DNA of 64,000 nt from Mobula hypostoma. Taxonomy: Eukaryota. Positions within the stretch are counted from its first letter, which is position 1, and every line of letters begins with the position of its first letter. The notes under the pieces were generated by a model, which saw only the letters and a program-made list of their open reading frames with translations, was not told the origin of the DNA and did no database searches. Shown here in pieces: positions 1 through 64,000 of this stretch. The translations under genes and the position numbers were made by a program. The stretch covers positions 76,510,001 through 76,574,000 of the forward strand of contig NC_086108.1 of assembly GCF_963921235.1 (NCBI RefSeq). Direction: 5' to 3'.

Positions 1-1245
1 AGAATCAATTTCCTGTGGGCATACTCAGCAAATCTATGGAGTAGTAACTATGGCAAGATCAATGAAAGAGCTACGAAAGATCAACTAGAGTGCAGAAGAC
101 AACAAGTTTTGCAAATACCAGTATAAATAAATAGCAATAAATAATGAGAACATGAGATAACAAAATAAAGGATCCTTAAAGTGAGATCGTTGTTTGTGGA
201 ACATCTCAATGGATGGGTAAGTGAGTGTAGTTATTGACTTTGTTCAACAGCCTGATGGTTTTGGGATACTAACTGTTCTTGACCTGCTGGTGTGAGTCCT
301 GAGGTTCTTGTACATTCTACCTGATGGCAGCAGCGAGAAAAGAGCATGGCCTAGTGGTGGTGATCTCTGATTATGGATGCTGCTTTCCTATGACAGCATT
401 GCATGTAGATGTGCTCAAAGGTTTAGAGGGCTTACTGGGACATACTGGGCCAAATCCACCATCATCTGTAAGATTTTCCATTCAAAGGCATTGGTGTTTT
501 CATACCAGGCCTTGATGCAGCCAGTCAATACACTCTCTACTACATATCTATAGAAGTTTGTCAAAGTTTTAGATATCTGCTGAATCTGCACAGACTGCTA
601 AGGAAGCAGAAGTGCTGCCATGCTTTCTTCGCAATTGCACTTAGAATTCCTCAGATAGGTCCTCAGAAATAGTAACACCCAAGAATTTAAAGCTACTAAC
701 CCTCTCCACTTCTGATCCTCCAATGAGGATTGCTCATGAACCTCCGGTTTCCCTCTCTTGAAGTCTACAATCAGTTCCTTGGTCTTGCTGACATTGAGTA
801 AGAGGTTGTTGTTATGACACCACTCCAACAAATTTTCACTCTCCCTCTGTCTGCTGATTCATCACCACCTTTGATTCGACCCAGAACAACAGTGTTTTCA
901 GCAAACTTGAATATGGTATTGGAACTGTGTTTAGCCACACAGTCATGGGAGTAAAGTGGGTAAGGCAGGGGGCTAAGCACACAACCCTGTGGTGCACCTG
1001 TGTTGATGGAGATCTGATTCAGGTCTGCATGTAAGGAAATCTGGGATCCAATTGCACAAGGAGGAATTGAGGCCAAGGTCTTGGAGCTTATTGATTAGTT
1101 TTAAGGGATAATAGCTGTCATCAATAAAGAGCATCTCGATTTATATATCTTTGCTATCCAGATGTTGCAGGATTCAGCGAAGAGCCAGTGAAGTGGCATC
1201 TGCTGTGGACCAGTTGCCCCGAAAGGCAAATTGGAGCAGATCCTA
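1..1245 (-). mobile_element. Rex1/Babar-type LINE, decayed 3' part of RT and tail
   Basis: ORFs with [11 protein letters not shown], FAxNTVVLGRI and WCHNNNLLLNVSKTKELIVDF. Confidence 0.85.
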
Positions 1246-1354
1246 CATACAATGGAGCAATTCGATCCTACATACATTTAGAATCAATAACTTGCTCTAT
1301 CATTAATCAACTACCTAAAATAACTTCTTCAGAGCTATATATCCTCTGAAGTAT

Positions 1355-1605
1355 AGGCAACCTGGGTTCAATTCCCACCACTGCCTGTAAAGAGTTTGTA
1401 CGATTTCCCAATGACCACTTGGGTTTCCTCTGAGTGCTCCGGCTTCCACCCACAGTCCAAAGATGTACTGGTTGGTAAGTTAATTGGTAATTGTCCCATG
1501 ATTAGGCTCAGATTATATCACAGGGGATTGCTGGGCAGCAGAGCTCAAAGGGCCAGAAGGGCTTATTCCACGATGTATCTCAATAAATGAAAATAAATAA
1601 ATAAA
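1355..1605 (+). mobile_element. V-SINE/HE1-like SINE
   Basis: B-box GGGTTCAATTCC, V-domain-like GGGTTTCCTCTGAGTGCTCCGGCTTCCACCCACAGTCCAAAGA, (AAAT)n tail. Confidence 0.75.
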
Positions 1606-1669
1606 AAGCATGGAGAAAACTGCCAGCAGATGTACAGTAGATGTGTGCTCATTTGTGATACTCAAGCAA

Positions 1670-1812
1670 AGTTTGTATGTTACATGGATGGAAGAGGTTT
1701 GAAGGGATATGACCCAAGTGCAGATAGAGAGGACTTGGCAGAAGATCAGGCTGGCAGGGGCTTGATGGGCCAAAGGGCCTGTTTCCATTCTGTAGTACTC
1801 TATGACTCTATA
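1670..1812 (+). mobile_element. CR1/HER1-type LINE 3' tail fragment
   Basis: GGGCCAAAGGGCCTGTTTCC...CTCTATGACTCTA, the same tail as the long CR1 copy ending near 17595. Confidence 0.7.
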
Positions 1813-3538
1813 AGTAACCATTCTGCTGCCTATTGGAAGGCCTTTTAAAAACCACTGCAGCTAAAACATCACCATGATTATGCTGCTAGGTTTACCAATT
1901 GGTGAAGCAACTATCAATAATTAACATCAATATAGTCAATATAACATAAATATAGCTGTATTGCTATTTATTTTCTAAACTTTCACACTAAATTTTGCAT
2001 CTGCAATTGTTAGAATATTTTAGATAAAGTATTGCAGAACTAACTCAATCCCATATAATGAGCATTTCTTTAAATTTTGCAGTAACTACTTAGAGTTTTT
2101 CTATATTATGTATCTTTGATATATCAATTTACTTTAATGAAAAGCGATCGAACGAAATGTTGTACCAAACTGCAAAACGAAAGTATTCAGGCATTAAAAG
2201 CTGGGCACACTCACTAGGTCAAGCAACATCCATAGAAAGAGAAATGGCTTCAACAGAAATTGTGTAAAAAAAACATCAACCCAAAGCATAATAACTGACA
2301 GCTCTTGGAATCTGGTTTGTAAATTGTATTAAGTAATCTTCAGTAATTAACAGCCAAATCTGGCAAAAATAATTATATATATAGACACACTAGCTGGCAT
2401 CTTGGCAGTGAGAACTACTCAGTGAAACTTAGGGTCTATGGACTCATGGATGCAATTTGCAATACACTAGTACAAATGTAATGTTAATGATTTGCTTGCT
2501 GATGCGCAACCGATACAACCCAGTTCCAGTAATCTAAAATTGGAACTACATTATAACATTCTTTCTGGTTTGAATTAGGTCAAGTATGTGTTAAAAAAAG
2601 GACACTTCATTTGGAGTCCAGTTTTATTCTAATGCTCTCTGTACCAGCTTCCCTACCTGAACTTAACAAGGAAGCAAACATGAAGAGAACTTGTTTGCAA
2701 ACCATCCACCACTTTTGTCATCCATAGCTTCTATAAGCTCCTTGTACAGAATTTCAAAATTCCTATCCAGTTTTAAATTACTCCAAAGCTTTATTACTCT
2801 ATTTCAGCAAGCTCTACTTCAGTACTCGCACAAATTCTTTAAGTTTTTGCTCCTTACTTCTCCCATTCAACACTCTGCCTTAAGAAACCTCTACTTTAAT
2901 AACCAGACACTTCAGCTTTTCATTTAATGCCATTCCACTTTGTAATGTGCTTAGCAAAAGCATTACGAAAATAACAGTTGCATTTGTCAAAATTACAATG
3001 TCAAACAGATGGGTAGAATGCAGTGCAGTTAGCCATCAAGGCTAGCTTTGTAGAACTTCCTAAACCCACATGGTCAGCCACCAAGGACAAGTAAAAACCT
3101 TGACAGCACCATCACCTACAGAGTTCTTCCAAGTCACACACAATCCTTACTTTGATACGTATGACTATTCCTTAATTATCAAAGGGTCTAAATCCTGGAA
3201 CTCCCTACGTAGCACTTTTGGAGTCACTTCATCAGAAATATTAAAATGATTCCTAAGTGCATTTAGGGATGGGCAGTAAATGCTGACCTTGCTGGTGAAA
3301 CTATGACCCATAAATCAATTTTTAAAAAAGTAAATTCAATTCAGACAAGATGACCTATTCTTTGCTATTACAATAACAAAGTTTAAAAGACATTTATACC
3401 AGGCAAGGAATGGAGGATTGTTTTCCACATGAGGGCAGATATGCAGTACGATTTTGCATTATGGGTGACCAAATAGCCTGTTCCAGTGCTCTAATGTTCC
3501 ATGCTCTATATAAGGAGGAACTATATCAACAATTCCCT

Positions 3539-4775
3539 ATTTTGGTTTACTGAGATTTTCCCTTTCTAGTCCCATTTATTCTAATTTTTTTTAACCCTCC
3601 ATGAATGATTTAGTTTTTAAAGAATGGGACAGGTTGGGTATTAAATGATTTTGGGATCTGTTTGTTGGAGGAAATCTTTTTTCATTTGAGCAATTGTCAG
3701 CTAAATATAGCCTACCCAAAACTCACTTTTTTAGATATCTACAGATTAGAGACTTTCTAAGATCTCAATTATGCACATTTCCTATAAGCTCAAATAAGAA
3801 TTTACTAGATGTAAATTTTAATTTGACACCTTTTTATAATTGTTCAATATCTAATATTTATGGTATGTTACTGGAGACAAGGAATGTTCCTTTAAACAAA
3901 ATTAAGAATCTCTGGGAACAAGACTTACAGACATCAACTTGGAAAGAAAATTTTAAACTGGTTAATACGTCATTTCTATGTGCTCGCTATTCCTTCATAC
4001 AATTTAAGGTGCTACAGAGAGTCCATATGACTAAAGATAAACTATCTCGTTTTTATTCGGATATATCTCCCTACTGTAACAGATGCAATAATGGAGAAGC
4101 TTCATGAATTCATATGTTTTGGACTTGTCCATGTCTTGAAAAATATTGGAAGGAAGTTTTTCAAACTTTTTCTTTACTTTTCAAAGTCAATTTTAAACCT
4201 AATCCTCTGATGGCCCTATTCGGTATTGTTGCAGGACAAGATATTGAGTTGAAGACATCAGATTTACATATTTTGGCCTTTAGCTCTCTTGTAGCTAGGA
4301 GGGCGCTTTTGTTTAAATGAGAAGATGTCTCTCCTCCTACTCATGCTCAATGGTTATGTGACGTTATGTCATGCTTAGATTTAGAGAAGATTCGTTGTTC
4401 AATTTCTGAATCTCGTCAAGACTTTCAAACATTATGGAGACCCTTTCTGAATTATTTTCAAAACTTTCAAAACCCTCAATCCGTCGTTTAAATTTAGATG
4501 TTGGCTATTATTAATTTTTATTGTACGAGGAGGTATTTTACCTTTGTTTTCTCCTTAATAAACAGCTTCGGTCTTGGTAGGGGTTAGATTCTTCTTTTGT
4601 AATAAATTAGTATATTTCAATATAACTTTGACTAACCTACGTGAATATGGGGTAATAAGATTGTTATTATGAACAGATATAACGTAATTGGTAGTTGTTT
4701 TTTCGACCTTTATATATACTTTATTGTATTCTGTATTCTTCTATGTAGAAACTAATAAAAATATTGAAAAGAAAG
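3539..4775 (+). mobile_element. L1/Tx1-clade LINE, 5'-truncated ORF2 C-terminus and 3' UTR
   Basis: HFFRYLQIRDF, IQFKVLQR and C-terminal CNRC...HMFWTC zinc knuckle; AATAAA plus A-rich end; possible TSD ATTCCCT at 3532-3538 and 4776-4782. Confidence 0.85.
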
Positions 4776-4820
4776 ATTCCCTTAACAACTCAATATCATA
4801 TGTAAATTCCAATTCCTTAC

Positions 4821-4912
4821 ATTGTTTTTAAATCCCAATCTCCACACGTCACAAAAATGGAATTAACTTTGGGATCCAGCAATCCATTATCCCTCATCCA
4901 GTCATCAACCAT
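4821..4912 (-). CDS. ERI3: ERI3 internal exon, 92 bp, ExoII motif (not in ORF track)
   Basis: MVDDWMRDNGLLDPKVNSIFVTCGDWDLKT(M); acceptor TTTAACAG, donor GTAAGG; ends in phase 2. Confidence 0.96.
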
Positions 4913-5510
4913 CTGTTAAATACACAAAAAAAAACAATTAATAAAGAAGACAGAAACAAGTTCCAGGACACAAAAAAAATTAAATTATAAACACTACTTT
5001 TTTCTAACCGTTTATCTATAATTCTATCAAAGACTCATTTTTATCATAAATTGTCTGAAGAATAAAATTAGGCTATTAAGCCTGACAGGTCTATGTCAGT
5101 ATTACATTCTACAACTACTTCTTACTCTGCACTCATTTCTTCTTAAGTGTGTCAATCATATCGTCTTCATACACTCCATGCCCTTTCCATATAAAGAAAT
5201 TTATCCTAAGTATTTTCCATTTTTTATATTTATATATATATTTGGCATTTTAAACATTTCTGTTCTTACAAAAGCACAAGGACAAAGAAGAGGTAAATAG
5301 ATTATTATATCATGAGTAACATCTTCAAGAAAAGAGCGGAAAACAAAGATGAGAAGCAGAAATATTGAAACTGAGAACACCAACATATGATGTTTGTGTG
5401 GCTGAAGGCAAAAGTGAGACAGCAAGGGATCAACACATGGAGAAAGACAGAATTTTGAATTTTAGTCTGCAAAGAAAATCCGTAGAACTTCGACAAATAT
5501 ACAAAATGTT

Positions 5511-5689
5511 ACACTCACAACATGCTGGAGGAACTCAGCAGGTTGGGCAGCATCCGTGGAAAAGATCGGTCAACGTTTCGGGCCGGAACCCTTCGTCAGG
5601 ACGCTGCCACGGATTCTGCCCGACCTGTTGAGTTCCTCCAGCGTGTTGTGAGTGTTGCTTTGACCCCAGCATCCGCAGATTATTTTGTG
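5511..5689. mobile_element. Mini Penelope-like fold-back insertion (inverted pLTR fragments) with hammerhead
   Basis: Inverted arms 5511-5559 and 5607-5655; 13-bp TSD TATACAAAATGTT at 5498-5510 and 5690-5702; related to the Penelope-like 3' end at 42967-43110. Confidence 0.85.
5569..5602 (-). ncRNA. Minimal type I hammerhead ribozyme motif
   Basis: GTC-CTGACGA-AGGGTTCCGGCCC-GAAAC-GTT-GAC. Confidence 0.7.
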
Positions 5690-5789
5690 TATACAAAATG
5701 TTGTTGGACTGGAAATCAGTGTGTTAGCTAGTACAAGAGTGGCTTGATGGTGTAGATCTCAAACATTAGCTTCAGAGAATTCCCCTTAT

Positions 5790-6105
5790 TCTCATTTCCC
5801 CACACATTTTCTTGTAACTCATTTTCTTCAACATGCTCATCAACTTCCCTCTGATTCTCCAGTCTCCGAGCAATACTATTTTCCCAGAAGCCAATTACCA
5901 GCACATCTTTGGGGTTTGTGAGGAACCTGGGATTTCTGAGGGGTATCTGACCACATGCTGATGTGCGGTTTGAATTTGCACCATGGTTGGAACAGACATC
6001 ATGTGGATACAGAGGGAACATGCAAACTCCATACAGACAGTGCTCAAGGTCAGAACTGAATCCATGTCTGGAGAGCCAGATTGGCATTACTGGAGCTGTG
6101 AGTAC
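5790..6105 (-). mobile_element. Decayed V-SINE-like element
   Basis: GGAGTTTGCATGTTCCCTCTG and CCAGGTTCCTCACAAACCCCAAAGATGTGCTGG on the minus strand. Confidence 0.55.
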
Positions 6106-6599
6106 CTTATTTTTTTAAGTCGGCACAGATGGGGGTGGGGGGGCAGCATGAAGTTCAGGAAAGGAAAAGAATAAACAAAAGATGCCTGGGCAGATGTAAT
6201 GATGCAGAAAGCAAAACAAGATCCCATCACCTGAGAGGCTTAGCTACAGCACAGGTAAAAATGAACAAAAAGGCAACTGGAGAGCAGATTCAAAAAGAAA
6301 CAAAAATGACAAAGGATAATGTGATCAATCTTATCAAAGGTTACAGAGGTCAGAAAGAACAAAGTGGAAATCTGTCATAGTCGAAGTCATAATATTCTGT
6401 CATCAACCTTTGATACAAAGTTTGATTGCAGAGATTCAACAATGTATTCAAGGGGTCTTTAAAAGTAAATAAGACCACCTGATTTTTCAGCTCGCAACAG
6501 CAGAGAAGTTAGGTTGTTTTAGAGGGTTTCACAGAAGGAAAAATCAATTTAGAGCTTCAGATAAAGTGGCTAGAATTTGGATGGTCATCACTGTCAATA

Positions 6600-6878
6600 T
6601 AGTGACAATAAAGTTCATGAATTCTTTACTACTATTAAAGGGAAAGAGTACAATGGAGAAAAGATTAAGGAAAAGAAGTACAAATTTTATTTCATTCACA
6701 TCAGAGCTAAAACAATAGAAAAGTCATGGGAAAATCCCAATTCAGGACAAGGTGGTTGCTGGGCAATAAGGAGAAAGTGGCAGCTGAACAGATGGTGTCA
6801 AAATTAGTGACAATAAAGTCCATGAATTCTTTATTATTATTAAAGGGAAATAATACAATGGAGAAAAGATTAAGGAAA
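6600..6878. repeat. Local direct duplication, ~73-bp core at ~205-bp spacing
   Basis: TAGTGACAATAAAGT...AAGATTAAGGAAA at 6600-6673 and 6805-6878. Confidence 0.85.
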
Positions 6879-7604
6879 TGATTGGCAAAGAAAAAAAAAC
6901 CAACAAATGCTGTCACTTTCTGGAATATTCATGATGTTGTACTTTTTTTTCCTCTTTTATGGAACAGAAAGAAATGGTAGTGCTAGATTTGATCAGACCA
7001 TTAGTGGTGATGGATGACTATTGCAGTTGTATTATAGCTTGGATTGGGGATACAAGAACTGCTACTTAAGAATAGCCCTATCTATCATGCAAGAGAGTCT
7101 AAAATCCTTCTCTTGATAGATAATGGTTGGCAATGTTAAAAATTTGTACAAAATTATCACATTGATTTTTGCTTAATCTTGTTGCACTATTCTACACATT
7201 GCCTATACAGTAACATGAAAAGTGTCAGTTACATTACATATGTAAAGTCTGAGAACAGCTAAAATAACCTGTTCTGATAACTAAATAGTGGATCCCACAA
7301 TGGGTTTGCAATACATGTTGTGCTACACCACATTGCCTTAGATAATGCAATTAGATAAGATAAACTTACAATGTGGCTTTTCATAAGTTTTATTTATGTA
7401 TTTTACAGTTTATAAAGAAATGATTGAATATTAACAAATGAAACTATGGTCCAGATTTTTAATGACTGTGGAACTGTCAGCATTAGCCAATATTACGCTC
7501 TGAAACTAACACTGACTTCTGGAGCACACATCTATGATCAGACACAACTTCTTGACAGGTGCAGAATCAGACTTATAATCAGGTTTATTATCATTGCCTT
7601 ATAT

Positions 7605-7767
7605 CAGGGTGGCCAACCTTTTACATCCCATGCGTCAATTTTTTCACGCACGAGTTCTATAGTAACATATTTTTACAAGAATTGTGGGGGTACAAGAGTT
7701 ATATGGCGCATCTGAACTTGTGCGTGAAAAAATTGACGCTTGGAATGTAAAAGGTTGGCCACCCTTG
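7605..7767. mobile_element. hAT-type MITE, 163 bp
   Basis: TIRs CAGGGTGGCCAACCTTTTACAT / ATGTAAAAGGTTGGCCACCCTTG; perfect 8-bp TSD CCTTATAT at 7597-7604 and 7768-7775; subterminal inverted GCGTCAATTTTTTCACGCAC. Confidence 0.9.
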
Positions 7768-8781
7768 CCTTATATGATGAGAAATTATTTTGGTTTACAG
7801 CAACAACACGGTGCAAAGTCACAAAATTATTATAAATTACAAAATATATAAATCTGACCAGAAAAGGAATAATAAGGTAGTGTTCATAGACCATTCGGAA
7901 ATCTGATGATGGAGGGGAAAAAGGTCCTTAGTGATGGATGCTGCCTTCTTCAGACACTGCCTCGCTTAATCTTTAGAAATTACTGAACTGACAAAAGAAA
8001 GTACCTTTACAGTGGGTGATACTTACAAACTACCCCAATGTAAAAAAATAGCCTTTAAAATTGTATGCTTTGTTCCACAAATCCATAATTATCAGGAAAC
8101 AATGCACCTGCAGATTTCAAGAAAGTAACTATACTTGTGCAGATTGTTTTTCCCTCTTAAGTATTTAAAATAAAAATAATAATTTTAATCTTTATAATCT
8201 TTGAGTTTCTACCTTTATTTTAAATAATCATTCAAGCCTATAAAATTCTGATTTTAAAAAAAATCTTCACTTTTACTTCCTGATTTGGTACATTGAAAAA
8301 TTCTTCACTGTGACTGGCTCAGGTTATCGACATCATTATTGTTGGATACCGCTGATCTTCTGGAACCGGCGTTGACAGCAATTGACTTTAAGAAAGGCGA
8401 AGTTATGCCAGAGATCAGCAGATCTTTACAGGCAGATTTTTTCAAGGTCAGTAGCAAATGCTGCTACTTGGACACTGAATGCAAAATTCAGGCCAAAAGA
8501 ATCGATACTTGATATGATTTACAATCTTATCAAGACACAATGGTTAGTCTGCATATTCTAATCTACATTAATATCAGTGAATTACTGAACCTTGTCTTTT
8601 CTAATGAGGTTTCCAAATCAATTGGTAACCATATTGAAATGAACGGGGTCTCGTGAAAAAGCAAATGGTTCAATAGTGCCCAACACATTAATTTTGTTAA
8701 GAAGCTTGCTCTAATAAGCCAACATTACAGTCAAATTTTCATGTCAAAACAAGATCTGGCACCACATGTCATCTTATTCAC

Positions 8782-8841
8782 CTGAAGGACCTCTGGCAAT
8801 GTTGGTTTCCCATCTACCATGGACTGCTCAATGCCTGTGAG
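8782..8841 (-). CDS. ERI3: ERI3 internal exon, 60 bp (not in ORF track)
   Basis: LTGIEQSMVDGKPTLPEVLQ; acceptor TTTTTCATCAACAG, donor GTGAAT; continues FCTK-LTGI of ERI-1 family nucleases. Confidence 0.96.
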
Positions 8842-10389
8842 CTGTTGATGAAAAATAAGGAAGCCAGTTACAAACAGGTAAGCTTTCAATTGTATAGCAT
8901 TATATAATCATGACTATTATTATTACAGAAGAAATCTGAAATAACAAAAGGATTTATTAATCAAAACTTCTGTTCTTTGTAGGAAGCCCTTCATAACCCA
9001 AGATCACTTGTTTCAACTTGGTTCTTTAAGTTCAGAGGTGTCAGATTATAGCAATGTGTAACCCACAGACTTTTCCAGACACAACACAGGAAAAACTTGG
9101 CCAGACACACAATTAGGGAGATGTTCTTTCAACCATGTACATTTAGTTTCTATGTGCACCCGACACAGAATGGATAGTGACAGTGTCAATCCAAATGCTA
9201 CTTCCAGAGCCATGAATTCCCAGGAGTCAATGGGAATATTGCTTACTTTCAAGGATGATTTGAATCCAGGGCTTACTTCCAGTTTTTCCAAGTTCCTCTT
9301 GATCTACAGTGAGATATTCTTTATCTTAGTACTAGATGAGTAATAAACTTTACAAGATTCTCATTCTTGACAACAGAGGATGTTATTTATCCTCCAATGA
9401 TAACATCCTCAATTACCACCAAATTTCCATTCTGCTCTATACTTCTCACATAACCCACAATGCTTTGTTCTGGATTGCAGGTGTCCACTTATAGCTTTTT
9501 CTTGCCAACAAAGGTAGTTCTGTGGAACCACCTTCTCAGCTTCCAAAAAACCTGCACAACCTGCCTAGCAGTTACACTCTCTCATTCCGGACCCTGGGAT
9601 TTCCTACTTTTGAGGTAAAACTGCCTCCCACCTTCAGTGTTGAAGCTCCAACTCATTCTGCCTCTCAGCTATTCTGAAACAGAAGCATTCAATTTCAAGT
9701 TTAATTATCATTCAACCAAACACAAATAGCGCCAAATGAAACAGCATTCCCCTGGGGCCAAGTTGCAAAACACTTTACCAACAGCACATAGCACAAATAG
9801 CACATGGTTACAATTTCAGAACAACATAGAGCCATAAAGAAAAACATTAGCTCAAGTCCCTGAGTGCCAAGACAGTAGAATCGATGACAAGTTGACCTGG
9901 TCCAATGTGGTCATTATCACACTTGCAAATGCATAGCACTAAACTAAACAGAGCTATGAGGTTGAATTTCCAGGCAATTAGAAATAATGTTAACTGAAAC
10001 CCATTTACTGGAATATAGACATATTCTATATATTTAATTCGTATTAGTACTTCTGAATTATCTTGCGAAATCCATGAGTGACTCAGCCAAATGCTAGAGT
10101 GACTCCAGGCAAAGTATATAGGATCCCAATTTCCTTTCTCTAATATTTCACAAAATTAATCTAACACTTAGTGTCTGTGAGTCAAATCTTTGTATTTGAA
10201 ATTGTAATTGGTAAAATCACCTAACCACTCACAATTATAGATCTCCATTCAAATGGAAGTTTGCTGTAAAAAGAATGCTTTTGATTTTAAGATAAGAATT
10301 CCTTTCTCAAAGGTGAACAGTTTAGTTACCATGCTGCATGTAATTAGTTGCCACATTGCCAAAGTCTTCAAAATTAATCGTTTGTCTAG

Positions 10390-12013
10390 ACGTGGTTTAC
10401 CTACTTTAAAAACCTGCTGGGAAGCCCTCCAACGATCACCGAAGAAGAAAAGGACATACCCACGATACTAACGCAAGTCAACATCGATGGCAGCCCATTC
10501 ACCATTGAGGAACTGGAGAAGGCCAAATATGCACTCAAACAGAGCAGGAAAACTGAACCAGATGGGATACCACCAGATGTCCTGAAGAACTGCGACCTGT
10601 CGACATCTTGCTGGACATACGTAATGTGGCACTGATGAAAAGCGACAAACCAGAACAGTGGTCACTCTCAAACATTATCCCAGTCCCCAAGTCTGGATCC
10701 CTCATGAAGACAGATAACTACCGCGGTGTCAGCTTGACCTGCATCTTAGCAAAGCTAATCAATCGGGTGATCTTGAACAGGATTCGCACCGCCATTGACC
10801 CGAAACTAAAATTCAGTCAGAATGGTTTTCAGCAGAAGCACACAACAGTAATGCAAATACTTGCTCTCCGTAGAATCATCGAGGAAATCAGGAAGAACAA
10901 CCCACCAGCCGTGCTTACTTTCATCAATTTTCGCAAAGCTTTTGACTCCATTCACCGAGGTAAAATGCTGAAGATCCTGAAAGTTTACGGGGTGCCAGAC
11001 CGTCTACTGAGAACAATAGAGTCCAGCTATACCAAAACCATGGCGAAAGTTGTATCGCCGGACGGAGAAACAGCAGTGTTCGAGCTCCTAGCTGGTGTGC
11101 TGCAAGGAGACACTCTGGCACCCTACATCTTTATAATCGTCCTTGATTACGCTCTGCGTCAAGCTACCAAAGATCATGACAAGCTTGGTTTTACCATAAA
11201 ACCAGGACGAACCAAAAGGGTCAGACCAGTTACACTCACAGATCTTGATTTTGCAGATGACATAGTCCTGCTCTCTGACCAGATGGAGGAAGGACAGCAG
11301 CTACCGACAAAAGTGGAAATTGAGTGCAATGAAGTTGGACTTCACCTAAATGCTAAAAAGACAGAGTACATGGTGCTTAACTGCGACAAAGGTACTCTCA
11401 AAACCATAAAGAATGATACCATTAAGAAAGTCTTTGACTTCAAGTACCTCGGGTCAAGAATGATGAGTTCGGAGAAGGACATAAAGATAGGAAGGCGCTG
11501 GCGTGGAAGGCTATGAACGACATGAAGGAACTCTGGAAGTCGAACCTGACCAGAGGGCTTAGAAAGAGGATCTTCATAGCAGTTATAGAGTCCATTCTCA
11601 CATACGGATGCGAGACGTGGACACTCACCAAGACTATGCGAAAGTCTCTAGGTGGTTGCTATAGACGAATGCTCCGGATGGCTCTTGACGTGAGTTGGCA
11701 ACAGCACATGACAAACATCGAGCTCTATGACGACCTACCGATGCTCACCACTAAAATCGAGGTGAGGAGACTGCAACTAGCAGGGCACTGTCTACACCAC
11801 CCCGAGCTACCGGCCAGCCTAGTCATCGTATGGGAGCCCAAGCATGGGAGGATGAACCCTGAGCGCCCTCCCAAGACTATGATCAACACACTCCTAGGAG
11901 ACAGCGGCACGGCTAATGTAGATGAACTGAACACACTGATGAGGGAGAGGGAGAAGTGGAGAGTCTGTCATTGTGCCCGACGCCGGCCCCCGAGGCTTGA
12001 GTCGATGTCTTAA
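10390..12013 (+). mobile_element. RTE-group (RTEX-like) LINE, 5'-truncated, RT nearly intact
   Basis: ORFs 10608-11516 and 11513-12013: NYRGVSL, FRKAFDSIHR, GVLQGDTLAPYIF, LDFADD, FKYLGS, YGCETWTL; only a few frameshifts. Confidence 0.9.
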
Positions 12014-14011
12014 AATTTTTTGGGCCTTGACTGATAGAATTAAACTCAGGAGAAAGAATGTAAATCTTTTTTCATCAACTCCATTTACAGCAGGGTTTCA
12101 CTCCTGTGGATTGTTCATTATCTGACTGCAAACTGGATTCTGTTTATTTCAGCGCTATGCAGTTGAAAGTGCACTTTTCCCAGAGTGAAATGTGATAACG
12201 ACCACGTTATTTTGTGTTAGTGCAGACATGTGACACAACTTGCTCTGCCGTATTTTAGACCTCATTTTTCCCACTGAATAAAGACTTAATTAAGGGGTGG
12301 AATTCATTCCTCATTCATCGTTATCAGCAAACCCTGGGTTGACACCAAGGATCGAAAGCCGAAGGTCGATCAGAAGATACCCTCACCCCCTCAGCAGCTA
12401 CAAATCCAACCCGCCAGCTCCACATACACACAAACATGCTCGTATTTGTGTATGGGCAGTACACAAGTTAGGCATTCATTAACGACAGAGCACCTGTGAA
12501 TGTGCTAATCATAAAAAAACTACAAAACTTGCCTTGAATGATTAATGGTACTGAAGTTTGCCCGTTTACAATCTTTGTTCATTTAATACCCAGCCAATTC
12601 GCAAGTAATTGGTTTGCAGGATGCCTACATGCTAGCAACTCACTATTTTTCGGTGCCTGCTCAAATATGAATTGTTCCATAGCACTACATGGCAGGAGAA
12701 ATAATAGATATTCTGTGTTTATGATATAAGGATTGAAAGAGTACTCCAGTTAAAATGGCATTACAATTGTTTTTACTGAGGTTATAAAATTAGCTTGCTC
12801 ACAAACAGGATGCTCTATGTTGAATATAACTGTATATGATTTTTATTTGCCCAGAAATATTTCTACACTGGCATTAATTTGTTAGAAAATCATAAATTTT
12901 CCTTCTGGAAATAAAAAATATTGCCGAAATAAAATAAATGCTTAATTTCAGAATGACATATCTGCTCATGTTCTGGGTAGATCTTTTTTTAAATTATTAA
13001 ACAAGAGATACAACATATTTAAAGAATTAGACAAGACAGCATAATTGAAAAGAAGAATAGAACTAGAAAAACGAGACTCTGAGACTACCTTGTCTCAATC
13101 TATGAGCCTAACAATGATATTGTGATTTGATTGATGGGTGCTGAGATACATTCACTGTTGTGAACGATCAGAATGGGGTGGAAGGTCAGTCAGGCAGTAA
13201 AGTGGACTTCTATCAAAGCGTGGAGGTTCCTCAATGTGAAGTGTAAATGCTGTTAAATTCTGCCAGATTTTCCTCCCCCAAGAACAGAGCAGAAATTCAT
13301 CACTTTGAAGCCAATTAGAAATGTCATGACAGGATTTTGCGATGGCCTTAAATAAAAAAAACAGCAATAGCATTTAGTGAGAATTATAATTTAGCAAAAT
13401 GCAATTAAGTCTACCTGTTTTATAGAAATATATCTTTCCTAGTAAAGATTCAGCCATGGTATTTTTAGCATACCAAGCATTCATGATTATCAAAATAGAA
13501 AAACAAACATGTTTACATATCAGAACTGATTACTGCATCATTTGTTGAGATATTTTATATTAAGTAACTCATCCACAAAACTACTATTTAGTCGTCAATC
13601 TTAAAAAAATCATTTTCTGATTCCTAACACTACAGTCCTTGCCACAAACAAGCAAACTTAGCAGCTGGACCTAGGAGACTCATACAGGGCTGCTCACCAC
13701 TGGACTCACAAATTCCATTCTTATGTGAACACAACAGGTTATCTTTAATAGCAAATTTAGTGCTGAAAACCATCTCATGGAATTTTACAGAAATGCAGAT
13801 GAACAAAGAGGACATTAAACCATCAACATATAAAAGTAGTGAATAATAGCTTGGGCAAACAGATGGTAAGTAGACAGGTTGTAAAAGGGAAGAGGTTAAA
13901 ATTGGAGAGTTTCAAGATGGAAATCTGAAGCACACAGCATGAATAGTTTATGGCTGGGACAATGTGGGAAACAATGAGGGGTACAAAAGGATACACAAGA
14001 ACACAAATTTT

Positions 14012-14412
14012 TAGAACACACACAAGATTGCAGATGCTGGAATCTGGATCAAAAAGCAAACTACTGGAGGAACTCAGGGAGTTGAGCAACACCCTTGAAG
14101 GCAAAGAGAAGGTTGGCAAATTTTAGGGATTTAGACAGCTGGGGAGATTACAGAGCACAAGTACGGCACAGCCACAAAAGGGAATTAAAACATGAGGATG
14201 AGATGTTTTGAGAGTTAATATTAATCTCCATGGATAAAAGGAATGGGCAAGAGGGATATCCAGCCTGAAACAGGCAGCCAGTCTAAATTAAGGGATCTTA
14301 GTCTGAAAAGTCAACTGTCCAATTTCTTCCATAGATACTGTCCGACCCGTTGAGTTCCCCCAGCTTTTTGTACATTGATCCAGATTCCATCATCTGCAAT
14401 CACGTGTTTCCA
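14012..14412. mobile_element. Old Penelope-like pLTR fragments in inverted arrangement
   Basis: Minus fragment TGCAGATGCTGGAATCTGG...CTGGAGGAACTCAG (~14012-14100) and plus fragment ...TGAGTTCCCCCAGC...CATCTGCA (~14292-14412). Confidence 0.55.
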
Positions 14413-14689
14413 TCTAGCCTGAAGTTAAAAGGTACATGGGAATCAGCATTGCAAGAATGTCTGTTCCATCTCCTGCACTAATAAAGATGCCATTAAAGTG
14501 TGTTAACACAGGCACAGAAGATATACATCAGATGGAGAATAATCCAACTTTTGCTCCTCTCCTAGATTCTAAATACTAAACTTGTCTATTTGTGGCAAGG
14601 ATTGTTTTTAATAGGAATTGGAAAAATAATTGTGTACTTTGAGACAACCACTCTGAATTTAAAAGTGAGATTAGCAACTAAATATACTG

Positions 14690-15300
14690 ACTAAAGGGCC
14701 ACATGGATCAGTGCGTGGGTGTTAACTTACACAATTTAGATAAATGACTTGGATGAAGGCATTGAAGTCATGGTAGCTAAATTTGCTGAAGATGCAAAAA
14801 AAGGGAGAAAATTAAGCTCTTAAGAGCTACTGAAATGTTAGTAGAGTGGTCTAAAATTTGGCAAGTGGAATATAATGTGGGAAATGTGAAATTATTGATT
14901 TTCACAAGAAAACATGGAAAATGAATAATGGAAGGAAGCTGACGCATTCAACTGGAAATATATGGTTTTATCTGCTGGAGTTTATAAGAAAGAGAGTGGC
15001 CATGATTGAAACATACAAGGTCCTGAGGGTTTTAACAAAGTGGATATAGAAAAGACTTTATCACTTTTGGGAGAATATAAAACTAGAGGTCAAAAATAAG
15101 GGGACATTCCTTCAAGATAGATATGAAGCCAAATACTTTTTCCAGAAGGTCGTGAGTCTTTGAATATTTTTAAGACAGAGATACTGAATATGGAAAAGGA
15201 AAGGGGATAAATGGGAATGCAAACTTGAGGTGACAATCAGATCAGCCAGGATCTAATTAAAATGAATACTTCTGAGGGCCTAATAGCCTACTTCACTGCT
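14690..15300 (+). mobile_element. Highly decayed CR1 LINE RT and 3' fragment
   Basis: AATGACTTGGATGAAGG...AAATTTGCTGAAGATGCA (INDLDEG...KFADD-like), AAACTAGAGGTCA. Confidence 0.6.
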
Positions 15301-15429
15301 AACTCATAATTATATGTACACTTTAACATGACAAAACATTGTTAGCCTTACCACTATTTCTGTTGCAGAATGCACCCCATTGTAAAAGAGAAAGTCAGCA
15401 GAATAGAAGCTTACAAGATGGATGAAAGG

Positions 15430-16260
15430 TAATGAAAGACAAATTCCATTTCTATTATCACATAGAAATGAAAGGTATACCTGCTGCTTGTAATGTGCCT
15501 CACATCAATAAGCTTCCCACTGGAGTGAAGCTAATCTGCAGGACAAATGAGAAACTATTCAACCTGTGTCACCTCTACTCCAGAAGCAAGGACAACCCAA
15601 CTTCAGACATCAAGCTGCAGAATGCAGATGACACATGGATACACACAGACTCAGAGGCAGAGCTCCAAGTTATCATGATTTGTTCACTGAAGCAGATGAG
15701 TGAATGAGCCTTAGATTTTACAACATATGACGCTTTACCAACCCACCCCCTCTGTCCAATAAAGGCTCACAATGAGCCTCTGGGAAAAATAGAACTGCTT
15801 CTCATATCTCAGGACTACTTCTCAACGAATACAGACACATAATAAAATTCATCATTGCTTTCTGTGCACAAATACAGTCTTTGGTAATCTGAGGGGAAAA
15901 AAGTGTTTGAAGATCAATCCTACAAAACTAGCACCAAACTCTGTGCTTCTGAGATGTTGTCGTCCTGAAACTACACTAGAGAGGTGGTACCAATATGTTC
16001 CCTGCAAAATCCCTCAAGTCCACAGGCAGGATAAGGAATCAACGTCAGCATCTTTTCTCAGGACAACATCCAGATGCTGATCACATTCGGTCAATTGCAG
16101 CCCCAACACCAGACTTTCTAAACAAATACTCTGTACTGTCTTCCATCATACAAAGAGATTCAGGTGGACAGAAGAAACACCCGAACGCCTTCAAAGGACG
16201 TCTTCAAAGCTTTCATGAAAAGGCATAGCGCCTTCACAGACTTGTAGAAATTGTTTTGTT
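15430..16260 (+). mobile_element. Decayed RTE LINE RT remnant (continues at ~17596-17770 after a CR1 insertion)
   Basis: LPTGVKLICRTNEKLFNL...LQNADD resembles RTE GVxIxYRTDGKLFNL...LxYADD. Confidence 0.55.
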
Positions 16261-16261
16261 G

Positions 16262-17595
16262 GTCCAGGGTTGCTCAAATAGACAGGGGCTTATTAGGGAG
16301 AGTCAACATGGCTCTGTGCGTGGTAGGTCATGTTTGACCAATCTGTTGGGAGTTTTTCGAGGAGGTTACCAGGAAAGTGGATGAAGGGAAGGCAGTGGAT
16401 ATTGTCTACATGGACTTCAGTAAGGCCTTTGACAAGGTCCTGCATGGGAGGTTAGTTAGGAAAATTCAGTCGCTAGGTATACATGGAGAGGTGGTAAATT
16501 GGATTAGACATTGGCTCGATGGAAGAAGCCAGAGAGTGGTGGTAGAGAATTGCTTCTCTGAGTGGAGGCCTGTGACTAGTGGTGTGCCACAGGGATCTGT
16601 GCTGGGTCCATTGTTATTTGTCATCTATATCAATGATCTGGATGATAATATGGTAAATTGGATCAGCAAGTTTGCTGATGATACAAAGATTGGAGGTGTA
16701 GTAGACAGTGAGGAAGGTTTTCAGAGCCTGCAGAGGGACTTGGACCAGCTGGAAAAATGGGCTGAAAAATGGCAGATGGAGTTTAATACTGACAAGTGTG
16801 AGGTATTGCACGTTAGAAGGACAAACCAACGTAGAACATACAGGGTTAATTGTAAGGCACTGAGGAGTGCAGTGGAACAGAGGGATCTGGGAATACAGAT
16901 ACAAAATTCCCTAAAAGTGTCGTCACAGGTAGATAGGGTCGTAAAGAGAGCTTTTGGTACATTGGCCTTTATTAATCGAAGTATTGAGTATGAGAGCTGG
17001 AATGTTATGATGAGGTTGTATAAGGCATTGGTGAGGCCGAATCTGGAGTATTGTGTTCAGTTTTCGTCACCAAATTACAGAAAGGATATAAATAAGGTTG
17101 AAAGAGTGCAGAGAAGGTTTACAAGGATGTTGCCAGGACTTGAGAAACTCAGTTACAGAGAAAGGTTGAATAGGTTAGGACTTTATTGCCTGGAGCATAG
17201 AAGTATGAGGGGAGATTTGATAGAGGTATATAAAATTATGATGGGTATAGATAGAGTGAATGCAAGCAGGCTTTTTCCACTGAGGCAAGGGGAGAAAAAA
17301 ACCAGAGGACATGGGTTAAGGGTGAGGGGGGAAAAGTTTAAAGGGAACATTAAGGGGGGGGGCTTCTTCACACAGAGAGTGGTGGGAGTATGGAATGAGC
17401 TGCCAGACGAGGTGGTAAATGTGGGTTCTTTTTTAACATTTAAGAATAAATTGGACAGATACATGGATGGGAGGTGTATGGAGGGATATGGTCCGTGTGC
17501 AGGTCAGTGGGACTAGGCAGAAAATGGTTCGGCATAGCCAAGAAGGGCCAAAGGGCCTGTTTCTGTGCTGTAGTTTCTATGGTTCTATGGTTCTA
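16262..17595 (+). mobile_element. Young 5'-truncated CR1 (HER1-like) LINE
   Basis: Uninterrupted 379-aa ORF 16377-17516 with YMDFSKAFDKV, GVPQGSVLGP, KFADDTK, RDLG; (TTCTATGG)n tail. Confidence 0.95.
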
Positions 17596-17794
17596 AATGG
17601 AGAAGAAGCCTTCCAGCATAAATGGTAGTAGGGGTGCATCACCAATCGTACTACCCATCTGCTCACCTATGGCGAAGTCTGTGGATGCAATATTGGCCAT
17701 TTCAACCACTCAGAACTCACAAAATTGAAGTGGAAGAAAATCATCTTCAATCTGAAGGGGCTGCTTCAGAAAATATCAGAATATCAAGAGAAAA

Positions 17795-18115
17795 ATTGAA
17801 TTGTCTTTATTACTTACATCTTTCATATACATGAGGAGTAAAAATCTTTACGCTACGTCTCTGGCAAAATGTACAATATATAGTAATTTATAATAAATAG
17901 TATTATGTACAACAGGATAGTCAATATAATATAGAAATACAGTTGTGTCAGCATGAATTAAGCAGTCTGATGGCCTGGTGGAAGAAGCTGTCCCGGAGCC
18001 TGCTGGTCCTGGCTTTTATGCTACGGTACCGTTTCCCAGATGGTAGCAGCTGGAACAGTTTGTGGTTGGGGTGACTTGGGTCCCCAGTGATCCTTTGAGC
18101 CCTTTTTACACACCT
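17795..18115 (-). mobile_element. Rex1/Babar LINE 3' end
   Basis: DPSHPNHKLFQLLPSGKRYRSIKARTSRLRDSFF; nearly identical to 24147-24460. Confidence 0.85.
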
Positions 18116-20066
18116 TGCAAAATTATTGCAAAAAATAGTCTGCATGGCTTTATTAAACCTTAACTGGAATTAAAATATCACTATAGAATATTTTTCTGAA
18201 GTGTAAAATAATAGTAAGTTCCATCATAAACAAAGTGACAATTATATAAACTTATAATTATTCAAGAACATTTAATGGATGTTTTCCTGATGCTAGTTTA
18301 TCACCTTCACATTTCAGCCCAATGTCCAAACTAGTGAAACAAACCAAGTCATTTAAAACACGGGGATTTATCCAAATCCCACTTGTGCTTTATGTTTAGC
18401 AATTTTTAATACTGCTCTAAGGTTTAATTCTTTCAAATGAAATAACATCCACAAGCCATTTTCATTACCTGAAATTGAAAGATTCCACTAATTACTTTGG
18501 TAACAGTAAAATAAGTTCATAATTACCTTCATATCCAAAAATATGTAAATGATAAAAACTACACTAAATGTCACATAAAATAATATTCAGCTATTTTAAG
18601 TTGGGTTAATTAATAGTACAGGAATTACTAAAAACATTTATGGTTAGTGCTTACTTTACTTTCATCTGTACTAATAAAATTACACCATCACCATTCTTAT
18701 ATACAAAAGTAATAAAGATACATTCTGTTACGCTGCCAAATTACTTTGGCTTAAATATGTTAAGGTCGCTGTTACATATTTGGTCAGAAACGAACTGAAA
18801 CCTAACTTATGTAATTTCAAGTATCATTAGCTGAACGCGGAAAAGGTCAGCGATCGCTCCCAGCAGAGGCCGGAGGGTCACTGATCACTCCCAACGGAGG
18901 CCACAATTCAGACCAGGTGTGAGTTCTGAGTCAAGGAAGGACTGTTCGATGTTCTGAGATTTATGTGATTGTAATGTACTTCATATTGGTCTCCATTTTT
19001 TTGGCATTTACTTTCTTCTGGTCAATTGGTGGGTGGGTGATCTGTTAGTTCTTTGTGTGTGTATGGGGGGGAATCTGGGGTTTTGATGCTAAGGCCACTT
19101 TTTTTTGTGAGTGAGGGGGTCGGTGATTGTTATTGTCAATGTTTTTTTTTCTGCAGGGGGGAAGGGGTGGAAATTTATTACTATTGTCACTGTTTTTTTC
19201 CCTGCGGGGGAGAGGTTTTAGATTTGATGTTAGTGTCATTGTTTTTATCTGTGGGGGAGGGGGTGGGGTTTTTTGGGGGTTGTGAGTTTTGTTTCTTTTT
19301 CATTGTCGCAGGGGGTGGGTTTGATGCATGGTCTTTCTATATATCATGGCCATCTGGAGAAGAGAAATATCAGAGTTGTACTGTACATGCATACTTTAAC
19401 AATAAGATGAACTTTTGAACAGACTTTGCCCAGAATAAAATTCAAACTCATTTGTCATGTTGTTTAGGATTTAACTACTAGAATGATTTTTGGTAAGGAA
19501 GGACCTGCATTTTGGTTCACTGTATCGCTAGTAAACTCCCTAGGGGATAGTTCATCAGTTCTCAGACTAACCTTACTGATTATTTATCAACTTAACAACA
19601 GTCTCTAGAGGAGCAAAGATCCATTGATTCATACATATCAACTGATCAAACAGCCAAACTAAAAATCCAGCAAGATGAATCAAATATTTTATTCTAAAGA
19701 GTTATTACAGCAATTAACACGTTGCAACCAGAGATCTCTAAACCATCACTTAAGATCATTTGAATTATCTCTGCCAACACCCTATAATGTATGTCGTAGT
19801 TATGGGCAGTTTCTCACCATTCAACTTCCATTTGGAATATTTCACTTAAATGTGAAATATGGTTGACCTCCTCAACCCCAAATTAAATTAGAGAAAATAA
19901 ATATCCATAAATCAACTGAATGTAGTCACCAAATGCAATATTTGACAAGTACTAAGCTAAATGAAAATTAAAATAGTTTTAAAAATATATTTTAGTATAT
20001 ATTTTACATTAATCTGGATAAAACGCATGCAAGATTGATAAAAACACCTGGTTATTTCCTCCATAC

Positions 20067-20183
20067 CTTCGTACAAAAAGATGTCAGCTTTGGATGGACA
20101 ATTGGTTGAACATATGTATGAAAGGTAGATTCAATTTCCAGTGTCCTGCCATGTAACTTGAGGATTGGGAATTCAATAATTTC
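20067..20183 (-). CDS. ERI3: ERI3 internal exon, 117 bp
   Basis: EIIEFPILKLHGRTLEIESTFHTYVQPIVHPKLTSFCTK; acceptor CCACTCCAG, donor GTATGG; phase 0/0. Confidence 0.97.
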
Positions 20184-20884
20184 CTGGAGTGGAGAAGGAA
20201 AGAAGTGATATGTAAATAGATGACTTTCTTCTCTCACAATCGTACAAAAATAACATTTTTATTAGTGTTATGTACATAGGTCTACTACCATGATAATTAT
20301 GATTATTCTACTATGAAGAAATCATGTTTAACTTTTTTTACATTCTTTAGAATATTGCAAAGCATTTGGTTAAGACGTGAGAGGCTCTGATAAAGCTGCA
20401 GTATTGCTGGTAATTCTCCAGTTCATAAGGTTCCAGCAATGCACAGAAAATTAAAAATCTCCAAGAGTGGGAACTTAATGATTAAAGATTAAAAATTTGT
20501 ATTATTTGACATACGTACATTGAATTATCGAAACACACAGTGAAACACACATTTGCATCAACGAGCAAGCTAGACTGAGGATGTGCTGCTGGAAGCCCAA
20601 AGTGTTGCCATGTTTCCAGTGACAACATAGCATGTCCACAACTTATATTAAGCTATATGTTTTTGGAATGTGAGAGGACCACGGAGAACCCAGAGGAAAC
20701 CCTGTCGCAGGGAGAATATACAAACTCCTTCCAGAAAGCAATAGAAATTGATTCCCACACTACCATGCCATTATTAACTCAATAAAAGATTTTTAAAAAG
20801 GAAACAGCAATAATGAGGTAAATCTCGCAATAGTTTACACCCTAGAGTACCATATGGCTGAGGAAAGGGTAACAATCATGATTT

Positions 20885-22028
20885 CTGATATAATTTAATA
20901 CCATCATCCCCTGAAAACTAATCAGTAAACTCCAAAACCTGGGCCTCAATACCCCCTTGTACAATTGGATCCCAGATTTCTTCACTTGCAGACTCCAGCC
21001 AGTTCGGATTGGCAAAAGCATTTCCCTTACAATCTCCAGCAGCACAAGTGCACCACAAGGCTGTGTACTTAGCCCCCTGCACTTCTCACTTTACACCTAT
21101 GACTGTGTGGCTAAGTACACCTCCAACACCATATTTAAGTTTGCCGATAATACCACTGTTGTGAGCTGTATCAAAAGTGGTGATATATCAGCATTCAGGA
21201 ATGAGATTAAACATTTGGCTGCGTGGTGTCATAACAACAACCTCTAATTCAATGTCAGCAAGGCCAAAGAAAAAATTGTAGATTTCAGGAAAGGGAAGCC
21301 AGAGATCCATGAGCCAGTCTTCATCAGAGAATCAGAGGTGCAGAGGATCAGTAACTTTAAATCCCTGGGTGTCTCTCTCTCAGGGGACTTGTCATGGACC
21401 TATCATATAAACGTAATTGCAAAGAAAGCATGACAGCACCTCTACTTCCTTAGAAATCTGCAGAGATTCTGCATGATATCAAAAACTTTAACAAACTTCT
21501 GTAAATGTGTAGTGGGAAGTGTATTGACTGGCTACATAACTGCCTGGTAAGAGAACATCAATGCCTTTGAATAGAAATCTTATTAAAGGTAATGGACTCA
21601 GCCCAGTACATTACAGGTAAAGCCCTCCCAAACATTGAGCACATCTACATGAAACGCTAATGTAGGGAAGCAGCATCTATCATCAGTGTCTCTCACCACC
21701 TAGGACATACTCTCTTCTCACTGTTACCATCAGGAAGAAGGTACAAGAGTCTCAGGACTCACAACACCAGGTTCAGGAACAGTTACTACCCCTCAATCAT
21801 CAAGCTGTTGAACAGAGGATAACTACACTCATCAATTGAGATGTTCCCACAACCAATGATCTCACTATAAGGACTCCTGATCTTGTTATTTGATGCTCTC
21901 GTTATTTATTGCTACTTATTTATACTTGCATCTTCACAGTATGCTGTCTTCTACCTGATCTTTCATTGATCCTGTTTATAGTTAATATTCTATAGATTTG
22001 CTGAGTATCTTCGCAAGGAAAGGAATCT
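20885..22028 (+). mobile_element. Rex1/Babar LINE, decayed 3' half
   Basis: [42 protein letters not shown]-like tail. Confidence 0.88.
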
Positions 22029-24146
22029 CAGAGGGAGGTACAGAGGCCCAGGTTCTGCAACATCTCAATCAGGATTGTGGGAATAATGGTATTAAATGCT
22101 GAGCTATAGTCGATGAACAGCATCCTGACATAGGTGTTTGTGTTGTCCAGATGGTCTAAAGGCGTGTGAAAAGCCATTGAGATTGCATCTGCCGTTGACC
22201 TATTGTGGCAATAGGCAAATTGCAATGAGTCCAGGTCCTTGCTAAGGCAGAAGTTCAGTCTAGACATGACCAACTTTTCAAAGCATTTCATCACTGTCGA
22301 TGTGAGTGCTACCGGGCGATAGACATTAAGTCACCTCACATTATGCTTGAGATTATGAGACCATGGATTTGCGCCTTGGAAGGTTTCCAGGGCGCAGGCC
22401 TGGGCAAAGTTACCCATGCTGCAAGTCTCCCCTCTCCATGCCACCTATGTTGTCCAAGGAAAGGGCATTAGGACCCATACAGCTTGGCACCAGTGTCGTC
22501 GCAGAGCAATGTGTGGTTAACTGCCTTGCTCAAGGACGTAACACACCGCCTCAGCCAAGGCTCGAACTAGCGACCTTCCGATCACTAGACGAACGCCTTA
22601 ACCACTTGGCCACGCGCCATTCTTCTTAGGTACTGGTATAATGGTTGCCTTTTTGAAGTGGGAATTTTCGCCCATTGCAGTGACAGGATAAAAATGTCCT
22701 TGAATATTCCCGCTAGTTGGTTGGCAAAGGTTTTCAGAGCCTTACCAGATACTCCATCTGGACCTTCCACCTTGCAAGGGTTCACTCTCTTTAAAGACAG
22801 CCCAATATTGGCCTCTGAGACAGAGGTCACAGGATCATCAGGTGCAGCAGGGATCTTCACAGTTGTTGTTGTGTTCTCCCTTTCAAAGTAGCATAGAAGG
22901 CGTTGAGTTCATCTGGTAGTGAAGCATCGCTGCCATTCATGCTATTGGGTTTCGCAATTGGGTTACATTAGGAAGTAATGTCTTGCAGACCCTGCCAGAG
23001 TTGCCGTGCAACCGATCTCGCCTCCAACCTCATTCGAAAATTGTCTCTTTGCCCTTGAAACAGCCCCCCCGCAAATCATACCTGGTTTTCTGGTACAGGC
23101 CTGGGTCGCCAGACTTGAATGCCACAGATCTAGCCTCAGCAGACGACGTACCTCTTGGTTCATCTATGGCTTTTGGTTTGGGGAGGTACAGTAAAGTCTT
23201 TCTGGGCACACACTCATCCACACAGGTTTTAATGAAGTCGGTAACAACTGCAGCATACTCATCCAGGTTTGAAGATGAATCCTTGAATACAGTCCAGTCC
23301 ACCGATTCAAAGCAGTCCTGTAGACACTCCTGTGCTTCCCTTGTCCATACCTTCTTGGTCCTCACTACTTGGTGCTGCAGTCTTCAGTCTCCGCCTGTAC
23401 TCAGGGAGTAGAAGTACAGCCAGGTGATCAGACTTCCCGAAGTGAGGGGGTGGAGTAGCATGGTAGGCATTCTTGATGGTAGTGTAGCAATAGTCCAGTG
23501 TGTTGTTTCCTCTGGTATTGCAAGTGATCTGTTGATGGTAATTGCTTAGTGATTTTTCAGACTGGCCTGGTTAAAATCACCCAAAATGATGGTGAAGGTG
23601 TTAGGGTGTGCTGTTCGTACATGTTGATCCCATTGCTCAGATCATCTAAAGCCTGATTGACATTGGCCTGAGATGAAATGTACACTGCTACCAAAATGAC
23701 CCCGGAAAACTCCCGTGGTAGGTAAAAAGGTCAGCACTTAACTGCTAGATATTCCAGGTCTGCTGAGCAGAATTGGGACAGTACTGTTATATTTGTGCAT
23801 CAAGAAGAGTTGATCATGGGGCATACTCTTCATCCTCTGCTTTTGAGACTCTATAGATCCATCCCGACGGTGTGTAGTAAACCCGTCGATCTGAATGGCT
23901 GCATCTGGTATGGAAGGGGTTAACCAGGATTCCATGAAGCAAATGACACACGTGGTCCTAATGTGCCTCTGATTCAGCACCCTAGCTCCGAGATCATCGA
24001 TTTTATTCACCAGAGACGGCACATTTGCCAGCAAGATAGTCGGTACAGGGAGTTCAAAACCCTGTTTCCTTAAACGCACTTGTAACCCTGCTCTGCACCC
24101 ACACTTCCTCTATGGTATCCTACGTGGATACCGTGGAGGAAGCCTG
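22029..24146 (-). mobile_element. Rex1/Babar LINE 5' half (APE endonuclease and RT N-terminus), interrupted by a SINE
   Basis: [39 protein letters not shown]...LQFAY...STADAI...[12 protein letters not shown]. Confidence 0.88.
22345..22618 (-). mobile_element. tRNA-Thr-like SINE, copy 1
   Basis: Head GGCGCGTGGCCAAGTGGTTAAGGCG...CTAGTGA...AGTTCGAGCC (A and B boxes), body CCTTGAGCAAGGCA; four copies in the window. Confidence 0.85.
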
Positions 24147-24930
24147 GAATTGACTTTATTACTTACATCCTTCATATACATGAGGAGTAAAAATCTTTAC
24201 ATCTCCGTCTAAATGTGCAATATGCAATTTATGGTAATTTATAATAAATAGTATGTACAACAGGACAGTCAATATAACACAGAAATACAGTTGTGTCAGC
24301 ACGAATTAAGCAGTCTGAAGCCCTGGTGGAAGAAGCTGTCCCTGAACCTGTTGGTCCTGGCTTTTATGCTGCGGTACCGTTTCCCAGATGGTAGCAGCTG
24401 GAACAGTTTGTGGTTGGGGTGACTTAGGTCCCCAATGATCCTTCAGGCCCTTTTAACATACCTATCTTTGTAAATGTCCTGAATAGTGGGAAGTTCACAT
24501 CTACAGATGCACTGGGCTGTCCACACCACTCTCTGCAGAGACCTATGATTGAGGGAAGTACAGTTCCCATACCAGGCAGTGGTGCAGCCAATCTGGATGC
24601 TCTCAGTTGTGCCCCTATAGAAAGTTCTTAGGATTTGAGGGCCCATATCAAACTTCTTCAACCATCTGAGGTGAAAGAAGCGCTGTTATGCCTTTTTCAC
24701 CACACAGCCAGTATGTACTGACCATGCAAGATCCTCGGTGATGTTTATGCCAAGGAACTTAAAACTGTTCACCCTCTCAACCCCTGATCCATTGATGTCA
24801 ATAGGGGCTAGCCTGTCTCCATTCCTCCTGTAGTCCACAACCAGCTCCTTTGTTTTTGCAACATTGAGAGAGAAATTGTTTTCTTGGCACCACTGTGTCA
24901 GGGTAATGACTTCTCTCTGCAGGCTGCCTC
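24147..24930 (-). mobile_element. Rex1/Babar LINE 3' portion
   Basis: KKFDMGPQILRTFYRGTTES...TAWYGNC...LQRVVWTAQ; tail shared with 17795-18115. Confidence 0.85.
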
Positions 24931-25719
24931 ATGTTTGGGAGGTTGGCTAACGAGAGACTGGAGACAGGAATAACTAAATGAATCAGACAAAATTGGTGAT
25001 CTAATTGTCCCCTTGTGTGGGCTCAACAAGTAAGTAGAGAGAAGAAAATAGCAATTAGGAAAGGCCAGGGTGTAGAAAGAGAGTGTGTTGTAGCAATTGG
25101 GATTAGAGGAGGGTCAAAACCTAACAGAAGAGCTCACAGAAATGAAGTAGGAATGGCTGGCATTATCCCATCATGTCATCAATGTATTTTCTCTGTCTTT
25201 TCATTCATGGGAGGTAGTTTTTCATTTGTGGGAACATACAGGGTTGCAGATGTGCTTTAAAGGCCAAACTTCTAGTGGTAAGTTGTGGAATCTGATTGTC
25301 CCCCATACTCTGATATACCTCTTCCCAGATCTTGTTTCCTTCAACTTCTCACTCCTGTAGTCTATCCATTCACTTTCCTTTACCTCTTTGTTTTCTTTAC
25401 GCAGCGAAGGTTAAGTGCACGAAATGCACTACCTAGGTATGATAGAGGCAAATACTTCAGGGACATTTAAGAGACATGGATGAAAAAAAGACTGGAGTGA
25501 AGTGTTAGATTGATCTTGGAGTTGTTTAAAGGTCAGCACAACATCATGGGCAGAAGAGCCTGTACTGTTCTATGTTCATCATGCTCTCATTCTCTGTAAT
25601 GACGATACGTATGCAACTTTCCCCATTTGCCTTTGAATTAATCCATTACGTAGATTAATTTTGTTGCACATGTAATTGTACAAGCAGCATATTTTTTTCA
25701 GTTGTAAAGAGGGAATAAA

Positions 25720-28190
25720 ATAATAAGCCATAGCAGCAGATTTAGGCCATTTGGCCCATTGAGTCTGCTCTGCCATTCAATCATAGCTGAATTATTTTCC
25801 CTCTCAACCCCATTCCCTGCCATCTTCCCGTAACCCTTGGCATCTTTATTAACCAAGAACCTGTCAACCCCTATCAAGCCTCAAATATGTCCAACAATTT
25901 ACTCTCCACAGCCATCTGTGGCGATGAATTCCACAGATTCACCAGCCTCTGACTGAAGACTCTCCTCGTCATCGCTGTTCTAAAGGGACATCCTTCTATT
26001 CTGAGGCTGTGTCCTTGGTCCTGGACTCTTGCCCCTATTGGAAATATCCTCTCTTTGTCCAATCTATCTCAGCCTTTCAATATTTGGTAGGTATCAATGA
26101 GATTCCCACTTATTCATCTAACTCCAGCAAGTACAGGCCCAGAGCTATCAAATGCTTCTGGCACATTAACTCTTTCATTCCCAGGATGATTCTTGTAAAT
26201 GTCCTCTGTACCCTCTCCATTGCTAACATGTGCACTCTTAGATATGAGGCCCAAAGCTGCTCACAGTACTCCAAATATAGTCTGACCAATACCTATAAAG
26301 CCTTAGCATTATATCCTTCCTTTAATATTCTTGTCCTCCTAAGTTAATTTTAGGGAATTCTGCACGAGGACTCCCAAGTCCCATTGAACCTCCAATTTCT
26401 GAATTTGCTCCTGTTTAGAAATAGTCTATGCTTTTATTTCTTCTACCAAAGTGCATGACCACGCACTTCTCTACACTGTATTCCATCTGCCACTTCTTTG
26501 CTCATTCTCCTAACCTGTCCAAGTCCTCCTGTGCTTCTAAAACCCCACCAGTCCCTCTACCTACCTTTGCTGATTTTGGCCTATTTTACTGTGTGCCCCC
26601 ATGTACCCAAAACCCTATCTTTAATCATGGACTCCAACATCTTCCCAATCACTGAAGTCAGACTAATTGTCCTATAATTTCCTGTCTTTTCTGCCTATCT
26701 CTTCTTAAAGTGTAGAGATATATTTTGGAATTTTCCAGTCCTCTACCTTCAAATTAGCAACTTACTCAGCACCTTCTCCTTAGTAATAGCAACTACACTC
26801 ACTTCTGCCAACATTCTCAAAATTTCTGGCATATTGCTGGTGTCTTCCACAGTGAAGACTGATGCAAAATACTTATTCATTTCATCTGCCATTTTTTTTT
26901 CCATTACTACCACTCCAGCATCATGTTCCAGCAGGCCGATGTCCACTCTTACCTCCGTTTTATTCTATAGATCTGAAAAAACTTTTGGTATCCTCTTTGA
27001 TATTAATAGCTAGCTTACCTTCATATCTAATCTTTTCTCTCCTTATTGCTATTTTAGTTGCCTTCTGCTGGTTTTCAAAAGCCTCCCAATGCTCTAGTTT
27101 GCTATATTGCATGCCCTCTTTTTTGCTTTTATGCTGTCTTTGACTTCCCCTGTTATCCATGGCTGCCTCATCCTTCCTTTAGGATGCTGCTTCTTCTTTG
27201 GGATGAACTGATCCTGCATCTTCTGAATTACTTCCAGAAACTCCAGCCAGTGCTATTCTACTGTCATCACTGTTAGTGTCGCCTCCAAATCAACTGTGGC
27301 CAACTCCTCTCTCAGGCTTTTGCAGACGTAATAGCAATATATCTGATTTTAGCTTCTCCATCTCAAACTGCAGGGTGAATTCTATCATATTATGATTACT
27401 GACTTCCTAATAGGTTCCTTTACCTTAAGTTCCCAAATCAAATCTGGTCCATTACATAACACCCAATCCAGAATTGCCTTTTCCCTAGTAGGGTCACCAC
27501 AAGCTACTCTAAAAAAGTATCTTGTAGGAATTCTACAAGTTCAATTCCTTGAGATCCAGCACCAACCAGATTTTCCTAATCTATCCACACATTGAAATCC
27601 CCCATGACCATTGTAACATTGCCCTTTTGATTTACCTTTTCTATCTCCTATTGTAATTTGTACTCCACATCCTGCTCGGAGGACTGGAAATATAACTCCC
27701 ATCAGGGTCTTTTTACTCTTGCAGTTTCTTAATACTACCCATAAGGATTTCTTCCAATCCTGTGTTACTTCTTTCTAAGGACTTGATTTCATTTTTTTTT
27801 AAATCAACAAATCCACCCCAACAACTGTCTGTCCTTTCAATATGATGTGTATCCTTGGATGTTAAACTCCCAGCTGTGATCTTCTTTCCACCACAACTCA
27901 GCAACACCCACAACATCAAACCTGCCAATTTCTAACTGTGCTACAAGATCATGTAACTTATTTTGTATACTGTATGTATTCAAATGTAACAGCTTTAGTC
28001 CTGTATTCAATCCTTTCAATTTTGTCTCCATGTCGCCTGAAGTTAAATTTTTTATCCCTTTCTAAACCTGTCTTATTCTTTATTCTGGAGACTTCAATAA
28101 CTTCTCTTGTATTCCTTCCCTTTTACTTCATCCATACATTTCCAAGCTGCTGAATCCACCAATTCCACCCCCCCCCCGCCCAGCTTAAAG
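25720..28190 (-). mobile_element. Decayed CR1 LINE (APE region to 3' tail, internally deleted)
   Basis: LHLNTYSIQNKL...FDVVGVAELW (APE), MNKYFASVFTVED, GHSLRIEG...FSQRLVNLWNS. Confidence 0.85.
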
Positions 28191-30399
28191 TCTATTCACA
28201 TTCCTAGTTATTGCGATTGGAATAATAGAATGGGAAATGTGAGGGCCTTACAGTTTAACTGGTTATTAACTTATTTTAATTTTTCCCATCCCTATATATT
28301 GTTCTGTCATCTGCTACATACATGAGATATGGAATCTACAATATAGGAAGAGATTGCATGGCCCAATAGTTTACACCGACGTTTATGCTCTTAAAAGGTA
28401 GAAGTGTTAACCCCATGTTCCTCCTAACAACAACTACCCATATAAACTCTTCCTTAATGTTGACCTGGTCTCTGATACATTCATTCATTCCAACAGTCCA
28501 TTTCTTAGCACTGTGGATTCAAAAGACCCTTACATTTGCCTACAATTGAACATAATTGTTCCTTAGTAGATTATAAAGAATCATAGAATTGCTTTATAGT
28601 ATTTATGCACTTTGCTGTAAAGTCCTACCTATCTGGAACTGGACAGGGCACTTCCTACTATAATTCACCACAATGCAGACTTCAGTTCCACATCATATTT
28701 CCCCAGGCAATGACATCGTCAATCTATGCCACTCTAGTTATTTGATAAAAAATGAATTCAATGGTGCAATTTATGATTTTTGTAAATAATGATTATCAAA
28801 ACCAAGTATGTTTTTTTGCTGCAAGTAGTGAACTGTGCACGAATAAGAGGCTCCCCCACAATTCTTGCCACTGCTTTTATATGTAAAAACAGTGACCATG
28901 GAAGTTTTATATTAAAAATTTAGTAATGGCAAGCCTCTGTAAAGATCAAGGTATCTGTGAACTGCTAACTGCAGCTCAAAGACCCCTCAACCTGAGCCTG
29001 CTGGCTGTCACTAATCACAATCAGCTGAGTCCTTCTGTCAAGGAGAAGGTGGCCTCCTCTGGGATACCCTTGTTGTCATGGAGAGATCTCTTTAAAAGCA
29101 ATGACCCACTTCCCCATGGGTCAGCTTGCAAAAGATGTGTCTTGGTTTCACAGCTGAAACTAAGGTTTTTTTTAAAACATTCATTTTGAATAAAAATTGT
29201 ATAGCATCAGCAAAACACAATTTACGTAAGAGATACTGAGGTCAATTGCCGTGGACTGAAAAACAGAAATTGAACTTGGAACCTTTGTGGTCTCTCTGGC
29301 ATATACAAAAAATGCAACTAGTCTGACCTTCATATTTGAAGAGTAGACAGAAAAATATTGTATATTCTAGCCAAGGAACAAATAACTACTGATAAGTTAA
29401 TGCTTAATAGCCCAATTAACAATGTTTGGTCATGAAAAAATTGTTATTTACAAGGATCTACACAAAAGAAGAAAAGGAACATGGGAGGTCTAGGCAAATT
29501 AAAATGAAATTAATTTTATATAAATTAATATGACTCATGAAATGCTATATTTTCCCTAAAGACGGTCACCACTTTGTGCCTTTCATACCAGTTCATTCCC
29601 AAGGCACAAAGGCACTGATCAAATCCATATCAGTTCAATACCTTAGAGAGGAATGGTTAGGAATACACTATCAATAAATAAGTTGTATCCAAACTAAGGA
29701 ACCTCAGTAACAATTGAAATAAAATGGATTAATTAAGAGATTGTAATCAAATCGAATTACAAAGACCTGAAATATATTTTAAAAATCACAAAGCTGTAAA
29801 TAAGATTGGGAACAATTATTTTTAAAAAATAAGATATTCAGAACTACTATACTGGAGTGCTGCCATTTCAAAAATATAAAACTGCCATCTACTTGCACTG
29901 CAGATCTTTTTAAAACAATGTCTCAATGAACATCTGAAATGCTAAGGCACAGAAGGCTGTAGCCCAAGTACCAATAAATGGGATTGACATAGATGTGTAC
30001 TTAATGGTTGACAAAGACATAATTTGCTACAGAAGTCAATGATCTAGTAAAGATAATATTGGAGGAGAGAAAAGAAGAGAAATAATATCCTTTCAAATCT
30101 CTATTTGAGTCCAAATGTATGTAAAACTTAAGAAACAAAAATTTATTTATAAAATTAACAGCAATATATAATGACATCTAGTTCACATTGTAAATCTACC
30201 CACAACAGTGATGGTCACTCATATCAAAGGGGTATCTTATAAGTGACCTTCTCTTAATGAGTTATGACATTACTCAGAGTCATCATTTGTACCTAATAGT
30301 ACTTTTGGTTAAAGTATACCAGATCAGATCCATAGTCTACCTCAATACTTGCCCACCCAAACTTCTACAGCATGGAGATATCCAGCCCTAATCCAACAT

Positions 30400-31080
30400 C
30401 TGACAGGTGGCAAGCAGCAGAAATGCTACACCTGCCCATTCACCTTCTCCCACTCCTCCAATCAGGGCTCCAAACAGTCCTTCCAGCTGAAGCAACACTT
30501 CATTTACAAAAAGAAAGGTTTCCCAATGGTCAGTCATTTTAATTCCTATCCCTATTCCCATTCCGATAAGTCAGCTCATGGTCTCCCTATCTGCCACATT
30601 GAGGCCACTCTCAGGTTGGAAGAGCAACACTTCATACTCTGTCTAGGTAGCCCCCCAACCTGATGGCATAAACATCAATTTCTCCAACTTCCAGTGATTT
30701 TTTCCTCCTTGCCCCTCCTTCTTTTTCAATTGCTCACCTGCCTGTCCCCTCCCCAGTTCCCCTCCTCCTTCCCTTTCTCCCAAGGTCCACTCTCCTCTCC
30801 CATTAGATTCTTTCTTCTCCAGTCTTTTCCAGCTATCACCTCCCAGCTTCTAATTTCATCCCCCCTCCCCACCCACCTGGCTTCACCTTCAAGCTTGTCC
30901 TCCTCCTCCTTCCTCTCCCCCCACCTTCTTATCCTGGCATCTTCCCCTTCCTTTCCAGTCACGATGAAGGGTCATGACCCAAAACATCGACTGTTTATTC
31001 ATTTCCACTGATGCTGCTGCTTGACCTGCTGAGTTCCTCAGCACTTTCTATGTTGCTCTGGATTTCCAGTATCTGCAGAA
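30400..31080 (+). mobile_element. Decayed Neptune-type Penelope-like element 3' end
   Basis: KCYTCPFT...HFNS...EATLRLEEQHFILCLGS, pyrimidine tract, mutated hammerhead CAGTCACGATGAAGGGTCATGACCCAAAACATCGACTG. Confidence 0.85.
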
Positions 31081-31349
31081 TCAAGTCAAGTCAAGTCACT
31101 TTTTATTGTCATTTCGACCATAACTGCTGGTACAGTACACAGTAAAAACGAGACAACGTTTTTCAGGACCATGGTGCCACGATCTCTTGTGGCTTTGTAT
31201 CTGACAGATTTCCTGCAAGTATCAGGCTTTAACCAGTGAGCAGATCTCAGGTAGTATATCTCTGAATCATAGAACGGCTACATACAGAAAGTACCTCATC
31301 ATGTCCACACCAGCAGAAATGCCTTGGAAATCTCTGAGGCAGCTGAAGG

Positions 31350-32365
31350 CAATAGACAATAGATGCAGGAGTAGGTCGTTCGGCCCTTCGAGCCAGCACC
31401 GCCATTCACTGTGATCATGGCTGATCATCCACAATCAGTAGCCCATTCCTGCCTTCTCCCCCATCCCTTGACTCCGCTATCATGAAGAGCTCTATCTAAC
31501 TCTTTCTTGAAAGCATCCAGAGAATTGGCCTCCACTGTCTTCTGAGGCAGAGCATTCCACAGATCCACAACTCTCTGGGTGAAAAGGTTTTTCCTCAACT
31601 CCATTCTAAATGGCCTACCCCTTACTCTCAAATTGTGGCCTCTGGTTCTGCACTCCCCCAACATAGGAAACATGTTTCCTGCCTCTAGCGTGTCCAATCC
31701 CTTAATAATCTTATATGTTTCAATCAGATCCCCTCTCATCCTTCTAAATTCCAGTGTTTACAAGCCCAGTCGCTCCAATCTTTCAACATATGACAGTCCC
31801 ACCATCCTGGGAATTAACCTTGTGAACCTACACTGCACTCCCTCAATAGCAAGAATGTCCTTCCTCAAATTTGGAGACCAAAACTGTACACAATACTCCA
31901 GGTGTGGTCTCACTAGGGCACTGTACAACTGCAGAAGGACCTCTTTGCTCCTATACTCAACTCCCTTTGTTATGAAGGCCAACATGCCACTAGCTTTCTT
32001 CACTGCCTGCTGTACCTGCATGCTTACTGTCAGTGACTGATGAACAAGGACATCTAAAACTTGTTGTACTTCCCCTTTTCCTAACTTGACACCATTCAAA
32101 TAGTAATCTGCCTTCCTGTTCTTGCTACCAAAGTGGATAACCTCACATTTATCCACATTAAACTGCATCTGCCATGTATCTGCCAACTCACCCAACCTGT
32201 CCAAGTCATCCTGCATTATCACAACATCCTCCGCACATTTCACACTGCCACCCAGCTTTGTGTCATCTGCAAATTTGCTGATGTTACTTTTAATCCCTTC
32301 ATCTAAATTATTAATGTATATTGTAAATAGCTGCGGCCCCAGCATCGAGCCCTGCGGTACCCCAC
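31350..32365 (-). mobile_element. CR1 LINE, 5'-truncated, RT C-terminus
   Basis: ORFs 31758-32345 and 31425-31739: LGPQLFTIYIN, KFADDTKLGG, RPHLEYCVQFWSP, RGDLIETYKI. Confidence 0.93.
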
Positions 32366-32790
32366 CAAGACCTTTCCAAGAACTTCGAAATTATTCATGC
32401 AGATAATGTTAAATTTAAATAAATAAAACAAATTATGATAAATTGTTGACAGTTTGCATTTTAGTAATCTCTTTATGACCATTAGAAACAAGTTAAAGTT
32501 TTGATTTTGAATGACACATTATATCTAATTCTGATCAGAATGTGCTTTACCAACAATGAGATGGGCAACAGCTGTACTAAAGTGATTACAACATCTCAAA
32601 AAGTAAATAAATTTTAAAAATCGTAAACCATATATACAAAACACATATTAGTTGATTAATATGTTTCAATGAGAAATGTTATCTCCATGAAACTCACATT
32701 AATTACTTGGTGTAACATGCAGAAATGTCCGATGAAGTTTCTAATTTTTGTGAACATGTTGTATACATTTTTGTCTTCCATTTACAATAC

Positions 32791-32837
32791 CTGGATTAAT
32801 CATCCCAGCACATAATAGTGATACAAGCCTGATGACC
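32791..32837 (-). other. Candidate 47-nt frame-disrupting cassette exon in an ERI3 intron
   Basis: Minus strand reads GGTGCTTTTTTATTTGTGTAG | 47 nt | GTATTG in repeat-free sequence; in the ERI3 frame it gives GHQACITIMCWDD then a stop. Confidence 0.4.
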
Positions 32838-34405
32838 CTACACAAATAAAAAAGCACCTTGAAAGATTTTCAAACATGACCTGGCAGAGATTTCAAACAT
32901 AACGGTTATTAACATCTAAACTTTAAAGTACAATCAACTTTAGGAAATGGTACAAAATCATTTCAAAATCTTCTGGATAACAAATTACAAGACAAGCAAA
33001 ATGGGTGTACAGGAACTTGTCTTTAAATAATACACTTCTGTTTTTGATTTACATTATAGCCTTCTCTAAATAATTTATGGCATGATAAATTTATTGCACA
33101 GTGGAAGCTAACTGCAAATAAGAATTGCCAAATAATTAGATTTTAGTGCAATGCTTATAAATTATCCACTGATTTGTCCAGACTTGTTTGTCAGCTCTGC
33201 TGTGCTTTAGGTCATCTTTGACATTTTGGTGTTTGTGTTTTAATTGCTGATTTACACTTTGACAGACGAATCTTGATGCCTGGTGTCCAGGCTGTGATGT
33301 CTAAAGGGATTCAAGGCAATTAGAAGTGAAATGCTGAACTTAGAAATAATGTTTATTCAGGTTTTTTTTAAGATTTCAGTTCAGAGAACAGCAATATGGA
33401 CAGCAATTGTCCACAATTTCAAAACAGATACAGGATTAAAATTACAGGAATTTCAAGAAATATATTTTGTGAATAACACATTGGGGAGAAACAAATGTAC
33501 ATTAGTTATCATTTTTAATTTTATTCAGAAAAATATCTGAGGATCACTGAAATTTGGGTCAACAAAGTGAATTTCAGTCAATGTTCATGCATTTAAAAAG
33601 AAACAGCTAAATGCTGAATTCCTCATCACTGTTTTTGCTTTGAAGACAATTTTGCATCTACAACCAATAAACATTATTAGAAATTATTTTAATGCTATTC
33701 TACCTATCAGCTTTATTCCCAATCCTTTATTATAAGAATGTTAGGCAACCTTTGCTTGTTGTCCTGTCTCAGTTTTGAACAAGCACTGCAGAAACATTGA
33801 AAAAGGAGGAATGGAATATTTTCATTCCTTATACAGTAAAATCTTAAAGCATCTAAACAGCTGGATTCAAAAAAACTTAGAAACAATGTCATTTTTAACT
33901 ATTAGTAGCTTTATTTATTTGTGCACCAATATTAAAGTACAATTGTACAATAGACCATTAAAGAAGAAATCAACAATTTTTTTAAATAATTAATTTTAAA
34001 AACTCTGGAAAGGCAGAGGAAATTTAGAGTAAATTTCACATCAAAAGGAAAAATCTGGCTAATATCATGGAATGGTATGAGAACATTCCATATAAAAGCA
34101 CGTTGCTGCAAAGTGGTGGGATCCAGGTTTAATTCCATGCTGCCCTATTCCATGAAACTTATAATATTACATGCACTTCAGTGACAATACTCTAGGATAA
34201 AGTTAAAAGTAGTGCTATCTTCTGATTATTTTTATACAATTCATTTTAACCCCTCATTGGCCTGCATACTACATCAGCTTGTAGATTGTGCACTTACAAT
34301 AGCTACTGAATTCCAAATAATGCCTCAGCAATGATAAAGTCTATGAAGTTCAAACTGCTACCATTCTAGTTGAGTGTCATTCAGGTAAAAATAAAAATAT
34401 TAGTA

Positions 34406-35142
34406 CCATTTGAGCATCCCTTATCCAAAATGCTTGGGGCTGTAAGTGTTTTGGATTTTGGATATGTTTGGAATTTGGAAAATTTTCATCTATACGAGAT
34501 ACCTTGGGGATGGGACCTAAGCCTAAATACAAGTCCATTTACATTACATGTACAGCTTACGTATAGCTGGTGTGAAGCTCACAGAGTGAACAGTACACAG
34601 TCAGAGCACAGTCTGACATGATGGAGCTGGGTCCTTCATAGACTGTCAGGGGTTGAATGACTGTGTCTATTACCAGGTTCCAGCTCTGCGATTGGCCTCA
34701 TATCCACCAGCAACTTCAAACAACTGCCCATTGGGTGGGGGGGGAGGGGAGGAGAATAGGTGTAGTTTTATATAATATTTTAATAATTTTGTGCATGAAA
34801 CAATTACCTTCAATTTTCAGTTATTATGATGGATCTTTGCTTGTTTCATGATCGGTATACCGTTAAGTAGCATATGTTCACTCCGACACTGCTGAATCCA
34901 CTCTTTCAGTACACAATCGAGATCTTCATTTGCACTTTATGCAGTGCTTTTCTAATTTTCATTAACTTCTGTTCATTACATATGTGAGGTCACTTCTCAG
35001 AACTGTCTATGGTGTGCAGAGACCTGAGCATCACCTGGGAACTTTCCCAGCACCTTGTGGAATTCTTCATTTTTGTCATGTCAGCATTCAAAAAAATCTT
35101 GGATTTTGGAATTTAGAATTTCAGATAAGGGTACTCAACCTG
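34406..35142. mobile_element. Tigger4/Zombi-like non-autonomous Tc1/mariner-pogo element
   Basis: Ends CCATTTGAGCATCCCTTATCC / GATAAGGGTACTCAACCTG, flanked by TA on both sides; internal CTTGGGGATGGGACCTAAG and AATAATTTTGTGCATGAAACAA. Confidence 0.8.
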
Positions 35143-35282
35143 TACACGAAGTAGTCACACTATAGGCTATTCCCTTATGCTTTTATATAAAAAAAAGGAG
35201 ATTGAACACAAATAAATACTTGCAAACTTGCCTTTTTAATTTTCTGCGATCCCCTGATGCACAATCCTTTAAGGCATTAAAT

Positions 35283-35690
35283 AACTCTCCTCGGGCTTCC
35301 TGCCAGGTATAGGTATCAATTTTAACTGACATTTTGATGACAAACTTTGCCATATTCATCAGGGATGATGACTATGCATGTCTGGTCCAGTAGCATATAA
35401 ACTCCCGCTGTCCGTCTCTCCTGATTGGTCAGTCCTCATTCAATCAGGTTTCTGCTGTCCCACTCCGTTTATAATTGAATTCCAGTTCTTACTTAGACTG
35501 AGACCTTCGTTTTCGTAAAAATTCTTTCTCTCTAGTTTTATTTCAATGGCTTCCTTCACCAGGTGGTCCCAAAGCCATTTGTGCAGCACAGTAGTTTTGT
35601 GCCGTCGAAGTCAATCCTATGGCCATCGCGAATGCAATGTTCTGCTACCTCCAATTTCTCCGGGAAACCCAAATGGGTAAATGTCCTGTG
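35283..35690 (-). mobile_element. Poseidon-type Penelope-like element 3' end (GIY-YIG C-terminus and pLTR)
   Basis: Minus frames give VAEHCIRDGHRIDFDGTKLL...LVKEAIEIKLE...GLSLSKNWNS; decayed hammerhead at ~35323-35367; pLTR shared with 62250-62421. Confidence 0.75.
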
Positions 35691-36873
35691 TATGTCATAT
35701 ACAACAGGAAAGTACTAGATCCTTTTTCATAAGGGTTTCATTTCCCAATCTGTGTTGTGCTACTTGATCTCAGTCAGGGCACTAATTAAAAAACCACAGA
35801 CTAAGAATATCGATCAGGTAAATTATGTATGTTCTCACTTGCAATGAGAAATTGAACAGTGAAATGTCTGCCATTTTAAGGATGGTAGAGAAACTAGGTA
35901 GCATGGACCATGAACACATTACAATGACTGGTCAACAACGCTATTTTAATTATACCCTGTAACTCACAAGACGTAGAAATCAAATTAGGAGGTTTGGTCA
36001 TTTTTTTATCATCCCATTTTTATGCAGGTGAAAAATCAATGAACTTCTCACTCATTCTCATTAACCAAGTAAGACTGCTGTAATGTAGATATTAGAGACA
36101 CAAATCAGGTAGCAGTTGTATCAAGCTCATCGATGATGAATTCCAAAGTTGAACAGCCTTGTAAGGTTAACTTTCTAGACTCACACTGGATGAAATGCTT
36201 CTTTGACAAAATACAATCTGAGGAATTTTGCCCCAGTAACAGACATTGCCTTTAGAGTATAAAATCTTCTGATGTGCAATGAGATATTAATCTGATGAGC
36301 TAGGATAAATGTCACGTCTACTACACGACTGGTTGAGATGTAGCTTACATTAATTGACAAGATATATTTGGTATTTCAATGGGCCTAAATGCTTTTTAGA
36401 CACTGAGAAATAAGGTAAGTATCAGAGATGCAAATAAACAAAATGAAGATACTGGAAGTTTTAAATCAAACAGAAAATGATAGAAATATTCAGCAGGTCA
36501 AGCTACATTTCTAGGAAGAGAAACTAGGTCACCCATATTTCTGATTCATCATAATTATCCAACTGACAATCAATTGTCACCAGAGAAATGTCAGCAACCA
36601 TCTTGTGGCACAGTTGTCTGGAATGAAAGAACATTTCATCTGCACTATTAGGGTCTATCTCAGTAAATTCTATTCTTGCTTGTTATCTGATGAACATGTT
36701 TTTGCTAAAATTCTCAACCAAATCATATTTCGTTTATCATAATTATTCAAATTAGAAGACATCCTTTCTTTGTCATTATTATATCAAACTCTATTTTCAC
36801 TTCTCCAGTGGTTAAGAAATATTCCAATTGCCATTACAGAAATAATCCAATGTGGATAAACTCCTGAAACCGA

Positions 36874-36907
36874 TGCAGTGCTGATTATTTGCCACTAGAT
36901 GTCACTA
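36874..36907 (+). promoter_or_regulatory. Candidate CTCF site with upstream module
   Basis: TGCAGTGCT starts 18 bp before the CCAC of core GCCACTAGATGTCACTA. Confidence 0.6.
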
Positions 36908-37624
36908 TTGAAATCAGCACATATTAAAATGATATATTTACAAAGCAAGCTAAGGCCATCTAGAAGCAGAACATGACAGCATCAAACATTCTTAATCTCA
37001 TAGAACACAATGTTGTGCTCCTGCAACTTGGATGTGGAAATCTTAACAAAGGTCTGACATCCTGAACTCAAGACAAAAGCACATTGTTCTAGATTATTAT
37101 ATAGCTAACACAAATTCCATTGTAAATGTTCATTCTTCAACATTGTCACATACCGTGCCTTGTAAAACTATTCACCCCCAACTCTTTGTTCAAATAAAGG
37201 AGTGTTACAACCAGGGATTTTGACAATGTAACTCAGAATTTTAATTTATGAATCATATGCTCCTTTATTTACAGTAGAACCCAAAAAACAGGGAAAATTG
37301 TAAAGCATCAAAAACTAAAAATTTAAAAACTGAAATGTCAGCAGTTCAAAAGTAGCATAATTTTAGATTTACGCCACAAGTGTCACTTAAAAAAAGCATA
37401 TTTTTGCCCATAAAGACTGCAACATGTCACTTAGGAGATACTATAAAGGTGTGGAAGAAGGTCTTGTGGTCAAGTGGAATTTTTTGGCCTCAACACTCAA
37501 GTGGTAGATGTGGCATGAATCTAATATTGCGCATCCAGCCAGTTACACCACTTCTACCATAAAGTATGGTGGAGGTAGCATCATGCTATGGGAATGCTTT
37601 TCAGCAGCTTGGACTGGAAACCTG

Positions 37625-37760
37625 AGTCCTGATGAAGGGTCTTGGCCCAAAATGTTGACTGTTTATTCCCATTCATAGATGCTGCCTGAGCTGCTGAGCT
37701 CCTCCAGCACATTGTGTGTATTGCTCTAGACTTCCAGCATCTGCAGTACCTCTTGTGATT
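37625..37760 (+). mobile_element. Penelope-like pLTR fragment inserted in the Tc1 transposase
   Basis: AGTCCTGATGAAGGGTCTTGGCCCAAAATGTTGACTG...CCAGCATCTGCAG splits the transposase remnant; hammerhead GAAAC decayed to AAAAT. Confidence 0.85.
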
Positions 37761-37974
37761 GCAAATCTGGTTAGGATTGATGGGAATATGAATGCTGCTA
37801 AATACAGAGAGATCCTAGATAAGATCCTGATCGTCTCTGCTGGAAAGCTTATACTGGGGAGGAAGTTCATCTTTCAGCAGAACAACAACCCAAAGTGACC
37901 ATGGAATGGCTTCAGTTGAAGAAAACTGATTTTTCCTGTTTACTGGGTTCTATTGGGGAAAAGAGGAGCATGTA

Positions 37975-39619
37975 CAGGTGTCCCCCGCTTTTTGAACGTT
38001 CGCTTTACGAAACCTCACTGTTACCAAAGACCTACATTAGTTACCTGTTTTCGCTAACAGAAGGTGTTTTCACTGTTACGAAAAAAGGCAGCGCACGCCC
38101 CAAGCAGCCGCTCCTCCCTCGGAACTGCATTCTCGCCGGCATTGCTTAAACACGTGCCTGTGAGCAGCCATTAGCAAGATGAGTTCTAAGGTATCGGAAA
38201 AGCCTAAAAGAGCTCATAAGGGTGTTACACCTAGCGTAAAACTAGACATAATTAACCATTTCAATCGTGGTGAACGAAGTAAGGACAAAGTGAGTTTGGC
38301 TTGTGGAAGCTGACGAAGATGATGTTGAAGAGGTTTTGGCATTCCATGACCAAGAACTGATAAATGAAGAGCTGATGCAATTGGAAGAGAAAAGGATAAC
38401 AATCGAAACCGAATGCAGTAGCGAATGGACCGAAAGTGAAGTTGGCCAGGAACTGAACGTGAAGCAACTGCATGAGATTTTCGCTGCAATGATAAAAGTA
38501 CGGCTTTAATTTTGAAAGAGTATGTCAGTTTAGGGCATATTTACAGGATGGTTTGAGTGCTTACAAAGAACTGTATGATAGAAAAATGCGCGAGGCTAAG
38601 CAGTCAAGCATACTGTCGTCTTTCAAGCCTTCCACATCAGCCACAGCAGATGGCGAACCTCGACTTTCGACATCAAGGCAGGCAGACATAGAAGAAGATG
38701 ACCTGCCTGCCCTGATCAATGATGAGATGATACCCCAGTGTCCCAACACCCCAGTGGTCCCAACCTCCAGGCCGCAGACAGATACTGATTCGCAGAAAAT
38801 GCAGCGGTAGACGGGAGGCACACAGCACATCTTTAAGAAAAAAAGCTGAAATAAACATGCTAATTAATTACGTGCTACCTGGCACGTAAATGTCGGCCCA
38901 GATCAGAGGCGACGCAATCGGCAATCACCTCTGATCTGGGCCGACATCTACGTGCTGGGCAGCACCTAATTAATTAGCTTGTTTATTTTGGCTTTTTTCT
39001 TAAAGATGTGCTGTGTGCCTCTCGGCTGCCGCTGTACCGCTGTATGCTTCGCGGATCGGTATCGGTCCGCAGCCTGGAGGGTGGGGGCCACTGCACCACC
39101 CCAACCTCCGACGACTCAGCCTAACACCCCATCATCAGTGTGCTCGGTGCTGTCCCAATTCCGGTAAGTGATACTACACTGTACATACATTATTTCTACT
39201 TTATATCGGCTGTGTATTTTTACGTGTTATTTGGTATGATTTGGCAGCTTCATAGCTTAAAGGTTACTGGAGAGCGCTTGCGCTGTGTTTCTGTTCACAG
39301 CGCTTACGTGAGATTTTCTGCCGAGAGCGCTTGTGTGAGATTTTCGCTACGGTGGACAGTGTGGCAATGATTGTGGAAAAGTATTTCTACTTTATATAGG
39401 CTGTGTATTTATCATATTATTCCTGCTTTTACTATATGTTACTGTTATTTTAGGTTTTATGTGTTATTTGGCACGATTTGGTAGGTTATTTTTGGGTCTG
39501 CGAACGCTCGCAAATTTTTCCCATATAAATAAATGGTAATTGCTTCTTCGTTTTACAACATTTCGGCTTACGAACTGTTTCATAGGAACGCTCTACCTTC
39601 GGATGGCGGGGGAAACCTA
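37975..39619 (+). mobile_element. Tigger/pogo-type deleted DNA transposon nested in the right Tc1 TIR
   Basis: TIRs CAGGTGTCCCCCGC / GCGGGGGAAACCTA with TA flanks; MSSKVSEKPKRAHKGVTPSVKLDII (HTH) and acidic DVEEVLAFHDQELINEELMQLE; DDE core absent. Confidence 0.85.
38750..39093. repeat. Long imperfect palindrome, ~165-bp arms
   Basis: GGCACACAGCACATCTTTAAGAAAAAA...ATGTCGGCCCAGATCAGAGG is mirrored by CCTCTGATCTGGGCCGACAT...TTTTTTCTTAAAGATGTGCTGTGTGCC; centre ~38918. Confidence 0.9.
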
Positions 39620-39771
39620 TAATTCACAAATTAAAACTCTCAGTTAAATTGATTAAAATCCTTGGTTGTAATACTCATTTATGTGAACAAAGAGCTGGGG
39701 GCTGAATACTTTTACAGGGTACTGTAAATCCATAGAAAGGACAAGCATAAAATTTATTAGACAAAACGTAC

Positions 39772-40047
39772 CTGTGGATTTATCAGTTGCTCATCGCATG
39801 TTGCTTCAAAGTCCAAAACCAAAAAGTTGTGGTAAGTTTGAGGATGGAATGAAAACTTGGATGATGGCTGCTGCTGTTCTGAAGCCATGTTGTTAGCAAT
39901 CAGCAAAGATTGTGATGGAATACTTGAGGATTGTCGATTTGCAACCAGTTTTGTGCTTGTTCTCTTCAAAGATGTTCCCAATCCAGAACCTCTATATAAA
40001 ATGCGAAAAAACTGGCCACTTCTGTTCCAAGAGACAAACTGCACCAT
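39772..40047 (-). CDS. ERI3: ERI3 coding exon with ExoI motif (exon spans 40054-39772; first in-frame ATG at 40047)
   Basis: Translates to ...HPQTYHNFLVLDFEATCDEQLINPQ, matching the ERI3 motif YHYFLVLDFEATCDxxxIxPQ. Acceptor TTTTGTTACAG ends at 40055; donor GTACGT starts at 39771; phase 0. Confidence 0.95.
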
Positions 40048-40938
40048 TGGGTTCCTGTAACAAAATCAGAGATAGAAATTCAAAATATGAAGAAAACATA
40101 AAATGGCAAAAGATGTGTGACTAACAGTGAGCTGTACGCCAGACAAACCTTTGTCTTATTAGAAATAAATCCAAATTACCATGTACTGCAGTTTCACCTG
40201 AATTTGGCTATTTTCACCTCTCCCAAAACTCAAAAATAAATTTATTATCCAAGTACCAACACCACCCCAAACCATGCATCCATTCCATGCTAAATGAATA
40301 AAAATAACACTAAAACATGTAAATGTGTGACTATTTTATTAAGTACCAGTTATATTTATTTTGATGAGTAAAACTAGCAACATTTCTCTTCAACTGTATT
40401 AGCAATAATTCACGGTGCAAGATACAAATCCCGTGATATTTTGATTGCAACAACAGAAGCCTAGAGCAGGTTCTGAATTTAACATATTAAACTACTTGAT
40501 CGTGCTTGGCAATCACACACAAAACAAAAATATGGGGGGAGAAAATGGTGTTTTCACTTCAGAAATGTTACTTTGCATAAACTTAGTGAAAAGTTAACTT
40601 CCACAAATAATGATACCAGGAACACAAAGCATTTTCATTTTCAAAATGAATTAGACCGTGTAAGTCCAGATGTAACTATTATACAGCTTATATTTTGTTT
40701 CAAATCAGTGATTTCCTGTTACTGATTAAAGATTTCTCCTTTGGAAATACAAGCATAGATGCACAGTTCCAATATGCTGAACAATCTTATGCTTTCTTGA
40801 AATTTCTTTTGCTCTGAAGTTGTAGATCCATCCACGCTATAGTATGAATAAGAGTATAGTCTAACATGAAAGTCGCATTTAACAAGAGATAGAAGTCCAA
40901 TCAATGTCTTATATGCACAGTAATTTTAAGCACACAAG

Positions 40939-41167
40939 TTAAGGCATCCGATAGTCTTGCGAGACCATGGATCTGCGCCTGGAAAGTCTTCACTCTCCAG
41001 GGCACAGGCCTGAGCCATACAGCTTAGCACCAGTGTCGTCGCAGAGCAATGTGTGATTAAGTGCCTTGCATAAAGACACAACATGTTGCCTCGGCTGGGG
41101 CTCGAACTCACGACCTTCAGGTCACCAGTCCAATGCCTTAACCACTTGGCCACGTGCCCACAAGCAC
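40939..41167 (-). mobile_element. tRNA-Thr-like SINE, copy 2 (internal deletion)
   Basis: Same head and body as copy 1; TSD AAGCACACAAG at 40928-40938 and 41168-41178. Confidence 0.88.
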
Positions 41168-41191
41168 AAGCACACAAGGCACTCTGGATAT

Positions 41192-41700
41192 ACAGTGAAT
41201 TCCAGTTAATTGGGACACATCGGGACCAGTACATTTTGACCCAATTAGCCAAAGTTTCATCAATATAGATTTATTTTAAAAAGTCAAACTTCCATTTAAC
41301 TGAGTAACAAATTATGTATTTAAATAATACACAGAACAGATTAAAAACACTACCAATACTACAGCAGTACTATAAAACTGTAGATTAGTTCCTAATAGTT
41401 ATCGATGGAGGAATTCATCCAGTGTACGCTGCTGTGTTCTTTTGATTGACTGTAAATGAGCAAAATTAGCGCAAGTATCTAGTACAATGATCTTGATGAC
41501 TGCATCTGCTACCAGGCCACGCGGAAACGATATGATTTGGCGATATGAAATGATATGAGTCAGCTGCACCTTTCCTCATTCCCTGTCACGCACTGTTGAA
41601 CTTGAACACCCGCTGCCCCTGCCCCCCATCAGCCGGTCCGAAAGAATATTGTCAATATTAAACCGGTCCATGGTGCACAAAAGGTTGGGAGCCCCTGCTA
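41192..41700. mobile_element. DNA transposon fragments (Tigger-like left end; hAT-like right end near 41630-41698)
   Basis: TA-CAGTGAATTCCAGTTAATTGGGACAC, and AAAAGGTTGGGAGCCCCTG resembling the hAT MITE TIR at 61516. Confidence 0.5.
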
Positions 41701-43068
41701 TAGGGTATAGGGTTTATGGGGGAGGGGGTCATTGGTGAGGTGTAAATACCAGGTTAACAATTCTATAATAAATACTGGAAGAAAAGGGAAATATACTGGG
41801 AGACATAAACAATTTTAGATTAGATACAAGATAGAAAAATGAATCCAGAGTGAAACCACAATCCACCTCCAGGCTTAATATGAGGTTGTTGTTAAGTTTA
41901 CTGGAACTACATCAAAGCATTTAGGTTCTTACAACTTTACCTGCATTTAACCTGGAGAAAGCAACTGGTTTGTTCTAGTCTTAATATCAATTAGGCAGCT
42001 GGGCAGAAAAGAATATTAATAGTTCTGGTATTGCTGAAGTGGTAGAGAAATTGAGCTATCTATTGTCACTGTTTAGGTGAAAATTGATCCTTCTTTCACA
42101 TTTTGCTAATATCTAAAAGTGAATGAAACAGGCTCTCTTCCAGAAAAATTGTGAAGTGATTAGGTAGACACAAGGGGGAAAGAACATTGCTATCTAATTC
42201 TGAACAATGTAGCAAGAAGGCAGGATACTGTGAGAAACAAGAGTTTGGTCTGATAATGCAACAAAATGAAAATTAGAACAAGTAAGCATCTAAGCTATAT
42301 AAAAAAACATTGCTAAATAGCCAGTCTATCTGCAAAAAGTCAGTGCTATATAATGATTTTGTAAGCAGTAAATATGGAGCAAATTATATTTTGAATTTTA
42401 TGTAATATAAGCACGAGTGACAAAAATGAAAGTTACTTATTTTCTTTTTTGATAACCTGTGCACTGTAGATTTAAATCTACCAAAATTTAAATGCATACA
42501 GAATCTCTCACAAAGCTTAGTAAATTCATTAAGTGGTACGTACATTAGCACTTGCATTTGTTAATCTTTTATTTCACTCCAAAAAATATACTGTTTCATT
42601 CAGCATCTGAATGGCAAAAGAAAATCTAGGATTTGAAAAATTGACGCTGAAAACTATTCACAGTTGATTACAAAGCTATCTACATTCGAGTGCTGATAGT
42701 GGAATCACTAAAAGAAATGGATAGACTGTGTGACACATTAGTTTTAATATTTATTTAATGCAAAAGGCAAAAATTGATAAATTTTGGAAATTATTTATTG
42801 ATTTCTAAGCACAAAATGTCACATAAATGTGAATGTGCTACAATAAACTATTTATTATGCTTCGCTGACAAAATTCAAATTAGTAGAAAAAATCATTATT
42901 GACAGAAAATAATAGGACTAATACGCTCTTGTGCCAAATGCTTTCTCTCTCAAGCAGAGATTTGAAAGGAAAACAACAGGAATTCTGCAGATGCTGGAAA
43001 TTCAAGCAACACACATCAAAGTTGCTGGTGAACGCAGCAGGCCAGGCAGCATCTGCAGGAAGAGGTGC

Positions 43069-43104
43069 AGTCGACGTTTCAGGCCGAGACCCTTCGTCAG
43101 GACT
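43069..43104 (-). ncRNA. Minimal hammerhead ribozyme in the left pLTR
   Basis: AGTC-CTGACGA-AGGGTCTCGGCCT-GAAAC-GTC-GACT. Confidence 0.8.
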
Positions 43105-45325
43105 AACTGAAGGAAGAGTGAGTAAGGGATTTGAAAGTTGGAGGGGGAGGGGGAGATCCAAAATGATGGGAGAAGACAGGAGGGGGAGGGATAGAGCCAA
43201 GAGCTGGACAGGTGATAGGCAAAAGGGGATACGAGAGGATCATGGGACAGGAGGTCCGGGAAGAAAGACAAGGGGGGTGGACCCAGAGGATGGGCAAGAG
43301 GTATATTCAGAGGGACAGAGGGAGAAAAAGGAGAGTGAGAGAAAGAATGTGTGCATAAAAATAAGTAACAGATGGGGTACGAGGGGGAGGTGGGGCCTGA
43401 GCGGAAGTTAGAGAAGTCGATATTCATGCCATCAGGTTGGAGGCTACCCAGACGGAATATAAGGTGTTGTTCCTCCAACCTGAGTGTGGCTTCATCTTTA
43501 CAGTAGAGGAGGCCGTGGATAGACATGTCAGAATGGGAATGGGATGTGGAATTAAAATGTGTGGCCACTGGGAGATCCTGCTTTCTCTGGCGGACAGAGC
43601 GTAGATGTTCAGCAAAGCGGTCTCCCAGTCTGCGTCGGGTCTCGCCAATATATAAAAGGCCACATCGGGAGCACCAGACGCAGTATATCACCCCAGTCGA
43701 CTCACAGGTGAAGTGTTGCCTCAGCTGGAAGAACTGTTTGGGGCCCTGAATGGTGGTAAGGGAGGAAGTGTAAGGGCATGTGTAGCACTTGTTCCGCTTA
43801 CACGGATAAGTGCCAGGAGGGAGATCAGTGGGGAGGGATGAGGGGGACGAATGGACAAGGGAGTTGCGTAGGGAGCGATCCCTGCGGAATGCAGAGAGGA
43901 GGGGGAGGGAAAGATGTGCTTAGTGGTGGGATCCCGTTGGAGGTGGCGGAAGTTATGGAGAATAATACGTTGGACCCGGAGGCTGGTGGGGTGGTAGGTG
44001 AGGACTAGGGGAACCCTATTCCTAGTGGGGTGGCGAGAGGATGGAGTGAGAGCAGATGGGCGGGAGGATGGAGTGAGAGCAGATGGCGGGAGGATGGAGG
44101 ATGGAGGATGTCTCTGTCTCTGGAGACAGCTTATCCACTGATGTCTACTATAAGCCTACTGACTCTCACAGCTATCTGGACTATTCCTCTTTTCACCCTG
44201 TCTCTTGCAAAAACGCCATACCCTTCTCGCAATTCCTCCGTCTCCACTGCATCTGCTCTCAGGATGAGGCTTTTCATTCTAGGACGAGGGAGATGTCTTC
44301 CTTTTTTAAAGAAAGGGGCTTCCCTTCCTCCACTATCAACTCTGCTCTTAAACGCATCTCCCCCATTTCACGTACATCTGCTCTCACTCCATCCTCCCAC
44401 CACCCCACTAGGAATAGGGTTCCCCTGGTCCTCCCCTACCACCCCACCAGCCTCCGGGTCCAACATATTATTCTCTGTAACTTCCGCCACCTCCAACGGG
44501 ATCCCACCACTAAGCACATCTTTCACTCCCCCCCCCTGCATTCCGCAGAGATCGCTCCCTACGCAACTCCCTTGTCCATTCGTCCCCCCCATCCCTCTCC
44601 ACTGATCTCCCTCCTGGCACTTATCCGTGTAAGCGGAACAAGTGCTACACATGCCCTTACACTTCCTCCCTTACCACCATTCAGGGCCCCAAACAGTCCT
44701 TCCAGCTGAGGCAACACTTCACCTGTGAGTCGACTGGGGTGATATACTGCGTCCGGTGCTCCCGATGTGGCCTTTTATATATTGGCGAGACCCGACGCAG
44801 ACTGGGAGACCGCTTTGCTGAACATCTACGCTCTGTCCGCCAGAGAAAGCAGGATCTCCCAGTGGCCACACATTTTAATTCCACATCCCATTCCCATTCT
44901 GACATGTCTATCCACGGCCTCCTCTACTGTAAAGATGAAGCCACACTCAGGTTGGAGGAACAACACCTTATATTCCGTCTGGGTAGCCTCCAACCTGATG
45001 GCATGAACATCGACTTCTCTAACTTCCGCTAGGCCCCACCTCCCCCTCGTACCCCATCTGTTACTTATTTTTATGCACACATTCTTTCTCTCACTCTCCT
45101 TTTTCTCCCTCTGTCCCTCTGAATATACCTCTTGCCCATCCTCTGGGTCCCCCCCTCCTTGTCTTTCTTCCCGGACCTCCTGTCCCATGATCCTCTCGTA
45201 TCCCCTTTTGCCTATCACCTGTCCAGCTCTCGGCTCTATCCCTCCCCCTCCTGTCTTCTCCTATCATTTTGGATCTCCCCCTCCCCCTCCAACTTTCAAA
45301 TCCCTTACTCACTCTTCCTTCAGTT

Positions 45326-45361
45326 AGTCCTGATGAAGGGTCTCGGCCTGAAACGTCGACT
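45326..45361 (+). ncRNA. Minimal hammerhead ribozyme in the right pLTR
   Basis: AGTC-CTGATGA-AGGGTCTCGGCCT-GAAAC-GTC-GACT; loopless helix III with palindromic ACGT. Confidence 0.8.
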
Positions 45362-45989
45362 GCACCTCTTCCTACTGTGTTCACCAGCAACTTTGATGTG
45401 TGTTGCTTCAAGTGAAAACTTGAGGTAGTACATTAACAATATATAAAGGAAATGGAGGAGACAACGGGAAAATACAAATAAAGAACCTTTATCATCTAAA
45501 TTATTTTTGTTATATCAGTAATTGCAGGATGACAGAATACAATACAATTGTAGAGGAGAAACGGTCATTCGGCTTCTGGCTTAATAAAAGTTAGGCAAAA
45601 TATGTTCATGAACTGTAAATCCAATTAATGGATTTTGATAAAGTCACCAAGTTTTCAACAAAACCTTTCATATCCTGCACCTCAAAATGAATGCCAAAAA
45701 AAATGTCTGGTGGTAAAGAAATTATATACTCAGTTTTCTTCAGAGAACCATCACACTATCAAACTTTTTTTTCCACAGGGATTCCACATGATAATCCCAC
45801 TGAACTCTAAGAAAAGGAGTGGGTTTCAGTTTTGTATAACTATTCTGACGAAGGTAAAACTAACAGAACAGGAATTAGAACAAAAGCCAAGGGGACACCT
45901 GAAGGAAAACCATCAGAACGAATTGAAGAAATGTTTCAGATAAAGTCACATCACCTTGAAATGGTGTGCAGACATGAAAAAAAACGAGA

Positions 45990-46510
45990 AAAATGCAAGA
46001 GGACTGAGAGTTTCAAATGCCTAGAAGTGACCATCACCAACAGCCTCTCTTGGTCAAACCACATAGACGCCATGGCCAAGAAAGCACACTAGCACCTCTA
46101 TTTCCTCAAGAGACTAAAGAAATTTCTCAGCCCTCAACAGTTTTTATACATAACAGAAAGCATCCTATCTGGGTTTCACAGTTTGTTATGGCTATTGCTC
46201 TGCCCAGAACTATGAGAATCAGCAAAGTTGTGGACACAGCTCAACAGTCGTGAACCTTCCCTTCATGGACTCTGTCTGTGCTTCTCACTGCCTAAGTAAA
46301 GCAGCCAGCATAATCAAAGACCCCACCCACCCCAGACACTCTCTCTTCTCCTCTCTCTAATCAAGCACTGGACTTTTTCCTCTAACTGTAAAACTTCATA
46401 CTGCATTCTATTATTTTTTTCATTTGCACGACCTCAATTCACTGATGTATGAATTGTCATTCAAAACAAAGATGTTGACTGTCCTTCAGTACATGTGACA
46501 ATAATAAACC
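45990..46510 (+). mobile_element. Decayed Rex1/Babar 3' fragment
   Basis: ESFKCLEVTITNSLSWSNHIDAMAKKAH; DPTHP-like segment; AATAATAAAC end. Confidence 0.7.
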
Positions 46511-46524
46511 TATTTAGCAATTTA

Positions 46525-46980
46525 CACGAGACTGCAGATTTTAAATCTGGAGTAAAAGCAAACTACTGGAGGAACACAGTAGGTCAGACAACTTCTGTGA
46601 AGGGAAACAGACAGTTATTGATTTGGGTCAAGACCCTTCATCCGAACTGAGAGAGTAGAGGAGAGATAGCCAGAATAAAAGAGGGGTAGGGGTAGAACAA
46701 GAGCTGACAAGTGACAAGTGGATCCAGTTGAGGAGGCGAGATAGAAGGGGAAGCGGGGAAATGGAAATAGGAAGAGGCTGGGAGGTGATAGCTAGAGCCA
46801 CAAAGAGCTACAGATGATGGAATCTGGCAGCAAATTGGAACATGAAACCAAATAAGGGTCATGGAGTGGGTAGATGGAAACAATGTGGTAAGGGCACCCA
46901 GTAGGAGTGCATGGGTGACAGGCAGAGGAGGGGATGAAACATTGTGACCGGGGGCTAATGGGGTGGGATGTCAAATAGAA
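46525..46980 (-). mobile_element. Old Penelope-like 3' end
   Basis: CTGGAGGAACACAGTAGGTCAG...AAGACCCTTCATC followed by a purine-rich tract on the plus strand. Confidence 0.6.
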
Positions 46981-46984
46981 GAGG

Positions 46985-47890
46985 AAAATATGCAGTAAAT
47001 GGCAGTACCCTTAGAGGGATCTTGGTGTTCGTCCATAGCTCTCTAAAGATGACACACAAGTAGATATGGTAGTAAAGAAGGCATACAGCATACTTGCATT
47101 CATTAGTTGAGGTATTGTGTATGAATGTGGAGAAGCCATGTATAAAGTCACATGTACTGCATAAATTATTTGGTTCGGCTACATTTGGAGTATTGTGTAC
47201 AGTTCTAGTTGCTGCATCGCAGGAAATATATGGGGGCTTTGACAGGGTGCAGAAGAGACTCAACAGAACGTCATCTGGATTAGAGGGCATTAACTATAAA
47301 TGGGGGGGTGTGAAGAAATTTTAATTATTTTCTCTGGAGTGCCAGTGGCTGAGGGATGACCTGATATAAAAAAAAAGCATCTGTTAGTCTTGCAAGACTA
47401 TGGACCTGCGCCTGGAATGTCTTCATTCTCCAGGGCATAGGCCTGGGCAAGGTCATATGGAAGACCAGCAGTTGCCCATGCGGCAAGTCTCCCCCTCCAC
47501 GACACCAATGTTGTCCAAAGAAAGGGCATTAAGACCCATACAGCTTGGCACCAGTGTCGTTGCAGAGTAATGTGTTACTAAGTGCCTTGCTCAAGGACAC
47601 AACATGTTACCTTGGCTGGGGCTCGAACTCACAACCTTCAGGTTGCTAGTCCAATGCCTTAACCACTTGGCCACATGCCCACAAGGCCAAGTGACCTGAT
47701 AAGAGGTATAGTATCATATAGAATAGTAAGTCATTTTCCCTTGGTGGGAATGTCAAATACTAATGGGTAAAGCTTTAAGGCAAGAGGGAGAAAGTTTAAA
47801 AGAAATTAACAGGCAAGTATTTTTTTAAATACACAGAGAGTGTCAAATGCCTGAAACACACTGCCTAGGAAATAGAGGAAGAAAATGCTT
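46985..47890 (+). mobile_element. Decayed CR1 3' fragment interrupted by a SINE
   Basis: AGAGGGATCTTGG (RDLG), TTTGGAGTATTGTGTACAGTTC (LEYCVQF). Confidence 0.7.
47367..47691 (-). mobile_element. tRNA-Thr-like SINE, copy 3
   Basis: Full body; TSD TGACCTGATA at 47357-47366 and 47692-47701. Confidence 0.88.
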
Positions 47891-48364
47891 CAAAGGCAGG
47901 CCAAATAAAGGTAGAAAAAATAGATCACAAAAAGAAAATCACTTGTTCTTAATGTAGTACACTACGTACAACAAATGAAGACATTGATAAATACGATAAG
48001 ATACAATATTTTAGCTATTACAGACTATTACAGTAGCTTATAGAGGAATAGAACTGGAAACAATGTTCCTGGGTACTGGGTTTTCTGATAAGATATGAGA
48101 ACAAAGGCGCAAGCAGCAATGTTGGTTCAAGAAACAATGACACCTACGAGAAGAAATCGGCTCCAACCTGAAACATCAAGACTGTTTATCTTCCCACAGC
48201 AGAAGTCTGTTCTGCTGAGTAAATCCAGCATTATTATGTTTTTTGAGAAAGAATAACACGATGGGATGATCATCAAATGGGACCGTATGAGTTAAACTAA
48301 AGAATAAAAGGGAAAATTGCACTGTTGGAAGTGTATATTAGATTTTCAAACCATTGGGTTGATA

Positions 48365-48705
48365 CTTCGGTTCAGCTAGTAAAGTTGCTGCTGCGTCACT
48401 AATGACCTGAGTCCAGGCCTGATCTCTGGTGACGCCCGCATGGAGTTTGCATGTTCCCTCTGTGCGTGCATGGGTTTCAACTGAATGTTCTGGTTTTCTC
48501 CCTTCTCCCAAACATGTACAGATTGGTAGGTGAATTGGCCACTAGTGTGTAGATGAACAGTAGTGTGTGGGGGTTAAGAACATGGGAATATGGGAGATTA
48601 AAATGAGTTGGTAGGGTTTGTGTGAAAATAGTTAAGTGATGGTTGACATGGACTTGATAAATCAAAAGGGCTGTGTCAGTGCCATTTCTCTCTATGGCTC
48701 TACCT
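48365..48705 (+). mobile_element. V-SINE/HE1-like SINE
   Basis: TGGAGTTTGCATGTTCCCTCTGTGCGTGCATGGGTTTC...; CR1-like tail AAGGGCTGTGTC...CTCTATGGCTCTA. Confidence 0.7.
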
Positions 48706-49029
48706 AAAGGAAACCGGAAGAACAGAAAAGGCAAGAAATAATCAAGGTGGTAACAGAGGGAGATTTTACTGACTTAAATATTAACAGGTTTACAGTCAGC
48801 ATAAAAAAGTTAAAAGGTAGAGAATTCCTAAACCGCATTTCAAGAACTTCTTGTTTAAGCCAGCAGCCTAGGGAGAGAGCAAATTCTGAACTTAGGTTCA
48901 GCGAATACAGAAAAGAAAAAGTTAGATAGATCAGAGAGAACACTGATTGTAACATTATTCAGTCAAATTTAGCATAGTTATGGGAAAGGATAAATATAGG
49001 ACAGGACTATTGTGCGTCTTTTAATAGTA

Positions 49030-51545
49030 GGAGTATTATCAGTAAATGTGCTAAATTTAGAGCATGGATCAGTACATGGAACCATAATGCTATGGCCCAT
49101 TACAGATACTTGGTGGAAAGAGGAACAGGAATAGGTGCTTAATGTCCCATAGTTTCTATGTTTTAGCTGAAAAGATACAGAGGGAGGTAAAAATGGGGGG
49201 GGGGGGAAAGAGAGGATTTGCACAGGTACACTATCATGGCTGCACTCAGATAGGACATAATGGAGGACTCATCCACTGAGTTTATATGGTTAGGACTCAA
49301 AAATAGGAAAGGTGCAATCACACTGAACCCTCAATAGCCACCGGGCCATTAAAGAACAGATATGCAGGGAGATTAAGGGAAGGCGTAAAAACAATAGGAT
49401 TGTTGTCATGGGAGATTTCAACTTCTCGAATATAAACTGGGATCTTCTTAATACAAGAGGTTTCGATAGGGCAAAAATTGTTAGATGCATCCAGGAGGGT
49501 TTATTTAATGAATATGTACATGGACCAAAAAGAGGGGCTGTTCTGGGCCTGGTGTTAGGTAATGAGCCTGGCCAGGTGACCAGCCTTTCAGTGGGTAGAT
49601 AGAGAACGGTGGACCACAGCTCCTCAAATTTCCAGATAGGATAATTATAAACCTTGCAGAAGAGTATTAATACTGAAGCAGGGCAATTTACAAGAGCATT
49701 AGGCAGGAACTAGGGAGAGTTAATTGGGAACAGCTGTTTTTGGGCAGGTCCATATCTGACATGTAGAGGGTGCTTAAAGACCAACTGCACAGAGAAAAGG
49801 ACAGGTATATTCCAGCCAGAGGAAGGAATAAAAGAACCTTGGATGTCAAGGGAGGTGATGAATTTAGTCCAGAAGAAAAAGTATGTAAAACTTAGGAAGC
49901 CAGAATCCAAAAGGGCCCTTGAGTATTATAAAGAAGCCAAAAAAGAACTCAAGAAGGGAATTAGGAAAGCCAAGAGGGGTCATGAAAAGTGCTAGGAAAG
50001 TAAGATTAAAGAGAATCCCAAGGCGTTCTATACATACATTAAGAGCAAGAGGATAACTACAGAGAGGGTTAAATCACTCGAGGATATAGGAGGGAATATT
50101 CACTTGGAGGTGAAGGAGGTGGGTGAGGTCTTTAATGAATATTTTACCTCAGTATTTACCAAGGAAAATGATGTGAACAATAGGGAGATCAGTGCTGGTA
50201 GTATTAATATGCTAGGGCATTTCAAAGTAAAGGAGGAAGTAGCGTTGGGTCTTTTAAAGAACATCAATTTGGATGTCCCCAGTGCCTGATGGAATATACC
50301 TCGGGGTTATTGAGAGAGGCAAGTGAAGAAATTGCTGGGGCCTTGACCAATTCCTTTGTGTCCTCTCTAACCACAGGCAATATTCTGAGGGACTGGTGAG
50401 TAGCCAGTGATGTTTCATTATTCAAGCAGGGAACCAGGGAAATCCTGGAAACTATAGACTGGTGAGTATCATGTCAGTGGTAGGGAAATAACTGGAGAGA
50501 ATTCCTCTGGATAGGATTTATGAGCATTTGGAAAACCATGGCCTTATTAGGGAGAGACTATGTGCAGGGCAAGTTGTGTCTTACTAACTTGATCGTGTTT
50601 TTTGACAAGGTGACAAGGGTGTTTGATGAAGGTAGAGCTATAGATTTTGTCTACATGGATTTTAGTAAATATATGACAAGGTCCATCATGGGAAGCTAAT
50701 CCAGAAGACTAAGATGTGTAGGATCAATGGTGAATCAGCCATTTGGATTCAGAACTGGTTTGACCATAAAAGATAGAAGGTAATGTTTGAAGGGACTTAT
50801 TCTAGCTAGAGTTCTGTGATTAGCGGTGTTCCACAGGGGTTTTACTGGGACCTCTGCTGTTTGTGATTTATAGAAATGACCTGGATGAAAATGTATAAGG
50901 GTGGGTTAGTAAGTTTGCAGATGATACAAAGATTAGTGCTGTTGTGGATGGAGTAAATGATTGGCAAAGAATACAGTGGGACAGAGATCAGTTACAGATA
51001 TGGGCGGAGAAATGGCAGATGGAGTTTAACCTGGCCAAATATGAAGTGTTGCACCTTGGGAGGTAAAACATAAAGACCCTTTACAAGGTTGATGAGCAGA
51101 GGGATCTTGGGATCCAAGCTCATAGCTCCCTGAATGTGGCTACACAGATTGATAGGGAGTTTAAAAAGGTATGTGGCATGCTTCCCTTTATTAGTCGAGG
51201 AACTGAATTCAAGAGTCAGGAAGTTATGTTGCAGCTTTATAAAACTCTAGTTAGGCTGCATCTGGAGAATTCTATACAGATGCAAAGGGCCAAGATTTTT
51301 TTTTCCCATAGAGGTGGTGGGTGGCTGGAATGTGCTGCCTGGGGTGGTGGTAGAGGCAGAAACTTTAGAGATTTAACAGATTTAGATAGGCACATGAATG
51401 GGAGGAAATGGAATGATATGAACATTGTGCTGAACTAAGGGATTAATTTAGTAATCAAATGACCAACCTATTTATTTGGTCTGGCACAACATCGTGGGCC
51501 CAATGGCCTGTTCCTGTGCTGTACTGTTCTGTGTTCTGTGTTCTA
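49030..51545 (+). mobile_element. CR1 LINE ORF2 (APE and RT), decayed
   Basis: MGDFNFSNINW, FNEYFTSVFTKE, NYRLVS, YMDFSK, KFADDTK, tail GGGCCCAATGGCCTGTTCCTGTGCTG. Confidence 0.9.
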
Positions 51546-52254
51546 TAAAAACAGCAGCATTTTTTTTGAATTGGCACAAGGCTAGCTTTATTAGACTAAA
51601 CAGTAATTTGGCAAAAGTAAACTTGGAGGCAACCATATGGCAGTAAATTAGCCTCAGAGCAAATGGTAAGCATTTAAGATGGTGATTCAAAAGGTTCAAG
51701 ATAAGTGTGGGCCCACAACGAAAACTGGCAAAGCTTGTCAGTGCTAAAGGTCCCTGGATGAAAAGGTCCTTTGTGGGTGGAGTAAAGCAAATCCAGGAAA
51801 GTTTAAGACATTCCAAGAATTAAACACTGAAGAAAACCTTGAAGAATAGGGTTAAATTAAAACGGAAATGAGAAAATTAAAGAGAGGGTATGTGGAATTA
51901 CAGGTAAAAATCAAAGAAAATTCAAGTCACAAGTGAACATAAAAAGTGTAAAAGGGTAACGAAGAGTCTGAGACCAAATAGGTAAGATACATGTGAAGGT
52001 ATAGAAGCAAGCTCCTGAATGACTATTTTATATTTGTCTTTATAAGTGAGAGGTTGATTTCTGATTTGTGGTTAAGGAGGAATTTAGTGAAATATTGGGA
52101 GAGATAAGTATAACAAAAGAAGAGGGGTTTAAGCATCTTTGATAGTAAATAAACTGCTGAACCTAATTATATAGCTCCAAAAGCAGCACAGAATCTTCAA
52201 TGTTCATTTTTCAATCTAAGTGAACATACAATGGCAAGTGTCATCCTATTCAGA

Positions 52255-52805
52255 TGCCTCACAGCTTGATACGCCAACTGCTCTGCCCAAGAAACTGCAG
52301 AGTTGTGGATGTGATTCTGTCTGGCACATAAACCAGCCAGAGTCCATCGACTCTGTCTACATTTCCTGCTGCTTCTGAAAAGCAGCCAATATATTCAAAA
52401 ACCCACCCCACCGCAGTCATTCTCTCTTCTCCCCCCTTCCATTGGGCAGAAGATACTCAAGCTTGAAAAACACATACTACCAGGCTCAAGGGCTGCTCTA
52501 CTTTTCTCTGCTATAAGACTCCTAAATGTACCTCTTATACAATAAAGATTAACTCTTGATCTCTCAACCTACTTTATCATGGACCTTGCACCTTATTATC
52601 TACCTGCCTTGCACTTTCTCTGCAACTATTAAGATTCAAAGACTCAAAGTACATTTAAGGGGGGGCTGCATAACAATATTCTCCAGCATTTTATCTTTGC
52701 CTTTCCCGGTACTGCCTTAATATACTTAGGTTTTGAATTGATCTGTATGGGTGGGACGCAAGACGAAGTTTTTAAATGGCACTCAGCATATGTGATAATA
52801 ATAAA
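52255..52805 (+). mobile_element. Decayed Rex1/Babar 3' fragment
   Basis: AAACTGCAGAGTTGTGG...CCCACCCACC...TTGGGCAGAAGATAC, similar to 45990-46510. Confidence 0.6.
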
Positions 52806-53514
52806 TGAATTACTTGGCTAATTGAGAACAACTTCTGTGGTCAAGTTTCACTAGTTTAATCTTTCTCCTCATAAATTATTTTGAGTGTTTTAAACTATTA
52901 TAAAAGGAATTATTCACCTCCAGAAAGTAGTTCTGTCATAACTTTCACAAGTGTGAAATAACTCGTAAGGGGAAACATGAATAAAATATACCCAAATTTA
53001 TTCCACCTGACAATGAAGTTAGAAAGAGGCATTTCAGGTGAAATTACTATAAACAGGCTGTCAATTAATAAACTTTCACTTAAGAGCAAACTTTTGAAAA
53101 TGTATTTAAGTATTCAAAAAAATTATGAAAGAAATATAAGCTGATAAATCTCCCACTGACTAGAGATTTTCCTCCTGGATTTCTGCATTCTTGTAGGTGA
53201 TACATTTGACTTGAATAAAATGATAAATCTTTGTGGCTTTAGCAGCTTTTGAAATAAACAGACCCTACAGATTGCCTGTTTCATAAAATTTCAATGATGA
53301 AAAACAACAAAAAAAATGTAACTTATTGCTTCTAAAATCCAGCCTAAGCATCAAGTATATTGTCTTTGTGTACAATATATAAATAAATCCTAAGTAAATA
53401 CTTCACTAACAAAAACATTCACTGAATCATAACTTTCCCACACTTCCAAGACAATCATAGTTTCTTGAAAATTTTCGATAGTACTTTTTGTAACCTATTC
53501 CAGAATCAATATTA

Positions 53515-53746
53515 CACAGACAGGAGAAAATCTGCAAATGCTGGAATCCAAGCAACAGACACAAAATGCTGGAGGAACTCAGTAGGCCAGGCAGCTTCTA
53601 TGGAAAAGAGTAAACAGTCAACGTTTTGGGCAGAGACCCTTCATCACCTGTCCTGATGAAGGGTCTTGTCCCGAAACATCAACCATACTTTTTTCTAGAT
53701 GCTGCCTGGCCTGCTGAGTTCCTCCAGCATTTTGTGTGGGCTGCTC
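53515..53746. mobile_element. Mini Penelope-like fold-back with two opposed hammerhead-derived motifs
   Basis: ACACAAAATGCTGGAGGAACTCAGTAGGCCAGGCAGC...ACCCTTCATCA / TGATGAAGGGT...GCTGCCTGGCCTGCTGAGTTCCTCCAGCATTTTGTGT. Confidence 0.85.
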
Positions 53747-54304
53747 GTTAATACACAGGATGTTATTCTGCCAATCAAATCCATGCTGCCATGTTATACA
53801 ATAATCCAGTCAGCTTCAGTTTCCTTCTCTTTCATTATAGCTCTGCAAATTACTTTCCCTTGTGCGTGCCAAACTTCATTTTGAAAGCCTGCTTCCACCA
53901 CACTGATGCAGATCAAATATTTTTGCAAGTTTTTTCCCTCACATTTGACATGTCTTTTTTGCCCAGTGTTTTTTTTTTAAATCAGAGTACCCAAAATTTT
54001 CTGCTCATGTGAATAGTTTTTTCTCTATTTACTCCAATTAATACACCCCCATCATCCAGTCCAAGCTCTCTTTGCTACTACCGTCGGGCAAATTACAGAA
54101 GTCTTAAGTCCCACACCACGTGGATCAGGAACAGTTATAAGACTACAACGATCAGGCTCCTGAACCAGTGCAGATAACCTCACTCATGTCATCACTGAAC
54201 TGACTCTACAACTTATCAATTAACTTTCAAAGGCTCTACAGCTCATATTTTCAGTTTTATTTATTTATTTTTTTATTATTTGTAAGATTTGTCTTTTACA
54301 TTAG

Positions 54305-54976
54305 ATTATGAGAACACTCAGTCCTCTTTTATTGTCATTTAGAAATGCATACATGCATTAAGAAATGATACAATGTTTCTCTGGAGTGATTATCACAGAA
54401 AACAGGACAAACCAAAGACTAACACCAACAAAACCACAATTACAGCAGTGCAAAGCAATACCATAATTTGATGAAGAACAAACCATGGGCATAGTAAATA
54501 AAATCTCAAAAATCCCTGAGTCAATCGACTCCCGAGTCCCCGATAGCAGGCGGCAAAAGGGAGAAACTCCCTGCCATAAACTTCCAGGCATCGTCAACTT
54601 GCCGATGCCTTGGAAGCAGCCGACCACAGCCAACACTGAGTCCATCTGTCCGAAAACTTCAAGCTTCCGACCAGCCTCTCCGATACAGCCTCCTGAGCGC
54701 CATCCTCTGCCGAGTGCCTTCGACATCGCCCTGGCCGCTGAAACAAGCAAAGCCGAGGATTTTGGGGCCTTCTGCTCCAGAGATTCCGGTTACCACATAG
54801 TAGCAGCGGCAGCGAAGTGGGCATTTCAGAAGTTTTCCAGATGTTCCTCCATACTCTCACGTCCGTCTCCATCAAATCAGAATTGTGCACGGTCCCCTAC
54901 TTGACAGGTAACAGACATCACCACTGAAGTGGCCACGCGCACTGCCATCGCGCCACCATCTTCTCTTCCTCCGCCA
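54305..54976 (-). mobile_element. GC-rich non-autonomous retroelement inserted in a Rex1 tail
   Basis: Sharp CpG-rich block ending (minus) in AAATGACAATAAAAAG like Rex1-type tails; flanks 54050-54300 and 54980-55080 are Rex1 3' sequence; no recognisable protein. Confidence 0.55.
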
Positions 54977-55102
54977 TTTGTCACATTAGCTGTCTGTCTT
55001 TACAGTTTTTCATAAATTCTACTGCAATTCTTTATTTTCCTGTAAATGCCTTCAAGAAAGTTAATCTCAGGGTAGATTATGGTAGATTATGTAGAGTACA
55101 TA

Positions 55103-55403
55103 GGCATCCATTAGTCTTGTGAGACCATGGATTTGCGCCTTGGAAGGTTTCCAGGTCGCAGGCTTGGGCAAGGTTGTATGGAAGACCGGCAGTTGCCATG
55201 CTGCAAGTCTCCCTTCTCGACGCCACCGATGTTGTCCAAGGGAAGGGCATTAGGACCCATACAGCTTGGCACCGGTGTTGTCACAGAGCAACCTGTGGTT
55301 AAGTGCCTTGCTCAAGGACACAACACACTGCCTCAGCTGACGCTCAAACTAGCGACCTTCAAATCACTAGACAGACACCTTAACCACTTGGCCACGCACC
55401 ACA
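55103..55403 (-). mobile_element. tRNA-Thr-like SINE, copy 4
   Basis: Full body; TSD TAGAGTACATA at 55092-55102 and 55404-55414. Confidence 0.9.
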
Positions 55404-55981
55404 TAGAGTACATACTTTGATATTAAATAAATTGACTTTGACTTTGCTTTACTTTGACTTACCCTTTATGATGCTAGACATCCTTTCTACAACCTTTCTG
55501 GGAATTCAAAGTTCTTTTTAAAATTTGTGACCAAGATTAAACACTGGCCAAGGAATACAGATTCAAAATTTCATCTCTATTATTGTATTTTTTCTCTAAT
55601 CTTTATTTTATCCTTCACACAATTTTTAACCTTCATTAATAATTCTTTAGTTTTACATGGTGGGAAACATACCGATAACTACAAATTAAACAAAATTTCC
55701 ATTCCATTAGATAAGGTGTATGGTAATAATCTTTTCTTTTTTCAGGTTAGGGGAGTTCAGAACTAGAAGGCATAGATTTAGGATGATAGGGAAAGATTTA
55801 AAAGGGACCTGAGGAACAACATTTTCCACAGAGGGTGGTGAGTACATAGAAAGAGCTGCCTGAAGAGGTGGCTGAGGCAAGTAAAATATTATCATCTAAG
55901 AAGCACTTGGATAGGTAGAAATGCACACAACTGGGTGGGCACCTGGTTGGCATGGATTTGATGGACCAAAGGGCCTGTATC

Positions 55982-56191
55982 AATCCACCCACCTTGCTTC
56001 ACCTATCTCCTTCCCCTCCCCCAACTTTTTATTCTGGCTTCTGTCCCCTTCCTTTCCAGTCCTGATGAAGGGTCTTGGCCTGAAACGTTGACTGTTTATT
56101 CCTTTCCATAGATGTTGCCTGACCTGCTGAGTTCCTCCAGCATTTTGTGAGAGTTACTCTGGATTTCCAGCATCTGCAGAATCTCATGTTT
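55982..56191 (+). mobile_element. Solo Penelope-like pLTR insertion
   Basis: 11-bp TSD GGGCCTGTATC at 55971-55981 and 56192-56202; pyrimidine tract, hammerhead, conserved tail. Confidence 0.9.
56057..56094 (+). ncRNA. Minimal hammerhead ribozyme motif
   Basis: CAGTC-CTGATGA-AGGGTCTTGGCCT-GAAAC-GTT-GACTG with a 5-bp helix I. Confidence 0.78.
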
Positions 56192-56299
56192 GGGCCTGTA
56201 TCCATGTCATATTGCCCTATGATTCCATATGATTCCGATAGTGTTTACAAAACTGCAGGCTCTCAATTCAAAAAGACTCATCCTGGGCTTAACATACAC

Positions 56300-59200
56300 T
56301 TGGGGAGCGGGTGAGGTCTGGGCCTGACATCCCGCTCACCCAGGGAAAGTGTACGCGCAATACATCGCCTCTCCTTTCCCGGTGTAGTGATCGCCACGTG
56401 GTCACCGACTGGCCTGCTAGGCAGGAGGCCACTGCAAATGGCCTCTCCTACATTACTGCATCCATAGCAACACCTTCTCGTCGGTGCCCCTGTTTCCACT
56501 GAGCTTGCTACATCATGGCACGATCGAGTGTCCGGTGGTATAACTGGATGGGTAGGCTGGGCTCGTTAGCCTTGGTTGGCAGCCAGCCTAAGAGAAGGAC
56601 AACCCTGAATCCAAACCCGGGCAGGTGGGGCTCGTTAGCCTTCTCAGGCCATCCACCTAGGAGTAGGACACTCCGACCTAACTCCTACGATCCAAGGACC
56701 TCGCTGTCACTGTCCCAGCTTGCCAGGCTATGGCAGATAAACCCCGGGTGTAAAGGGTGGGGCCAGTACCACGCACACTGCACTCCACCTAAAAGACCAT
56801 TGCGCAGGCCGAAGGACACGCCCACGTCTATGACCATCCTCCTCGACCATTCATCAAGCCCTGCAGCGATGGGAAAGGGGCGAAAACGGCAGGAGGAAGA
56901 TGACACTGGAAGCCGCAGTTCCGATCCTGCACGCAAGCAGTTCAGGTGTATGAGTCGTCTGATGTTGACCCCGGAGACGATGATATCATTCAGCAGCACC
57001 CTGAACAACCAAGCAGCCTTCTCTAGAGACAGTACTGCTTGTTCCACACGGAGAGGGGCCTAGAAAAGGTGGCCTATCCAAAGCTCGTTTCCATTCCCCC
57101 TCCCCGTTGGTTAGCTGCGGTCAACGGCCATCCTCAAATGTGGTCGAACAACAACAAAAAAAAGGTGCACACCTGCCACACAAGGAGTGCAAGGACTAAA
57201 GCTCGCATGCTGGAACATCAGAACCATGCTCGATACAGCAGACAGTGGTCGCCCAGAATGACGATCCACTCTAGTTACACATGAACTTTCAAGACTGAAT
57301 GTCGACACCACTGCTCTCAGTGAAGTCCACTTCCCAGAGGAAGGCAACCTTCAAGAGCATGGCGCCGGCTACACCCTCTACTGGTCAGGCAAGCCAGAGA
57401 CTGAGAGACACTTTTCTGGCTTTGGCTTTATGGTCAGCAATTCCATTGCCTCCAAACTTGAAAAATTGCCAACTGGTCACTCCGACCACATCATCTCCAT
57501 GCGCCTCCCACTTCGAACCAAGCAGCATGCCACACTCTTCAGCATGTACGCCCCCACTCTTCAAGGAGATCCTGCAGAAAAGGACAAGTTCTACACTGAT
57601 CTGCATAACCTCGTACAGAACGTCCCTGCAGACGACAAGGTCTTCATCCTTGGTGACTTCAATGCCAGAGTAGGCCAAGATTCAGAAGCCTGGAAAGGAG
57701 TACTTGGCAAACATGGTGTTGGAAACTCCAACAACAATGGGCGCCTTCTGTTAGAGTTTTGTGTGGAGCAGCAACTCACCATCACTAACACCATTTTCCA
57801 GCAGAAAGACAGTCTGAAGACAACCTGGATGCATCCTCTGTGCAAGCATTGGCACCTCATAGACTACATCTTGGGGCGTCAAAGAGACATTTGGGACGTC
57901 TTACTCACCCAAGTGATGCCCAGCGCAGAGTGTCATATGGATCATCATCTTGTCCACTGCAAACTCAGTCTCCATTTCAAACCTAAGCCAAAGAAAGGAG
58001 GCGCTCCAAGGAAGAAGTTTCAGGTTGACAACCTCCAGTGAGCTGAAGTGAAAGCTGACTTTCAGACGAATCTTCAGTCAAGGCTTCAGGACCCCAGTTT
58101 CCCTACAGACTCCTCTCCAGAAGTGCTTTGGGAACACCTAAAAACCACCATCCTGCAAACCTCTGAAGAAGTCCTAGGGTTTTCCACAAAGAAGAACAAG
58201 GACTGGTTCAATGAAACCAACCAGGAGATCCAAGAATTGCTGGCGAAGAAGAGATCCGCCCACCAGGCACACCTTGCTCAGCCGACTTGTCCTGATAAGA
58301 AAGCAGCCTTCCGTCTTGAATGCAGCAACCTTCAGCGCAAGTTGAGAGAGATTCAGAATGTGTGGTGGACCAACCTTGCAAAGAGAACTCAGCACAGACA
58401 CCAGTGACTACAGAGGGTTTTATGAAGCCCTGAGAGCAGTGTACAGCCCTTCGCACCAGGTCCAGAGTCCCTTGCGCAGTGCAGATGGTCAGGCGTTCTT
58501 CACAGACAATGCGTCCACCTTGAACCGGTGGTCGGAACATTTCCAGACTCTCTTCAGCGCCAGCCGCATGGTCCAAGAATCAGCAATTCATCGCATCCCA
58601 CAACAGCCAGAGAAAACAGAACTGGACAAGATTCCAACCCTAGAAGAGACAGTCAAGGCCATAGAGCAGCTGAAAAGTGGCAAGGCAGTGGGAATTGATG
58701 GAATCCCACCTGAGATTTGGAAGCATGGGGGCCCAGCGTTGCACACCAAACTCCATGAGTTCTTTGTCTGCTGCTGGGAACAAAGTAAACTACCACAGGA
58801 CCTCCGTGATGCAGTCATCACCCTGTATAAGAACAAGAGGGAAAAGTCCGACTGCTCCAACTACCAGGGGATAACTCTTCTCTCTATTGCAGGAAAAATC
58901 CTCACAAGAGTACTCCTGAACAGATTGGTGCCCATCATTGCAAAACAACACCTCCCAGAGAGCCAGTGTGGCTTCAGAGCCAACAGGAGCACCACCGACA
59001 TGGTATTTGTTCTCAGGCAGCTCCAAGAGAAATGTAGGGAACAGTACAAGGGATTGTACGTGACATTTGTCGACCTTACTAAAGCGTTCGACACCGTGAG
59101 CAAGGAAGATCTGTGGCAAATCATGGAATGACTGGGATGCCCCCTGAAGTTCCTTAGCATGGTCATCCAGCTACATGAAGATCAGAGTGGCCAAGTCAGA

Positions 59201-60415
59201 CACAACGACGACCTCTCAGAACCCTTCCCAATAGGCAACGGAGTAAAGCAAGGCTCTGTCCTCATGCCGACTCTCTTCACCATCTTCTTCAGCATGATGC
59301 TCGAAAGGGCCACAGAAGACCTTGATGATCAGGACGGTATCTACATCCGATACCGCACTGATGGCAGCCTTTTCAACCTGAGGCGACTACAGTCCCACAT
59401 CAAGACACTGGAGCAACTCATCCAAGAGCTACTCTTCGCTGACGATGCTGCCCTTGTTGCCCACACAGAGACAGCCCTGCAGCATATAACATCCTGCTTC
59501 GCAGAGGCTGCTGAGCTCTTCGGACTGGAAGTCAGCTTGAAGAAGACAGAAGTTCTCCACCAGCCCGCACCTCAGGAAGATTACCACCCTCCTCGCATCA
59601 CCATCGGTGAGGTAGAGCTGAAGACAGCCTACCAGTTCAGCTGCCTGGGATGCACCATTTTGTCAGATGCCAAGATCAACAAAGAGATTGCTGGAAGAGG
59701 CAAACAGCGTATTCGGCAGGCTGTACAAGAGAGCCTGGAACAACAAGCATTTGAAGAAAGGCACAAAGATCAGCGTGTACAGAGCCGTTGTACTGACCAC
59801 CCTCCTGTACGGCTCCGAGTCGTGGGTCACCTACCGTCTCCAACTACAACTCGAGCATTTCCACCAGCGCTGCCTCCGCACCATCCTCAACATCCACTAG
59901 AGTGACTTCGTCACCAACATCGAAATCCTTGAACAGGCGGAGGTCACCAGCATCAAGGCCATGCTGTTGAAGACACAGCTGCTCTGGGCAGGGCACGTCT
60001 CCAGGATGGAGGATCATCGCCTGCCCAAGGTTGTGCTGTATGGCGAACTTCCCACTGGCCACCGTGACAGAGGGGCACCGAAGAAGAGGTGCAAGGATTC
60101 TCTGAAGAAACCCCTTGGTGCCTGTCACATTGACCATCGCCAGTGGTCTAATCTATCCTCTGATCACGAGGCCTGGCAACACACCATTCACCAATTTGTC
60201 GTCTCCTTCGAGAATACATGCAGGGCTGGCATTGAGGACAAAAGGTGAAGGAGGAAGAACCGTGACACAGCAGCACCAAACCCAGAACAGAATTTCCCTT
60301 GCAGCCGCTGTGGGCAGACCTGCCTGTCCTGTATTGGCCTCGTCAGCCACCAGCGAGCCTGCAGCAGACATGGGCAGTCCCCTTCCTAAATCTTCATTTG
60401 CGAAGCCAAGCCATG
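56300..60415 (+). mobile_element. Near full-length RTE (BovB-like) LINE, ~4.1 kb
   Basis: APE (ACWNIRTM, YAPTL, LGDFNARVG, HWHLIDY), RT (ESQCGFR, FVDLTKAFDTV, GVKQG, LLFADD), C-terminal CSRCGQTC...HQRAC; a few stops and frameshifts; possible TSD ATACAC at 56294-56299 and 60416-60421. Confidence 0.95.
56302..56510 (+). ncRNA. Candidate HDV/CPEB3-like ribozyme at the RTE 5' end
   Basis: P1 GGGGAGC/GCCCCT, P2 TAGCAAC/G(C)TTGCTA, P3 ACC/GGT, L3 TTCTCGTC, J4/2 CTGA, in the correct nested order. Confidence 0.55.
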
Positions 60416-61164
60416 ATACACATAAATATTTTCTTGAAGTAGTATTGAGATATGTATAGACTCTACCAGAATTAACTTTTATAGTCATCAAATTTTCTAA
60501 AATTACTGCTTACCTGACATACTGGGATTGCTAATCATAATAATATATTTAAGTGTGTATTTCAGTTCAACGACATTTGGCTGAAGTTTGTTGATTACCC
60601 TTTTAAAAGTTTTCCAGTTTAAAGTTGCTTTCCTTTAATCTTTGCAATGGTAAGTGAAACCAGTACAGTTACATCTAACGTGGGTCAAGAGTTGTTTCCT
60701 CATTGTAAAATTTTATTCTGAAGTTTCTCATGTATTTGTATACCTACTGTACAAGCATATTGAATGGCTGAATTGGGAAATGAAAATGTCACATTGATGC
60801 AATTAAGCATTGAGGAGCCAAGTTTCGGCAACACAGACAGAGCTATTCCAGTATTTAACATTGCTTAACCTGGGAATGGTTAATGCTGACAAAAGTAATT
60901 TAATTCCAATAGAGATAGTTCTCCCTGTGATAAGCATAAGAGAGAAGACATCAGATATTCTTTAATAGTGAATGAAAGTTAATGAAGTCCATGTTACACT
61001 CCTCAGGTAACTTGAGGTTATAGAGACCTGCACTTCCAAACTAAACACTGAAACAAAATTGGCAAATTAAAATGTGGAACTAAGTTTCAGTCCAGATTAA
61101 ATATAAATGAACTTTTCTATACTATCTACTTTTTTTATTTCATTAAAACAACTTATCTTGGGCA

Positions 61165-62190
61165 ATACATACAAACTGCTTGAGGAACTCAGCAAGTCAG
61201 ACAGCATCTGTGGAGAGGAGTTAACAGTTGATGTTTTAGGGCAAACCCCTTCATCAGGAGTGGAAAGAAAGGATTCAGAAGCCAGTACAAGAAGATGGTG
61301 GGAGGGATAGGAGTACAAGCTCTCAGGTGATAGATGAGACCAGGTGAAGGTGGGTAAGTGGGGGAGGGGGAATGAAGTAAGAAGCTGGAAGGTGATAGGT
61401 GGAAGAGGTAAAGGGCTTGTCAGATTGGGCTCTACTTCATTGAACACCTTTGCTCTGTCCATTGCGAAATAAATAATCTCCCAGTAGCCACCCAGTTCAA
61501 TTTGACTTTCTATTTCAGGGATTCCCAACCTTTTTATGCCATGGAGCCTTACCATTAACTGAGGGTTCTGTGGATCCCAGGTTGGGAACCCCAGTTCTAT
61601 TCCCATTCGTCATGTCTATCCATGGCCTGCCCTGTTACCGCAATGAGGCCACACTCAGGTTGGAGGAACAATACCTTACATTCAATCTGAGAACTTGATG
61701 ACATGAACATTAATTTCTCTAATGACTGATAATTACTCTCCCCTCCCCCTTCTCTCTTTTTTCCCAATCCTCATTATGTCTACCTGCTCACTCCTTCTCT
61801 TCTCCTCACCTGCCCATCATCTCTCTGTAGTTCCCCTTCTCCTTCCCTTTTCTCCCATGGTCTACTGTGCTCCCCGATTAGACTCTTTCTTCTTCAGCCC
61901 TTTACCTGTTCCACCTATCACCTCCAAGCTTCTTTCTTTATTTCCCCTTCCCCTCCCCAACCTATCTCTCACCAATCTCACCTATCACATGCCACATTGT
62001 ACGTCATACTCTCCACCCACCTTCTTATTCTAGCCTCTCCCACCCCCCATCCTTTTCAGTCCCAGTGAAGGGTCCCAGCCTGAAGCATCAACTGTTTATT
62101 CCCCTCCATAGATACTGCCTGACCTACTGAGCTCCTGCTGGATTTTCCGTTGCTTATGGTTGAATACATCTGCAAAACTTCTTGTGCTTA
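61165..62190. mobile_element. Older Neptune-type Penelope-like insertion, inverted arrangement
   Basis: Minus pLTR ~61165-61415; plus GIY-YIG remnant (GAGGCCACACTCAGGTTGGAGGAACAA) and pLTR ~61420-62190. Confidence 0.8.
61516..61594. mobile_element. hAT-type MITE, 79 bp, nested in the Penelope-like remnant
   Basis: TIRs CAGGGATTCCCAACCT / AGGTTGGGAACCCCAG; TSD TTCTATTT / TTCTATTC (7 of 8 match). Confidence 0.85.
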
Positions 62191-62249
62191 TCTCATGCAA
62201 GAAATACTAAGGCACAAAATGTTAAAAAAGGAATAAAGTGAATAATTTA

Positions 62250-62421
62250 TCGAATAAACTCTTATTGGGCTTCAGCTGGGTACAGGTATCAATTATAACC
62301 AATGTTTCCATGACAAACTCTGCCATCTTCATCAGGGATGATGCCTGGGCATGTCTAGTCTGGTGGTATTTATACCCCCATAGTCCATCCCTCCTGATTG
62401 GTTAGTCTTCGTCCAATCAGG
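62250..62421 (-). mobile_element. Poseidon-type pLTR with decayed hammerhead, cut by the LTR element
   Basis: Aligns with 35283-35449; minus strand CC-CTGATGA-AGATGGCAGAGTTTGTCATG-GAAAC. Confidence 0.75.
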
Positions 62422-64000
62422 TGTGGTGATATCACGTGTAATGACGTGTCAGAACGTGATTAGAAAGAGTTCTAAGCATGCACAGAAATGTTAGAATGAT
62501 CTGGAACATGGCTTGGTAAAAACGTTGTTTGGTTTTGTTGCTGTAAATAAAAGTTCTAATTCTTCCAGAATATGATTCTTTATTGTTAACCCACGGTTCG
62601 TATAAATAAGAACACAACAATGGTGTAAGAAGTCGGTCTGGAAGAATAATACTTTCGCTAATACGGAAGAAGCGAAGATAATCGAAGACAAAAAGAGTTC
62701 GAACTGTTTTGGTGTTTGCTAACAGTTTTAAAAATGAAAGGTCTGCATCCTCCGCTGACACTTCAGCTGACTGGGAACATAGCTGAGAACTGGAGAAAAT
62801 TTAAGCAACGTTTTGAAATGTATTTATCAGCGATCGAAGCTGATGATAAACTGGGAAAAAAACAAAAGCTGTGCTTCTACTTCACATAATAGGTGACGAC
62901 GCAATAGAGGTATATAATCAGTTTATTTTTGAAGATGGAAATCATTTAAAATTAGAATCGACAATGGACAAATTTGAAGCATTTTGTATATCGAAGCGTA
63001 ATGTGACGTATGAAAGGCACAAATTTTTTACACGTGCACAGACAGCTGATGAAACAATTGATCAATATGTTACTGAATTGAGACATCGGAGCAAAACATG
63101 CGAGTTTGCAGAATTGACAGACTCTCTCATTAAAGACAGAGAGAGCAAGAGAACAGAATTTGACTCCCAATGCGGCAAAAGTAAAAGTCATAAAGAAAGC
63201 TCCCAGACCCATCCCTTTGTTACCAGCATCTGACAAAGCAATGCCACCAAAACCAGGAGTTGCAATTCTGCCCTCTGGGAGTAACGCACATGCATCAATG
63301 GGCCATGCATTCCATCACAATCTCACCTCTGCAGGAGGACAGAGGCCAAACTTGCCGGTACAGTACAGTACTGATCTGAAGCCAAAAAGTGACAAGATTC
63401 TGGATCCAAATGAAGAAGTGAAAGCACAAGTGAAGGAATTGAGAAGTTTTATTGAAATGATGAAGTCTCAGCATAAAAAAAGAGATTACACAGTTAATGA
63501 ATGAATTAGATGAAGAAGATTCGTATTCATTACAAATGGAAGTGGAAGGAATTAAGAAAGCTACAGTACTTGAAGTACAACCCAGATCATACATGGTCCA
63601 AACAGAAGAAGGAGCAGTGTTAAGAAGAAATCGCGAAGACCTTAAGAAAGAGCCAACTTCAGAGTTTCAGTTAACTGATGCAGACCAGACAAGACATGGA
63701 AATAACAATGAAACACAAGAACTGTGTGAACCACTTGGAAGGTCTACTTGTGTTCGTAAACCCCCAGAGAGACTGACAGAAACATATTAAATCATGAATT
63801 TGTTCTGAATGTTGCTAATTGTTTTTCTTTTTAAGGAAAGGAAGGTGTGGTGATATCACATGTAATGATATGTCAGAATGTGATTGGAAAGAGCTCTGAG
63901 CAAGCGCAGAAATGTTAGAATGATCTGGAACATGGCTTGGTAAAAACGTGGTTTGGTTTTGTTGCTGTAAATAAAAGTTCCAGTTCTTCCAGAATATGAT
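62422..64000 (+). mobile_element. Internally deleted Ty3/gypsy (Mag-like) LTR retrotransposon
   Basis: 5' LTR 62422-62619 (TG...CA); PBS TGGTGTAAGAAGT 62621-62633; gag from ATG 62734 (GNIAENWRKFKQRF...KRNVTYERHKFF...LIKDR); integrase tail ATVLEVQPRSY...RRNR...RKPPERL; PPT 63833-63845; 3' LTR from 63846. Confidence 0.93.
63141..63562 (+). pseudogene. SH3KBP1: Captured intronless fragment of an SH3KBP1/CIN85-family gene (Pro-rich linker and C-terminal coiled coil)
   Basis: SDKAMPPKPG...GQRPNLPVQYSTDLKPK...EEVKAQVKELRSFIEMMKSQHKK/EITQLMNELDEE..LQMEVEGIKKA parallels the CIN85 C-terminus as I recall it ([52 protein letters not shown]). Confidence 0.82.

What the first reader, a model, noticed from the sequence alone, without database searches (positions are those of the whole stretch)
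62422..64000. Gypsy LTR element whose pol is replaced by a captured SH3KBP1/CIN85-like mRNA fragment
Seen: a ~1.6 kb element with LTR, PBS, gag, then ~420 bp of non-retroelement coding sequence (63141-63562), then the last ~75 codons of integrase, PPT and a second LTR. Protease, RT, RNase H and the integrase core are absent. With a +1 slip in the A7 run at 63475-63481, the insert reads ...SDKAMPPKPG...EEVKAQVKELRSFIEMMKSQHKK EITQLMNELDEE (KIRI in the shifted frame) LQMEVEGIKKA. Knowledge (from memory): this matches the SH3KBP1/CIN85 C-terminal coiled coil better than CD2AP, and in mammals that region spans the last several exons. Inference: a spliced host mRNA was captured by reverse-transcriptase template switching, as in retroviral oncogene transduction. 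All cis signals for trans-mobilisation remain, so this may be an amplified non-autonomous family carrying a host oligomerisation domain.
Basis: partly seen in the sequence, partly recalled or inferred. Interest (0 to 1): 0.92.

Follow-up and report, generated by a model that had tools for sequence, protein, structure and literature searches.

The report
Ray retrotransposon carrying spliced SH3KBP1 fragment
This is a decayed copy of a jumping-gene family in a ray genome that swapped its copying enzymes for a spliced piece of the host's SH3KBP1 messenger RNA, then multiplied and recombined with a sister family carrying a piece of a second host gene, RABEP1.

Summary
Confirmed. The insert (63141-63561) matches ray SH3KBP1 (a sister copy 96% identical, E 8e-71). 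It joins the last four exons of the parental gene with all three introns gone, in 43 of 43 copies examined, with a 7-nt microhomology at the 3' switch. The family amplified: 149 matches to that junction, control 0. One correction: the family keeps Gag and protease; only this copy lost them in a later deletion. New here: the same Gypsy also captured a RABEP1 coiled-coil segment, and the two cargo families recombined into RABEP1-SH3KBP1 mosaics (140 junction matches); at least 285 places carry the SH3KBP1 coiled coil. Capture predates the Mobula-Hemitrygon split. The insert decays neutrally; expression is not shown. Ten multi-copy junctions are all in frame (null 41-51% each), a hint of selection on the reading frame. 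The mechanism is known (LTR-mediated retroposition, Tan 2016). The scan noted like cases with other cargo (SUDS3, USP35, RBM25, MYH16) elsewhere in this genome, none with SH3KBP1 or RABEP1.

The parts
62417..62421 (+). Left target-site duplication TCAGG (right copy at L001:2396-2400, just beyond the window)
62422..62619 (+). 5' LTR (TG...CA, 198 bp)
   Evidence: K2P 0.066 to the 3' LTR
62621..62638 (+). Primer-binding site; sister copies read TGGTGTCAGAAGT (tRNA-Leu type, assignment recalled)
62734..63140 (+). 5' part of gag, frameshifted; residues 1-132 of the single-ORF Gypsy polyprotein P0034, 68-75% identical
63140..63141 (+). Breakpoint of a secondary deletion of about 770 bp (rest of gag, zinc knuckle, protease) seen only in this copy
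63141..63225 (+). 3' part of the fourth-last SH3KBP1 coding exon (host L056:1064-1210)
63226..63476 (+). Whole third-last SH3KBP1 exon (host L056:5391-5641; 96% over 251 nt): proline-rich linker and start of the coiled coil
63477..63535 (+). Second-last SH3KBP1 exon (host L056:6729-6792), with small indels
63536..63561 (+). Start of the last SH3KBP1 exon (host from L056:8830), ending in the AGAAAGC microhomology shared with the Gypsy integrase tail
63562..63790 (+). C-terminal tail of Gypsy integrase (about residues 1209-1285 of P0034) with its stop
63833..63845 (+). Polypurine tract
63846..64000 (+). 3' LTR (runs 35 nt beyond the window)

Best explanation
A single-ORF Gypsy retrotransposon of the stingray/manta ancestor co-packaged spliced SH3KBP1 mRNA. 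Its reverse transcriptase switched onto the mRNA and back at short shared words, so RT, RNase H and the integrase core were replaced by the last ~130-145 codons of SH3KBP1 (shown: intron loss, microhomologies, replaced interval). The ~2.35-kb product kept LTRs, PBS, PPT, Gag and protease and was copied in trans by the RT-bearing parent family (shown: separate insertions with their own TSDs, parent family in the same genome; the trans step is inferred). It kept recombining in shared particles, picking up different gag haplotypes and new 5' junctions and crossing over with an independent RABEP1-carrying chimera (mosaics shown; order of events inferred). The cargo is a passenger. Every copy examined has since decayed; the window copy also lost half of gag and the protease.
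For: Parental exons and 4180, 1087 and 2037-bp GT-AG introns. 43 of 43 distinct places cross all three junctions within 1 nt. All 43 end at or within 7 nt of one 3' junction with the 7-nt AGAAAGC word; 5' words GTCAT(AAA), AAGAG, AG.AGAGCA. 19 of 20 RT-start hits continue into RT, 1 into SH3KBP1; integrase tails of chimeras and RT-bearing copies differ no more (0.085) than the latter among themselves (0.087). Junction counts 149, 140, 82 and 54, controls 0. Exact 5-bp TSDs in L001, L026, L036, L039, L042. Singleton changes in the insert: transitions N 65/233 vs S 33/125, transversions N 91/583 vs S 11/95. gag 5' half differs 15% between copies against 5% for the insert, 7% for protease and 8% for the tail, and both 5'-junction types occur in two gag clusters.
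Against: All 10 multi-copy junctions read in frame, where a microhomology null gives 41-51% each: more order than a pure passenger predicts. Lineage-level gag variants are third-position biased (58 of 119 vs 119 of 371, p 0.0014), although that may be inherited from the autonomous donors. The copies were chosen as best matches, so divergence figures are biased low and out-of-frame subfamilies could be missed.
Confidence: 0.85

Rival explanations
1. Same origin, but the in-frame Gag-protease-coiled-coil fusion was favoured while the family replicated: either an uninterrupted frame stabilised the RNA or aided cis-packaging, or the host coiled coil helped the defective Gag co-assemble with helper particles.
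For: 10 of 10 multi-copy junctions in frame; 0.45^10 is about 3e-4, and 0.45^4 about 0.04 for the four found by DNA search alone. As they stand, 34 of 41 copies are in frame at the 5' junction and 39 of 41 at the 3' junction. Both cargos are coiled coils, and the SH3KBP1 coiled coil is the part kept in the three mosaic forms.
Against: No constraint on the insert's amino acids: shared variants N 42/233 vs S 20/125 transitions; third-position share 5 of 27 among variants in 3 or more copies. RABEP1-only copies lack the SH3KBP1 coil. Six junctions were reached through an annotated protein, which favours in-frame forms. Purine-rich coiled-coil codons raise both sense-strand and in-frame microhomology. 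The coil inserted in RABEP1 adds 43 residues, not a whole number of heptads.
Confidence: 0.12
2. A LINE-made SH3KBP1 processed pseudogene inserted into, or was gene-converted into, a resident Gypsy copy at the DNA level, and the composite then spread.
For: The window is rich in LINE remnants, and this route also removes introns.
Against: No poly(A), no 3' UTR and no internal TSD. The insert stops 5 codons before the host stop at a word shared with integrase, and it replaces about 2.3 kb of pol instead of interrupting it.
Confidence: 0.02
3. Copies are kept by the host as a source of antisense or small RNA regulating SH3KBP1 or RABEP1, or one copy is a domesticated gene.
For: NCBI gene models P0009 and P0033 in Hemitrygon are such chimeras; low-depth contigs in three possible RNA runs.
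Against: Neutral decay. The deep contigs over the insert continue into host mRNA; chimeric pieces are shallow and those runs are only guessed to be RNA.
Confidence: 0.05

Closest known systems
LTR-mediated retrocopies of animals (Tan et al. 2016, PMC5131818; abstract, passages and section 5 read)
   Same: Partial mRNA replaces internal ORFs between two LTRs; microsimilarity of about 6 bp at the switch points; two genes can be combined; products can re-transpose as non-autonomous elements.
   Different: In the passages read, re-amplification meant a few sites (18 sites for nine retrocopies) and multi-gene chimeras were ascribed to several switches. Here at least 285 places carry the cargo, it is shared by two ray lineages, and both single-cargo parents exist beside their recombinants.
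Maize Bs1 (passages in review PMC13317346, and in PMC5131818)
   Same: LTR element carrying segments of several host genes.
   Different: Plant element whose chimeric ORF is reported as a new gene, with one segment out of frame. Here all multi-copy junctions are in frame and no function is shown.
Acutely transforming retroviruses such as MC29 gag-myc (recalled, no call)
   Same: Replication-defective, helper-dependent, host cDNA fused in frame to gag in place of pol.
   Different: No env, intracellular Gypsy, germline-fixed, and no sign that the cargo was selected for activity.
Single-ORF Gypsy elements of fishes and amphibians (P0034-P0041, 'K02A2.6-like'; Mag-type label recalled)
   Same: Gag, protease, RT start and integrase tail align with P0034; domain order PR-RT-RH-IN in P0034.
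   Different: About 750-800 residues of pol replaced by host sequence.

Membership tests
LTR-mediated retrocopy (Tan 2016) | Host segment lacks introns | tested here: met
   three introns absent in 43 of 43 places
LTR-mediated retrocopy (Tan 2016) | Host segment replaces part of the element's ORF | tested here: met
   P0034 residues from about 395-455 to 1208 absent
LTR-mediated retrocopy (Tan 2016) | Microsimilarity at switch points | tested here: met
   7 nt at the 3' junction, 5-9 nt at 5' junctions; no simulation of significance was run
LTR-mediated retrocopy (Tan 2016) | No poly(A) or internal TSD; both LTRs present | tested here: met
   an LTR pair found in 22 of 43 fetched stretches, at least one of them spurious
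Non-autonomous Gypsy family | Many dispersed insertions with own TSDs and an autonomous partner | tested here: met
Non-autonomous Gypsy family | Present-day mobility or transcription | tested here: inconclusive
   LTR pairs differ by median K2P 0.088; only weak contigs in guessed-RNA runs
Transducing (oncogene-type) retrovirus | Cargo under selection for protein activity | tested here: not met
   neutral pattern in the insert, with low power for internal branches
Transducing (oncogene-type) retrovirus | Infectious helper with env | tested here: not met
   RT-bearing relatives run from the integrase tail straight to the 3' LTR in the stretches read

The most novel reading that the evidence does not exclude
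Ray Gypsy elements behaved as a population of helper-dependent 'transducing' elements in which in-frame Gag(-protease) fusions to host coiled coils from endocytic adaptors (CIN85, Rabaptin-5) out-replicated other defectives, because the coil aided co-assembly or packaging. Cargo modules were then shuffled between families: the retrotransposon counterpart of oncogene transduction, driven by selection on the element.
Probability: 0.12. Interest if true: 0.8.

Novelty: new variant of a known kind. Interest (0 to 1): 0.52.

Why it matters
It shows LTR-mediated gene capture going far past the one-off retrocopy: hundreds of copies, both single-cargo parents and their recombinants preserved in a slowly evolving genome, so the rules of capture (microhomology, frame, cargo type) can be tested statistically in a vertebrate. 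In practice these copies mislead annotation: P0009 and P0033 are gene models made from them, one named as a RABEP1-like gene. They would inflate SH3KBP1 or RABEP1 copy counts in rays.

Tried and rejected
Pfam on the window's own frames found nothing useful. The 7423 first-look candidates and 446 are not copy numbers; junction patterns were used instead. 'Pol including protease replaced' was rejected for the family. Purifying selection on the insert was not found. Heptad-preserving insertion of the SH3KBP1 coil into RABEP1 was rejected by counting (net 43 residues). Expression: no contig bridges a Gypsy-host junction by 31 aligned letters on both sides in the pieces listed; X19 record 20 has 19. 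Dating in years from the epaulette-shark rate (7e-10 per generation, PMC10587355 passages) was dropped, because it gives implausibly old ages; a phylogenetic bracket was used. Segmental duplicates L027 and L007 were dropped from counts (flanks over 99% identical to L026 and L003); L046 was also dropped only. No tRNA gene in the window. No structure or complex prediction was run. Paper searches for this case (listings and abstract starts only) showed no report of it. The manta genome preprint 10.64898/2026.10.27.761883 (passages) has no mention of SH3KBP1 or retrocopies in its main text; its supplements could not be seen and might list repeat families.

Full report
Observation. The window holds a 5' LTR at 62422-62619 and a second LTR from 63846, 92% identical over 158 nt. 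The second ends 35 nt past the window, and TCAGG is duplicated on both sides. Between them lie a PBS, gag codons 1-132 (68-75% identical to the single-ORF Gypsy polyprotein P0034), about 420 bp of foreign sequence, the integrase tail and a purine tract. The element sits inside a decayed Penelope-like element on the other strand (family label recalled).

Cargo. The insert of sister copy L008 hits the CIN85 coiled-coil structures 2n64 and 5abs at E 2e-15 and is 96% identical over 128 aa to Mobula hypostoma SH3KBP1, 95% to Pristis, 92% to Hemitrygon. The parental gene is at G000:C18, 80.84-80.91 Mb. Its last four exons (L056:1064-1210, 5391-5641, 6729-6792, 8830-8871) are separated by GT-AG introns of 4180, 1087 and 2037 bp. 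I fetched 50 loci (20 of 40 scored DNA matches; 30 of 67 protein matches), which are 43 distinct places. All 43 cross all three junctions with an offset of at most 1 nt. The window insert is 96.9% identical to the spliced exons. The mRNA route is therefore shown.

Family form. Sister copies have about 770 bp more at window position 63140/63141: the rest of gag with a zinc knuckle, and a protease with the DTG motif. LTR-to-LTR spans are mostly 2.33-2.42 kb. What the family lost is RT, RNase H and the integrase core.

Junctions and helper. Of the 20 best hits to the RT-start peptide, 19 continue into RT and 1 into SH3KBP1. Nine of 10 downstream stretches fetched held integrase sequence, so the parent family is in the same genome; its integrase-tail motif has 278 matches (some belong to RABEP1 chimeras). 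The 3' switch is at AGAAAGC, shared by the host's last exon and the integrase tail, and all 43 alignments end within 7 nt of it. The 5' switch varies: most copies join at GTCAT(AAA) in the RT-start region, and a minority keep about 15 more host codons and join at AAGAG or nearby. The 3' junction motif has 149 matches at up to 3 mismatches, reversed control 0. Exact 5-bp TSDs are visible in L001, L026, L036, L039 and L042, and one-mismatch TSDs in L005, L015 and L041. The 5' half of gag differs by 15% between copies, against 7% for protease, 5% for the insert and 8% for the tail, and both 5'-junction types fall in two gag clusters. I infer repeated recombination with several helper sublineages.

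A second cargo. Hemitrygon gene model P0033 is Gypsy protease + RABEP1 coiled coil + SH3KBP1 coiled coil + RABEP1 + integrase tail. The RABEP1 segment has 150 scored matches here. Seven loci were read: four have protease, RABEP1 residues about 61-153, the SH3KBP1 coil, then RABEP1 again to about residue 170 (three read on into the integrase tail); three have gag zinc knuckle, a shorter RABEP1 piece, the SH3KBP1 coil and a different tail. Motif counts: RABEP1-to-SH3KBP1 140, SH3KBP1-back-to-RABEP1 54, alternative tail 82, controls 0. The three mutually exclusive 3' ends sum to 285 places, a lower bound. One search lists 24 non-host places with RABEP1 uninterrupted across that point (E under 1e-8); 10 coincide with parent-type tail motifs among the 100 listed. 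These were not fetched, so the RABEP1-only family is inferred from coordinates. The host RABEP1 matches lie about 9 kb apart on C71 while the copies are contiguous, which points to intron loss but was not checked base by base. Simplest history (inferred): two independent captures, then single and double crossovers between the two chimeric RNAs.

Age. LTR pairs differ by median K2P 0.088 (20 pairs, range 0.048-0.294, the top value a spurious flank match); inserts differ from the host by median 0.034 (41 copies). Copies carry the states shared by Mobula and Hemitrygon against Pristis, Narcine, Rhinoraja and sharks (G in 40 of 40, M in 31 of 40, A in 36 of 41). The Hemitrygon chimera P0009 lacks its own host's derived changes, and 6 of 10 copies checked show GAA where this host now has GAT, the others being altered or deleted there. 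Capture thus falls after the split from Pristis and before the Mobula-Hemitrygon split, unless horizontal spread is invoked. Five coded organisms hold the stretch, and RABEP1-mosaic loose ends appear in runs of organisms D and E.

Function. Against the host, the insert shows only two fixed differences over the region scored, both silent CpG changes, and neutral scatter: singleton transitions N 65/233 vs S 33/125; shared transitions N 42/233 vs S 20/125 (40 copies). Lineage-level gag variants are third-position biased (p 0.0014), which may come from autonomous donors. Against a pure passenger reading, all 10 junctions seen in more than one copy keep the frame, and 34 of 41 and 39 of 41 copies still read in frame at the 5' and 3' junctions. 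A null from exact shared words gives 41-51% in frame for SH3KBP1, so ten in a row is about 3e-4; but six were reached through an annotated protein, and the four found by DNA search give about 0.04. Expression is not shown: deep contigs in three guessed-RNA runs are host mRNA, and element pieces are shallow.

What is known. Tan et al. 2016 (PMC5131818; abstract, passages, section 5) describe this architecture, the microsimilarity, two-gene chimeras and limited re-amplification. Bs1 of maize carries three host segments (PMC13317346, passages). My searches found no report of SH3KBP1 or RABEP1 capture in rays. Earlier notes of this scan describe like families in this genome with SUDS3, RNF213, USP35, RBM25 and MYH16 cargo, none with SH3KBP1 or RABEP1; I did not test them.

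Verdict. Real, and the mechanism is well supported but known. What stands out is the scale, the age, and a preserved network of two cargo families with their recombinants. Interest 0.52; a working role for the captured coil has about a 12% chance.

Noticed in passing
L094-L100; G000 genome-wide: Sister chimeras carrying a RABEP1 (Rabaptin-5) coiled-coil segment, alone or fused to the SH3KBP1 coil, in at least three mosaic forms.
   Followed up: partly
L097-L099, after the SH3KBP1 coil: 82 places share a different downstream tail of unidentified origin (perhaps another Gypsy sublineage or a third cargo) and, in the three read, lack protease.
   Followed up: partly
P0009, P0033: NCBI gene models in Hemitrygon akajei that are chimeric retrotransposon copies; one is named rab GTPase-binding effector protein 1-like.
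   Followed up: yes
window about 62300-62421 and L001:2396-3422: The element interrupts a decayed Penelope-like RT/GIY-YIG element on the minus strand (label recalled).
   Followed up: partly
L055 (G000:C2:30664721-30664834): 58% match to SH3KBP1 residues upstream of the cargo, perhaps the CD2AP paralogue.
   Followed up: no
G000:C66:33008901-33009296 and C18:42450011-42450800: The RABEP1-SH3KBP1 junction motif occurs twice within one locus, suggesting internal duplication or a further template switch.
   Followed up: no
window 57262-60389, 10557-12013, 16338-17516, 31546-32390, 43002-45032: Decayed RTE-like, CR1-like and Penelope-like retroelement frames (labels from recalled motifs); no host gene was looked for.
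   Followed up: no
L042, L044: Further short (1.1-1.2 kb) internally deleted copies with two LTR matches, so secondary shrinkage recurs.
   Followed up: no
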